A stretch of 64,000 nucleotides of DNA from Spizellomyces punctatus DAOM BR117 (lineage: Eukaryota). The stretch lies in assembly GCA_000182565.2 (NCBI GenBank), contig KQ257466.1, one strand, 5' to 3'. The notes beneath the pieces are model-generated. The model saw only the letters and a program-made list of their open reading frames with translations, was not told the origin of the DNA and searched no databases. Below are positions 1-64,000 of the stretch, piece by piece (within the stretch, counting starts at the first letter, position 1; every line of letters starts with the position of its first letter). The translations under genes were made by a program, and so were the position numbers.

Positions 1-534
1 AAAGTATATCACTTTTGACACTGTTTATCACTCGTCACCCCCCGTGGGGGGCCTCACCCTCTAGGGCCTAGACTCTAATCATGCAAACTAATGCAACGGA
101 TGAAACTGGATTGATGAGCAGAGTACGAGTGGTCTTTCACTTTTATTAAAACTAGCTCTGTATCAAAACACCCCACACCCCAAAGGCCCAGACCCTCTCT
201 CATCCCAAACCCAAGCTCGTAACATTTCAACAATGTAGTGTTCCAAAACGGGGGGAGGCATCTTACACAGGGCTTTGACATGGAACAAATACCAAAATGG
301 AATGGAGAGTGCGTTCTTGTTATTCTTGAAATATGTACATCATGTTTTTGTAAAAAAAAAAAAAAGGGCAACAATACCCTCCAGTCTCCCCCTCAACTAA
401 ATACACACACACACGTACAGAGATACAAATATTCCTTTGTCCGCTCCGAATCAATAAAATATCGCATTCACCATCTTTGCTCATGTACAATGTCAACCCG
501 ATTCCTCTACCCTTAGCTCACGATATGCATTGCT

Positions 535-1454
535 TCATTTCTTGCTCGTGTTCGTGTTGGTGTTCACGGGTTGGCCAGTCCCCTCAGCCTTCTTTCTCGA
601 CGCCCAATAGTTTTGCCCATACGACACAGTCAACTCTTCTCCTGGGTACAGAGGCTTGATCGACACGTAGATCGGTCTCCACAGATTATTCCACGGAACG
701 TAAACAACATCACAGTTGGGATCATCATCATGGTTTACAAATCTCGCAATGTTGCCGATAAATTGGGAATCAACACCCAAGGCCATGATATTCCCATTCT
801 CATCACGAATCCGACTGTAATAATGCCATTCGTAATCCGTTGATCGCGACGAATTCACCAGCATGCCAGAATACTCGGTAATGAACGCATAGGGAGGGAT
901 ATACGCATCGGTAAACACTCCAAACTTTTTAGCTTCCCCCGTCCATTGAACGTAAAACCGTCTATCGTTGGTAATAAACTTATCCAGAATAGGTCCAAAC
1001 ACACGGGCATAATTATCGTATAATTCCTTTTCGGCGACGTAGTACTCGTCTTTTGTCAAGTCGTGGGATTCAATGTACGGTTTGAGAGAATCGGGGATAA
1101 TAAGGTTGTGAGTGTGTCGGAGGCCGAACCATGTTTCGAAATCTTCGGGGTAGAACCGACGGGTTTTCCAGGCTTCGACCGCGGGTGCGGCTGTTTCCAC
1201 TGTACCCGCAGTGGATGGGAACAGTGTTTGGATCTTTTCCAATTTCAGTGCCTAAGATTTTTGACAAACAGCAAAATTGCAATGAGCATCTTTTGCTCAT
1301 TTCCGCCCCTTGGTTCTCTAAACTCCTGTTCTTTTACCTGACTCCCCAACAAGATTCCAGCAATAAAAGTAATCGACAAGACAAAGTACCGCTTGGCACT
1401 CGACGACCCTTGCGAAATGGGCTTGTACCCCTTTTGTGTATGCGCTTGACCCAT
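535..1454 (-). CDS. SET-domain methyltransferase with N-terminal hydrophobic anchor (2 exons; intron 1252-1337)
   Basis: SET motifs GVFT..EYSG, GNIARFVNHDDDPN, GEELTVSYGQNYW. A GT..AG intron joins MGQAH...RYFVLSITFIAGILLGSQ in frame to ALKLEKIQ. Confidence 0.88.
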
Positions 1455-1619
1455 CCTTGTTAATATGTGTAAAAGAAGGAAACTGGGATATGGAAGAGAG
1501 AGGAGGGAATCACTCATAAGTTTCCTTTAAATACTCGCCATTGTCTTTCTACCCAAAAAGATTGGGTTCCCCATCCAATATGAAAGTCAACGATCCAGAT
1601 TAGTTTTTGAAACAACGTT

Positions 1620-2740
1620 TCATTTAAGGTTACTCGTTGTGCAGCGCCACTGGGCCGCGTACCATGACTGTGCCATGGATGGGACCATATGGCCGGGGGG
1701 TAAATCAATTGATGAGTGGCTTATTAGCAATGCGAGAGGGGAGTACAAGGCGGCGGTTACTGTGGGTGGATCCGACGGTAACTTTGCGAGTGGACAAAGA
1801 AACCCCCGCGGCAAGTTGACAAACGAAAGAAGTTTGCAAATAAAGAGAACAAAACTCGCAATACCAGCCGTTTACTGTACAGTGTGGAAATGGATGGCAA
1901 GGGCAATAGCCGTCATGTTTTGAAATATAGGACACTCCCACTTTTCCATCCAATTTGATTTTTTCATTGTCTCATTAGCCGCACTCGGAATGACTCGGCA
2001 AGACCCCCATTGCAGAACCCGACATCTTGCGACAGTTTATGGTATGACGAGTGTAAACAACTAGGTCTCTATTCAAAAACAAACCAGTCGGCGTCATTTT
2101 CGTCTCCTGCCCATATATGGGATCATCACGCCAAGAACCCGCAATATACGGGACATGGTTCAATTCATAGCGGTGGACAAAGTGCCGATATGACGAGTTG
2201 TTAAACAATAGGGCTTCATTTGAAAGCAGTGAGAGACTGTACAAATCCCCCCATTTGTCTCCTTCCCCCATACACGGGATCGACCTGGAAATCTAAAGAG
2301 GCAATGGACGGTGGGTGGAAATGAGCCGGGTATGACGGAACTTTATAAATAACAAGTCAACTGTAAAGTTCTGTACCACAATGGCCATTATATCTCTTTC
2401 GCCCAGTTTACTTTGACCCATCCCATGCCAAGCAACACCCGCATAAAGAAATCTATGGCGTCAGTTCATGGGGACGGGTGGTAAGAGTTTCTAAAATAAA
2501 AACACTGTAAACAGGTTGAATTCGGTAAAAGAATTCACCAGACTATTACACCTTCCAGCACTCAACAACAATAAACAAAAGAAAACAACACACAAGGCAC
2601 AAAATACCCGCATCTTCCCCTCACAATTACCATTGACGTATTGCAACCCTCGCACTCTAAAAAAGCGGTCCATATCTGAACCATTCAACATCCCCCAAAT
2701 AAAATCTTGTCCCCCAAAAACCAAAACAATAGTTACCTAT
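1620..2740 (-). pseudogene. Probable degenerate multi-exon gene of unknown family
   Basis: Protein-like segments (DFIWGMLNGSDMDRFFRV..., GDKWGDLYSLSLL...IAGSWRDDP, NWMEKWECPIFQNMTAIALAIHFHT) flanked by plausible GT..AG introns. They are interrupted by in-frame TGA/TAA and at least one frame break. Confidence 0.4.
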
Positions 2741-3071
2741 GTATAGCACACATAAAAAAGTGTCTCTCTTGTAATCACCCACTGGTACCAATAAAAGACA
2801 AGTGTTCCAAATCGATGAGTGGTAGAATTGAGCGGCTCACTTCACAACAACACACACAAAACCCACACTTGCCAAAAATAAATCCACTCGCTGAACCGTG
2901 ATTTGATAAGGTATTTTATTAAGTTACGGAGGGAGTGTTCAATTTGGGCAAGTTTCGTATTTTTTTTATTATTATTAGAGTATATAAAAGTAAGCAGTCC
3001 CCAGTTTTTTTCCTTCCTTGCTCCATTTCGGTTTATTTCCGTATTTTGCGTGCGTTGCATCGCTTGTTGAA

Positions 3072-4696
3072 ATGAATATGGCTCCTTCAACAAATTCAAC
3101 TGGTGTTGATGATGATCAATGGAAATGGGATATGGTTGTGCAATCAGTATATGGTTCAGTAAGTGTTACAAAAAAAAATAGAATGTACCGTTCGTTTTTG
3201 TTAAATTTCGACTTTTGAATTTTTCTGATTTTTAGTCGATTGTGTCGATTATTGCTTCGAGTTTGGTGTTGGTTGCGTATGGGTTTATGTATTGGTTACG
3301 ACCCGCTCAGGTAAAAACCATCATCATTTTGAAAAAAATGTCAATATCCGCACCAAACAAAAAAAAAAAACTAAAACATGCCCTACATGTACCATTATTA
3401 TTAGGCAAATCGCATATCCCTCCGCCTAAGCGTCATCATCGCCTTTAGCGACATATTCTACGCCCTCTTCCTCCTCATCTCCAACATCCCATCCGTAACA
3501 GAAGGCCCAACATGCACATCCTCCGTCTACCTCCAATTCGCATTCGAATTACTCAGTCTATTCGCAACAGCAGCGATTGCCTTGAATTTATTAATGGTGT
3601 TTGTGTTTCGGATGGAGGCGAAAAAGAGGTTGGAGAGGTGGTATTATGGCGTAGGTGGGGTTTTGGCTTTTGGGTTACCGTTGATTGCGCTTGTGGCGGG
3701 CCGGTTGGGGTGGGATGAAGGTAAGAGTTTTATTGTTTTTTTTTACGGTGCAACAAAAATGTGAAAAGGGTTTACTAATTGGTATCTTTTCTTTGGGGCA
3801 CATTTTAGTGAATGAAGAGTGTTGGATTAGATCTGCAAATGATAGCAAAGCTTCAACCATGGCATGGAAATGGTAAGTCCCGACCTACAAACAGAACTTG
3901 AACCCATATCTACCTTTTCACATCGTCCCTAACCCATCCTTTTTTTAACTTCAAATAGGGGTATCCTCTACTTTTGGGTAGCAGGCATCAGCCTCTTTTG
4001 CACAGTCGTAACCATCCTCGTCTACTTTTTCCTAAAACGCACGGGCGTCCCACTCCCAACAACCGAATCCACTCCCTCAAACCCAAACAACACAGTCCTC
4101 TTTCGACGAACCCAACGTATCATCCAACGAGCTGTATCCCGTATTGTCGTGTATTGTCTCGTACCCATTGTTTCTCAGTTTTGGAATATTGTTTTGGATG
4201 GGTTGTTGGAGGCTGGAAAAGATCCTTGGTGGGTTTATGTTTTAGCCAATGTATTTAGTGGGTTACAGGTAAAAAAACCGTTGGTGACGTTATTTCTGGT
4301 CGTCTTTGAAAACCCGACACTCACCCCCTTTTTTTTATGATATAGGGCACATTTAACGCCCTCGTCTTTTTCACAATCGACCCAGCAGTCTCCAACATCC
4401 GCGAAGAACTCCGCCGTCGCATCATCAAAAAATACTACCTAACCTCAACCGTCCCCCAAACCCTCTTTGAACGCTTCCGATACGCACTCATCCAAAAAAC
4501 CCTGCTCCGTAAACGAGATTTGAAACAACCTTCAGTAATAAACAAGAGTTCTGCATCGGTTTTGCAGAGCGAGACGAAGACGAGGCCGTCGCAGTTTCGA
4601 TCGGAGGATGTGGATTTGGTTCAGCATGCGAAACCGGGTTTGGTTGAGAGTGGGGTTGCGAGAGAGGGGGAGGCGGATGTTATTGCGTTTTTGTGA
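3072..4696 (+). CDS. 7TM GPCR, cAMP-receptor-like/Git3-type (about 6 exons)
   Basis: Spliced product has seven hydrophobic helices: SIIASSLVLVAY, RISLRLSVIIAFSD, C..SVYLQF..LLS, WYYGVG..LPLI, ECWI loop, RIVVYCLVPIVSQ, LQGTFNALVFFTIDPAV. Canonical introns, e.g. 3721-3808. Confidence 0.88.
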
Positions 4697-5309
4697 TACC
4701 AGATTTTTTTTTACCTTTTTTTTGGGGGGGTTGGGTTTTTTTGTTTAAATAAAAAGTTTTTGGATTATTTGTCCCGGTTTAACTTGCATATCTCCTCGTT
4801 AATGACCATGTGGGATACTCTACGTGTTGCTCTATCAATACATTTGCCACAAGCACAATGACATCTTGATCTGGATAAAACATGTACGGTATTTACTCAT
4901 CATCCCACTTAAAAGCGCTTTTATCAAATTGCGGTTTTCTGCATGAATTGTTTGATTCGTTGCTGTTCATTAAGATGGCGTTATTAGCAAGGCAATAGGG
5001 TGTGATACGAGGTTTTTTATTTTAGGTAGAGTTTGACTAAAACTGGTATGTACGGGCAGAATCGTTGCAAACATGGTCTTGATATCATCAGAAGAAATAC
5101 ATCACATTACAGGACCCAACCCGAAAGGACATACCACTATTCGCCCCACAATCCGCTGTCCCTCTCGATCCTCATGAAATCCCCCACTCGAATGCATTAA
5201 GGTATCCCTTACGTAATCCCATATCTCCACCTACACGTGCATTCGTTGACGATCTTGGGTATCGCGGGGCGGTTGTCATTTTACTCTCGACGCACCATCT
5301 ACATAAGTC

Positions 5310-6625
5310 ATGACGGCCCAAAAGACTTTGAAACCCTTTCTTATCGCCTTTGATTTTGATTGGTAAGGAACCCACAGGGTTTCCCCTACTTTTACTGAAA
5401 TTCACGACATGCGTTTTATGGGTTTAGGACGTTGATAGACGAAGATAGCGATCGATACATATTTAGTACACTATCCCCTCCACTTTTGAAAAAGGTGAAT
5501 ATGTAGTGTTTGATCAATGGTGTTAGTTCTCGGATGTTCACATTTGTGTGTTTTTTTACTCTCTAGTTGTATGAGTTACATGGAACTGTTCAATGGACGG
5601 ATTTAATGGTTTGTGTGTTATGTTTTTCGGATGTGACAGTATTTTAGTAACAAGGTTATTTTGTTGTTTGGTTTGTATAGGCTCAACTCCATGAAGAAAT
5701 GTTTTTGAGTGGTGTTTCGGCTCAAGAGGTTTTAGAGGCTTGGAGGGGTATTCCATTTGTATGTATTTTGTTTAACTGTTGATTTCGGTAGGTTATGTTT
5801 TGGTAGGTTTTGTAACATTTGTTTTGTTTTTTTAGAATCCAGCAACGGCTAAAGCGATAACAAAAGCAACTGCCCACGCCAAACTGATTATTCTCTCCGA
5901 CTCGAACACGGTAGCCATTAAGGAAATCCTAGAGGTAAAAGAAAAAGAAAAACCAACCCATACCATTCCCCACATGTTTGCAAACTCTCCACTACAAACA
6001 ACTCATTAACGATGATATAGACGCACGCCCTAACACCCCATTTCGACACCATCATCACCAACCCCGCCCATTTCGACTCTACAGGATGTCTCCTTGTTCA
6101 TCGCCTGATTCCACCCACCACCCCACACTCTTGTCCAAATGGATGTGCAGTTAATATATGCAAAGGTATACTTTACCCACTCTTGTCTTGTTAGTTACAA
6201 TGTGGTATATAAGTGAACGGTTGTTTTTTTGGTTTTTTGTTTTTGATAGGACAAGCTTTGATGGAGTATATACATACCCACGGACCCTTTGACCACATTA
6301 TTTACGTTGGAGACGGTCGAAATGATTTATGCCCTGCTACAAAACTATCCAGGTACCATCATCCCCCCAAATAAACACACACCCACATTGCCACTAACTT
6401 TTAATTTTCAGTACCGACTATGTCCTCCCACGAACAGGTCACGCCCTCGCATCCCTCCTCTCCCCCACATCCCCCGTAACATCTCCAGGCCTTCCAGACC
6501 CAGTCCGATCTGTACCGGATTCGGTTGTAAGGAAGGTGTGTGCACGTGTTGTGTTTTGGAAGGATGGTGGGGAGTTGGAGAGGGTTTTGGATGAGGTTTT
6601 GGGAGGGGTTCAGGATGGGGTTTGA
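5310..6625 (+). CDS. PHOSPHO1/2-like HAD phosphatase (pyridoxal-phosphate/phosphoethanolamine phosphatase family; about 8 exons)
   Basis: Spliced motifs AFDFDWTLIDEDSD (DxDxT), ILSDSNT, IITNPA, CPNGCAVNICKG, YVGDGRNDLCP. Confidence 0.9.
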
Positions 6626-7157
6626 GTAAAGTGTTTATTCCTGGTTGCGTAGATGGGTGTAATATACCTGCGTGATACATAGACTTTGCGATATGATATT
6701 AAGTGTCCGTTCACCTTTGTGTGTCGAAAAGGTTTTACTGTTGTCCAACCGATCCTTGTTATTTCGGGTTTGTCTGAACAAGACACAGAGTGTTCGAAGA
6801 AGCCCCCTGTTGCAAAAGGTGGGGGGACATGAATGATATCTGCATGGAATACCGTGGGGTTGACTATTGGAGATAATACATCTTTTGCATGTAGCGGATG
6901 CTTTGGGGATGGCCGTATCGAGTAGCTAATGCGTTATATTGAATAAGTGAGAGCTACGTTTTGTCTAATAAACACGTATGGAACGAAATCTGCTTATCAA
7001 GAAAACCAAACGATATGTTCAATACCATCTCGTATTGAAAATCTATAGGAGAAGCATTACAATAAATAATAAAAGATATATCATTCTTGACCCCAATTCA
7101 TCTACTCTTCCATTTGTCCATTGCAACTTTAATATGGATACCACACACATGCAAATA

Positions 7158-8090
7158 CTAACGCACCCTCCCAGACCCCTTTCTGAATTTATTCCTTCTC
7201 GCCCCGGAAATCACCGCCGACGCCGGCCGTCCACTCGGGTTCCTAATCTTCCAATACTCCAACCTCCCCTCCATGTACCTCTCACCCTCACGAACAAGTG
7301 CGCCCACATCGCCATTAGCAGCGCTCATAAAAACAGGGTCGGAAGCTAATCCCCGCAAAAACACTCGGTCCTCATACAACTCTTCTAAAAGATTTCGCTC
7401 AAAGGTTTCAGTATCGTACGGCGTGGTGGGACGTTGCGTGACATTTTCAACTTGTCGTGTAGTCGTAGACCTCCGCGCAGGTCCGACCACACCTGGATGA
7501 TACACCCCAACACCTTTTGAACTCTTTGTACTCGTCTCTCGCTCCTTTTTCAATTGACTCGCATCAATCCCCTGAATAGCCACCATGATCGCCTGCTTAC
7601 ACCTCAAAACCCCAACCCGAAACTCCTCAACATCAGCCCGAAGGTACGCCCCACGATGATACCACACCAACGCATCCTCGAAATTCCCAGCCGCGAATAA
7701 CGCCTCTGCTTTCGCGGCGAGTGCTTTCGCGAAAGATGGATCAGCCTTGAGGGCTTGTTCCGCATCTTGGAGGGCTATTTCGTATTCACCTTGGAGTATT
7801 CGGCATTTGGAACGGAGTGATAGGGCCGTGGGGTCTGTAGGTCGGGTTTCAATCGCGCGAGTGTAAAGGGATATCGCGGCGGAATAGTGACCTTGGCGGG
7901 ATAATCGCTCGGCTTCGGCTACGAGAGCTGGAAAGAGGGCTTGGGATTGCGCGATGAGGGACGTTGAAGGTGGATTAGCGCTTTCGGGGGTTTTGGGTTT
8001 GGGAGGTGATTGTTGTTGGGTTGAACGGGTTGGTTTGGGTTTTTTGGGTGCGATGACCGTGCGGGTTGGGATTGGGCTGCGTGTTGGCAT
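7158..8090 (-). CDS. ODAD4: Outer dynein arm docking complex TPR subunit (TTC25/ODAD4), intronless
   Basis: Three TPRs followed by the TTC25-type segment LLEELYEDRVFL...GERYMEGRLEYWKIRNP. Confidence 0.82.
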   Translation of the reverse strand: MPTRSPIPTRTVIAPKKPKPTRSTQQQSPPKPKTPESANPPSTSLIAQSQALFPALVAEAERLSRQGHYSAAISLYTRAIETRPTDPTALSLRSKCRILQGEYEIALQDAEQALKADPSFAKALAAKAEALFAAGNFEDALVWYHRGAYLRADVEEFRVGVLRCKQAIMVAIQGIDASQLKKERETSTKSSKGVGVYHPGVVGPARRSTTTRQVENVTQRPTTPYDTETFERNLLEELYEDRVFLRGLASDPVFMSAANGDVGALVREGERYMEGRLEYWKIRNPSGRPASAVISGARRNKFRKGSGRVR

Positions 8091-9579
8091 TGTTTAGGCT
8101 TTCTCTCTTTTGTTTTTTTGTGGTATGTATGTATGTGCGTGTATGTCGTTGAAGAAATGCAAATGCTTGCTCTCTATCCGCACTTTACAACTCTCGAACT
8201 TTTAACACAACACAAAAACCCCAGACCTTTACTCTTATACCCAACCAATTACGCTAAAAAAACCCCCAATACAAAAAAAAAAGCACATGCCACACATCAT
8301 AACATCAACTATTTACACATGCTCTAAAAATGTTACCAAAAATATTTTCACGCATATCAAGGACCAACCCCCATCTACAATATAGTATGCAGGGGGTTAG
8401 GGATATCATTGGGATTATGTTTTTGCGGGAGGACTTTACGGAATTTTGCGCATGGTTGTGAACTTTTTGTGTCAAGTTGGCGGTTCTGGGTCCCTATCAA
8501 TCAGTCTAAAGCCCTACACTGGTGGAGGAATTTTGAAGCAAGTTTGTTGGGGTGATAGGCTTTGTTTTGTAAGAAATCCCAGTCTTGCGAACAGTTGAAG
8601 GGGCGAATATCTCAATCAATGACCTTGACCAGATACCCTGAACATTCATTTGGGAAACCAGTAAAACAGAACCTTTCGTCGCTCCAAGACAAAAATCATA
8701 CTCGCCACGCACATTACCTACCTTTCGAGCATTCTACATGTAGTAATATAGTCAAGCCTTGGTCGATAAAATATTCCAATGGATATAGTACATTATCTCG
8801 TTCCATGTCCACGCCAACTTGATCACTATCTGGCTGAGTTAAGGACAATTAAAGTGTTTGCGTGTTCTTGCCCACTGTAGCCATTGGCGTGAGGACGAGA
8901 TAAAAAGTTGCCATGTCTGGCCGTTGTTCAGCAAAATGTCCATTTCCCAACATCTTATATTTAAATCCCAAAAAAACAAAAACATCAAAAAATTGGCCCG
9001 AACGCGCAGATGTTCGCTGGTTGTCTATTCCTTTAGTTCAGGCCACACCGATTGCTGTAAGAGTAGTTTAGTCGTGAACAACGGTAGTTTGTGTGGAAAT
9101 ACTCATCGTTAAGTCCAATATAGACTTTGGAGCCGACCCCGGTTAGTTCCACATGTCAAACTTCTCAGATTAGTAGCAACTTGACATCCTACTAGATGGT
9201 TGTAATAAGATTGACTTCCAGTCAATGCATTTGAAACGAGATTTGCATCAATCTTCACCATCATGACCATATAATCCATTACCTGCCTAGTCGGACCATT
9301 GCACGGGCTGTATCTATATAAAGTTCCATTGGCAATGCCCTTAACAAAGATGAGGGTCGATACAATATTCCGAACGCGACAGATAAAGGCACGAACGATT
9401 ACGGAGCCTAGTTTTAAAGGGGAACACAGCTTTGGACCAAAGGCCAAATTTGAATGAAACGAAATATCGCTTTCTTTGAAACATTGATAGAATTTCCGGT
9501 TTGCGCTTGCTGTGTCTCAACAGACTCTTCTTTTGGAACGATAAGCACTCCCTTCCTAACGGTGACATCCAGATTTCAC

Positions 9580-12190
9580 ATGATGGAGTACATGCGACCG
9601 ATAACCTCAGTTGCCAGGGCATCTCCATCTGACGACGCTACAAGTACAAAAAGCTCCGTAACAGCAGAGAACCCTCTAGCAAAGCCCGTGAGTACCAGCT
9701 CATCTCCCTCCTCATCTCATCTCCAATTAGAAGACGAGGAAACGGACCTGCAAACCTTTCGCCTCCGTGAACCATCTGGCCCAGTATCTGATTCCGAACA
9801 TGATTCCATTGTAGAAGAGGCATGGACGAGCAACGATCGTTTCGTTCCTTATCGTCGAGCTATTACCCCACCTCCTGTGGCAAGTCGTAGGGCAGCCACC
9901 GTAGATGGATCCAGCATCGTCAAAAAACCACCAACAGGACCCGTCTCGCTGTTGTGGAAACCAAAACAGCCAGTCCTACGAGACCGGGTGGGCGACATTG
10001 AAAGTGATGAGGAATCGGATGGTCTGTCTTGGTCATCGGGATCAAGCTTCTCGGTTGGGGAAACCCGACGGGGTGTATATATTCCATCAGAGTTTCGAGC
10101 AATCGGTGAAGGTCCCAAAATGGCGGATCGCATCGTGTCCATTGACGAAAACGAAGAGCATGAAGAAGGCTCATCGGCAGCGGACGACTCTGAGAACAAT
10201 GACGTGCCTTCTCCATTGTTCTCGTCATCGAATGCAAGACACGTTCGGCAGGAAACTCCTCCGCCAGTACCCACAAAAGCTTTAAGACCTGCATTGCTTC
10301 GACCTTTGGGAGCTCCATCCACAGGTCACTTGAACCGATGGAAGGTCGTAAATGATCTTGCCTCACCCAAAGAGGTCATCGAGGAAGAAGAGGAGGAAGG
10401 GGATGCAGCAAATCAGGGTTCATCTCAATCGTTGGCCGAGGAACCAACGTCTACTCCTTTAGCACCGGCAAAACTAAAAGAAATTCGGAGTCTAAGTGCA
10501 TCTTGGCGGCCCAAAATGTCAATGTTCCATAAGTCCTCATCTGGCCGCCTTGTCCCCGGTTCCAGCGAGCCCTCCACGACAGTAGACTCTGAAGACCGCA
10601 AGAAACCACCAACACATCTTAGTAGTCAAACTACACTTTCCGGATCCCAAACCTCGCTAACAGGATCACAAACGAACCTTGCGGTTCCAAAACCCGCTGA
10701 ACCAGATCAAGCTCCCGTGAAACACAAATGGTTCCGCCCGTTACGTCCATTCTTCCCAAAATTATATTCAAAGGATACCGAAAAGCAGCCGATGCAACTC
10801 CACCCATTGGCGCATGAGACCACCGTCCACTCCCTAACAAACATTGACCCACCACCCGAGTCCAAACCCAAACATCAGAAATCTTCCAAAGCATCAAAAC
10901 ATGGCCCGTCATCAGCAGCAGCAGCCAGTCGTAGAACCAAGGAAACTCCACTGTTAAAGCGATTGATGATGAGAAAGGAGAAGGCGGCGTCGAATGAGGT
11001 GGCGCCCACCAGCGACCCAGGCAAAAAAAGGCAGGACAAGGAAACTAGGCGAATGCAACCGTACACAAATCAACGTGCTGAACAGAACGGGGTTGTGCGC
11101 CATACAAGTGAAGATGACATCAGCATAGAGTCCATGGCGGAACAACAAAAGTTTGAAAGCAGATATCGGGTAACGTAAAATGACAACCCACTTGTTTGTT
11201 TATACTATGCAATATCCTCATGGTTTCTGTGTTTCAAGATTCTCAAAAGGATTGGCACAGGAGGCCACTCCACCGTCCGACTCGCACAACGCATATCCGA
11301 CGGCACCCTCGTTGTCTGCAAGTTTATTCGGGAAACATCCGTCTGGCATTGGCACAAGGATCCCCGCTCCCCAACGGGTCGGATACCATTAGAAGTGCAC
11401 ATCATGCGTCAGTTCATTGCTCAAGGAAACAATCCAGGCATTATTCGCTACATTGAGCATTATTGTGTTGAATCACGGTTCATTATCGTTATGGAGTATT
11501 TGGGTGAAGAATGGGTGGATTTGTATGATTTCATTGAAATGTACGGACCGGTCGAAGAGGAGATTACAAAGGACATTTTCGGACAGATTGTGGAGACATT
11601 ACAATATGTACATTGGAGTGGATACGTGCATAATGACATAAAAGGTAAACAAAGACAAATGACATGTCGAAACGTTATAGCAGTATCGTGTATACCCTAA
11701 CCTGATCCAAAAAAAAAAAAAAAAAAATCCTTTTAAAACAGATGAAAACATCATGATCAACACACGTACACGACAAACCAAGCTCATCGACTTTGGTTCC
11801 GCTACCCCTCTCCGACCTGGAGAAACCACCGACCTCTTTTACGGTACAAAAAAGTTTTCCTCCCCGGAAGCCGTCCAAGGTCTCGCATACTACCCAGAAG
11901 CCCAAGAAGTGTGGGCACTCGGCACACTCCTCTACGTACTCCTCTTCAAAATGGATCCATTCAAAGACGACGACGAAATTGTTGACTTGGAGATTGTGGA
12001 TCGAATTGAGGAGACTGTTGCGCGGTCAAGACGGGATGGACGGGATCCTATTCATGTTAGTCCTGAGGCGGTTCAAGTGCTCAAAGGGCTGATGGATAAG
12101 GATTGGGGAGCTAGAATGCGCATTGGAGAAATTATGAACATGAGGTTTTTTCAAGGGTATCATCAGCGGAAGAAAGTTGATGTTGCTTGA
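9580..12190 (+). CDS. Ser/Thr kinase, PASK/PIM-like CAMK group, with a long disordered N-terminus (introns 11170-11238, 11645-11741)
   Basis: GTGGHSTV loop, VVCKFI, IPLEVHIM, DLYDFIE, HNDIKDEN, LIDFGSA, FYGTKKFSSPE, EVWALGTLLY. Confidence 0.9.
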
Positions 12191-12673
12191 GAGAGTGGTG
12201 GATAGATGCAAAAAAAAAACTACTTTTTATGAACAATTTGTTTTTCAAAGGAACGAATGGATATAAAGTGTTTTGTTTAACTAGCATTATCTTTTTATTT
12301 TTGGCCTAGATCTAGTTAAAGTATTTTTTATGTTGATCGGAGCCCCCCCAATTATCCGAAGCATCCAGAAATTACAAATAATGCAAGTTGAATAGACGAA
12401 GGATCATATGTCGCGTCTGAGAGACGAAAATAGCTTCGTCTGGAAACGACAGGGTAATGCGACGTTGGGGACTCGCCCTTCATATGCGAAAATCGAATAA
12501 CAAGCAACAATAGGATTTCTGACAAAATGCATCTGTGCATGTTTATGGATCTACATGCTTGCATTTAGCGACATTTTTTTTTATAACATTGGACTGGCTA
12601 TCTCCAGTAAAACCAAGAAGAGCATCACGTCATCTCCTAAACCAAGAATTTAAGATATCCGTGTGAGTGATTC

Positions 12674-15337
12674 ATGCACATCTCGTCAACGCCGTCGCTG
12701 TGGGCTGCGACATCCACAGGACCCTTGGCGGGAGCTCCGATAACCAGTGAAAAGTCCTGGATGAACTCGCGTCCTAGTTCAAAAGCACAAGGACGATCCC
12801 CGTCGTCAAAAATGCGTCCAATGGGTCTTGGTGCAGCAAAGTCATCGTCGGCTATCTCTGTGCTGAACATGGGGCAGCCACTAATGGAGACTAGGTCAGG
12901 ATCCACGCCACTTGCAAACGGCGGTATCAAATTGGCGACCGATGAAAAAGGCGGAGTTCTACTTCGTACTGGTCGGAGTGCTATGAACTTGATGAAACTG
13001 GATGCCGACGCCGTCCTTCCTCGTCCAAACGGTGTCACGCACAGCATGATGAACATTAGTCGTACACAATCGGCTGCACAGGTTGATGCAGAAATGCCGA
13101 TGAGAAACGTTACTTCGCCAGCAGGTCCACGACGTCCACAAACCCGACGCATCCGCAGCTCAGCAAATCTCATCACGACCAGTCCATCTCGACCTCAACC
13201 ACAGAGTACGATAAGTATGGGTATGTTTGGACCCATGTCAGCGTCTGCAGAGCTTTTGAAACAGCAAAGTTCCCCAGCTCTGCATGCCACTAGTGAACTC
13301 GCTGTGGAAGTCAAACCATCCCATGCACCCACACCACCTGCACAACCACCTGCACAACCACCTGCACAACCACCTGCACAACCACCAGCTTCCTTCAACC
13401 GGCGTCGAATGGCATCAGATCCTGTGATGAGCTCCCCGCGAACGTCCCTACTACCAACCATAGAACCTCAAAACAGAGTAATGTCAAAGAAGGATCGGAA
13501 TAAACCCCAAAGTGTTCAATATGATGAACAAAGGCCTCAGACCGAACCGCCGGAGCGCAATAACGACGAAACAGGTCATGACTCTATGGAATCAACAAAA
13601 GGTGACCTCTCAAGTCGTTTAATGACGAGTCCAAAACCAATTTGGAGACCCGGTGGAACGGATCTACAGGCGCGGGAAGAATTCGTACGAAATCGTAAGT
13701 TTCCGTCTAATCAACCCAACTTGGAACCGAATCTGTTATGAGCAAGTAATATTCATGTATCTTGCACAGGTAACAAAGCACGAGCGCTGGCAATGCGAGC
13801 ACGCAAAGAAAACAAGTCCAGGCGAGCCAGAAAACGATATGAAGATGACGAGTCGGATGAGGATGAGGATGCCTCGGACGAAGGAGTTGCAAAGGAAGTC
13901 GTTCGAGTGACTTTTGCAGAAGACAATGAACGAAAGTCTAGAGCGAGCCGCGGAAGAAAACTAGATGATGGTAAGCATTGCCTTGCAAGTACGTGCAGAG
14001 CCATTGAAAATCTCTCATTTCTTGAATTCCTTTTATTTAGACCGCCCTGATACCGCTTCCACCCTCCAGCTCCCAGTCGCTCCCATTCTACGACGAAGGT
14101 CGATTGTCCGACGAATTCAAGATCCTGAAATTACCACTGCCCAGACATACGATGCTACAAATCGATTGGCACCGCCTCACTCAGGCGCTTACCCCCGTCT
14201 CTCAAAACCTCCAAAAGCCCGAAAAAGAACGGGAGCGGAGGAAGATGATATGGAAGTAGAGGAAGAAGGTAAATTCTTGGTTCGCGTTTCTGGTTTTCCA
14301 TATGTGGAGTTTGTATCAATCACGTTTTAACCCTCTTGCAGCTACAGTTGAAGCCCCTTTGCCACCAAGTCAAAATCACACACTCCGCACTATATTCCTG
14401 AATGGTATGCCGTCGTATAATGCCTCTTGGTTACTTCAATCCAAAATAACATTCCATCCTGTTACAGATTTTACCATTCTGTCGACGCATGCAACCACTC
14501 TCCAGGATATAGAAATGCAATACGTTTTACGGGATGTGGATGCAATTGGAATGAAGCCCCAAGGGTGGACCGAAAGGACGATTGATGCTTCGGATGTTCC
14601 CAACATGTGCTGGAATCTGTTCAAATATCTAAGATGTGGGGATGCGGGTGTACCAACAAATAAGGGGTTATTGCCCGATGATGCGGCTGGCAGAATGTTG
14701 ACTTTTATGGGTATGCTGCTCTTCTATCAACAGGTTGCCTTACATCTTCTGACTTGAATATGTTTGTCATTTACTAGGTAAATCAGGGGTTACGGACCAG
14801 GATAAGCTCTCCTTTCTACGATCAGAGGTTTTCAACTTGGATCGAAAACGATATCTCTTTTTAAAGGCCATTATTGGACACATTCACAGGTGAGAACCAA
14901 GTGTAAGCCTAGCACCGCGAAAAGATCCTCGTATAACGATTTACTTCAACAGACTATCCCGAATAACGATTCCTCATCCACATACCCTTATCACTAGCCT
15001 CTCATCATCATTCGCACCTCTCATTCTTCCTCAAAAATACTGCCCACCCTCATCAGCAAGCCAGCCGCAAACACCTCTTATCAAGCTCAGCGATCTGCGA
15101 CCTGTCCCAGGATTCCGTCCGCAAGAAGCAGCTGAAGCTCCACCCCTGAGTCCACTACTACCCACGTTGTCTGCTGCGGAATTGACAGAGGATGACGAGA
15201 GGGAGATCATGCTGACATGCTTGACGAACGATGACTTTGAAAAATGTATCCAAGGCGATTGGTGCTGTGCTCCATTGACTCCGCAAGCGGCTGCGTTGGA
15301 GTTGATGGCTAATAACTTTGACGTTGTTTTCGGGTAG
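12674..15337 (+). CDS. Multi-exon protein with disordered N-terminus and C-terminal degenerate RhoGAP-like domain
   Basis: Exons join at GT-AG sites (e.g. 13696-13769). C-terminal part WNLFKYLR..LLP..LSFLRSEVFNLDRKRYLFLKAIIGHIHRL..LSSSFAPLILP resembles RhoGAP helices. Confidence 0.6.
13333..13386 (+). repeat. Coding 12-bp tandem repeat (ACCACCTGCACA x4.5; PPAQ repeats)
   Basis: Perfect tandem units read directly from the sequence. Confidence 0.95.
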
Positions 15338-15436
15338 GGCGATATACCGTGCAGGGTTTGATCAGAAGGTGTATATAGTTCGCGAGCGTAGTTAGCTAGC
15401 TGCCCAGACTAGTCTTAGCATCAATACCAGTGTGCC

Positions 15437-16339
15437 CTACAAAGCCTTCCCAGTCATCGCGTCGGTGGAAGGCACCATCTTCCCATTTATATAACGATAA
15501 CTTGCACCATCTCCTACGTTATACTTGTAATAATTGTTCGTGCCAGCGACATTAATCGCCTTTCGGAAAGTAATGTTGATCCTTGGTGAAGCCGTTGCGC
15601 GCTTCGGAATGGCATGGAGCCATTCTTTCTGTGTTGTCCCTTGCATCACCAGCAGATCCCCGTCTTCCAGGACAAACTTCTCCTTCTTGGATTTATCTTC
15701 TTTGTGTTTCATCAAAAAGTCCCTCGTTCCGCCCAACGTCAGCGAGGCTATGGAGGGGTTAGGACCAAGGAAGGACTCATCATCTGCATGATAAGTGATA
15801 GAGTGGGAACCATCATGGTAATAGTTTAGGAGGGTAAAGTTGTAGGTGGCACCCGTTGCACTTTCGACATGCGCTTTGAGGATCTGAAGTGGCATGGGAA
15901 TCGGACGAGGTGGCTGTTTGTAGAATGATGCGGGAGACTTGGTTTCGTCAATTCCAAAGACAGTCGTAAATCGTGGCGTGTTGACCTGTTACGAATCTTT
16001 AGTAGATAGCCAAGAGAAATCAGCTTGCGCAGTCATCAATTCTACCTCCATTCCTCTGATCTTGTATTGCACCTTGTACCAGTTCAGTGACTCGAGACAC
16101 CACGTCATGAACTCTTTCGCCATCGATTTAGTGATAAACTGCTTAAAGTATAGCAAATCTAGTCCTGGTGACTTTTTGATAACCCTACGAAGCGCTACAT
16201 TGATTGCGGGAGATACGTCCGGTGCGTCTCTTTTGGGTAATTTTGAAGCTGGAGCCTGCGCGGACTCATCGTCTGCCTTCTCGTCGGCGGACCTGCGGCG
16301 TTTCGAAGAGGGTTGGAATAGTTCGTCGATTCTTGGCAT
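15437..16339 (-). CDS. AlkB-family 2OG-Fe(II) dioxygenase, ALKBH2/3-like (intron 15986-16045)
   Basis: TPRFT, NFTLLNYYHDGSHSITYHADDE (HxD), IASLTLG, WLHAIPK, RINITFR. Confidence 0.92.
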
Positions 16340-16709
16340 TCTAAAACGATATCACAGTTCAGGCAAGGCAGCATTGGACAGGTTTTTTAACGCTTGCGGC
16401 AAAAAGGACACTAAAGCCGCTTACGTCACGGCCTAACGATCTCGATCGCAAAGCTGCCCTGCTCAACTTGCGGATAAACAGAAAAACGAAATGCATCATG
16501 TCAAAATGAATATATTTCAGCTAATGGCTATCCCATCTCTTCTTGAGTGAGCCTGCGTACGATATCTCGAATATACAAAATTTTCTGCAATTCATCATAT
16601 ACATGTCCCGCCCTAACATTACGCGGGGTTGCTACGGGTTGCTACATATCCGACCCAAGTGTTTTCCCATCGTGCCCAGGAATACTCTCTCATCCAACGG
16701 ATCAACGGA

Positions 16710-17182
16710 TTACTTCTTTCCCATCTTCTCGTACGCGGCTTGAATGTCCCTGCAAGCCGCGGAAGCTTCGCGGCAAGACTGAGCGCAAGTCTGGCAGTGA
16801 TCGGTTTTGTGCTGCGAGAAAGACAAGAGAGATATAGCATCGTAATACCGAAATGTGGAAAACAGCAAAGACGTACACTGGCGCACATCTCAGCACAGTG
16901 GTCGCATGCTTTGGCGCAAATAGCAGCAGTCTCGCCTGCGTGCATGGAATTGACGGACATCAAGCGCATGGTAACATTACATAGTTCTGTCAAACATACA
17001 TGTCCATAAGTAAGTCACTCACACCATTGCACAGACAACGTGAATTATATACCAGCACAAGCTTTGCAATGGCCGTAACAATCCATGTTTTCTTCGATAG
17101 CGCGGTTAGCACATTCTTCGCAGGTCAGCATACATTGAGCAAGAGAGTTGGAATGCTTCATGCGGAATTTAGCGTCCATCAT
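16710..17182 (-). CDS. Csp3/DUF326-like four-helix-bundle copper-storage protein, 113 aa with 15 Cys (introns 16987-17052, 16812-16876)
   Basis: Spliced protein MMDAKFRMKHSNSLAQCMLTCEECANRAIEENMDCYGHCKACAELCNVTMRLMSVNSMHAGETAAICAKACDHCAEMCASHKTDHCQTCAQSCREASAACRDIQAAYEKMGKK has repeated CxxC/CxxxC helices. Exon lengths 130+110+102 = 342 nt give a clean frame. Confidence 0.88.
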
Positions 17183-17970
17183 TATATGATTCAGTATTGG
17201 GGACTGTGTAGTTGTGACTGGTGGATAGGCCTAGATTGGTAAAGATTTGGAATGTGGGGAAGAAGCTCGTGGGGTCAACCTTTAAAAGCGAGTGTGGGGT
17301 AATTTGAAGCCTGACGTTTGGTTTGGCTGTGTTGAGTTGACTACACTGGGCAAATATACCGCGGATGGAGTGACGGGTTTCTACCTGGCGGGTTTGCACA
17401 GTACCAGTAATGTGTGCGTCACGTTCTCCAGTGCACACTCATGCTTGCTCGTGCACAAGTCCCGTCAAGCCATATTACCAGAATCTTAATCGGAGGAGGA
17501 CACTTCACACCAACAGATTGTCCCCTGTCACGGTTTTGATGGGTCGCTATCTACCCCTATAAAAAACTGGCAGAAACAAGCATGGGAGCTGCTTTCAATA
17601 TCGTCAAGCAATATTTTCGATTGACTATCCAAATGCTGTTGACACGAGGAGTGGTACCGAAGCATGAGTGATTGCGAGCGAAAAGTAGCTGCACCACGGC
17701 ATCCAAAACTGCTGAGGAGGCGATCCTGTACCTGTCATAGTGTGTGGGCAAAAAGGACTGAAGAGTCTGCAGATAGATGCAGAATGAGATGAAATGCAAG
17801 ATGCCTCCTTCGATTTAGGCAAATGAACTATGCACAAGCTCCATCATGAAAAACGGGTCCAATACAAAACATGAACGGTGCAATTACTATCCCTTGCGGC
17901 CCATCTATGAGAGGAATATTCTGCGGTTGCCACCTGCATACATGCATGACTCAATATATCCAGTCTTTTT

Positions 17971-18498
17971 TCTATATAAACCCCCCTCTTCTTCTTCCCT
18001 CTCGTTTCTTTATCCTTGACTCTCAAAGCATCTGCCCAACGCTCAAGTCTCAAGTCCATCATGAGAATACTGCTCTGGTGCCGAGGACCTTCCCGATGAC
18101 TACAACCAACTGGAACCAGCAACAATTACTCGGAACCAACAAAACTGCTATTATGCTGCCACATTTGTTGAGCTTGGTTGGTATCTACCAACAGCATTTC
18201 TTTTCATTCTGTCATTCATCTCGCTGACATGCAGTTTTTTATAGTCTCCAAGCCTTGTCACTGAAGATCCTCCAGCTTGCGAGTCTCCCCAATGTTGCAA
18301 AGACTCTGGCTTCAATGCCATCAAGAGTTCTGGATTACGTATTGCGTGTATAATTGTCTAGTAGTTAGTTAGCTTTTCCGAACCGGTTGTCGCTGGTTTA
18401 TTCCCTGGTGTGGAGGCACTGACATTTGTCTTTGCCAATACACTAATCTTGTCACTATTTATGCAGCGTGCACCAGAGGTGGACATTTCAAGAAATAG
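17971..18498 (+). other. Small spliced transcription unit, copy A (lncRNA, or recoded/pseudogenised small-peptide gene)
   Basis: TATA at about 17973, ATG 18061, predicted introns 18181-18244 and 18339-18466. Colinear similarity to 54013-54510(-). Confidence 0.65.
18372..18411 (+). ncRNA. Conserved structured RNA block, copy A
   Basis: GCTTTTCCGAACCGGTTGTCGCTGGTTTATTCCCTGGTGT is 39/40 identical to the reverse complement of 54068-54107. It forms the stem AACCGG/CYGGTT. Confidence 0.6.
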
Positions 18499-18637
18499 AT
18501 CAAGTATTCATTTGATAACTTTGTACACAGAAATCCCAGAACTCTCAAACTTCAAATAAACGGTCATTCTTTAAAGTATTGAATTTCCTTTCCAACTAAC
18601 ATCCATTCATTCTTTCGCTGAAAACCTTTCAGACCCT

Positions 18638-19757
18638 CTAGTTTCCAGCAACGACACCGGGTTCATGGTAAGGGTAATGGTACTGCTTTGAGAAATGGTG
18701 CCTGCGAGCCGGGTGCCTGAAGCGAGGGAGAACATCCCTGTGAGGCACGGCTTCAGTCATAACGTAGCAGGCTACACGATAGAGTGCCAGCAAGGAGGAT
18801 GCAAGCCAAAAGTACTGCATGAGGGACACTTTTAGTTGGTGATATTCAGAACGTTGGAGAGAAATAGAACTTACCCCGAGGATTTTGATAAGAGCTGTGG
18901 AGTGCAGAAACCAGCCTTTGGGATAGCAAATAAGGTTAAGAAACCATGTTTAGAATAAGAAAATTATTCATCTAGATGTTACCTAGCACACCAAAGACGG
19001 ATCCCGTCGCCAGCGTGAATAAGGTACCAGTCCAAGCAAGATCCCGGAACATGCTACGCACAAAATCGGTTAGCGTTGACATCTTTCCACACCCGATATT
19101 GACGGTAAATATGGCGCAAAACACTTACGCAGCAGCCGTCAAAACATAAGTGAAAGCCGCCAGTGGAGCCATCCAAATGCCCCAACCAGCATTGTAATCA
19201 TAGCGATCGTTAAGAGGGATTGAGCCAGCACCCATTAGACCAAGGGACAAACTGACAGCGATATAAAAGCTGCCCCACATTGTGTGGAAGATCGAAGCAA
19301 GGGTATCACGAGCACTGCATTGTGATGTACATATCAGCACCAAAAGAAGGGTATGATGCTTGAAACGAGAAGAAACTCACTTGAAAGCCCACATTCCAGC
19401 CGCGAATTGACCGAATCCGCCAAATGTCAACACAAAAGGCCAAAGCCTGAAGGGAGTCTCGGGATTCCCGTACCACTCTGTCAACCACGTCGCTACAATG
19501 AACGTTGCCGTCGCATAGCTGGCCAGGCCCATAGCCGACGGAGGAGCAATAGGCTTAAGGTGTATTCGAACAGGTGGAGGCGCATTGGGAAGGTCGTACC
19601 CTCCGCCTGTTGCGGTGCCAGGACGATCAGAAAGGGCGCCTCCTGCATCGCCTAGCGTGTATGTACTAGGGTATGTATAGTTTGTCGGGTTGTTCAAGGC
19701 TTGCGCGGGGGCGTCGCTTGGCTGACGACTCCCACGGAGGGCATTCGGGAGGTGCAT
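18638..19757 (-). CDS. GPR1/FUN34/YaaH (ADY2/SatP-like) acetate/ammonia transporter (multi-exon)
   Basis: IAPPSAMGLASYATATF, FGGFGQFAAGMWAFKARD, HTMWGSFYIA plus further TM helices across GT-AG introns. Confidence 0.88.
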
Positions 19758-21148
19758 TATGCAAAATATATGTTTTCAAAAGGTACAAGTCCCAGTTGGG
19801 ATATCAGATGCACTTGAGTTGTAAGTGCCTATACAAGATGAGGAGGGACCGAACGCACAATCTTTTTTAAATGCAGCCCCATATCCCAGGCGTCCGTGTC
19901 ATACGCGACAACGCATCTCTTCCCGGCCAGGGCCAGAACACTAGTCAACTTGTTCAACATGATCAATGACGTGCATTGGCCCCTTGTCGTAGTCAGAAGA
20001 TGGGGATACCTATCACATATATGCGCTGGAACCAATATAGCGAAAAATGAAGACCCTCAGTTAGTGACGAATGGATTACGTGCCGTGAACTCTTTACCCG
20101 TCTATTTTGGTCTCCTGGTCGCTGCCTCGGTTGATATTTGTTGATTTTTACATAGGTGCAGAATGGGACACCTTTACTTGGCATAGGATCATTTTTATTT
20201 ACTGACATCATTGTTGATGTCGAGGCGTAGAATATATTCCAAACTGTCAGATCAGAGCCATCAGGTTTACTGCTGTTGTGAACGACAAAGGCAGTACGTG
20301 GAGGCAGACAAGGATGGAGCATGACCTTGTGTATGCTATGGAATTGTTTCTATTCCCTCAACCATTGAGATTGCTTCTTATTCATGACATGGACAGGGTG
20401 TGGACGCTCGTACTCTGCGCGTTTACTTTGATGCTTAGGCACGCGCCAAGCTTATGGGACGAACTCAGCCGCCATTATTCGATAGGCAAAGGACACCTCT
20501 AATCTCCAGATATTGGGCAGCCATCAATTACTCTCTTTGTGTTGATGCGAGACCAATATTGAAGGTAGAAATAACCTGAACTTGGAATATTGAAAATATT
20601 TCTCGATTGGACACTATTTCTTGCCTTCATGCCTGTGCTTGCAAGATCGCGGACAAGGACACATGAGTTGAGTACTCATTGGTAATACAGACGCACTCAG
20701 GAATGCAAGGACAGTGCTCCAGAGATTCTTAAATGGAAAATAAATCAAAGGCTTTCTCGCGCAAAGATACAAATATGATTATCAGGGGAGTATTATATTT
20801 TCAAAGTAATATCCTTCAGATGGTAAATCCTATATCATGTCCCCTCCCTATGCATAGTTTGCCACCCGGTCGTTTTTGCCCGCCATGGATCCAAGGTGAT
20901 GACCATTACTTCTTTGCCCATCACGGCGGTCGGATCATCGATTTAGTTTCGGTTTGGTCGATGGACTTTCAGTGCATTTTTTTGACCTGCCGAATGACCG
21001 CAGGTATATCCCCGCAGTTTGTGTCGCATTTTATGCAGCTCCCGGGTAGCGTTTCATAATGATTGATACCCGTCGGGTTTGTATTGGTGTTTGCCGAAGT
21101 TAAAGTACCGGAAAGGCGATTAAACAGGAGAGTCTTCCGTGGCTCAAA

Positions 21149-21355
21149 TCACTTGAACAAGCCCGAGATCCATCCTCGGACCTTGTCCGTTTTCGAGGCT
21201 GTGGAATCCGAGGAATCGCGGGTCAAACTCTTGGAGAGCTTCAAACCTCGTGTTGATGTCGCTGTGGGCGAATCAAGCTTTGCGGCGTTCTTTCCTTGAA
21301 GGAGACCCTTCTTGGGAGCGAAGATGGCAAGGTGAGATGGAGTAACGTGGCCCAT
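21149..21355 (-). CDS. Putative 68-aa small basic protein
   Basis: TATAAAA about 105 nt upstream, CAA-rich leader, good ATG context (ACAATGG), amphipathic C-terminus VRGWISGLFK. Confidence 0.5.
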   Translation of the reverse strand: MGHVTPSHLAIFAPKKGLLQGKNAAKLDSPTATSTRGLKLSKSLTRDSSDSTASKTDKVRGWISGLFK

Positions 21356-23450
21356 TGTTGTTGGTTGTTCTTTTGTTTGTGTGAGAAGGAGAAAGTGTTT
21401 TGACTGCTTTGAGTGTTGGTTGTCTGATGGGAGGGGATGTTCAAAGCATTCCCTTCTTTTATAGAATTCCTCATCCCCCCAGCGTCATCGCCTCGCACCT
21501 TCCACAACGTTCCACATGATATCTCATCTGATTCATTTCGTCCTTGTACCAGCACAGTGAATCAAATTCTTTGGAAATCAGCAACACAGGAGGCAAATTC
21601 GCCAAGAATAAGCAGGCAAAAAAGGAGCCACGAAAACTGCTTCCACACAAATGAGTTCCTTTGAACGTTGCACTTGAAGATCCGGTCACTTGCTCACATG
21701 AGTTGAATTTGGGGCTGTGTGCGCAGCTTGTTCGGGAAACACGGAGGTCCACCAATGATGAGTCAAACAAGGTTTAATTATTTGTCATTTTAAGGTTGGT
21801 TGTGTCATGTGCTTTTTTTCATTGGTTTCCACACAGCCACTCAGCCAGTCAAATTTTGGCTTTAAAGTAGGTCACATGGGAAGACATGGTTGCCAGTATT
21901 GCTAGAGTAATCGTTATTGGGAGGTGAGTAACCTGTGGTTCTTGCCGTACAGTGACAGAACCGCTAGGGTAACCACCAAAATCGCTCAGATGATGGGCCC
22001 CGATGCAGTGCTTGTGCTACTGAAAAATAGGGTCGGATCCAATCCCTTCGCTTTTAGGGTAAGGCCCCGAACAAGTGGTCCATCTTACGGCGTTCTGAAT
22101 CGAATCCAAACTTTTCCATCAACGTGCACGACACATAGTAGCACGTTCTATCCGCACAGAACACAACCCACGTTGCTTTTACATCCGAGTACAACGGCTG
22201 ACTTCGTTCAATATCTCGTCATGAGTACTGATTAAGCAATCGAAATGGCTGGGCATGCTCCGGTCGCTTAGTCAGTTAGCATGCCAACGCCGAACTTGGA
22301 ACAGCATCGCATCATGGTTTCAAATTCTAGTTGCAACAGGACATTGTTACATTAAGCACTTGACAAAGATGGGTATAGATCAAGGGTGGATGTCCCACGA
22401 CAGGGAAACGCAGGCTCCCTCATTCGTTTTACAGGCGATTACCAATATTTCCTGTCATAGATTACTATCAACCAAGACAGCCACTTCAAAGGCATTAGCC
22501 AAGAAAAGGAGTGATCACGCGTGCATAGAATATCGAATCCCCAAAAATAGTTTTAAATACGGGCAGGAGACTAGATAAGCTTGACTGTTACAGACTGCAT
22601 AATCAGCTATAGCTACGGAGCCTCCTTCCAAAATGTGACCAAGGGGGAGAGCACTGAGCTTGATGATGCTTTTGTGCACATCATTAAGTGGACCAAATCA
22701 GGGTCATTGCTCTCCGCAGCAGTGAATGGGCCACACCTGACCTAAGACGAAAGCTGCGGGATGCAATTTGTTTATTTATTGCTCTGAAACGGTTCAGTAT
22801 TGCAAAGACGCCCATATATATTCAATATTGATAGCTGCCAAGGGAAACAAAGCAACCGGGTGGAGGGAAGCTGAGGGTTAAGAGTTTATAAACAATCCCA
22901 GTGACTCGGGTGCAGCCTAGGTGCACGCCGCCAACGTACATTAGCATTGTCGGTGCTGCCTACTAACAACTGCTGGGGGAGCTGTAGCAGAGAGGCGATG
23001 GGTTGCAAAGGAAACATCTGCAGGTTTGCAAGTTTGTGGGACAATTAGCGAGACTTCGCACTACTGTTTGCATTTTGCCTGCAACTCTCGAATCCACGTG
23101 ACCAGCATTACAAGTACAAAACCTCGAGCAAGTTCAAAGAAACTTTCAGGATTAAAAATGTGCAAGTTCAAAGAAACATCCAAGTTACCAAGTCATATGC
23201 TAGGAAATGATCTTTGTGGGGAGAGCGTGGAACTCTGGCTTCGCTGGTCTGTACATACCAAGGTCAACCATGTTAGTCAAGATGTAAGTCAGCGACATTG
23301 ATGAGATACACGTTCATGTTACTATTTTGGTGACCCTGGTCTATATCCGTCCACACGCGGGTTGCGTGCATTCATCAATGCATGATGGGCATCAAATGAA
23401 ACTGATGAACATTTTCAACTCACTCACCTTCTTATCCAATTCGAGGGTGC

Positions 23451-24362
23451 ATGCTTAATACCAACACCATGCGGCCTCGTCCATCTCCCGAAAACGCCTA
23501 CATTCCTTCACATACTTCCACATCTCCATCGCGAAAGCCCTTCTCACAAAAGAGATTCGCTGATGGGGCACGGAATCCGCAGCCGCCTGATCCGATGGCC
23601 TATGGGTATCCAGGATATGCGTACCCACCTCCCCCTATGCCGTACTACGATCCAAGGATGTTTATGCAGCAGAATGCATCGTCGTATGGGATGCATGCAC
23701 CTCCACCACCGTGGTTTCAGCAATTCCAGCAAGAACACCGACAGAAGCTTTAACACTTGAAACCACTTTGAAGGAAAGGTATATCGGTATTTTTGACGCC
23801 AGAAATGATAGCCTCCCTTCTCAGTACAACCATCAACGCCCTCACCACACCCAACATAGCCAACAACCTTACTATCGTCCTCCAATTCTCCAACAGGCGT
23901 ACCCTCTAGATCCCTCACCTCGTCCTCATGCCCCGATGACAACAAAGGAGCGATACACGACGTATCGTGCGGGACCTGGATCTATCGAGAGAACTGGAGC
24001 AGATTATCAGCCATATGGGTTGAAGGAGTGGGCAGAGTTTCGGAAAAGGGATCGTGAGATGAAATTGGCTACGGGTGTAGGACCAAGAAAAGAGGATGAG
24101 ACGTTTAGAAAAGCTGTAAGGCGCTAATTTGCTTTGAATATGCAAGGATTCCGCAGATCATCTCACATTTTTTTAATACTTTCTCGTTTCAAGCATGAGA
24201 AACTGGTGAGGATGAATGAGTACAGCGAACGAGTGAGTTCCCTTTCTTGGTTGAACTCTGGTCATGCCAGTTTTATAACCATTTACCCTTGGCTTCCTGA
24301 AGGTCGACCGCCTACGAGAAGACGCCACAACAAAGAGTACAGCTTCCAAGTCATCCGTCTAG
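23451..24362 (+). CDS. JHY-like ciliary protein; contains an apparent -1 frame break at about 23750 (introns about 24116-24193 and 24233-24302)
   Basis: YQPYGLKEW...MKLATGVGP...HEKLVRMNEYSERV resembles the JHY C-terminal motif. The upstream Pro/Gln-rich ORF stops at CTT TAA with no good intron to bridge the break. Confidence 0.55.
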
Positions 24363-25550
24363 GTATAGTAAGTACTTGCTTAGATGGGTAGTTAGGTAGG
24401 CAGTATGTAGTGTAGACCGTGGATGATCGTGATGGAATCCCTCAGCTTTTTCTTCCAGTTGTTTAGGCCCTGTAGTTCATATCTAATTGGTAGGATGGGC
24501 ATACAATTGGAAACAGTTCCCAAATTATCCTCTTTCTCAAATATAGTTCATGTTCTTTCTCAATACAATTCTCAAAAGTTAAAAAGGGTAGCGGGTCTGC
24601 AGAGTGATGGATTACTGTCATTTCTTTCATATATTGTCTAAACACGCTCAATCTGTACAACGGGAAAAACCAAGGCAACTCTTCGCCATTGATCCCGTTG
24701 TCCCTGTTTCTTGACCTACAATGTACATACATCTCCAGGATCTGTATCCTGTTTCTACAAGTTTGCGAGCGCTCCTGGAGGGCAGGCAGGCAAATGTCCA
24801 GAATCCATCCGGTAGACAGTGGCCATCTTGAACGATTCACAAGCAGAACATAAATCCAAATACGATTCCTCAAAGAGGAGAAAGATACAATGCCTATGAC
24901 GCCCTAGCCATAAAGACAAGATTGGACAGCTGATCGAGAAGATTCACTGGACAATCAGAACGCATTTGCAAAATTCCTGTATTGCCAATAGGGCCTGGAC
25001 ACTCTTTTAGAGTTCTTCGCAAAAACATCGATGCATGACATGTTGCGGCGCCATCAGGAGAAGACCACTTGGGAATGATTCCGGTGCCGACACCAATCAT
25101 CCGCCATGCAATGAAAACTCGATCGCACAAGATTACTAGTAGCGCCTTGTATGAACTATCATACTATTCAAAAGTTCATGCGGACCCTCATCACTACAAA
25201 ATATGTTTTCTGCCTAAATCTCGAGTATTCTGGCAGGCAGCGTTTCTCTGCACCACAAGTAAGCAGGATGCAACAAGCCGTTCGAGTGTCAGAACAACCA
25301 AAGCAAACTCCTGATGTTGTGGGCTCTTCTCATATTCGTCTGCTGCCTTCAATACAAATATTTCAGAATCAATTTCTCGGGACCAACCTCCGAGATGTGG
25401 GCGTAAACAAACTCACATGTTTACCAAGTCACATGCGTGATCGGCATTACATTATACCGCTTGAAACTGGTATGCAAGCATTTCACCATCCCATTTACAT
25501 CATTTTATCCTCATCTACTGTCGCTACATTACCATTAACTTTGAATAATA

Positions 25551-26880
25551 ATGAGTGCAAAGAAGCAAATTCAGGTTGACGTTAACAAGGCCGTCGGCTT
25601 CAAGTACCCTTCCGACAAGGTTTGCATTGTCCTACTTTTTTGAAAACGCGGTAACGCCTAATGACTTTGTCTGGATGGCAGGTCGCTTATAACAGGAGGG
25701 ACTTGCTTTTGTATGCCGCTGGCTTGAATTTGGAAGAACCAAAGTTCACCTACGAGTTGGGTTAGTTGAATTCTCCATCTTATTCATGTTCATATGCAGT
25801 TTCAGTGACCTCGGTTACTTTGTTCAGATAAACAGTTCGCCGCGTTTCCCACCTACCCCCTCGTCCTTCCTCTCAAAGGCCCCACCTCTGATGTAAACTC
25901 CTATGCTGAACGCTCCAACACGGGCGGGGAGATCCCCGGTATGCCCAAGATCGACCTGAACCGCCTTGTGCACGGCGAACAATACCTGGAGCTTTTGGAG
26001 CCTTTACCCGTTCAAGGCGAGTTTACCTTGGATTCAACATTGGCGGGGGTATACGATGCGGGTAAGGGGATGATTATGGATCGGGAAACCTTCCTGGTGG
26101 ATGCGAGTGGAAAAAAGTTGGCCAAGATGATTACGAGTGCTTTTGTGATTGGTTATGGAGGATTTGGGGTGAGTTGATGTTGTTGATGTTGGCGTGTGTG
26201 TTTCTGGGCAGACGTTGACGTTGAGATATTCTCATAGGGGCCTCGCAAACCCAAGCCTTCCAACGTGGTCGATACACCAAAGCGGGCTCCGGATGCAGTA
26301 CATGAATCAAAGACGCACACCAACCAAGCCTTGCTGTACCGTTTGTCTGGGTACGTGCATGTCATCGATCTGAGCGGGTCATGGAATGAATAGCAACTTA
26401 CAGGGATTAATGAATTAGTGACTATAATCCTCTGCACGCTGACCCACGCATTGGCGAGCGTCTTGGCATGAAGGGTGCCATTTTGCATGGATTGTGCACG
26501 GTAAGCCCGTCATGAGTGTGTTTTACGACAAGACCGCCGAGGCTGAACGGTGCTATCACTTGGGAGTAGTACGGGTTTGCTGCAGCTGCTGTTTTGCGCC
26601 ATTTTGCCGACAACAACCCCGTTGCTTTCAAGTCCATTTATGGCCGGTTTGCCTCACCGGTATGTGCTCCGTTGATTTCCTGTATCCTATTATGACCACT
26701 CACGATCCATTGTACGGTCAGGTTTACCCAGGTGAAACCCTCCAAACCCTCATGTGGAAAGCGGGCGAACAGAATGGGCAGGTCACTGTCGCATTCGTGA
26801 CAAAGGTCAAGGAACGAGATGCTGTGGTGATCAGCAATGGAACTGTTGTGCTCGTTCCGGGTGCAAAGAGCAAGTTGTAA
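25551..26880 (+). CDS. Peroxisomal enoyl-CoA hydratase 2 / MaoC-like dehydratase (multi-exon)
   Basis: YNRRDLLLYA, LVHGEQYL, hydratase-2 motif LYRLSGDYNPLHAD, ILHGLCTYG, C-terminal PTS1 -SKL. Confidence 0.93.
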
Positions 26881-27152
26881 AAGTAGCTAGGATATACTGG
26901 TACATTGTCGTAGCCTGGTTGAATCAAGTATGCATCATCACACTCAGGGGTACTTTAGAGATTTATTTTTTACGTTCCGGAAGGGGATACACAACCGGTT
27001 ATATGATGATCTTTCAATAACAAAACACCCTCACGATATACGAAACAAGCATGCTAACAACATCAAAATATCAAAAATTCAAAAATGTACAAACTAGCCC
27101 AGATGCGACAATCGTATGAATGAAACCATTCTCTTCGCCTAAATCCAGATAG

Positions 27153-28055
27153 TTAAGCCCTCATCCCGACCTGCAACATGGTCCGATGGGATTCTTGGAG
27201 CTGTTTTTCGAGAGAAGCAATTCTTGCATTCAGCTCCTTTTCACGTTGCTGAAACGTTGAACGTTCATTTTCCAAGACAGCCACGCGCATCAACAGCTTG
27301 GACTTGTCGCCTTCGAGGTTCGTGACTTGGTGTTCAAGTGTGTCAAGGCGCTCCATCTTGCGCTGGCGGGAGCGACGAGCGGCTTCCGTGTTCTTCATCC
27401 TCTTACGCAAAGTGGGATCAGAGATGTCTTCATCTTCTGCAGCCCGTTTTGCTTCCTTTTTCACGGGCTTCTCATCGATGACGGGGGAATGCGCGTCGGG
27501 GAAAGGAGCTCCCTTTGGAGACAAGGACGACGATGACGACACATCAGTAGAATAAAGCTCGGGTGACGTGATGCTATTCGTGGAGCTCGTCAAACTTGCG
27601 AGCCAGTCATCCAGCGAGTCCTGGTTGTTTGTGTATAGAGTAAAGTCATTTTGGGCGGGGATATCTTGTTGGAGGATGTCTGCGAAGGGGGAATAGCTTC
27701 CAGTGACTGCAATGGGAGAGTTCCAGCTTGTCGCAGGACTGGGGTCTATGAACAGTGATGGGTGTAAGGACTTGGGAATCGACAAGAAACCAGGAGCCGA
27801 CTGGTCGTGCTTACCTTGGTAAATACCTGTAAAGTCGTACAGGCCCGACGCAACAAAAGGGTCCTCTGCCACAAAGCTAGGATCAAAGTAACCGGGTTTC
27901 TGTTGCGGCTGCACTTGCTGCTGCTCCTGCTGCTGCTCCTGCTGCTGCTCCTGCTGCTGCTGTTGTTCTTGTTGGACTTGGAAGGGTTGAGAAATGCCAA
28001 TGGACGGGGAAATGGTCCCGCGTTCAAGGGCTTTAACTGACTTGAAATAGCACAT
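27153..28055 (-). CDS. GCN4: GCN4/CpcA-like bZIP transcription factor, intronless
   Basis: Basic region KRMKNTEAARRSRQRKMER followed by a leucine zipper, with an acidic/Gln-rich N-terminal region. Confidence 0.8.
   Translation of the reverse strand: MCYFKSVKALERGTISPSIGISQPFQVQQEQQQQQEQQQEQQQEQQQVQPQQKPGYFDPSFVAEDPFVASGLYDFTGIYQGKHDQSAPGFLSIPKSLHPSLFIDPSPATSWNSPIAVTGSYSPFADILQQDIPAQNDFTLYTNNQDSLDDWLASLTSSTNSITSPELYSTDVSSSSSLSPKGAPFPDAHSPVIDEKPVKKEAKRAAEDEDISDPTLRKRMKNTEAARRSRQRKMERLDTLEHQVTNLEGDKSKLLMRVAVLENERSTFQQREKELNARIASLEKQLQESHRTMLQVGMRA
27915..27974 (-). repeat. Coding CAG/GAG microsatellite (poly-Q/E)
   Basis: (CTG)n/CTC runs on the + strand encode QQEQQQQQEQQQEQQQEQQQ. Confidence 0.9.
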
Positions 28056-28362
28056 GGTGCGAGATGCTCACGTAGACGTGACGGTATCAGAAACAGATGC
28101 GCGCAAAGAATAAGCTCCGGGGTTTTGACGGAAAGGAGGACGAGTCAACAGAGGCGGAAGGGGAGGAAACCGTCCAGCAGGAAAACCAAAAGTGGGGGCG
28201 GCCAAAAGGCATCGGAAGCAAAAACCCTAACCCAAATGGATGGCATCTAGACCTGGCCTCATCTTACCTTTTATGGTTATATTGCCATGCATTGATTGGT
28301 CAAACGATGGAAAAGTCCACATAATTGTAGATAATAAATATGTCACACAAGGATGAGCATAT

Positions 28363-28371
28363 ATGAGTCAT
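28363..28371. promoter_or_regulatory. Perfect GCN4/AP-1 site ATGAGTCAT upstream of the GCN4-like gene
   Basis: Exact 9-bp consensus about 310 bp upstream of the bZIP ATG, in the promoter shared with the Zn2Cys6 gene. Confidence 0.5.
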
Positions 28372-28961
28372 GATGAGCTATCTCTCGTAGTTTTGGGCAA
28401 AATGCACGCTTCTAAAGTTGATTTGCTGCGCTGGTTGCTGGGAATCGGGCAAACAAGGGAGGATTTAATGAGGTCCTTTTTATAGCGTATCGAAATGCTA
28501 CGGTCGCTAGAATGAGAAGATCGACACCACGTCACTTGCACTCATGTTTAGTACACTTTGCTTATATGTGGACAAGGCAAGGGCTATCGGATCGTACTAG
28601 TAATTGGTACCTTGGGGCCACTGCATCGTTGATCGAACCTTGGGGAGAAAGGGATCATGATAGGGACATGATGATGTGATCCAATGGTACGAATGGGGGG
28701 TGAAAGCCTTTCCAGAAGTTCTCTGGAAGAATGGTGCGTAAATCGTTGGACAAGCCGTTAAAAGCCATAACTGATCATGATGGCAGACCAATGGACCACA
28801 CGTGAATTCATTTGCTTTTCATGGATTACTGTAATTAAATGGAATTTTTTCAACTAATTTTTATCGACATTATGCGGGCCGCATTTTGGTTTGCCTTTGC
28901 CAGCATTTTACTTACGGTTACGTTTGTGGCGATTGATTTGCAACTGTAGCTTTTGGGGTGC

Positions 28962-31596
28962 ATGAACGATTTATCGAGCACTGCTGCTGCACTGAACAAA
29001 GCAGTGGCAGTTTCCCGCACTGAACCCAGGAATGAGCCGGTTGGGCCAAAGGCAAGGACATTGGTGGCGTGTGATGCTTGTCATCGGAGAAAGGTGCGAT
29101 TGACCATTGTGATGCTGCAAGTTGTGTCTGTCCGTCATTGACTCTTCTGGTTTCCAACAGCTCAAGTGCGATGGCCAATCTCCCTGTTCCCGTTGCTTCC
29201 GATCCAATGTGCCATGTACATGGGAACCTTCTCGGGTTAAGCAAGTGGCAGATAGATTTGTCATCGGCAAGCATGCGCCGCGTTGTCCGTTGTCTGTATC
29301 AACGGCCACTGCTGGATCTGCTACAGAGTTAAAGGGGTCTACTGTGGCCGACTACCATCGACAATTGGAACAGAAAGTTGTAGACCTCGAAGCAGAAATT
29401 GCTGTGAGGAACGAACAAGATATCCAGTACAAACCGGTCAAAAGCCAGGGCCCATTGTTGCGCATCGTCGACGAACAACCATTCCAAGTGCCCAATCTTG
29501 GTCAGCGTGGGAACGGATGGACATTGTTTGATTCTCTCGTGTCCCGCGAACCGGATCCGCATATGGTACCTCGGCATCACATTTCTCGCCCAGCCGAGAT
29601 GGTGTACGGAACGATTTTGAACCGTTTGCCTGTATCAGACTCTCAACCAGCCGGGCAGGGCTTGACCGTTCAAGGGGCGTTATCGGCCAGCCCCATTGAG
29701 ACCTACTCGAATTTCTCGCACACCGACCCCACAACACCATTTGCGAATGAGAATGCTGCAGCGAGACATCAGAGTCAACCGCAGAGAGACCAAAGGCAAC
29801 AGCAGGTGAGTGTCATGCCCTATGTTTTGCATTAGCCTAGTTTTGATCATTTATCATATTTGTATCTCTGTGCCGCACAGGGAACACCAGTGTCTGCCAC
29901 CAGTCATGACTCGTCTGAATCAAGCGATGAACAGGCTATCGCCGAACTCCCAGAGCTCTTCTTCAAACATATGCCAGCGATCCTCCCTATAAGCATGTTC
30001 CATCTTCATTCAATCCGGAAAAAGATCGCCGAAGGTACACTCCCTAGGCCTCTGTTGCTCGCCATCCAAACCTGTGCGGCCCCATTTTCAAATCATCCAT
30101 CAATCTTGCGGAACTCTGTGATGCGGTATCTCTCTAGTGAGCCTTTTTATAATGAGGCTAGGCGCGCGGTTTCGAATGCTACTTTGGTCAAAGAGGAGAA
30201 GTCTTTGGAGCTTGTACAGGCGTTGTTACTTCTTGGATGGTTTTCCATGGCCTATGGTAAAGGTATGTAGCTCCAAGCTTCTTTGCACCATTTCTCGCAC
30301 ATCTTGCTGACTCAATGCACGTTACTCACAGTTTCCGCAGGCTGGATGCTTTTATCGATGGGCATGATCATGGCATTGACTATGGGTCTGACACAAGATC
30401 CAGACCAGGTGCCAGATAGCGAGCGTCTGCCAACGTGGATCGACCGCGAAGTCGCTCGGCGCACTTGGTGGTGCGGGGTTGTGCTCGACCGATTTTGCGC
30501 AAGTTGGGCTGACCGACGTCCACTGTACTCTGAAAGAGCTGAAGGATTACGCGGCATTAATCAAGTCGCGTTACCGTGCGACGAACGCTACTGGGTTGAA
30601 ATCGCCGATAAACTCAATGAAGGTGAACTCCTGGATCCGTCCCTCAGAGGAACATTATTCTTTCGACAAACCCTACCCGATGTACCAGACTGGAAGAGTC
30701 CCACTACATTTAAGATCCTCCTTGCAATTGAATTCGAGCATGTCATGGATACCTTCCAGGTCCTACACTCACCAACCACCAGCGGATATACACCAGACGG
30801 TCTGCCATTCGAATACCTACAACATCTTGACAGAACATACGCGACCATTGACAAGCTCTACCGCTCACTTCCTTCCTGGGTCCGAATAGAACCTCAGATA
30901 GACGACAACACACCAGCTGACTGGACAGATCCAACCGAGCTAGAATGGCTCAACATTTATTTTCGAGCAGCTGTAATTGTCATCCATCGCCCACAAATGA
31001 TCGCAGCACTTCAATCGTCCCCCAAAACCGCCATGCATCAGCCTTCTTACCAAATCTGCGTCAAAGCTGCTGACGACGTCACGGTTCTCGTCCGCCGTGT
31101 TATTTGTCGCCTCCCCGGTGGCAAAGAATACCTCGAGTCCCGTCCCTGCGATCGCATTCTCCTCTTGGACCATTTTCACCCTTTTGCAATGTGCTGCAAT
31201 TTTCAGGCGGCGTTGGTCCACGCTCTCACAGCTCACCCCGTCAACGGCAAAGAGCGAAGCGAAAAGAGCATCGAAGCTCTTCGTGTCCACGTCCGCGCGT
31301 ACGCTGCTGTGGAACCTTTTTGTGCACCGACTACGTGGATGAGGGCTGCACTGAAGGGCCTGGTACGCAAAACCGGGTACGGAGTCAATGTGATGGATAG
31401 CGCCCTCGTGGAGGACTTTTACGACGACATACAAACTGAGTGTGCTGAGACACACATTGTGGGCGAGCCACCGGCCACCATTATTAAACCTTTATCGGCG
31501 CATTTACGTATGAATGTGCAAGAGGTGGCTGCCGAAAGTGGATGCTGCCTTTCCAGGGAGACGGTGAAGGAGATTGACCAATTTTTTGGCACCTAG
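28962..31596 (+). CDS. Zn(II)2Cys6 transcription factor with fungal-specific TF domain (introns about 29093-29160, 29805-29880, 30263-30340)
   Basis: ACDACHRRK|LKCDGQSPCSRCFRSNVPC; LELVQALLLL; REVARRTWWCGVVLDR; LPCDE. Confidence 0.93.
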
Positions 31597-31920
31597 CTTG
31601 CGTGCAGTGTCTGTAACTGCTTACTTCTAGGGAACTTTGTACATTGCTTTGCTGATCTGTTCATTGACCTGGTTATATATGTTGGCTGGGTGCAGGAGGA
31701 TGGGGACAGAAGGGACTGTTGTGTCTAGACATTTATTATTTTTTCGGTCTCTTTCATTATGGAATATACTGTATATCGCCTTTGATGTGCATACAGCTCT
31801 GTAGTTGGCCAATAGTCAGTAATCTAGCATTTGTTTATTTAACCAGGCTTTGAAGCAACCGCCTTTTTTCACCAACAATGTACATAGAATGGTATGGCTA
31901 CCCATAGATGCCAACCGCGC

Positions 31921-34900
31921 TTATCCCCCAGAAGCCTGCATAACGACCGGATTTAAGGAATTCTCACGAATGAAATTTCGCCTTGGTGCAAATGGCGGAT
32001 TTCTCTTTCGCGGATGTGTGGACGTTGTTCGCGAAGAGCTGGCGCGGGAGGTCGTGTGGGTGGGCGGAGTACCCGGGGTTATTCCACGGATTTCAAACGT
32101 CCAGGATACGTCCTCGCACTTTCATAGATAAAACAGTGAAATTAGCATTCTCTCATGTTACGGAGAAACGCGCAGACATCAGCAGCAGTAAAATACCTCA
32201 ACAACCAAAACTCCGACGACCGTCTTGCCGTACTCTCTAGCTCTGTATCCTACCACCAACGAATTATCCTTTTCTCCCATCCGTTCCTCGGGTACCAACA
32301 CGCCCGCTTGCGGTAACACAACGAATCCCTTATCTTGTTCCACAAAGTAAGCTTTGAAATGTCTGTCTCGATTCGCCTTACTCGTAATTCGGAAAGAAAC
32401 GCAGGACAGCTTGTTGAGTGTCCCTTCAATTGTAATAGTATCGTCTAGAGACGGTGGATGGGATATCAGTCGTAGAGGTAATCTCCAGAATGAAGACGAC
32501 GGTGTATGCTTCAAGCACAGGTGTAAAGAGTGCGTGAAAGGTCGAGAAGGTGTGTAAATCGCCTTGAATTTTACGATGGTCTCTCCTTCGCCCATCTTAA
32601 CATCCTCCAATCTCATGTTCAATGACTCCCTTGCATCAGATTCGAGAGATTTATCGGTTGGTGCTAAAAGTGGGTTTGGTGTTTCTTCGAAGGCGTAAGT
32701 AAAGTCCATTGGGGAGGGCGCATGAATGGGTATAAAGTCTTTGAGAGTTAGGTCAATGTCCTTGGTGATGGCTTCTCGGGTGCGGGTTTCGAATGTGTAA
32801 GGTGTGAGGGAAATTGTGCGCTCCGGAATTCCCTGCAGGTCAAATTCGTTAATTAGTAGAGTATCGATCCAAAAAAACATACGATCTAAATCATACCTTT
32901 ACAGGGAAAACCCACTTTAACCCTCCTGTTCCTTCCATCGCAACTATAATTTTCATCTCCTTACCCAACATCTTCTCCGGCTTGTACACAAAAGGAATAT
33001 CTAAATCCTCCATTCCGCCCACGTGAACTCGCTTTTGCCGATGTATGAGAGAGAAATCTGGCGTTTCAGCGTCTTGGTCTAGGGTTATTGAGACAGGTAT
33101 TGGATCTACTAGGGGATTTGTGAACGTGATGGACGAGGTTGTGGGTTCATGCAGGAAGGAGGTGATAAATGTTGGATCGTACGAGGTAGGGAGGTGACCT
33201 CGTCCCTGTAGCGTGAGCAAATCAAAATAAGTAATGTACCCAAGGTAGCAAAACGTGACAACGGACACAAACCTCAACCCAAAACACAAAATTCCCAACG
33301 TCAAGACTGACAATTTCCACACTACCCTTTCTCTTCTCTGTCAGCGAACTAGGCCAAAATACCAACTGAATTTCCGTCGCTTCCAGAGGCCCCAAAGAAA
33401 CATTCAGGGACGAGCGACCTTGGGACATCCGAGATGCCGCCTCGCCACGGGTTATACCACCAAGATCGATCGGCGGGTGGTGGAGCGCAAAATCGCGAGT
33501 GTTGGAAAGGGAGATGGCGAGAATAATGGGTCGGTTAAGGGGGTTGACAAGAGGGAGTAGTTGGAACTGCCATATGAGGTGATTGAACAATAAGTGGAAT
33601 CGAAATGGTATAATGAACGAACATGGAAGAACGGATGCACTCACACAGCATTTTCCCAACGCACATGACATCTCCGGCAACTCAACTGGGGGAGCTTCCT
33701 CTGCCTCCAACTTGAGCTGATACCAAAATTCCCCAATCTCCTCATTAAAGAACTTTATGGTACCCGGTGCTTTCATGCGAAGCACTACATCACCAGATCA
33801 CGTACATTAGCTTTCATGTTAATTTCCGCATACTCGGCGTTACGTACTTGGCTCAAAGGAAAGGCTGTACGATAATTCTTCGTTGGACCCAATAGTGACA
33901 TTCTCATCTCCGACGAGTCCGGTGCCCGTTATCTCGGCGGTATAGGTAATCGGATGATCCAAGGGATTTATTAGCGGAATCTCTACTTGAACTGGCTGGC
34001 GCACCGTAGTGGAGACTCGCAGCGTGCCTTCCGGCGGTGGCGCCTGAATTTGAAGCTATCGGCAAGAAAGTAATAGCCGGTTCAAGTTTGTTTTCCAATA
34101 CGGTCAGAAAAGCACTAAGGTGGCGACCTACCGAAACTATATACCAAACAAAACTCTTATCAACCCTATTTGTAAACGTAATGTTTGACACAAATTTCCC
34201 AGAACATCTTGCTGCAATTGTGAGCTCGTATTCAACAGCTTGCCCTGCTCCAATTCGAAGACTTTTAGGACCGCTGGCGTATGGTATGTCAGTCGTAACA
34301 TCGTACTCGGCGTCTTGGTCATGAGGGTTGTGAACTTTGAAACGTTGAGTTACCTAATTCCAGCCAGTGTGACGAACTTCAGGGATGAACTGGTCGGCAC
34401 AAGCGAACTACGCATCGCCCATACCAGATCCCGTGCCTGACACTCTACTTCCCTCCGCTCTTCAGGTAGCGGGTCCATGCCGACGCCCCTCAATTGATAT
34501 AGATGTTTCTGAGCAGTCTGAAGATTTGACAGGGTCAATAGCGCATGCGACTCCCCTGCCTTGGAAGGTGCAAACGTTATGCTGTACGGGGTTGTGCTAT
34601 GTGCGCGAGCGGTTACGGTGTACGGGCCAGTAAACGTCTTTGGTCCTTGGATATGAGCCTATATCATCACTTGTGAGTTATATTGATAGTTTTTTGCGTG
34701 AGTTGGTTGTTGGAGGAAAGACGGTTACCTTGATGGTCCAATCTTCGTCCGTTCTGTTTACAATGGGAATCTCCTGTGACACAGTTTGTCGGGCTGGAAT
34801 GGAAAACTCTAGGGCAGCTCGAGACCCTTCGGAAATTGCCAGTCCATTGACAGTAAAGATGCGGACATCAGAGCTGTCGAGAGAAGTGAGTGTTACTCGG

Positions 34901-37900
34901 CATGAGTATTTTCCAGGACCCTGGCGTAAAGAATTTGGACCGTCAAGCGATGATATCAAAAGATGGAAATACAAATACTTACACGCGGGTTGAAGGTTAT
35001 AGGTAGCTCAGTATAACTTTGTTCAAGGGCGGCAATATGTTTCTTCTCTTTTGACGGATCAATGGCCGGTTTCACAACTATCTCATTCGGTCCGCGGAAG
35101 AAAGGAGAAGAGCATTCCACCTTTCGAGGAAAATTCAGACCACAAGATAAACGTCGAACGCAATAACCAGCTCTACCGGCTCTCATTTAACTCACCTTAA
35201 ATCTTATAGGCCGCCTTGCCACACCAGCTGTTTCCTCTTTGCCTTCTTCTCCCCTCTCCTTTATGCTGCCTTTCGCCTTTGGCGCTCTCGTCTTGGGACT
35301 CCCCAAAAGAAACTGAACAGCTTTTTCTTTTGCCTGATTCACAGGTGCAATTCGAATACCCTTTTCTAATGTATCACCAGCTTTACTTGTCCACAGGAAG
35401 GTTTCCATAGGAGGTGGTGGCAGGCCCCGGCCAATGACTTGGTAGGAAAATTCTCCGGCATTGGGATCGAAAAAATGGAGGATACAGTCATGGGTGCCTA
35501 GCTGTGGTAGAGTCAGAAATCACAATCAACGTCCTTTTGGCAGATAGATAATTGGCTTACTTCGAATGGAAGAAACGTTATTTGAATAGTGGCCAGTTGG
35601 TGGGCTTCCAAAGCAAGTTCGTCGGTACTGGTCCGGAAGGAAGATGGAATTGCCTGTTGTGATGCACCCTGCTCTCCCCAAAAAAACCCCACCATCAAAA
35701 CAAAATCAGGATAAAGAAAAGAAAAAGACGAAAGCACACGCCATACCTTGGTCTGTTTCACCGTAATGGCAAATCTCCCCTTTACATTCAGCGGATTCAC
35801 AACCTCTACATTCACAACTGTGGGAGGAACACCATACATGACCCCATCGATCTTTATAACCCGTTTCGGCGCCGCCTCTTTCACGGCACTCTTCAATTCA
35901 AACACCAGAACACTGCCACTATTCAATCCCATCCTCCTACTCCTTAGCACCAAACTTCCCTGCACGGATCGAAAGAACTTTGAAACAAATTCAATTGAAA
36001 GTGTAGCGGTACCCTTTGGTCCAATGGATATTGCCCCGTTGGTGAGATCGCGTAATAAAAACTCGTCTGACCCTTGCAAGTCGGGGACATAGGTTAGGGA
36101 GCGGAAGGTCGGGTTGACGAGCTCAATGTCCCTTGTGATATGCTCATGGAGAGCTCCGTGGAACTCAACAAGCGATTTTGGTATAAAGTTTGGTAGAATC
36201 TGGTATAAGAACAAAGTGAGGAGGAAGGCGTCCACTCCGTTGCTTTGTCCCTTGGAGATACGCTCAACTGACATACAGCTAGCCGTGCACCCGGGAAGGA
36301 GGTCAAGGAGGGCGTTAGCTACCAGGGAGGCGTTATGGAGAAGTTGTTCGGTTGTTGTTGGATCTGGGTGCAAGGTCGAGAAATGGGTTACAGACATGTT
36401 GGGTAGATGGCTTTGGATGATATATGCGAAGGGCAGGATGCTTTGGAAGTCGGTCGTAAAGTTTTTGAAAGCCTTGGGAGTACCGGTCGACTTTCCAGCA
36501 TGAACCAAGCCAAACATTAATTTTCCTCTCATGTATGCAAGCAACGAAACCCACTACCTTCCAAAAGTGATAAGCAGCCCATCTCAACAACACCCCTTCA
36601 CAATCGGTTCCCTTTGGTGTCCCTTGCCACACCATCTCAGCTTCATCCTTTCCCACCCCGGGCAAGCTTCGAAAGTGCCGCGGCGTAACCAGAAGCGTAA
36701 CATATACCCGAACCACCTGGGCTATTAAGGTGCACCAAGCTTCCTTAGAAATAAGGGGAAAGTGGTGCTCGAGTTTGCGGTTATATTCATGATACTCGTC
36801 GTGGAGGGAGGAGCCCACATCGGTTTTCTAAAGTTTAGAAGTAGGAGAGTCTCAATATAAAGCTTGACATGATTAAAACTGAAGAGCTCACCATCTGCTC
36901 AATCCTCCATTGTATGATCATTTTGTAGTCTTCAAATGTCATTAGAAACTCTGGCTTGACGGCACTCAAAAGGGCCCCCAAACTTGTCAAGTGGGTTAAG
37001 ATATCGCAATACTGTTTATAGAGTGCTTTGGTCCTTTCTTCCGGTGAGCTTCCTAAACAAATTGTTAAATAAAACTAAAGTTACCCGTTGATTGTCTCGT
37101 GCATTTACCTCCCGGAGTCGCAGAGGAAGGAGACGTTGGCGGTTTCTTGCCCGAAAGCGACTGAACCAAATCGGACAATATTTTTCCGTTGGAGGCTGTC
37201 AGCTGCTCCGGAAAAGATCGCCATGGCTAATACACAAATGCCAGTTATTAGCTGGTACAATTTCGCGGTGTTGGATTTCACGACGCTTATTTACCTCCAT
37301 TGCACCCAAATGGTCTTCGAGCCATCTCAAAAGAGTCTCACCAAAATCTGAATAGAACTTATCAACAGATTGCAAGTTTAGTCCGCTTTCCAAGGGAATC
37401 CCGCAGGGTGTTTTGAAAGGACGGGGACCGGTCAATATTCGATTTCTGGAGTTTTGTTGTAAAGCAGTTAGAAGATTAGGACAAATTTCCCTTAACATAG
37501 CAATGCATTACCTCTTTTGATTTTCCGTCAAGTTCTCAACAGGTTTCTTTTCCTCCTTGTTCAACCAGAAAAACGGTTGCAAACTCAACAATGACCCATC
37601 ACTCGTTCCATGAACTGGCAAATAAAATGCACGACGCCCATCATTCGAAAACTCGAATTTCGCCATAAAAGTTGCCGGTTGACCTTCTTGACAAATGAAT
37701 TTCGCTACGATTGTCAACTTTTCTCCATCACTTTTTAGCAATTTTCCTTCAGGGAAGACGAGTTCCACCATTCCGCGTAGTTCTTCAGGAATTGTCTCGC
37801 GAACTTCTGTTCGCTCGCAGCCGTAGTTGATAATAGAGAAAACTGCCATCGCTTCAGTTGCGCGCGGAACAATCGGGAGGAAGAGCTCCGGAGGATCGAA

Positions 37901-40900
37901 CGCCAAGGAAGGTTCCACTCCAGTACCTTGAAGAGGAAGTGATAGTAAAGGTTTGGGCCCCAAATAATCCAAATGAAGAGGAACCGCGGCTTCAAACAGT
38001 CCCGTCGTCTCCGGGTAGAATGAAATTGTGACCGGATGCGCTTCACCAGGTCCCAAAATTCCTCTCCATGGCTCAATTTTGAATACCTTTTCGCTATCGT
38101 CCAGTGAATCGAGATCAAACCACCATTCCATGGACCGTTTACTAGTATTGGTTAAGGTGATAGTTTCTTTGGCGGCTATGCGCAGGTGCGACACGGAATT
38201 GGGACCTTGGTCCCGGTGGACTACGCGGTTTTTGAAATTGATGGAGGACTTGGAAACAGCTAGAGGGGAAGCTATGCCTTCCGCATCGACGTGAGTCGTT
38301 GGCGTTTGTGCAGAGCCAATGATATATATTGGGAGATCAAAGCTGTGCTTCTTCACGATCGTGGGTCGGAATGAAATGTCAACCGAAATCGTTTCCGTCG
38401 GAGGCACCTCCACCAAATAGATCCGCCCCTTCCCTTGAGACTCATCTAATCGTCCATGCATATCCTCACGAGCTCCCAGAGTAGCGTACAAAGGATGCGA
38501 AGGTCCCAATGCTCTGATCAAATGCCCTTGCTTGGTAGGGCTTTCCGTCTCCCTTACTCGACGATGCCGCCCAGAAGTAGTCCTAGCTCTTGGGGCAGAC
38601 GCCTTCCTAGAAGCAGCAAGGTTATCACGAATTCGTAGTTCGAAATCTGGATGATTTGTCAAGTCAACGACTACACCCGCAGGAACTGAAGCTTTGTTGG
38701 TCAGCGCCATACGCTTGAACCCTGTTGAACCAATGATCGTTCCTTTTCCCATGTCACCGCCTTGGAACTCAACATCCACGTCAGGAATCCTGGCATCGTA
38801 CTTGAACGGTAGGCGAATAATGCGCCCGCTTCCTATGACGGTAATGAGGATCACGTCTTCGACTGTCCCAGGGTGGGTAGGGAGAGCTTGGAGGGTGAAT
38901 TCCAGTGTTCCAGATGGAGCAATACTTCCGGATGCTGGTACAATGCTGACTTCCGATGCAATCTGCTCCTTACGAGCCGAGAAGATAGCAGGATGACCTG
39001 AAGTGTTTTTGATGCGGATAGAGGCTTTTCCCCAAGGAGTGTCTGGTGTGCTCCCGCTTTGTTGTGATAGGCTAAAAATCGTTGGATACACTGCGTTCCA
39101 ACGTTGCAAACCTCCTTCGGCATTATCTGCGTACCCCACAGGCAGTATTCCCAAGTTCAAAGGTCCTTGCTTTATGGACGTTAGCAGAGAACATGTAGCT
39201 GGTGGAATGCTTCCTTTGCAACGAAGACTAAGAGTTTGAGTGATTGTCTTCTCCCCCTCAAACTCATGGAATACTTGCAGTTGGAGTGTATCTTCGCGGG
39301 TGGGCCTCACGCCAGGAAGGTAGGTAATACGGACCTTCATGTTACTTTCTGGACCAACGAAACCTGAGGCCGGCTCTACTGCAAAGCACCCTTCCATTCG
39401 AGTCGCATCAAATTCCGCTGACTGATCACTATCTGGGATAATCCATTGGAAACCAGCTCCGTAGTTTCCTTTATTGATCACTTTAACCTCAGCTGAGGCA
39501 CTAGGTATTGCCGTCGTTTCACGCATCTCCACGTTAATATCGACTGTGTCCGTGGACAATTCCAGCGCAACTGGAGTGACCTCTACTTTCACGGGTATAG
39601 AATACTTGTACCGCCCGTTGATCAAGTACGTAATTTTCTTTTCAATGATTCCCGGTTCGTGCGAGCAAACTCGTACTTCAAATCCTCCTACACTCATTGG
39701 GGGAATCACCAAATGCTGCGGCATAACTACCACACCATTCGACTCGTCATTGCTGAGTTGGTCGTCAAGGTCTAGAATGGAGATGTGAATAGGATGCCTG
39801 CCCGGTGTAGCATTCAAGAAATTGAGTGGGGTAATATTGATAGAGTGGGTTGTTATATTGCCAAAATCAATAAGGGAATGTGCCGTGAAGATGTTGGCGA
39901 GATCAGCGCCACTGAGTGGGATGTCAAAGGTTGATGCTGCTGCTGTACTCGGCGGAAGCATCGGACTGACAGATTTGGCTTTGGTTGAGGTTGGTGTTAA
40001 AAGTTTTTGAAACAGTGCCCGGAGTTTGCGAGGATCATTGTTTGTGTGTTGAGAGTCGTCGGATCGCAGGTGTGAGCTTCTCTTGTTGTTCGACTTGCGG
40101 AGTTCACCTTCGTCACTCTCGGTGTCCGGGCAATCAATCGGTTCAGGGGCAACAAGTCCATTTTCCCGATCGAAACTCCCGTAGTTTTCAGTACTATTCA
40201 GCTTATTCGGATCAATTGCTACTCCATCATCTCCTAGTCGGCATATCCTCATCCGTCTCACTCTCTCTGCTCGACACTGACGTAAATGGTCGGTGTAATG
40301 CTTTCGGTGTGCAACTTTTTGCTCCCACTCTGGATTGGTCTTTAGTGGTGAGGGCTGCTCAGAGAGGCAATCCAAACTTGAGAACTTGCTCATTGTACCA
40401 CGGCCTGTGACAGTCCCCCAATCTGCAAACTCCGTGTCGTGATCAGGCAAGCCATCGACATCATCCTTACTGCCGCTATTTGTTTTTGAATGAAATTGGT
40501 TTTCTGGTTGTGCTCGAAACCGGGCGAGGTAAGAGTCGACAGAAACTTTCGATGCACAGACGCCATGAAGTGTAATTGCGAGCTTTTCCACAAGTTTGTC
40601 CCCTTCAAGCCTCACCAATCCCACTGATCCCACTTCCGTAGAATCACGAGCATGAGGGCCGATAGATTCGATCAGGCAGGGCATGCTACAATGAAAATCA
40701 CCCAGCTGATTTGGCTTGAATGAGACACGCACTAAGACCTCTTCGCCAGGTCGCAAAGTGCCCACGGTTGGCACCGCGTGAAAGTGCGCAACGGACAAAA
40801 ACCTGAAGTGAAAACTCATATTCTCTCCGTTGTTCCTCAGTACCGCTTCGGTGACATTCTGCTGGCCCTGCGGTGTGGCCGCAAACTCGATTGTACGTGG

Positions 40901-42406
40901 CTGGAGTACCGCCCGAATAGGACAAGCCCGTCCTGTCAAGGTAATCGGGACACTCTCCTCCCCTTCACGAACGTAAGGATGTGCAGAAGAATTCACAATC
41001 TTGAGTTCCATCGGAACCTTGTATGCTCTAGGTAATGGCGACTGGAGTGACGATTTGAACCCTCGGGAAGGGGTAGGAAGTCGAGGAGAGAAAGCGAACT
41101 CTATTGGAACAGATTGGTAGGGTTCTAAGGTGCCTTCTGATGGGTAGACTGACATTGAAGCGCGCAAGTCGGCATCCTCGGACGCATTATCCGCTGCTGT
41201 ATCGTCCGTGCTGGTGTTGGCAGTTTCGAGAAGGATTTGACTGAATACCATAGGTTTGCTCTCCCCTGTGTGGGTGATGACCCTATGGAGTGCAAAAGTA
41301 TTCAATACGTCTCAAAATTCGACCTTACCAACACAACGACAACCAATACGCCAAGGAAGGAATTGCGTATCTTACCACCGTACAGGGGTTGGCCCGCGAT
41401 TCTCCAATCTGACGGGAATACCCGCACTCTGTGCGTAATAAATCGTCCCGAAATCGATATTCCCAGGATCCAAGGTGATAGTGTTTCCCGCATTTCTGAA
41501 GCGCAATTTATGGTCAATTACTGTCGCCTTCAATCTCACTGCAATCTCGGTATCTGCTTTAAGCTCCGAATTGGGTTTGGGAACGTCGCTGTCAAGCTTG
41601 ATCTTGACTGTATCAAGCAATTTGCCCACGATGTGTGGATAAAAGTCGATACGGAGGGAGCAGGATGACAGGAGGGGACGTGTGGCAGTCGTTACTCGAG
41701 ATGCTGGCTGAGGTTGAGCCAAAGCTTCCTGTGGTGCTGCCAGTGTAATGGAGGAAGGTGTTACCCGAATTGGTATCTTTGAATCCCAAGTACACGAAAT
41801 TTGGGCCCTCCTTTTGCCAGTGTTCCTGACTTCCACATATCTCGTAATCCACCCATCCTCCAACCCCATCTCCTTTTTTGCAATGAGTGTTCCAAAATCT
41901 ACCTCTTCGTCTGCTTCCAAGTGCGGTCCAGCAGGGTACGCCTCCAATTTCACATCAATATCCTGACCTTCTTCCACAACAACGCGTAGTCGATCCACAA
42001 AGGCGTCGACACCATCCCCCGCTCCACTACTCTTCTTTGAAGCCCATTCAGCAGAAAACTCGACGACAACGCTTACATCCAACCCAGGGGCAACCAGAAT
42101 CCATCCAGTCTCCAATTCTTTCACCCGAAATGCGCCAGTAGTCGGCGGCTGGATCGCGATGCGTTGGACCCGCCGCGTGAGGTTGGTAAGCTTGATGGTA
42201 CGAGATTGACAAACGTTCGGCTCGTAGTCTTTGATTAGAACATGGCGGGGTGTAACACGGATTGAATGGAAGGATTCTTGCAAATGTTTGTCTCGTCTGA
42301 TCGCTGACAGGGTGGACTTGGTGCTGACGGCGATGAGAGATGTGAACTGGGTTGGGCGGGTGCGGTTATTTGGCGCCCCTTTCGGGGACGGCTTTACCGC
42401 CATCAT
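31921..42406 (-). CDS. CFAP47: Cilia- and flagella-associated protein 47 (large multi-exon gene; ASH/Ig-like repeats plus CH domain)
   Basis: Many ASH-like repeats (DFG..., P..G.L.P), IINYGCER, LPVHGTSDGSLL, CH-like EGVLLRWAAYHF..FKNFTTDFQS, GEFWYQLKL. The introns I inspected are GT-AG. Confidence 0.82.
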
Positions 42407-42827
42407 CCTGGTCGGTGATCTAGGACTCGGACTGAACAGATCAATATATATGTCTCCCGAGTTGTATGCCGGTTCCAGGAGTGCTTGATGAAAAAGTCCG
42501 ATCCAAGATCTTAATGTAAGGTGATCGGAGTTTGGATTGGGTAAGGTTTTGGAACTTTCGAAAATTTAAGGGCTGATCCTCGTACCAAAAGGAAGTCTCG
42601 TGGCTAACTTTCGGGCTCTGTGGTTGCAACTTGCAAAGATATAGGTGCTAAAAGATACGTGCCAGATTTTAACATAATATTATATTTGGATAAGGCATAC
42701 CTATAATTATTCCACAATCTCGTGAATACATATAATCTCTATCGCTTTATTACATGTCTTCTACTGTCCTAAAATATGATATCTAATTTACCTAATAATA
42801 TACACAAGTCAGAAGATTCGAAAGAAC

Positions 42828-45649
42828 TTATACATCTAAATAAGGATTCCCGTCTTCGATAACCGTTTTTGCATCCCGTTGTTCAACAATTGCATTTGAT
42901 TCAGAAGGTTTCTCGTCGCGTTTGTTAGTAATAGGCTGACCCGCACTTCTCATTTCACTCTTCTTGGGTTTAATTACACCAAAGTATTCTGCATCGTCAT
43001 CCTGGATCGTGCCGGGGGAGCTAACCAGCTTGGGCGTTTCCAGTACTCGCTGTACCGTACCAACTCGGCTGCGTCCCATTCTCCGACCTGCCATCGGCTC
43101 ACGAGGTAAACTTGGCTGGGACGATTCCGATTTATCGTCCTCCACTCTTACATTGACCGGATCCGTTGCAAGAGCAATTGGAGGTCCTTCCTTACGCTTG
43201 AAACCTTTCAGTGCTGCAAAGACGAATTTGAGACCGGCAGCTGTGAGGAAAAGAAGATGTATGCCGATTATGGACAGAATCTGAATGTATGAGATCAATT
43301 GGGCAATCCAGTCTAAAGAAAGGATCCTCGTCAATAATTTCGAATAAAATATTCCGGGAAGTCCGACCACTCACCAATATGCCAGGCGTTTCTAAACAAA
43401 AAGGAAACAAAGAGAAAGAAAAATATGCCGCTCCGGCAAAACACCAAGAAGAGCTGCCAACGATTCGCCGGTTTTCCGACAAAAGGATTCTTCCATATCA
43501 AGTACGCAAATAACGCTGCATCTCCGCTAATCATGATCGCAAACTGGAGATAAGGTGGTATCAGTTTGCCGAGAATTCCCACCGAAAAGGCGGGTGCCAC
43601 CCGTAACCACCAGGTCAGAGCTATCAAAAACTCGGCATGTGAGATATAGTGAGTCGGATCATATTGGTTGAAGAAAGGGCCATAGAGGAGCATAAACTTT
43701 TGCGAAAGGTATAGAGGGGGAAGTGGCCAAGAAGCTGAACGAGATGCGGAGGTAGCAGCGGTTTGGTTTGAGCGTTTCGAAGAGACGGAGAATGCTCGCA
43801 ATCTGGGTGCTATTATACTCGACGCTGACTCGGGTCCAGGTTTCGTACCCGCAGTGGATACAGATAGTGCTCTCATGCGAGTATACACTTGGGCGGCTTC
43901 TTTCGCCACAACGGTATCTTCCGAGTAGGATCTTATGGACGCTCCACTTCCTACCACAGGTACTGACTCCTTTGTAAAACTTCCAATGTTGTCTCGAATA
44001 CTGCGAGCATAAACTTGGTCTGCAATTTCTGGATCTTCGTCGTCCAACCTCCTATTCATTCGTGCAATGGCAATGAGGCGGAGAGTCATGGTTATAGGTA
44101 CGATGACACCCAAGGTAGCAAACACCAGTCCAGCAAGGGTGTATACAATAGACGGTTCACCGGACAGTGTAAGTTGGTGTAAACTCGTTGACGTCAGGCC
44201 GAAATAAAAAAGAATCAATATGCGAACAAGCCATCCACCAAGATAGTGACGGATGTGGTGATGTTGGTCATCATGCGAGAAAGCATCCGTTTGTGAGAGG
44301 TGGTGACGAGAACGTACCACTACCAAATACAAACGTCAATCGCAATCTAAAAAAAACACGGATGATGTGAACATACCTGCTCTTGCCACAGCAAGACATG
44401 TACAGGATACAAATGCGATCAACACCACCAGCACAAATGGTATCAAGGTATGCAGGAAGATATCTTTCGGATGTAATCCCAGCATTGCCGCATAGCGATC
44501 ATACCCTGTCACAAAGCCATCCGGCTTTATGCCGTTCGTTGGAGCAATCTTTGGCTTGGCCACCGGCGTCGGTGTACTGGTCCCATTGGCCGGTTGCGTC
44601 TGCCGCCTGTTCAACCTGACGTCTCCAGTGCGTGCCTTGATATCTTCCGTCTCTTGGCGTAGAGTCTCCACTCCACCTCCTCGAATATTGTTGGCAATGG
44701 AAGTAATAAAACCCACGTTCCATGTCCCAGTTGCCCAGGCAAGCCGGCTAACGAAGTCCTGGTAGATAATAGGGTAATCAAAGTTCAATTGCCCAGATGC
44801 TGCTGCGAACTGAGCCAAAAGCGCTACATCCATAAAGCCGGGACCAATACGCGATGGCAGCAAACGAGCAGTGGGTGCCCACCCCGAGGAGAGATCATAT
44901 ATCGTAGGATGGTAACCAAATCTCATCAATCGAGCGATTGTCGTCGTTACCCCTGCTGCTACTGCGGTGAAGACGGATCCCCAAGTTCCGACGTAATTGA
45001 TGACCGAGTAGCTAAGGCCAAGGTGAATGCTGATGCAGCCCAGCTGGATTTCATCCGATGTCGCATCTTGGAATATGATACGGGGCTTCCAGTCCAGCAA
45101 TGGCACATTTGCTGGAAGGGATATGTTCTGAATTAAAGATTATATTAGTCTCTTGCGAGCTGCATAGCGTGATCATTATAAGCAAAGAGAGGTTATCCGT
45201 ACTTTGTTGAAAATGAATTTGCCCGCGGCAACAGGGCATTGAACGGAATTGCAAATATCCTCCTTATTCTGGACAAGCAGTGATGCGTTTAGAAGGGTTT
45301 TCGCACCATCGTACTCAACACTTGCTCACTCACCTCCCAATACTCGAACCCAATAACCGCCAAATTCGTTTTTACTAGAGCCAAATAGAGAATGGATGCA
45401 GGATGAGCAAGATCCCTTGACGCTGTCTCTTGAGCAATACATACCAGTCCCATTCGTGAGTGCTTTCTGTGTCGTTCCTTCCCCATATACGTCAATTAAC
45501 CTCGTCTCGGAATCATAGGTCGCTTGCACATTTGAAATCTTGAGTTGTGCGTCTCCATCCGCGGAGCAGGGTGACCATGGTAGTGGGGACGAGGTCAATG
45601 CGATCGCAGTGGGTATTGACGCCAAGAGGAGTGTGGACAGGAAATGCAT
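42828..45649 (-). CDS. FLC/Pkd2-like TRP-family membrane protein with N-terminal ML-like (TRP_N) domain
   Basis: Signal peptide, Cys-containing ML-like domain, PGFMDVALLAQFAAASGQLNFDYPIIYQDF..AW, YGPFFNQY, multiple TM helices. Confidence 0.85.
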
Positions 45650-46313
45650 TGGTGCGAGGTTCAATGCATTGCAATGCAATGTATGAAATGTTTTGAATGA
45701 GGCTATTTGTAATGAGCAACTCTCTGCTTGCTGCTGCTGCTGCTGCTGCGGAATGTCACAGAAAGCGTGCAACCAAAAAGTGTTCCAAAAGCGTTCAGTT
45801 TATGACGTCCCAAAGTGTTGGAGTCAACGGCAATCGTACAACAAAAACTCTTTGTCCATTTTCCGATTATTTAACTGCCCTTTGTTTGCGATTTTAGGGA
45901 ATTTTGCGCTTGCTTTTTGACTTTTTGACTTTTCTGACTGACATCATTTTGGTTTGGAGTTTGAGGGGTTGTTTAGATTTGCCCCCATCCTCCTTCCAAC
46001 CAAGAGGACAACGAATGGGTTGATAGTTTGCTTGCATGTGCTGCCATTTCGATTCCTTTGACAAAAGGATTGGCCTGTCTTGACTGAAAAGAGATGCCCA
46101 ACTAGTTACCATTTGCAACGTATGATCGCGGTTCTACGAGTCAGTTAAGAGAGGGTTTGCTGCATTGCTTCACAGACCCCCGCTACAAGCTATGGCAAGG
46201 AGGCGGTCATATGGACCAAAACAAGCAAACTGACAGCTGTTGCCAGCAAACGACCTTCACTACAAAATGAAAGGGTTAAGTTGAACGGATAGGAAATGCT
46301 CAGAGCTAAAATC

Positions 46314-47753
46314 TCATGTTCCCAATCCTATCACATATCCTATCATTGCACCGACCCCCGCTCCACAGCCCACGGCCCATCCATTTACTGCTTTACATTT
46401 ATGCCTTTTCCTTTCCTCAATTTCATCCATTTCACTTTCATGTCGTCTCTTCATGACCATCCGATCCAGTCCATCTTCAATAGAATCTCGTATGGCCGTG
46501 ATACGATTTGCGAGAGCTTCCGCTCTCATCACATTCTGATCAATGCGTTTGTTGGTCTTTGCTATTTGGTCACTGAGTACAGTGTCCAAATCTGAATGAC
46601 GCTTTTCGACAATATTTTGTAAATTGTTTAACATCGTCTGCAGACGTTCGAGTGCTGACACCATATTTGAGTGTCGGTTTTGCGTGGATTGGTCTAATGC
46701 TCCCAGAGAGGTTTGCGTGGCGTCTAATTGGGACTGAAGGCTCTGGAGTGAGCGTTGGATTGCTAGGCTCTGTTCTAAAGATGTCAGCTGGGCAGGTTCT
46801 TGTTGCGAGGCTTTGCTCACGCTAGCAGGTTCAGAATCTGAATTATGTTCAAGGGTTTGCCGCGCAAACGATCCAGTCTTTCGCGCTAAATGAAGGGGAA
46901 TCTCTAATCGTAGCGCCGACCATAGGCGACGGACGTGGAGTAGTTGAGACACAAGTGCGAGGATGCGGAATTTGGCCACACGAGAGGCCTGTGATGCATC
47001 ATCGTGCTTGTCAAAGGCTTCAGCTTGCGCGTCCAAACTGGGGATTGTTTGCGTATCTTGATCTGAAGTTACTTGACGATCGTCATCACACACGTGCGTA
47101 TCTTTTGTACTTGCATCTGCTCCTCTATTCGTATGGTTATCACCACTCGCATTTTCAGCTTCCCCATCTTCCGAGTCTTCTACTCCATGCGTTTTCTGTT
47201 CTACAGAGCAATCCTTGAAGAAGGGACGTTGGGTTGCTGTATGCTCTGTTGGGATGACGGTGGGGTCCGCTACAATCTTTGGTGTGCGAACAGCCCACTT
47301 TCCAGTGCTATTTACAACTGACGTGCCAGGCATAAGCAGTATGCTCATGTACGAATGAGGAACAGTCATACTTACATCTTGATTGATCTGAGGCAAATAC
47401 TGGTGGCTGTTTTTGTTTGTCACTGGTACCTGTGCTTGGACTCGTGTCTGCGAAATTATTGGACTTGTTCACTACAGGCACGGGAGACGCTTGATCAACA
47501 TCTGGCATGCACAATACAACATTGTGTGGTAAGGTCAATCAACAGCCGTCTAGATGAAATCTCCCTAATGCCAGGAAAAAAATCACTTACTTGGGCATGA
47601 CTTTTCGACTCCCTGCAAGATGTGAATCCTCTTGAGGCTGTTCAACAGCGTCCGAATTTTAGTAGGCTGCTTTCCACTTGGCACACGGATAGTGCTTTGT
47701 GAAAGTTCCGTGTCTGGCAGACTGGCTGTCATCTCCCTTTGTGCCTTTTCCAT
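46314..47753 (-). CDS. Unknown coiled-coil protein with C-terminal tail anchor (about 3 exons; start uncertain)
   Basis: Long heptad region LEQSLAIQRSLQSLQSQLD... ending in WAVGCGAGVGAMIGYVIGLGT*. Upstream exons join via GT-AG. Confidence 0.6.
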
Positions 47754-48933
47754 TCCATCTACTCATTTTGCAAGTTGCAGTTAAATTCGGCCTTCCTCTG
47801 CAATTGACGGTCTAGCAGTGCCAACCTTTATTCACCATTTGATTATCCTTCCTCTCAACACCTTCATCATCAATTAAGCCAAATGTCGTCATATACTGAA
47901 ATTCGTCTCTTTGTTGATCTGATGGAAAAGACAAAGATCCAGCAGATGGAGAGAAATTGGTCATTCTTGCAGAGCGCTTTGTTAAACAGACAAAACAAGA
48001 CGGTCTTTAATGAAGGCATGTCATCAAGTCATCCGCCACATATGGGGCTTATTCAGTCACATTACTCGTGAGTCAAAGTGGTGCGAGTCACATGTGGAGA
48101 TCACTTCAACATTAAAGTAAGTGTTCCATACGGCGGTTACCACTGGACCAAAGACCCAAAAAGCAGCAAACCCAACAGACATCTGGCAAGAAACTGTTCA
48201 CCCCAAAAGTGCGGGCGATCACTGCGCCACCTGCTTATGTGATCACAACGTCAATGTGCTTTGACATTCAGATCTTTTTCAGGCTTCGGCCGGCACCGCC
48301 ATGTCATGATTCGTCAATAGCAGACTATCTTTCAAGCTTGATTTGGTCAGTCTAGCATGGCAGATGTTTATCATGAGTTCCTGACTTCAAGTGAACGTGA
48401 GGTTCAAAGTCCTGCCAGATAATTGATCAATCTCATGCAAACTGTGCTTGTGGGCATGTGTGTGGCGTGGGCAGGTGTCAGTGAGACTGTATATAAAGAC
48501 TCGTTATCATCCTGAAGATCAGTTTGGGTCTGATATGCTCAGATGCCTTGTGCGTAGCAGATTGATCTCACCGCTTTTATACCTCTCATGAAAGCACCCA
48601 CGAGCTGTACGAGAGTTCATGCCAATTAGATGGGTGAGGTGGGTGATGCGTTGGAACTGCATCAAGCGGTTCTAGCTTTGAGAATACTGGCAAACCTGGC
48701 GCAATTACAGGTATTTGCACCGGGCGCCCGCAAGCCATCCATTGAACAAGAAGGAGATGACGATCTCCCACTTCCACTCCCTAGCACAAGTGTCCAGTCA
48801 AACTCTTTGCACATGCACCCCTTCCAAAGAAACACGCAAGGTAGAAAAAGACTTGGCAATATTCGCTAACACTATAGAGAAAAGTTTTAAACCACACACA
48901 AACGCACAAGGATCAGCACACAGATCCCCCAAT

Positions 48934-50138
<1,205 letters not shown>

Positions 50139-50705
50139 CTTATCTACGAATAAATGACGTCTCGAACTCTAATCGATCAATCTCGTGCAGATATACACGA
50201 AACGCGAGTATAAGATCCTTGCACGATTTAGATGTGTACGCGAGATACAAAGTGCTGGTTAAAAGAAAAACACCAAAATGTACAGAGCGAGTGAAGAGGC
50301 TGAGGGTGCCAAAGCGGTCAATCCGCTGTCGGTGCATTCAAAATGCTCGTGATTGCGCTGGGTCAGCTGAGCCATAATGTGGCACGCCCCGCCACACTTT
50401 TTGCGTAATACATTGGAGATCCAAAGGACGGGCTTCCCTTTTAAACCTTCTAATCATTGCAGACTGGACGTTCAAGGCAAGATCCTCGGTTGGAATGCCC
50501 TGTTTTATGGATCCTGCGCACACAGTGTGATGCAAAACAATATGTCGCCAGCCAATCCACAGTTATCTATTCACATCATCTCAGAATCTGCCGTATACTA
50601 CACTTTTAAATTTGTTAGAATTTCCTTTGCATCACTACAGTCTTGACAAAGATGACATGTACGCAGTAATAATCCCCTTTGTCAAATGTCACGACATTTT
50701 AAAAA

Positions 50706-53991
<3,286 letters not shown>

Positions 53992-54012
53992 TGATCATGT
54001 AAGATGGATTTG

Positions 54013-54510
54013 CTTTAACACCAGGGGCTTGGTAGTGTAGAGGGGACAGAAACTGGCACTAGCTACTACACCAGGGAATAAACCGGCGACAACCGGTTCG
54101 GAAAAGCCAAGTAATTCCCTCCTTACAACTAAGTACTACTAGGCCCAATTACACATGCAATACATAACGGTTGTTCTAACCGGGTAACTAAGCCCACCAC
54201 ACGAGAGAAATCCTACTAAGCCCTTGATTCCGAAATTCTTTAGTCGGAGGATGTTCAGATACTAATTAAACCAGAATTAGACTCGGAATACGCGTGGGAA
54301 AATACGAAGACAACACATACCTGCGATCGTTGCAGCATAGTAGTAGCAATGTTTGCAAGGAGTTATGTTGTTGTTGTAGTCGGGTGGGCGAGGTCCTCGG
54401 CACCACCACATCGGTGTTCTCATGATTGATGAGAGTTGGGCAGATGCTTGTGAGTCGAGGATGGGTAAAGAGGAAAGAGGGAAGAGACAGCAAAGGCCCC
54501 CTTTTTATAG
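54013..54510 (-). other. Small spliced transcription unit, copy B; contains a 58-aa ORF (54423-54321 + 54261-54188)
   Basis: TATAAAAA at about 54509, intron 54262-54320, predicted second intron 54013-54163. Peptide MRTPMWWCRGPRPPDYNNNITPCKHCYYYAATIAVSEHPPTKEFRNQGLSRISLVWWA. Paralogous to 17971-18498. Confidence 0.65.
54068..54107 (-). ncRNA. Conserved structured RNA block, copy B
   Basis: GCTTTTCCGAACCGGTTGTCGCCGGTTTATTCCCTGGTGT on the - strand; 39/40 identical to 18372-18411. Confidence 0.6.
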
Positions 54511-55613
54511 ACCTTTGGCATGCGCCTCACCGCAGTTTTAAAAAAAAACAACATTACATTAGCATGCTACACCGCTGCATGCCTCACCGCTTTGGGCGAC
54601 AGCGGGGGTGCTGATTATGCGATATGACTAACCGGATTAATCCGGATAATAATGAGTTCTAGTGCCATTTTCAATCACCGCCACACTATGCATGCTCTGG
54701 TCCTTTGGTCCTCCGTGGTTCTTCAGGGGCCCCTTCGGACAGGTGAGAAGGAGGTCGAATATCAAAAATACGTGATATACCACGCGACCATGTCGGGAGT
54801 TTCCGATGGGCATCTTGTTACTGATACCACCAATGCTGCGGCGTATCCGGAACGAACGTCATTTTGACGTTGCAGGATTGCGATTGGCAGATATATGGAA
54901 CTTCTTGTTGGATCATGTTGGATCATCATCTAAAATGTCTATTCATTCACAGAGAGTGCTGATAAACCATGTCCAAACAAACGATGCCACCCAAGTTCTT
55001 CCCAACGTGCTTAACCCATGACCCTATGCCACCCGTCTATACTGCCATGGAACTTGCAGCACCACCACCAATTGCACCAACTACCATCAAGACAAACAAG
55101 AACCCGCATCAGCAGGAGAGCGCGATCGTTCTTTGTTCAAAAGCGCGTCACACTCCGACATGACTAAGCCCACGGGGTTCCAATGGGAGACCCGCAGATT
55201 TCGGACAAATGTGTTGGTAATGCCAATCCAGGATAAGACTGCGCATACCACAAGCTTTTCCCCCGCATCCTTTTCGTTTTTCTCCCTTGAACCTTTTTTC
55301 ATCATCCCCGTAGCATCTTGTCTCTCGTCCATTCCCTTACGATTATCGACTCACTCGTACACTACCGCATACTTGATTTCTTCACACCTTGCGACACACG
55401 AGTTATACCCTCCGTCCTCACTTTCCCGCGTTTCTATCATTTATTTTCGCTCACTACTCCAAATCACAGAAGTCGGAGGTTTGTCATCGGTTCTATAGGA
55501 GTTTTGTATGGTTCTTTACTGTCGTAGTTGGATGTTTACTTACTCGCACCTAGTTTCAGACTGCATCTTAGCTTCCTTCTGATCACGACATTGGAGCTTT
55601 TGTACTGCGCAAC

Positions 55614-58600
55614 ATGCCGTTTCACACTACCGAGCGTCGCATTTATCCACGACACAAAGTGAATGGCATTAGTGTCGTTCCTCGTCCTCCGTCTTCTACA
55701 AGTTCCAGTCCAACGAGCTCACAAGAATCTGGCGATTGGAACTTTGCAGATGATCGGGTAAGCACTACTCATCCGGCGTGTGAAAATCTGGTGCTATCGC
55801 TAACAAATTGGTCCTTTTCTCTGTTCATGATTTTATAGAGCTTTTCCGACTCAACGGACCCTATCCTTCGCGATGACGATCCCTGGCTTCGATCCCGGTC
55901 AGGTTACAAGCCGCAAGAAACGGTGACCACGCTCCCACGACCTTCTGTCCCTCCACCTTCAACCATCCTGCCTTTCCATTGGGATATTGATCTTGCAAAT
56001 GCCGCTCGTCGCACGCAAAGGGATTTGGACGCGGCCCACCGCTTCCAGGAGTACAAAAAATTCAAGACCTTCCCTCCCAATACTCGCAACGTGTTTGAAA
56101 CTACACGGAGCTCCCGCGAATTTGAAAGGTTTCTGCCTACCGACTCACCCTCGTTTCCTGCCGTAGAACTGCTGAAGGAAACCGATTTTGAGAGCATTCT
56201 ACGTCGGGCGCGGGAGAACCATCTTGGTGAGCAGCAGGCACCTAGTAATTCTCCAGATGTTCCTGCTTCGGACGCGACACAGAAGAAGAAGCGTAAGAAG
56301 AAGCCAAAGAAGAAGAAGAGTAGCATCAATATGGATGAAAAGGCAAAGGAGGTTTGTGAGGATAAAACCCCTCGCATCGATGCAACTGTTGTAGACCATA
56401 CAGATGCAAGCGCGACCAGTGTTGCAGCGGCGGCCGCAGAACCCACCTTGGTTGCCCCTCAGACTGCTGAAAATAATTCAGTCAAAAGGAAGCCATCTTT
56501 CCCCAGTCACGCACGGAAATCTAGCTTTTCAGATGTCCGACGAAGCTCTGTTTCCTCCAAAGGGTCAACAACATGCTCGCCTACCCCGGCGCCCAAGACA
56601 ATGGAAGGCGCAGCTCCACTCGCTCAAGCAGATTTAGGCTCGGATATTCATAGCCTTACCATCTCTCCGATGGTGCCATCTGCGTTATATGGTCCACTCT
56701 TGGAGGAGGTCATGAGTCTCGGGTACGAGCTCGAAGGCATTTCGAGGTAATTTGAGGACACGCATGCTTTGCGAACATGGCCGTGGATATTAACGTGGAA
56801 GCTTGTTTGTAGGAGGTCCGAATACTTTGGCAATCTTGAACGCACGTATAAGCAAGGCCTACGGAGACCAATGGGAACAGATGACTGGCGACAGGATCTG
56901 AAGAGCGTCACCAACTTCTCCTTTTTACTTCAGCTCAGCAAAAAGCCGGGCGGTGTTCCATTGTCTGCCGCTCGATGTCTTGAATCCTTACGGGCCTTTT
57001 TAATGCGAGCGGTCCAGTCACCGGGACTCACGGCAGCGGAACGCGAGGGACTGACCAATTTGACTGCCGACGATCTTTTTCATGTATCTCGTGAAGTCAG
57101 GACGAAGAACGCAGCGGCATCTCCTGATACCACGGAAAGGAGGCTCCCTCCCAGGTACGTATTTGAGCCATTCTTCACCGTAACAGGAGGTTAACCCAAA
57201 GTACTCTATGTCTATGTCTCCAGGGAGAAGGCAGAGCTGCGGATTTCTAGAGCTGAGGTTTTCTACTCTGATCCAGAGTTACCTCAGGCGGTATTTATTG
57301 CGGCTAGAATGAGCTTTGCAACGCCGATTATGAAGAAACTGTTGGAGGCAACCAATCGGTTCGAGCTTCTAGGTCTCAAGTACCTGAAGGATTTGAGCGT
57401 CGATCATGCCAAATATCTTACGCCCTACGAAGTTGGTGACGTGAAATGGCATCCTAGTCTGGAAAAGATTACGCAGAAGGGGCAGGATGGTCAAGGATGG
57501 GTGATGATGGTAGTGCGTAAAAGCAACGGTTTTGAGAGAGTGGAAGAGATTGTCGGTATGTATATAGGTCACCTGGTGTTACAGAAATCATCAAATGCTC
57601 ACCGCTCATAACGTAGGGTCATATCTGAAATCGTACTTGAGTATTTCGGACAGCGTTGATACCGAGGGTCCTAAGCTGGGAAGGAGACGCCGCGGTGTTA
57701 GTCAAAAGGCTACGGATGTGCCTTCCATTAACGAGCCTGAACTATTTGATCCCTTGGAGGCTCTTCGGCTAAACGTGCTTGTGTCGCCGAACGTTGAAGC
57801 ATGCTACAACCAGATCACCATCTTCTTCCGCGACTCCGAGCTAGTCCCAGGAGGCACGCAGACGTGGGAAGACAGGCAGTATCATCCACAATGGTACCTT
57901 CACGATCCTTACATTGGCAAGACTCTCCTCGAGCATGCACCTTTCCTTACGACCATATGTGTTGTGAAAGCTAGTCTGGTGAGCATGCTTGCGTGGTATC
58001 GGTTGAAGATGTCCTGTTGACCTGTGCTAATGTTGCATTATGTCTAGTTTCCACACCTCGGCAGAATCATCAATCGTATGCGAAAGGAGGACTTTGACAT
58101 AGCGGGGTTGAAGGTTACACGCATGAACTATCACACTGCCCGGAAAATGCTCGCCCACGACGAGGACGCTATTCGTCATGGGCCCGAGGTATTGGACCGC
58201 TTTTATCATGAGCTCACGGAAGGACCCGTCGCTGTTTTCATGCTGCAACGAACCAACGCTGTCAAGCGGTGGCTCGACGTTATGAGTAAGTACTAATCAG
58301 CGGTAGTCTGTCGTTCACTCGGTGCTTTTTCGGAGCCTTACGTATTTGACTGTCTAGGTGATATTCGGAAGAATTCGAAAACTCCTTCCTCCGAATCTCT
58401 GTTCCAGGGAGGCATATTTGCATCCACATCGCACCGACTCGCGCATGCCCATAGGATTGCGTTGTTTCCCGAAGGACCTACTTTGAGACTACGCTACTGG
58501 CGTGGGAGAGACAGGGTACGTTATCGAAAGTTGTATTCCGTAGCCATCTGGATCTGACATCCTATGTACATTCAGTTTGAGAAGTCTCTCCATCCCACGG

Positions 58601-59620
58601 ACTTGATTACCGAGACACCACGCTATCCCCGCACGTTGACTTCGAACCGTCGCCGGGACAGCTATTTTATGGAGCAGATCCGAGAACCAACACTTGCAAC
58701 CTCAGCCAGCTCCCGCTCTTCAATGGCGTCTCCTCCACCCACACCAGTCTCGGAAATGGAACAAAAGGATCCCCCGGAGCTCGTATGTGTCACTTTACTT
58801 CCAGCACACTTGAAGACGGACGACACATACAGGAGCTGGGGCGCGATTTTGGATGCTCTGCTTTTGGAGTCGAAGAAGGGTGCTGATGGAAGTGAGGATG
58901 GGTTTGGAGATGTAGCTAGTGACTCAGGAAGTGCCAAACCCGGTGGTGGGAATGAGCAGGAGAGGCAGAAGCGGAGTGGTGGTAAAAAGAGGAGAAAGCA
59001 GAAGAAGGAGAAAGAGATGGTAGCCGTTCTGGAAGAATCAGACGGTATGATGGAGCCGAGGCCATCGTCACCCGACATTCCGGCGCCTCGTTTAGTGGCA
59101 TGTCGCTATGTTGTCTGTGGTGAATCGGCCATTACGGAATGGCAAAAGTTTTGTCCGCAATGGGATCCGAATGTGGCATCTTCCGAGGTGGCCTCCTGGT
59201 CTGAGAGGCTCAAAACTGAACAGGGGACTACGGTGATTACTGATGATGCCCCGCCATGGAAATTGGTAAGATGCTCACGTATTGGTATGAAGCAGAACTA
59301 AGCTAACATGTCTGGCATGAATAGATGCAACGAGGGGCCTGCTTAGCCGTCGCATTGGAAGCTGACCGGTGTGCTGAACGAGTGCAAGCAATCATTGACA
59401 GGTAATGTTCAACTGCCTTCAAGTAGAGGCTACATTATACACATGCTCATCCTTATACTCTTGCAGACTGCCAGAGTACCATCGTCGCTGTGTTACGTAC
59501 ACTACAACGTGCGACGAGGCTTGCGGTCAACTCCCGATATTCTTTGGCGAGCTATTTGACAGCTTCTATCGAATTGCACTGGAAAGGAAGCCAAGTGTTT
59601 CTGAAGGGGTTATGGGTTGA
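55614..59620 (+). CDS. Multi-exon protein with degenerate NDK-fold domains, DNAAF8/Daap1-like
   Basis: TTICVVKA..HLGRIINRMRKEDFDIAGLK..ELTEGPVAVFMLQRTNAVKRWLDVMG is an NDK fold, but the catalytic NxxHGSD is replaced by GGIFASTS. Further partial NDK-like repeats are present. Confidence 0.6.
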
Positions 59621-60065
59621 AAGTGAGATGGCGATGCTCAGGGAGATGTGCGGTCCTTTTTATTTCCTTTTTTTTTCTTTTGCTTGCGTTATTATAATTT
59701 TCGTTTTTCGAATTGTGTCCCTTTGTTGCCTCCTTTTTTTCTTGGTTTGTAAAATAACGTTAATGGTTGTTTTTCGGTATTGGGCTTTGCAAGAGGTGGA
59801 AGGTGTACAATTTGGGTTGAAGAAACAATACAATGGGTTTATAGCTCATCCCTTGTTGAGGCATTGGCACACTTGTGTGATCCTTCCGTCTTCTCTGCTT
59901 TTATTTCCAAAGCAGTGACCGCTGGTGGGCAAAAATAGGGTTCCTTTGGTGACGGGTGTTTTAAGTGGTCTAAAAACTAATCCATGGACGATCAATGGTC
60001 AAGTGCGCACGTATACAGATATTGTAAAACCAGCTATATACAAGTACCACTGGTCGCGCGGTACA

Positions 60066-61039
60066 CTACGAGACGCAAATAAAAGAGCAGCATGAGAGTT
60101 CTGACGATGCAGATGACGGATGGATCCACTTTGTCTTACGAAGCTGGAGAAGATGCTAGTAGGAATATCATTAGTGGACATGAGGAGGGTTTGAGATGGA
60201 AAATGGAAAGGACACACTACCGTGACTGCCATTCTAGATTTCTGCTCGACATTGGCATTCTCGACACATTTTCTCAATCTCCTGTAGTAGACATTGTTCT
60301 CCTTTTCCCCCGAGACCTTGTCCAGTCTCTTACCCACTAACGCCAACATCTCGCACGTCAACCAAAGCGAATTCGGATGTCCATCAAAAGACATTTTGAT
60401 CAAGGAATGCAACGAGTTTGTTGGTACGAGGAGATTGGGCATGATTTGGTGCGTGAGAACAACTGTAGGGTATGGTGATATAGGCCTTTGCAAAAGTAGA
60501 TCAAACAATTGCTGTAAGGGTTGCTGTAGTAGGATCGTCTGAACGAGGTTGCCTAGGTGCGTGTACCGCTTTCTACAGCACCTTTTTGACCACTTTTGTG
60601 TAAGGAGTGTGAATGTCGTAGTGTATTTTGATGTCAGATGAAGGGGCATGGTTTGAGCGCTTGTTTGAAGGAGGTTAAGGATACAGGTGAGTGTTTCTTT
60701 TGCTGTCAGCGTCGAGCCAACGCTCTCATCCGTCTCCTCCACTTCCGCGTCCGTTACGACAGACCATAATAGCTGGAACAGATCATTAGCAACCACTTCT
60801 GGTTGTGCTGACGAAAGAGACTTTAGGGTCTTTATGGCTTCGATAGACCTTGGATGGTATGTCTGGAGGAGGCATTTTGCGGAAATGTGAAACGAATGGG
60901 AAACGTAGAGTGCGGACAGAAGGGTTTGAGGATGGGAAATGAGGTTGATGAGAATATTGTAAGTGAGTTCTGGGGGGAGAATGACGTGAGGTGGAGTGGA
61001 GAGTGGAACTCCAGGAAAAGGTGCGACCTCAGATGGCAT
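60066..61039 (-). CDS. F-box-like protein (3' end uncertain; probable late intron)
   Basis: N-terminal ILPPELTYNILINL..TLLSALYVSHSFH F-box-like motif in a long ORF. Confidence 0.55.
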
Positions 61040-61345
61040 TTATCCGTCACCAAATGTGAAGGTGATCTCGCACCACCATGAGATTGCGTGACGAAATGCA
61101 GATCCAGTGGTTCTAAACGCGGGGAACGAACGAAACGAGGCCGGCACTTGCGAATAAGGCTTCGATTGCACCTCTGGGGTTGCTGGGGGAGGTTGCAAGA
61201 ACAAAAACAATAACCTCAAATGACACTTTCTTTTGCAAAAAGTTTCCAAGAAAACGCCACTATCAAAAGCAAATCGCGTGGAAAACAGGAATTTCAAAAA
61301 CTGCTTAATCGGCAACAGCGTGGTTTATCAATTTATTTAACTTGT

Positions 61346-61354
61346 CGCGGGAAA
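61346..61354. promoter_or_regulatory. E2F/MCB-like element CGCGGGAAA upstream of the PCNA-like gene
   Basis: Reverse complement TTTCCCGCG matches the E2F consensus. Additional CGCG cores at about 61117 and 61275. Confidence 0.4.
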
Positions 61355-61635
61355 CTCGCTTCAAAGCACTCCGATCAACCCGACCCCAAGGGGCTGCCGG
61401 CTTAGGTTTTCGCTTTTTTTTTTCTTTTCGGAACCCGCCATTTGAACATAGCACCGGAAACCCAGAGGTGCGTACTGTTTTATGAGACAAGTAATTGGTC
61501 ACCTGTCCTTACTGGCCTGCGCATTGATATTAGTGCCCTTTGGCTGTAAACTGCGGAACAAGGCGACAACCTCGGCGTCTCTGTATTGACAAGTGATAAC
61601 CACGAGTGACTCTCCGGGATTTGAAAAACGCCAGC

Positions 61636-63394
61636 ATGTCTCGTCGCACTTCTCAACAATCGCAACCCCCGCAGTCGCCAGAAATGGACCTCGAAGTTAC
61701 ATTCCGTCCTGGCGGGAAGCACATTCTGTCAGCCTTGCTCGCATCAGTCAAAGACTTTTCACCGAACCCATCCGTTAACTTTGTTTTCACCTCCCGTGGG
61801 CTGTCCGTTCGGTTTGCTGCGCATCCAACAGACGATAAGGCTGTCGTATCATTCACGCTCGATGCACCAGTTCAAGAAGGCGAAACGGTAGAAGATGAGC
61901 CAGCAAGCCCTGGATCGTCCGTTGCGAGTGAAGGAGGTGCATGGAGGAGGGATTCCTCAGGGAGTGTACCTGCGGACGGTCCTAACTTGTGGGGTGCTGG
62001 GACGGGAGGCAGTAGCGGTGGCGGAACGTGGGATTCATCTCGACGAGTGTCGGGCGGAAATGCTGCAAACAACCCGGCCGGAACGATTGGATCAGGATTC
62101 CCAAGTGCTTGGGGACAATCAAAATGGGATGCTCCTAGACGGGCTTCAGGTGGAAGCACCGTCAGCGCGGGAGGTGGCGCTGGATGGGGAGCTGGAACCA
62201 GGCTCTCCGGTTCCAGTACATCATTAGCCGCCCCGAGCAATGGCCTCTCACTCAACATTTCGCGTCCCCCTTCGGCTGCTAGCATATCGAGTGTATCTAG
62301 CCGTGCTGGAAGCGAAGTAGATGCCGACACGGTCACACCAAAGTCTATATGGCCGCACATTGCGCATGCTGGGGTCTCTGGGTGGACAAGTCCGTTCTCA
62401 ACCTACCATCTCCGCAAGCCCCAGGTCGCGATTGGGCTGAATCCGCGGGTGCTTCTGCAGCAGCTCATACTTTTGGATGATGAGGATAGTCTGACCATTC
62501 GAGCAGACGTAGGCGAAGCTGGCGTTGTGATGCTATATGAATTGTATTTTGAATCCTCTGGTGAGACATCATATTTTGCATGCGACTGCCAAAAACACAT
62601 TTGCTCATTATTTTGCTGCTGCTTGCAATTCAGATGGTGGAAAAAAGTGTATGTACGAAATGGACGCTATGCCTCGATTAGATAGGTTAGGTCCCCTCCC
62701 ACGACCGCGGTATCATCACATTTGTCAGATTGCATCCCAAGAATTCGCAAAGATCTTTGGAGCCTTGGGTGATACCAGCGATAAAGGTGAGGGAAACATA
62801 TGGTGATACAATGCTCTCGCAGAACCAATTGCTCAACATGTCGTATTAGTGATCATTTCCGCGAAAAAGTCGTCCATCACATTTTGCTCTTCGGGTGCGG
62901 AGGGAACATTGCAGGTTGGATTGGCGCAACGGCCACTTCCGAATGGGGAACCAGTATGTTGTCATTCTCGCTGTGCTATGTTTTCAAGCACAACTGAAAT
63001 CTGTTCTCCGAACCACTAGAATCCGCGTTTTAAAGTCCACTGCCACTCCGCCTCCCTGCGTCAGACCTTTGATTCGCGTTACCTTCGCGGGTTCACCCTC
63101 GCTACGCCACTCTCGCCGTCCGTTGTCTTGTACTTTGGTACCGGACGTACGCCTTTGCGCCTGACATTCCCCATCGTGGTAGACATGGAATTATCATCTG
63201 ATGGGACCAAGGAATCGATGACCCTTGCCTCTGGAAAGACGCTTGGCCCTGGCGGATTTTCTGTGAGTATGAGTCCTTTTGTGGGATCAGAGAGAGCTGG
63301 AGAGAGCAGTAGTAAACGACGGACTGTGATTGGTGTGGTGGAGTACATTTTATGGCCAGAAGCCGAACGAGGAATCGGAGATTTGAGGGTTTAG
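61636..63394 (+). CDS. Divergent PCNA-like sliding-clamp paralogue with large insertions (4 exons)
   Basis: PCNA-like blocks: LLASVKDF..VNFVFTSRGL; PFSTYHL..AIGLN..DEDSLTIRAD; IASQEFAKIFGALG..VIISAKK; QTFDSRYLRGFTLATPLSPSVVL..PL; GVVEYILWP. Confidence 0.8.
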
Positions 63395-64000
63395 ACATTT
63401 CACAAATGATTTAAAGATTCTAGAGCATTGGGGAAGAAAAACGTACAGAATAGAGTGGCGAGAGTGTGGTAGCTTGGTGTCGTGGCTTCTGTGGGTTTCC
63501 AAGTTTGGTGTATTTTATAGACATCCGATAGACTCTATACTGCCTTACAGTCAACCCTAAGATCCTGCTGTATCTGCATAAGACAACTCCGAAGTGCTTC
63601 TGATTTCTCGTGGCGTTACCTTGGTTGCCTCATCAAGAATCACACGGCATATAAAAGATAGAGCATCCTTAAGTATGGAACACAACAAATCTGATTACTT
63701 TGGATCCTGTGGCAAAGCCCGACTTGAGATTTCAGTTACGGATCAGAAATTTACACTTGTTTTGGGTTTTTACAGCACATACAACAGCTAATCTACTTTA
63801 CAGATCTTGTTTGCTATAAACATTGAGACCAGCTATGGATCTACTTGCGCACTTTTGTTTACGTTCGTCTCATCTATATACATGTAACGTATACCAGCAG
63901 CAGCGCTACTTACACACAAACTGCTTTCCTTCCTTTAAAAATGGTTTTGCTCTATTCATATCGACAGGTGGGCCTGGCCTGCCAGCGCGATCACCTTTGA

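What the first reader, a model, noticed from the sequence alone, without database searches (positions are those of the whole stretch)
16710..17182. Intron-containing fungal homologue of bacterial Csp3 copper-storage proteins
Seen: a three-exon, 113-aa protein with 15 Cys in CxxC/CxxxC helical spacing, no signal peptide, and the H..DHCQTCAQSCR motif. The ORF track does not show it as a whole. Established: Csp/DUF326 (YhjQ) four-helix bundles store Cu(I) and are characterised in bacteria, whereas fungi typically use metallothioneins. Inference: a domesticated horizontal acquisition giving a non-metallothionein copper store. The spliceosomal introns argue against contamination.
Basis: partly seen in the sequence, partly recalled or inferred. 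Interest (0 to 1): 0.72.

Follow-up and report, generated by a model that had tools for sequence, protein, structure and literature searches.

The report
Chytrid copper-storage bundle, old eukaryotic branch
A soil chytrid fungus has a real, spliced gene for a bacterial-type copper-storage protein, and its closest look-alikes are in three other early fungal phyla and an amoeba, so it looks like part of an old, unstudied eukaryotic branch of the family rather than a one-off recent gene transfer.

Summary
Three minus-strand exons give 113 aa with 15 Cys. RNA contigs of two runs (one study) skip both introns exactly. The product equals record SPPG_09489 of Spizellomyces punctatus, which UniRef already names a four-helix bundle copper-binding protein. 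The AlphaFold model (pLDDT 96.8) matches Bacillus Csp3 at Z 19.0, rmsd 1.2 A. It keeps 14 of 19 BsCsp3 cysteines and 2 of 3 mouth histidines, so it is a Csp3-type protein. Copper binding is untested.

The lineage-specific transfer story weakens. The protein groups with homologues from Blastocladiomycota, Monoblepharomycota, Glomeromycota and an amoebozoan (support 77/92 to 97/85). An AU test does not reject a separate bacterial origin (p 0.35). In this branch, Cys stay invariant near the bundle mouth (65 of 65 cells) and erode towards the closed end (22 of 65; other Csp3-type rows 413 of 448), which suggests a shallower copper core. [quoted passage not shown] Verdict: new variant of a known kind, interest 0.5.

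The parts
17053..17182 (-). Exon 1 (codons 1-43 plus one base): helix 1, the short helix1-helix2 linker and the start of helix 2; Cys17, 21, 24, 35, 39, 42
   Evidence: RNA cover 17053-17110 in X1; start codon not covered by RNA
16987..17052 (-). Intron 1, 66 nt, GT..AG, phase 1; holds two in-frame stops
   Evidence: skipped in RNA contigs of X1 and X4
16877..16986 (-). Exon 2 (residues 44-80): rest of helix 2 and helix 3; Cys46, 67, 71, 74, 78
   Evidence: weak TIGR04401 and DUF326 matches alone
16812..16876 (-). Intron 2, 65 nt, GT..AG, phase 0
   Evidence: skipped in RNA contigs of X1 and X4
16710..16811 (-). Exon 3 coding part (residues 81-113 and TAA): His81/His85 mouth motif and helix 4; Cys86, 89, 93, 100
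   Evidence: DUF326 18.8 bits
16541..16709 (-). 3' untranslated region, at least this long
   Evidence: contiguous with exon 3 in RNA contigs of X1 (to 16541) and X2 (to 16551); contigs cannot show the true end

Best explanation
The gene encodes a cytosolic Csp3-type protein: a pre-folded four-helix bundle, probably a homotetramer, whose 15 Cys line the core and bind Cu(I) as thiolate clusters entering at the His81/His85 mouth. SHOWN: spliced transcript, single copy, Csp fold in the model, Cys on one face of each helix. INFERRED from BsCsp3, MtCsp3 and RkCsp3: Cu(I) binding, roughly 12-16 ions per chain (about one per Cys), and a role as a safe store that hands copper to cuproenzymes. It belongs to an old branch of the family whose named members are all eukaryotes (chytrid, blastoclad, monoblepharid, arbuscular mycorrhizal fungi, one amoebozoan). 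That branch most likely entered eukaryotes once, early, from bacteria and was then kept patchily. The branch keeps the ligands of the mouth-side cluster and loses those of the deep clusters, so most members should hold fewer ions than classical Csp3; the Spizellomyces protein is at the Cys-rich end. My odds: Csp family 0.97; binds Cu(I) in vitro 0.9; copper is its main job in the cell 0.7; shares one origin with the other eukaryotic members 0.7.
For: Fold: pLDDT 96.8, helices 4-30, 36-54, 60-79, 84-111. Foldseek best 5FIG, TM 0.84/0.93, rmsd 1.5. VIA Z 19.0, rmsd 1.2 over 99 residues; the top six rows are Csp-family chains and the next row is at 12.7. Sequence: phmmer of P0001 to 5FIG E 7e-08; Atlas 0.94, 225 of 256 features, PF03860 Csp. 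Cys lie on one helical face (R 0.91-0.93; p 0.057, 0.005, 0.005, 0.008 for the four helices). Tetramer model 0.84 against 0.00 for the best of 3 controls; runs agree in at least 94% of contacts, partner pLDDT at least 83; the mark was reached by 20 of 30 solved one-chain pairs and 1 of 23 single chains (eukaryotes 17 of 29, and only 1 of 7 without an older solved relative), so it may be memory of solved Csp tetramers. Branch: one split in 5 of 6 trees (SH-aLRT 96; 77/92; 86/92; 95/84; 97/85 with six named bacteria added). In the sixth tree (no linker, no Cys columns) the window protein joins the 11 rows that hold all five other named eukaryotes at 98/89. Layer gradient. The mouth-side cluster fills first in MtCsp3 (PMC10155185 passages). 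One eukaryote-type contig has a member between a ZIP transporter and an HMA-domain gene (L011). The genome has copper clients and regulators: multicopper oxidase, Cu/Zn SOD, Ctr and copper-fist matches.
Against: No metal binding, localisation or copper induction was measured. Upstream metal-response motifs (consensus recalled) are at chance level: 1, 0, 0 found against 0.61, 0.13, 0.80 expected. The window neighbours are not metal genes. Trees rest on 80-111 columns. AU tests reject neither grouping the window protein with its best-identity outside rows (p 0.353) nor monophyly of the five fungal rows (p 0.316). Its highest identity in the trees is to P0005 (43%), outside the branch. In the no-Cys tree two outside rows enter the 16-row group. 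The short linker is not unique: 16 of 106 other rows have 18 or fewer residues. The inner order does not follow species phylogeny. The model was built from an alignment that is mostly Csp3-type sequences. Local DUF326 and TIGR04401 scores are below cut-off.
Confidence: 0.6

Rival explanations
1. One reading: a separate bacteria-to-chytrid transfer in the Spizellomyces lineage, later given introns; the likeness to other eukaryotic Csps is convergence or long-branch pull.
For: AU p 0.353 for holding it with P0005, P0008, P0062; best identity 43% to an outside row; it sits at the edge of the branch and keeps more Cys (15) than the branch median of 12; short linkers also occur outside. Earlier scan notes report other bacterial-type genes in this genome (unchecked).
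Against: It shares with the branch a 17-residue linker, Ala/Ser at position 28 (17 of 17 rows; Cys in 83 of 111 outside) and Cys39 (16 of 16). It still groups with the eukaryotes when linker and Cys columns are removed (98/89) and under a mixture model (95/84, 97/85). No close bacterial donor: best plasmid matches are at most 41% identical among the 25 of 433 records listed. GC3 0.56 is like the neighbouring gene's 0.51-0.54.
Confidence: 0.2
2. One entry from bacteria, then spread sideways among soil and freshwater microbial eukaryotes (possibly by giant viruses), rather than inheritance from a fungus-amoeba ancestor with many losses.
For: Patchy range; Phalansterium sits near the Glomeromycota rows rather than outside all fungi; two viral proteins in BFVD have a Csp-like fold, one from a Megaviridae sample (TM 0.81, rmsd 1.5, 21% identity).
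Against: Fungal monophyly is not rejected (p 0.316); inner forks are mostly unsupported; the viral sequences could not be placed in the tree; no viral contig encoded a close relative (both are narrow searches).
Confidence: 0.3
3. It is a general soft-metal sink for detoxification (Cu, Ag, Cd, Zn), working like a folded metallothionein rather than a copper donor.
For: Csp3s protect E. coli against copper toxicity (PMC5171941 and PMC10155185 passages). In L011 the neighbours are a ZIP transporter and a gene with HMA and PCA1-type HMA matches. A DUF326 paper on cadmium tolerance appeared in a search listing (PMC6727835; listing only).
Against: BsCsp3, the closest solved relative, is not needed for copper tolerance and feeds the laccase CotA (PMC9484137 passages and abstract). 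The genome has phytochelatin synthase matches that could cover detoxification. One neighbourhood is a single case.
Confidence: 0.25
4. It has lost metal storage and is a disulfide-stabilised helical protein, for example in the mitochondrial intermembrane space.
For: CxxC and CxxxC spacings also occur in such proteins (recalled); other branch members have lost many Cys (9-18).
Against: The Csp fold and Cys register are kept; the invariant residues are the known ligand positions, including two mouth His; Csp Cys do not form disulfides (PMC10155185 passage).
Confidence: 0.05

Closest known systems
Bacillus subtilis Csp3 (YhjQ; PDB 5FIG, 6WKT), classical cytosolic Csp3
   Same: Fold (Z 19.0, rmsd 1.2 A); length 113 vs 108; 14 of its 19 Cys in register; His at the positions of H84 and H88 (read by eye from the alignments; numbering agrees with PMC10155185); no export signal seen.
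   Different: About 29% identity; helix1-helix2 linker five residues shorter; Cys8, 12, 67 and 99 (closed end) and Cys26 (mouth) replaced; His86 is Thr; the core-mouth interface ligand Asp42 is Cys (C39); encoded by a spliced nuclear gene.
RkCsp3 / NmCsp3 non-classical Csp3 (PDB 6ZIF, 3LMF)
   Same: Fold (Z 17.5); fewer Cys than classical Csp3 (16 vs 15 here).
   Different: RkCsp3 lacks the helix3-helix4 His motif, loses Cys at the mouth and gains a site at the closed end. The eukaryotic branch does the reverse: it keeps the mouth side and loses the closed end.
Methylosinus Csp1 (PDB 5FJD; TIGR04401), Tat-exported
   Same: Fold (Z 16.7); weak profile match (27 bits).
   Different: Far below the cut-off of 100; no twin-Arg leader; 20% identity.
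Fungal copper metallothioneins (yeast Cup1; recalled)
   Same: Cytosolic Cys-rich Cu(I)-thiolate binding is the expected job.
   Different: Metallothioneins fold around the metal, whereas Csps are pre-folded rigid bundles (PMC7558416 passage); no sequence or fold relation was found.

Membership tests
Csp family (PF03860 Csp/DUF326) | Four-helix bundle of the Csp fold | tested here: met
   four helices, Z 19.0 to 5FIG, top six rows all Csp-family chains
Csp family (PF03860 Csp/DUF326) | Many Cys facing the bundle core | tested here: met
   15 Cys, each helix's Cys within 60 degrees on the wheel; 14 align with BsCsp3 Cys.
Csp family (PF03860 Csp/DUF326) | Score over the family profile's cut-off | tested here: inconclusive
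   Local 21-position PF03860.21 model: 15.8 bits vs 20.4, below cut-off, as are 5 of 5 other branch members scanned. The collection's precomputed PF03860.22 tag is on P0001 and the Atlas nearest clusters are 100% PF03860.
Csp family (PF03860 Csp/DUF326) | Homotetramer | tested here: inconclusive
   Model passes, 0.84 vs best control 0.00, but solved Csp tetramers exist, so the pass may be from memory
Csp family (PF03860 Csp/DUF326) | Binds many Cu(I) ions with high affinity, no disulfides | not testable with these tools
   Needs anaerobic Cu(I) titration
Csp3 (cytosolic) | No export signal | tested here: inconclusive
   No hydrophobic leader or twin-Arg by inspection; helix 1 begins at residue 4; no predictor was run and the start codon is not covered by RNA
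Classical Csp3 | Three-His motif in the helix3-helix4 loop | tested here: not met
   Two of three (H81, T83, H85). The middle His is also absent from most Csp3-type rows (His in 28 of 106), so this is a soft criterion.
Classical Csp3 | Cys ligands for three stacked four-copper clusters, 18-19 Cys | tested here: not met
   15 Cys; inferred layers from the mouth read ACCC, CCCC, CCCC, CCCA, LAC, H. Layers are inferred from helix register, not from coordinates.
Csp1 (TIGR04401) | Tat signal and score over 100 bits | tested here: not met
   27 bits for P0001; no twin-Arg leader
Metallothionein | Short, unfolded apo-protein with metallothionein profile match | tested here: not met
   No such Pfam match at E up to 0.05; confident helical bundle

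The most novel reading that the evidence does not exclude
Eukaryotes have a third, overlooked copper-holding system besides metallothionein and phytochelatin: a Csp branch as old as the split of fungi and amoebae, kept in early-diverging fungi including arbuscular mycorrhizal fungi. It has been trimmed to the mouth-side cluster and works as a small, fast copper donor to cuproenzymes, for example during spore formation as BsCsp3 does for CotA.
Probability: 0.25. Interest if true: 0.75.

Novelty: new variant of a known kind. Interest (0 to 1): 0.5.

Why it matters
The papers read describe Csps as bacterial and metallothioneins as the eukaryotic copper store. A spliced, conserved Csp branch across four fungal phyla and an amoebozoan would add a folded copper store to eukaryotic metal biology, including mycorrhizal fungi that handle plant metal supply. 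It also offers a natural series (9 to 18 Cys) for asking how core depth sets capacity and release rate. The surprise is tempered: a review already notes Csp3 in a few fungi and plants, and databases already name this protein and the Gigaspora one by fold.

Tried and rejected
Contamination or chance ORF: rejected. Word-index homologue searches were nearly blind: 1 candidate each; 24 hits of 319 candidates, with no new branch member. P0021 (2441 aa, repeats) is a false hit with no profile match. Alignment-based locus searches could not run, so intron positions and synteny in the other eukaryotes stay unknown. A strict linker motif scan gave 19 metagenome loci (1 true Csp, L011), 16 prokaryote-genome loci (0 true) and 0 viral loci; the motif fits only 4 of the 17 branch rows by my reading and not the window gene, so the blanks do not show absence from prokaryotes. 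Metallothionein searches of the own genome were blank but so were the controls: no conclusion. Promoter motifs at chance level. The full 122-row bootstrap tree timed out and was replaced by 60-67 row sets. Linker lengths printed for four named bacteria were an alignment artefact; the corrected values are 22. Absence from Dikarya was not tested: only 20 of the 149 other listed hits (289 in all) were looked up. Run X3's lack of cover says nothing. The Dennison 2018 review is not held, so I cannot say which fungi it lists. No supplements were read; Figure S1 alignments of the Csp papers may bear on novelty. Earlier-finding look-ups by sequence and words were empty.

Full report
OBSERVATION. The gene is on the minus strand. 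Among 594 stop-free two-intron models ending at the TAA at 16710, the top-ranked has exons 17182-17053, 16986-16877 and 16811-16710, with GT..AG introns of 66 and 65 nt, and gives 113 aa with 15 Cys. RNA contigs of X1 and X4 (2 of 4 runs laid, one study) skip both introns at these exact places. X2, a polyA library of another study, covers exon 3 and the 3' UTR only; X3 does not cover the gene. The product is identical to P0002, record SPPG_09489 of Spizellomyces punctatus, named 'Four-helix bundle copper-binding protein' by UniRef. A 96% identical orthologue in Spizellomyces sp. 'palustris' keeps all 15 Cys. A search of the own genome returned three matches, the three exons, so it appears to be single-copy. 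Neighbours are ordinary: a 2OG-Fe(II) oxygenase, a kinase and a GPR1/FUN34/YaaH gene. GC3 is 0.56 against 0.51-0.54 in the oxygenase exons and 0.46 in the kinase. The start codon is not covered by RNA.

WHAT IT IS. The orthologue's best solved relative by sequence is Bacillus subtilis Csp3 (E 7e-08). AlphaFold with a 120-row alignment gave pLDDT 96.8 and four helices. Foldseek ranks 5FIG first (TM 0.84/0.93). A search of 48,161 chains gives Z 19.0, rmsd 1.2 A over 99 residues, with Csp-family chains in the top six rows and the next row at 12.7. The Cys of each helix fall within 60 degrees on a helical wheel. Read by eye against BsCsp3, 14 of its 19 Cys are kept; Cys8, 12, 67, 99 (closed end) and Cys26 (mouth) are lost; Asp42, the ligand between core and mouth (PMC10155185 passages), is Cys39; two of three mouth His are kept. 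A four-copy model scores 0.84 against 0.00 for the best of 3 controls, with at least 94% contact agreement and pLDDT at least 83. That mark was reached by 20 of 30 solved one-chain pairs and 1 of 23 single chains, but by only 1 of 7 eukaryotic cases without an older solved relative, so it may reflect memory of Csp tetramers. Against this, the local 21-position DUF326 model gives 15.8 bits (cut-off 20.4) and TIGR04401 gives 27 (cut-off 100); the collection's newer PF03860.22 tag and the Atlas (0.94) do call it Csp.

RELATIVES. phmmer over 1.84 billion representatives found 289 hits and listed 150. By eye I picked 18 sequences with a short helix1-helix2 linker before building any tree. I looked up 20 of the 149 other listed hits: the first ten by rank, the second ten chosen (eight from the short-linker set). 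Five returned species names, all eukaryotes and all in that set: Paraphysoderma sedebokerense (a cluster member; Blastocladiomycota), Hyaloraphidium curvatum (Monoblepharomycota), Phalansterium solitarium (Amoebozoa), Diversispora eburnea and Gigaspora margarita (Glomeromycota). None returned a prokaryote name. A motif scan added one member on an AT-rich contig with a homeodomain gene, L011, lying between a ZIP transporter and an HMA-domain gene; its frame appears broken after about residue 80.

TREES. Of 177 proteins, 40 were dropped as short or unmatched and 15 as near-duplicates; in the 122-row tree the 13 short-linker rows form one branch (SH-aLRT 96). I then used 16-17 branch rows and 44 outside rows chosen to be hard (short linkers, few Cys, best scores). 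Results as bootstrap/SH-aLRT: 77/92 without linker columns; 86/92 with all columns; 95/84 under a mixture model; 97/85 with six named bacteria added. Without linker and Cys columns, the window protein joins the 11 rows holding all five other named eukaryotes at 98/89, but two outside rows enter the wider group. AU tests reject neither a placement with its best-identity outside rows (p 0.353) nor fungal monophyly (p 0.316). Ten of 17 branch rows are unnamed and the 44 outside rows are only presumed prokaryotic. So one eukaryote-rich branch is the best reading, not a proven one, and its age, root and donor are open. The best plasmid-borne bacterial matches listed are at most 41% identical (25 of 433 records shown). 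Two viral proteins have a Csp-like fold, one from a Megaviridae sample.

SIGNATURE OF THE BRANCH. The stretch from Cys24 to Cys42 holds 17 residues in 13 of 16 rows, against a mode of 22 outside (51 of 106; 16 of 106 have 18 or fewer). Position 28 is Ala or Ser in 17 of 17 rows and Cys in 83 of 111 outside. With layers inferred from helix register, counted from the mouth, Cys fill 46 of 64, 65 of 65, 49 of 65, 22 of 65, 12 of 48 and 2 of 16 cells in the branch, against 389 of 447, 376 of 448, 425 of 448, 413 of 448, 214 of 336 and 50 of 112 outside. I drew these layers after seeing the column counts, and related rows are not independent. In MtCsp3 the four-copper cluster nearest the mouth fills first, which is the part the branch keeps. 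RkCsp3 changes the other way, losing mouth sites.

MECHANISM. Shown: transcript, splicing, fold model, Cys register. Inferred from bacterial Csp3s (PMC10155185, PMC5171941, PMC9484137, PMC7558416; passages, plus the abstract of PMC9484137): the apo bundle is pre-folded, Cu(I) enters at the mouth, fills thiolate clusters at about one ion per Cys, and is released slowly to a partner. For this protein that predicts 12-16 ions per chain; for the Glomeromycota proteins far fewer. BsCsp3 is not needed for copper tolerance but supplies the spore laccase CotA, so a donor role is favoured over pure detoxification. Possible clients exist: multicopper oxidase matches at two places, Cu/Zn SOD, Ctr and two copper-fist matches over cut-off. 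Nothing links them to this gene, and upstream metal motifs are at chance level. The genome also has two phytochelatin synthase matches (PMC4410428 lists Spizellomyces as having one). Whether it has metallothioneins is unknown.

NOVELTY. [quoted passage not shown] Ten searches of the held library listed no paper that characterises a eukaryotic Csp or describes this branch; most subscription papers are not held and no supplements were read. A fungal Csp3 is therefore not new as such. The cross-phylum branch and its shallow core appear undescribed. Verdict: new variant of a known kind; interest 0.5; novel case probability 0.25, interest 0.75 if true.

Noticed in passing
L011 746-10031: Eukaryote-type contig with a branch member at 4887-5201 (+), frame apparently broken after about residue 80, near a ZIP transporter (746-1879, -), a homeodomain gene and a His-rich HMA-domain gene starting at 8775. 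A possible metal-handling neighbourhood.
   Followed up: partly
window 18050-18400 (+): Spliced transcript divergent from the Csp gene: an X1 loose end at 18180 continues with the letters found at about 18246. Only short frames; no Pfam match for the one tested.
   Followed up: no
window 18528-18950 (-): RNA contig with a 60-nt intron at 18815-18874 on the minus strand; the 103-aa frame has no Pfam match. It converges on the transcript above.
   Followed up: no
window 15437-16351 (-): 2OG-Fe(II) oxygenase gene (PF13532, E 1e-28) just downstream of the Csp gene.
   Followed up: no
BFVD A0A5J6VLP3 and A0A8D9FR86: A Megaviridae environmental protein (193 aa) and a marine phage protein (116 aa) match the model at TM about 0.8, rmsd 1.5-1.6: viruses may carry Csp-fold proteins.
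   Followed up: no
L043 and L044 (G000 C4, C9): Two phytochelatin synthase matches in the own genome, one without stops over the whole profile.
   Followed up: no
L045 109-588: In a Bernardetia plasmid the Csp gene lies directly before a multicopper oxidase gene, echoing the Csp3-to-laccase link.
   Followed up: no

Follow-up and report, generated by a model that had tools for sequence, protein, structure and literature searches.

The conserved element at positions 18339-18466 of the analysed stretch of Spizellomyces punctatus DNA (64,000 nucleotides, referred to as the window) is the 3'-terminal two-hairpin domain, lying within the last 110 bases, of a short, spliced and very abundant RNA. 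This assignment follows from the lack of splicing across 18339-18466, from a peak of read depth inside the element, and from an RNA end at about 18445-18460. A first-pass annotation, made from the sequence alone, had placed the element within an intron and proposed a splicing switch or an intron-encoded RNA. The supposed intron switch thus becomes an abundant spliced RNA family with neither a conserved reading frame nor an Rfam match. In the preferred, still tentative, reading, the two-hairpin tail is a module that binds protein and stabilises the 3' end in a lineage-specific family of non-coding RNAs.

The element is part of one of two small paralogous units, named copy A and copy B. Their features are as follows.

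Copy A unit: about 17970-18460, plus strand; small paralogous unit.
TATA box, copy A: 17973-17980, plus strand; about 40-45 bases upstream of the start of plus-strand coverage, aligning with the TATA region of copy B.
Exon 1, copy A: 18020-18180 (start approximate), plus strand; from the depth and joint tables; contains the 5' block (18012-18046), the first ATG (18061) and the 15/15 block (18076-18090).
Intron, copy A: 18181-18244, plus strand; 64 bases, GT..AG, defined by read joints; the sole read-supported intron.
Exon 2, copy A: 18245-18455, plus strand; unspliced through the supposed intron to the RNA 3' end at about 18445-18460.
Conserved block upstream of the element, copy A: 18335-18365, plus strand; contains GTATTG and the CTAGTAGT motif.
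39/40 block, copy A: 18372-18411, plus strand; an unpaired 5' flank is followed by hairpin 1, an unpaired linker and the 5' strand of hairpin 2.
Hairpin 1, copy A: 18380-18399, plus strand; eight pairs, including two G-U pairs at the ends, and a 4-base loop; pair 18385/18394 covaries among paralogues.
Hairpin 2, copy A: 18406-18445, plus strand; closed by TGGTGTG/TACACTA, with the RNA end at or just past its 3' strand.
Copy B unit: about 54511-54025, minus strand; small paralogous unit.
TATA region, copy B: 54502-54511, minus strand; from sequence and alignment with copy A.
Predicted intron, copy B: 54262-54320, minus strand; 59 bases, GT..AG, placed by analogy at the position homologous to the copy A intron.
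39/40 block, copy B: 54068-54107, minus strand; hairpin 1 at 54099-54080.
Hairpin 2, copy B: 54033-54073, minus strand; closed by TGGTGTAG/CTACACTA, marginally stable.

Judging from their sequences, copies A and B are old and strongly diverged paralogues. Both carry the same blocks in the same order, namely the TATA region, the 5' block, the ATG region, the 15/15 block, the end of exon 1, the intron position, the block with GTATTG and CTAGTAGT, the 39/40 block, and TACACTA. In the alignment, 30 of 35 positions are identical in the 5' block and 12 of 14 in the ATG region, and the 15/15 block (18076-18090 in copy A, 54405-54391 in copy B) and TACACTA (7/7) are the same in both. The stretches separating these blocks are barely alignable. 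Overall, 223 of the 410 columns of the spliced-RNA alignment are identical (~54%), and the 39/40 block is its best 40-column window. The genomic alignment contains 169 transitions, 164 transversions and 156 gap columns. Since transitions and transversions are about equal and gaps are many, the conserved blocks are taken to be kept by selection and not by recent copying. RIP was rejected as the cause of the divergence, as these counts are not RIP-like.

The identity of 39 in 40 bases between 18372-18411 (plus strand) and 54107-54068 (minus strand) had been reported in the first-pass annotation and was reproduced by pattern search and alignment. As a fact of sequence, it lies far beyond chance. 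A 34-base pattern of the block, allowing up to three mismatches, matches exactly two sites in the window and none in 100 shuffles. No third copy was found in the window by blastn or nhmmer, the next best nhmmer match having an E value of 0.73.

The window consists of gene-dense fungal DNA and includes an AlkB-type ORF that falls among eukaryote clusters, most commonly of Ascomycota. Zinc-cluster, fungal-specific transcription factor, bZIP, SET, TRP, GPR1/FUN34/YaaH, and helicase domains are encoded, and no transposon domains were found in the window. Copy A is convergent with a minus-strand GPR1/FUN34/YaaH gene and so faces its 3' end, not a promoter. Copy B lies about 150 bases upstream of the likely start, at 53919, of a RecQ-type helicase gene. 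A scan of the window for bacterial-type promoters and terminators was uninformative.

Reads were mapped on the 841 bases from 17880 to 18720, covering copy A. They were taken from X19 (stranded RNA-seq with the same species label), from X9 and X12 (environmental RNA), and from X1. Within X19, 138,628 reads from 26.4 million records were placed on this stretch. The contigs of X9 and X12 may derive from the same or a close species and carry no claim of cross-species conservation. X5 and X7, which have small shares and are labelled as other organisms, were left out of the evidence. The first mate in X19 seems to give the RNA strand, since the neighbouring GPR1/FUN34/YaaH gene on the minus strand is covered by first mates on that strand.

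Copy A is transcribed from the plus strand, from about 18020 to about 18445-18460. Plus-strand depth in X19 rises from 0.5 at 17967-17995 to 951 at 17996-18024 and 27,328 at 18025-18053. In the middle of the unit it ranges from 1,000 to 5,000, dropping to 4 at 18199-18227, a bin within the intron whose adjoining bins have 1,092 and 1,312. The joint 18179->18244 (cut +1), corresponding to the intron 18181-18244, is carried by 642 + 2 reads, and a minor donor four bases upstream (joint 18175->18244) is used in 8 reads. These are the only GT..AG joints listed in X19. Depth then climbs from 5,021 at 18286-18314 through 12,818 at 18315-18343 and 34,952 at 18344-18372 to 44,279 at 18373-18401. It then falls to 18,065, to about 10,060 at 18430, to 4,593 at 18431-18459, and to 64 at 18460-18488. 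The 3' end of copy A is bracketed at about 18445-18460, with no sharp end among the X19 ends listed. According to the depth, which gives an approximate position, the RNA ends at the ACACTA strand or a few bases past it. Once the 64-base intron is removed, the RNA is about 370 bases long.

These data bear directly on the original intron proposal, in which pairing over the branch point controls splicing or the intron encodes a small RNA, and which is now scarcely credible. The stretch 18339-18466 does start with GT, end with AG and contain the branch-like ACACTAAT. Such borders and motif are necessary for a spliceosomal intron but not sufficient, and removal from the transcript, the defining property, is not seen for copy A in X19. 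Among the X19 joints listed, none spans 18339-18466 (18338->18467), with the supposed donor covered 5,000- to 12,000-fold, whereas the neighbouring intron has 642 joint reads. Locus-like depth is equal before and inside the supposed intron (5,021 at 18286-18314, about 10,060 at 18430), coverage peaks inside it, and no exon follows downstream of 18460, where the X19 depth is 64.

GTATTG is present in both copies as annotated, but its use as a donor is contradicted by the lack of a listed joint in copy A in X19. The assignment of ACACTAAT as the branch site of copy A fails likewise, as the stretch is not spliced in X19. A splicing switch over the branch point and an intron-encoded non-coding RNA or snoRNA both depend on an intron that is absent from the X19 RNA-seq, and Rfam gives no snoRNA or riboswitch match.

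Introner-like elements, as described in PMC3609843, are multi-copy spliceosomal introns of fungi with a stable predicted structure, and their existence favours the intron proposal. The element shares with them its multiple copies, predicted structure, GT start, AG end and branch-like motif. It differs in being unspliced, and the repeated unit is a whole small gene with promoter and conserved blocks.

Minimum-energy folding yields the same fold for both copies, in which a single strand leads into hairpin 1 and a 6-base single strand separates this from hairpin 2. In the copy A fold, hairpin 1 extends from G18380 to U18399 with its eight pairs and 4-base loop. The sole difference within the block, T18394 in copy A versus C in copy B, keeps the stem as had been predicted, with G-U in copy A and G-C in copy B at pair 18385/18394. 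The proposed pairing of TGGTGT (18406-18411; 54073-54068) with ACACTA (18440-18445; 54038-54033) was also recovered in the minimum-energy folds of both copies, given enough 3' sequence. A seventh pair of hairpin 2 is G-U in copy A and A-U in copy B, and the spacer inside this hairpin is poorly conserved (13 of 28 aligned columns).

The copy A domain 18372-18457 has a z of -3.24, with 0 of 200 shuffles as good. Its hairpin 2 alone reaches -17.9 kcal/mol (z -4.0), a value that none of 200 shuffles equals. Copy B has a weak hairpin 2, at -9.4 kcal/mol (z -0.88), a stability matched by 35 of 200 shuffles. When the upstream block is included, the longer stretches do not fold unusually (z -1.65 and -0.63). 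Between the 5' and 3' blocks, TGGTGT/ACACTA is the only long-range pairing complementary at matching positions in both copies; the other eight listed 6-mer pairs are scattered or rich in G-U.

Several paralogues of the family are expressed, together accounting for 138,628 of the 26.4 million X19 records. Of these reads, 134,794 overlap the copy A stretch only in part, and a likeness to it of 99% or more is seen in just 4,195. As the X19 reads are mostly partial and imperfect, the majority derive from paralogues. Furthermore, X19 depth on the conserved blocks is about tenfold that of the stretches between them, at least three different continuations beyond 18411 occur among the loose ends listed, and several sequences join the blocks.

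The run X1 is probably DNA, because the intron is covered (41 versus 153 and 129 beside it), the contigs are exclusively unspliced, and the promoter is covered. In X1, 74 of 13,778 contigs fall on the 841-base copy A stretch. Their depths add up to 230 at the block, to 6-150 elsewhere in the unit, and to 2.6 in the unique flank 18460-18720. If X1 is DNA, these sums, which are only a rough guide, point to tens of copies in the genome. The family counts as multi-copy, with many distinct copies both in the genome and among the transcripts, two of them in the window itself.

Variant counts in X19 were taken on plus-strand first mates. Four positions of the stem and loop, 18384, 18385, 18389 and 18394, vary, each in 33-58% of reads, and no variant in the single-stranded flanks within the block is among those listed. 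The earlier description as near-invariant thus holds for the block between copies A and B, but not for the stem and loop among the paralogue reads. Position 18385 is changed from G to A in 16,468 of 44,374 reads. At 18394, 22,704 of 39,351 reads have C instead of T and 16,647 keep T. This last count is close to that of A18385, as expected if A pairs with U and G pairs with C. Linkage between the two positions is read from counts in X19 and directly from one X9 contig only. This contig, the sole one in X9 with A18385 (depth 13.8 of 103.9), keeps T18394, and C18394 makes up exactly the other 90.1. Both types recur in X1, where 11 contigs have C18394 and 7 have A18385. A C-to-T change at 18384 (14,967 of 44,907 reads) gives a U-G pair, and a G-to-A change at 18389 (15,900 of 42,678 reads) lies in the loop of hairpin 1.

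The paralogue variants therefore keep hairpin 1 paired, as G-C, G-U or A-U. Three stem changes preserve pairing, one of which is a full exchange of G-C for A-U with copy A as the G-U intermediate; covariation support amounts to one pair plus one wobble-compatible change. The original view of a structured and transcribed element, conserved far above its surroundings, is borne out by these pair-keeping variants.

The same variants weigh on two explanations that assign no role to the RNA hairpin. According to the first, the identity of the block has no function and results from recent gene conversion between copies. Only two copies are fully readable, and short conversion tracts between dispersed repeats do occur. 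However, the flanks are common to at least 3-4 types of paralogue reads, the stem exists in several pair-preserving versions, and other blocks are conserved too and in the same order, which makes this explanation very unlikely.

The second places the conservation on double-stranded DNA. Zinc-cluster transcription factors bind paired CGG/CCG half-sites, and the stem of copy B reads CGG-six bases-CCG about 150 bases upstream of the helicase start at 53919, so that it might serve as such a site, for example for the RecQ-type gene. One half-site is broken in copy A, however, and both are broken in the A18385/T18394 type, which makes up 37-42% of reads. Copy A, moreover, faces the 3' end of the convergent gene and not a promoter, and the conserved flanks reach well past such a site. 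A zinc-cluster site is thus highly improbable.

The high copy number is also compatible with an unlikely alternative, in which the hairpin is the terminal or subterminal hairpin of repetitive, possibly mobile DNA, such as a non-autonomous rolling-circle (Helitron-like) element, a kind with conserved ends and a variable interior. The hairpin would then act in single-stranded DNA, with the RNA as a by-product of a captured promoter. As described in PMC5148889, a short hairpin lies close to the 3' end of Helitrons, and conservation is stronger at that end than at the 5' end. The family hairpin, of about 20 bases near the 3' boundary of a repeated unit, resembles this arrangement, and the 3' part is the more abundant in X1. 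The depth of X1, probably a DNA run, rises toward the 3' block to 230 versus 2.6 in the flank, with 74 contigs. In addition, a 43-base inverted repeat with 72% complementarity brackets copy B (score 46 versus a maximum of 41 in 200 shuffles), and compensatory changes would be expected in a DNA hairpin as well.

Copy A, however, has no such inverted repeat (score 28 versus a shuffle mean of 26.9). The same paper, PMC5148889, gives 5'-TC/3'-CTRR as the canonical Helitron ends, with the hairpin 10-12 bases from the end, and asymmetric inverted repeats for Helitron2. Neither these canonical ends nor the Fusarium element ends printed there fit the family (PMC5148889). The family lacks the termini printed in that paper and consists of old copies with ordered blocks, a promoter and an intron, in contrast to Helitron and Helitron2 (PMC5148889). 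The copies are diverged and have conserved promoter and intron positions, not a uniform transposon-like similarity. B-like variants remain alike past 18411, and 18411 is thus not the end of an element. No transposase or Rep/helicase domain is encoded in the window except that of the ordinary RecQ-type gene, and the G-U intermediate in copy A is easier to reconcile with RNA than with DNA. The preferred reading of an independent RNA gene is supported by the conserved TATA and 5' blocks and by gene-dense surroundings without transposon domains.

A possible, though unlikely, alternative regards the element as a cis-element in the 3'UTR of micro-ORF mRNAs, acting in the control of stability, localisation or translation. 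The peptides would evolve fast, and the frame of copy A would be broken. The first ATG (18061 in copy A, 54423 in copy B), its good context and the next 15-base block are conserved between the copies. This ATG opens 58 codons in copy B after splicing, as would suit a micro-ORF, but only 12 in copy A. One X1 contig with a 2-base insertion behind 18097 (depth 7.74 of 28.8) would link the copy A ATG to a longer frame, but the insertion is present in 0 of 1,055 X19 reads. In copy A, all three frames are closed by stop codons at 18359-18372, just upstream of the 39/40 block, as would be expected where a 3'UTR begins.

The comparison between copies argues against a peptide. Copies A and B differ by indels whose lengths are not divisible by three, and they do not share a frame where their second exons align. 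A variant in X9 has 14 bases from the ATG to the 15-base block, versus 15 or 18 (loose end at 18068), which puts the block out of frame. The conserved blocks are identical in nucleotides, without synonymous drift. Just one frame, which has no start codon, is open through the 39/40 block in both copies; of its four variable sites, two would be synonymous, one conservative, and one not. This synonymy is no better an explanation than pairing.

Among 5.8 billion protein clusters, no relatives of the 48-residue copy B ORF or of the block-spanning frame were found (26-84 and 35-112 residues, respectively), and no protein of 26-84 residues shares three 5-residue words. Neither a frame kept between the paralogues nor known relatives, the marks of a protein-coding family, were thus observed, and the RNA family can be regarded as non-coding with about two-thirds confidence. 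A lipopeptide pheromone precursor was rejected, as a short ATG-led ORF with a prenylation-type motif at its end is lacking in both copies.

At gathering thresholds, Rfam has 0 matches in the whole window, and the covariance check that had been recommended for recognising a known family accordingly returned none. With E values up to 10, copy A gives two chance-level rows off the block (17.8 bits versus 70 and 11.4 versus 86), and copy B gives none. The statement that the element is not a TPP riboswitch, spliceosomal snRNA or C/D box RNA stands, as none of these is matched even at E up to 10. Specifically, TPP riboswitch, snRNAs, C/D and H/ACA snoRNAs including snR30/U17, U3, telomerase RNA, and hammerheads are unsupported by Rfam. 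tRNA genes and a tRNA-primer site were rejected, no tRNA having been found in the window.

H/ACA snoRNAs have two guide hairpins, a hinge box, and a single-stranded ACA three bases from the 3' end. Assignment to this class was rejected, as hairpin 1 is a plain 8-pair stem, the ACA lies within the closing helix of hairpin 2, and the RNA is about 370 bases long and TATA-driven. The loose likeness to snR30/U17 suggested earlier was not upheld, given the absence of an Rfam match and of H/ACA architecture. The family does share with snR30/U17 a short, pyrimidine-rich, conserved single strand beside a hairpin and an ACA near the 3' end. It differs in that hairpin 1 is too short for a guide pocket, the ACA is paired in the closing helix, and the gene is multi-copy. 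In box C/D snoRNAs, the C and D boxes are joined by a terminal stem; this class was also rejected, with no Rfam match and, by eye, no box pair common to both copies.

Sm-class snRNAs are characterised by a trimethylguanosine cap and by a uridine-rich Sm site between hairpins, the Sm site being a run of uridines. Like their 3' domains, the family RNA ends in hairpin-single strand-hairpin, which is also where it is conserved most, and it is TATA-driven, short, abundant and multi-copy. In contrast to them, it has no snRNA match in Rfam and no uridine run in the linker, and it contains a spliceosomal intron and a short ATG-led ORF. The linker between the hairpins is not uridine-rich, and a U-rich run is confined to some variants, in which it falls in the loop region of hairpin 2.

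The 3' stem-loop of animal histone mRNAs is a short conserved hairpin with invariant flanks, common to a multi-copy gene family and recognised by one binding protein. The family element may work in a similar way: throughout the family, a short stem with a 4-base loop lies near the 3' end between invariant flanks. However, its hairpin is unrelated in sequence, lies about 45-60 bases from the end and is followed by a second hairpin, and the family has neither a conserved coding region nor an Rfam match.

A 31-base degenerate pattern of the block has 0 matches in metagenome, viral and prokaryote genome contigs. A looser pattern with a free stem gave five loci (L001-L005), all bacterial-looking and without the hairpin, which were discarded as chance matches. 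A literature search on the sequence words of the family and on multi-copy fungal non-coding RNAs found nothing relevant.

In the preferred reading of a protein-binding, 3'-end-stabilising module, each gene of the family would produce a short Pol II transcript from its own TATA promoter, with one intron and no conserved reading frame. Hairpin 1 and its invariant single-stranded flanks may constitute the recognition site for a protein or RNP. The helix TGGTGT/ACACTA that closes hairpin 2 would tuck the 3' end of the RNA into a stem. The bound protein or RNP is hypothesised to define and protect this end, which would lead to the high steady-state level of the RNA. The 3' domain may thereby act like the hairpin-single strand-hairpin ends of other stable Pol II non-coding RNAs, and the variable middle of the RNA could evolve freely or have copy-specific functions. 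Several points count against this reading: hairpin 2 is weak in copy B, the conserved ATG, its context and the 15-base block can also be explained by a small ORF, and the high copy number also fits a mobile element.

A more specific and quite unlikely proposal is that the family represents an undescribed class of fungal RNP RNAs. Proteins common to the family would bind its conserved 5' and 3' modules, the tail serving as the core site, and the divergent middle would be a specificity or guide segment. Tens of such genes would be scattered through gene-rich DNA, a layout like that of guide-RNA families.

If the RNA is a functional non-coding RNA, the family would provide a rare example, in a filamentous fungus, of Pol II non-coding RNA genes forming a multi-copy family, and its 3' double hairpin would be a candidate protein-binding site. 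Should the family instead be mobile or encode micro-ORFs, the finding would be more ordinary, and gene models would still be corrected. An intron predictor would wrongly splice 18339-18466.

Copy A, the plus-strand one of two small paralogous units in the window (~17970-18460), has its promoter and TATA region (TATA box at 17973..17980) covered by a minus-strand transcript. This transcript spans 17909-17995 (-) with a depth of 52-255 in the stranded RNA-seq run X19, and ends at the start of the plus-strand copy A RNA. It may represent a divergent promoter transcript. Reading of the sequence also places a TGACTCA at 17947-17953, upstream of the TATA box, a putative site of the kind bound by the activator of the amino-acid starvation response. 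Upstream of the TATA region of copy B, the diverged paralogue on the minus strand (~54511-54025), the motif GCGGTG..CATGC is read three times (54518-54590, minus strand), and copy A contains one similar copy.

Both units share a conserved block of 39/40 identical bases, located at 18372-18411 (+) in copy A and 54068-54107 (-) in copy B. Directly 5' of this block, copy A contains four TAG triplets within 14 bases (18359-18372, plus strand), covering all three frames. At the matching position of copy B, TAG or TAA is present in two frames.

At its 3' end, the copy A RNA converges with the mRNA of its minus-strand neighbour, the GPR1/FUN34/YaaH gene, the two ends lying ~30-45 bases apart within 18445-18490. 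The two RNAs hardly overlap, with a depth of 64 on the plus strand and 18 on the minus strand in the bin 18460-18488 (X19).

Copy B is bracketed by a 43-base imperfect inverted repeat (54659-54701 and 54020-54062) with 72% complementarity. Its local alignment scores 46, whereas 200 shuffled sequences averaged 24.5 and reached at most 41; the same comparison on copy A revealed no counterpart around that unit. In the interval 53903-54107 (-), copy B is followed by a RecQ-type helicase gene whose likely start codon, at 53919, lies ~110-120 bases past the end of the unit. Gene and unit are encoded on the same strand, and the exons of the gene, in which a Helicase_C domain was detected, extend to 51185.

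Elsewhere in the window, a cysteine-rich ORF with CxxxC-type spacing lies at 16619-17014 (-), for which a Pfam search at E 0.001 returned no match; it possibly prompted the mention of copper in the first-pass annotation. Numerous Ig-like domains of the CFAP65/HYDIN/Cep192 (ASH/MSP) type are encoded at 37508-42565 (-), in very long ORFs of 1,267 and 397 residues. The domain names derive from cilium and centrosome proteins, a surprising association for a fungus that has zinc-cluster factors.
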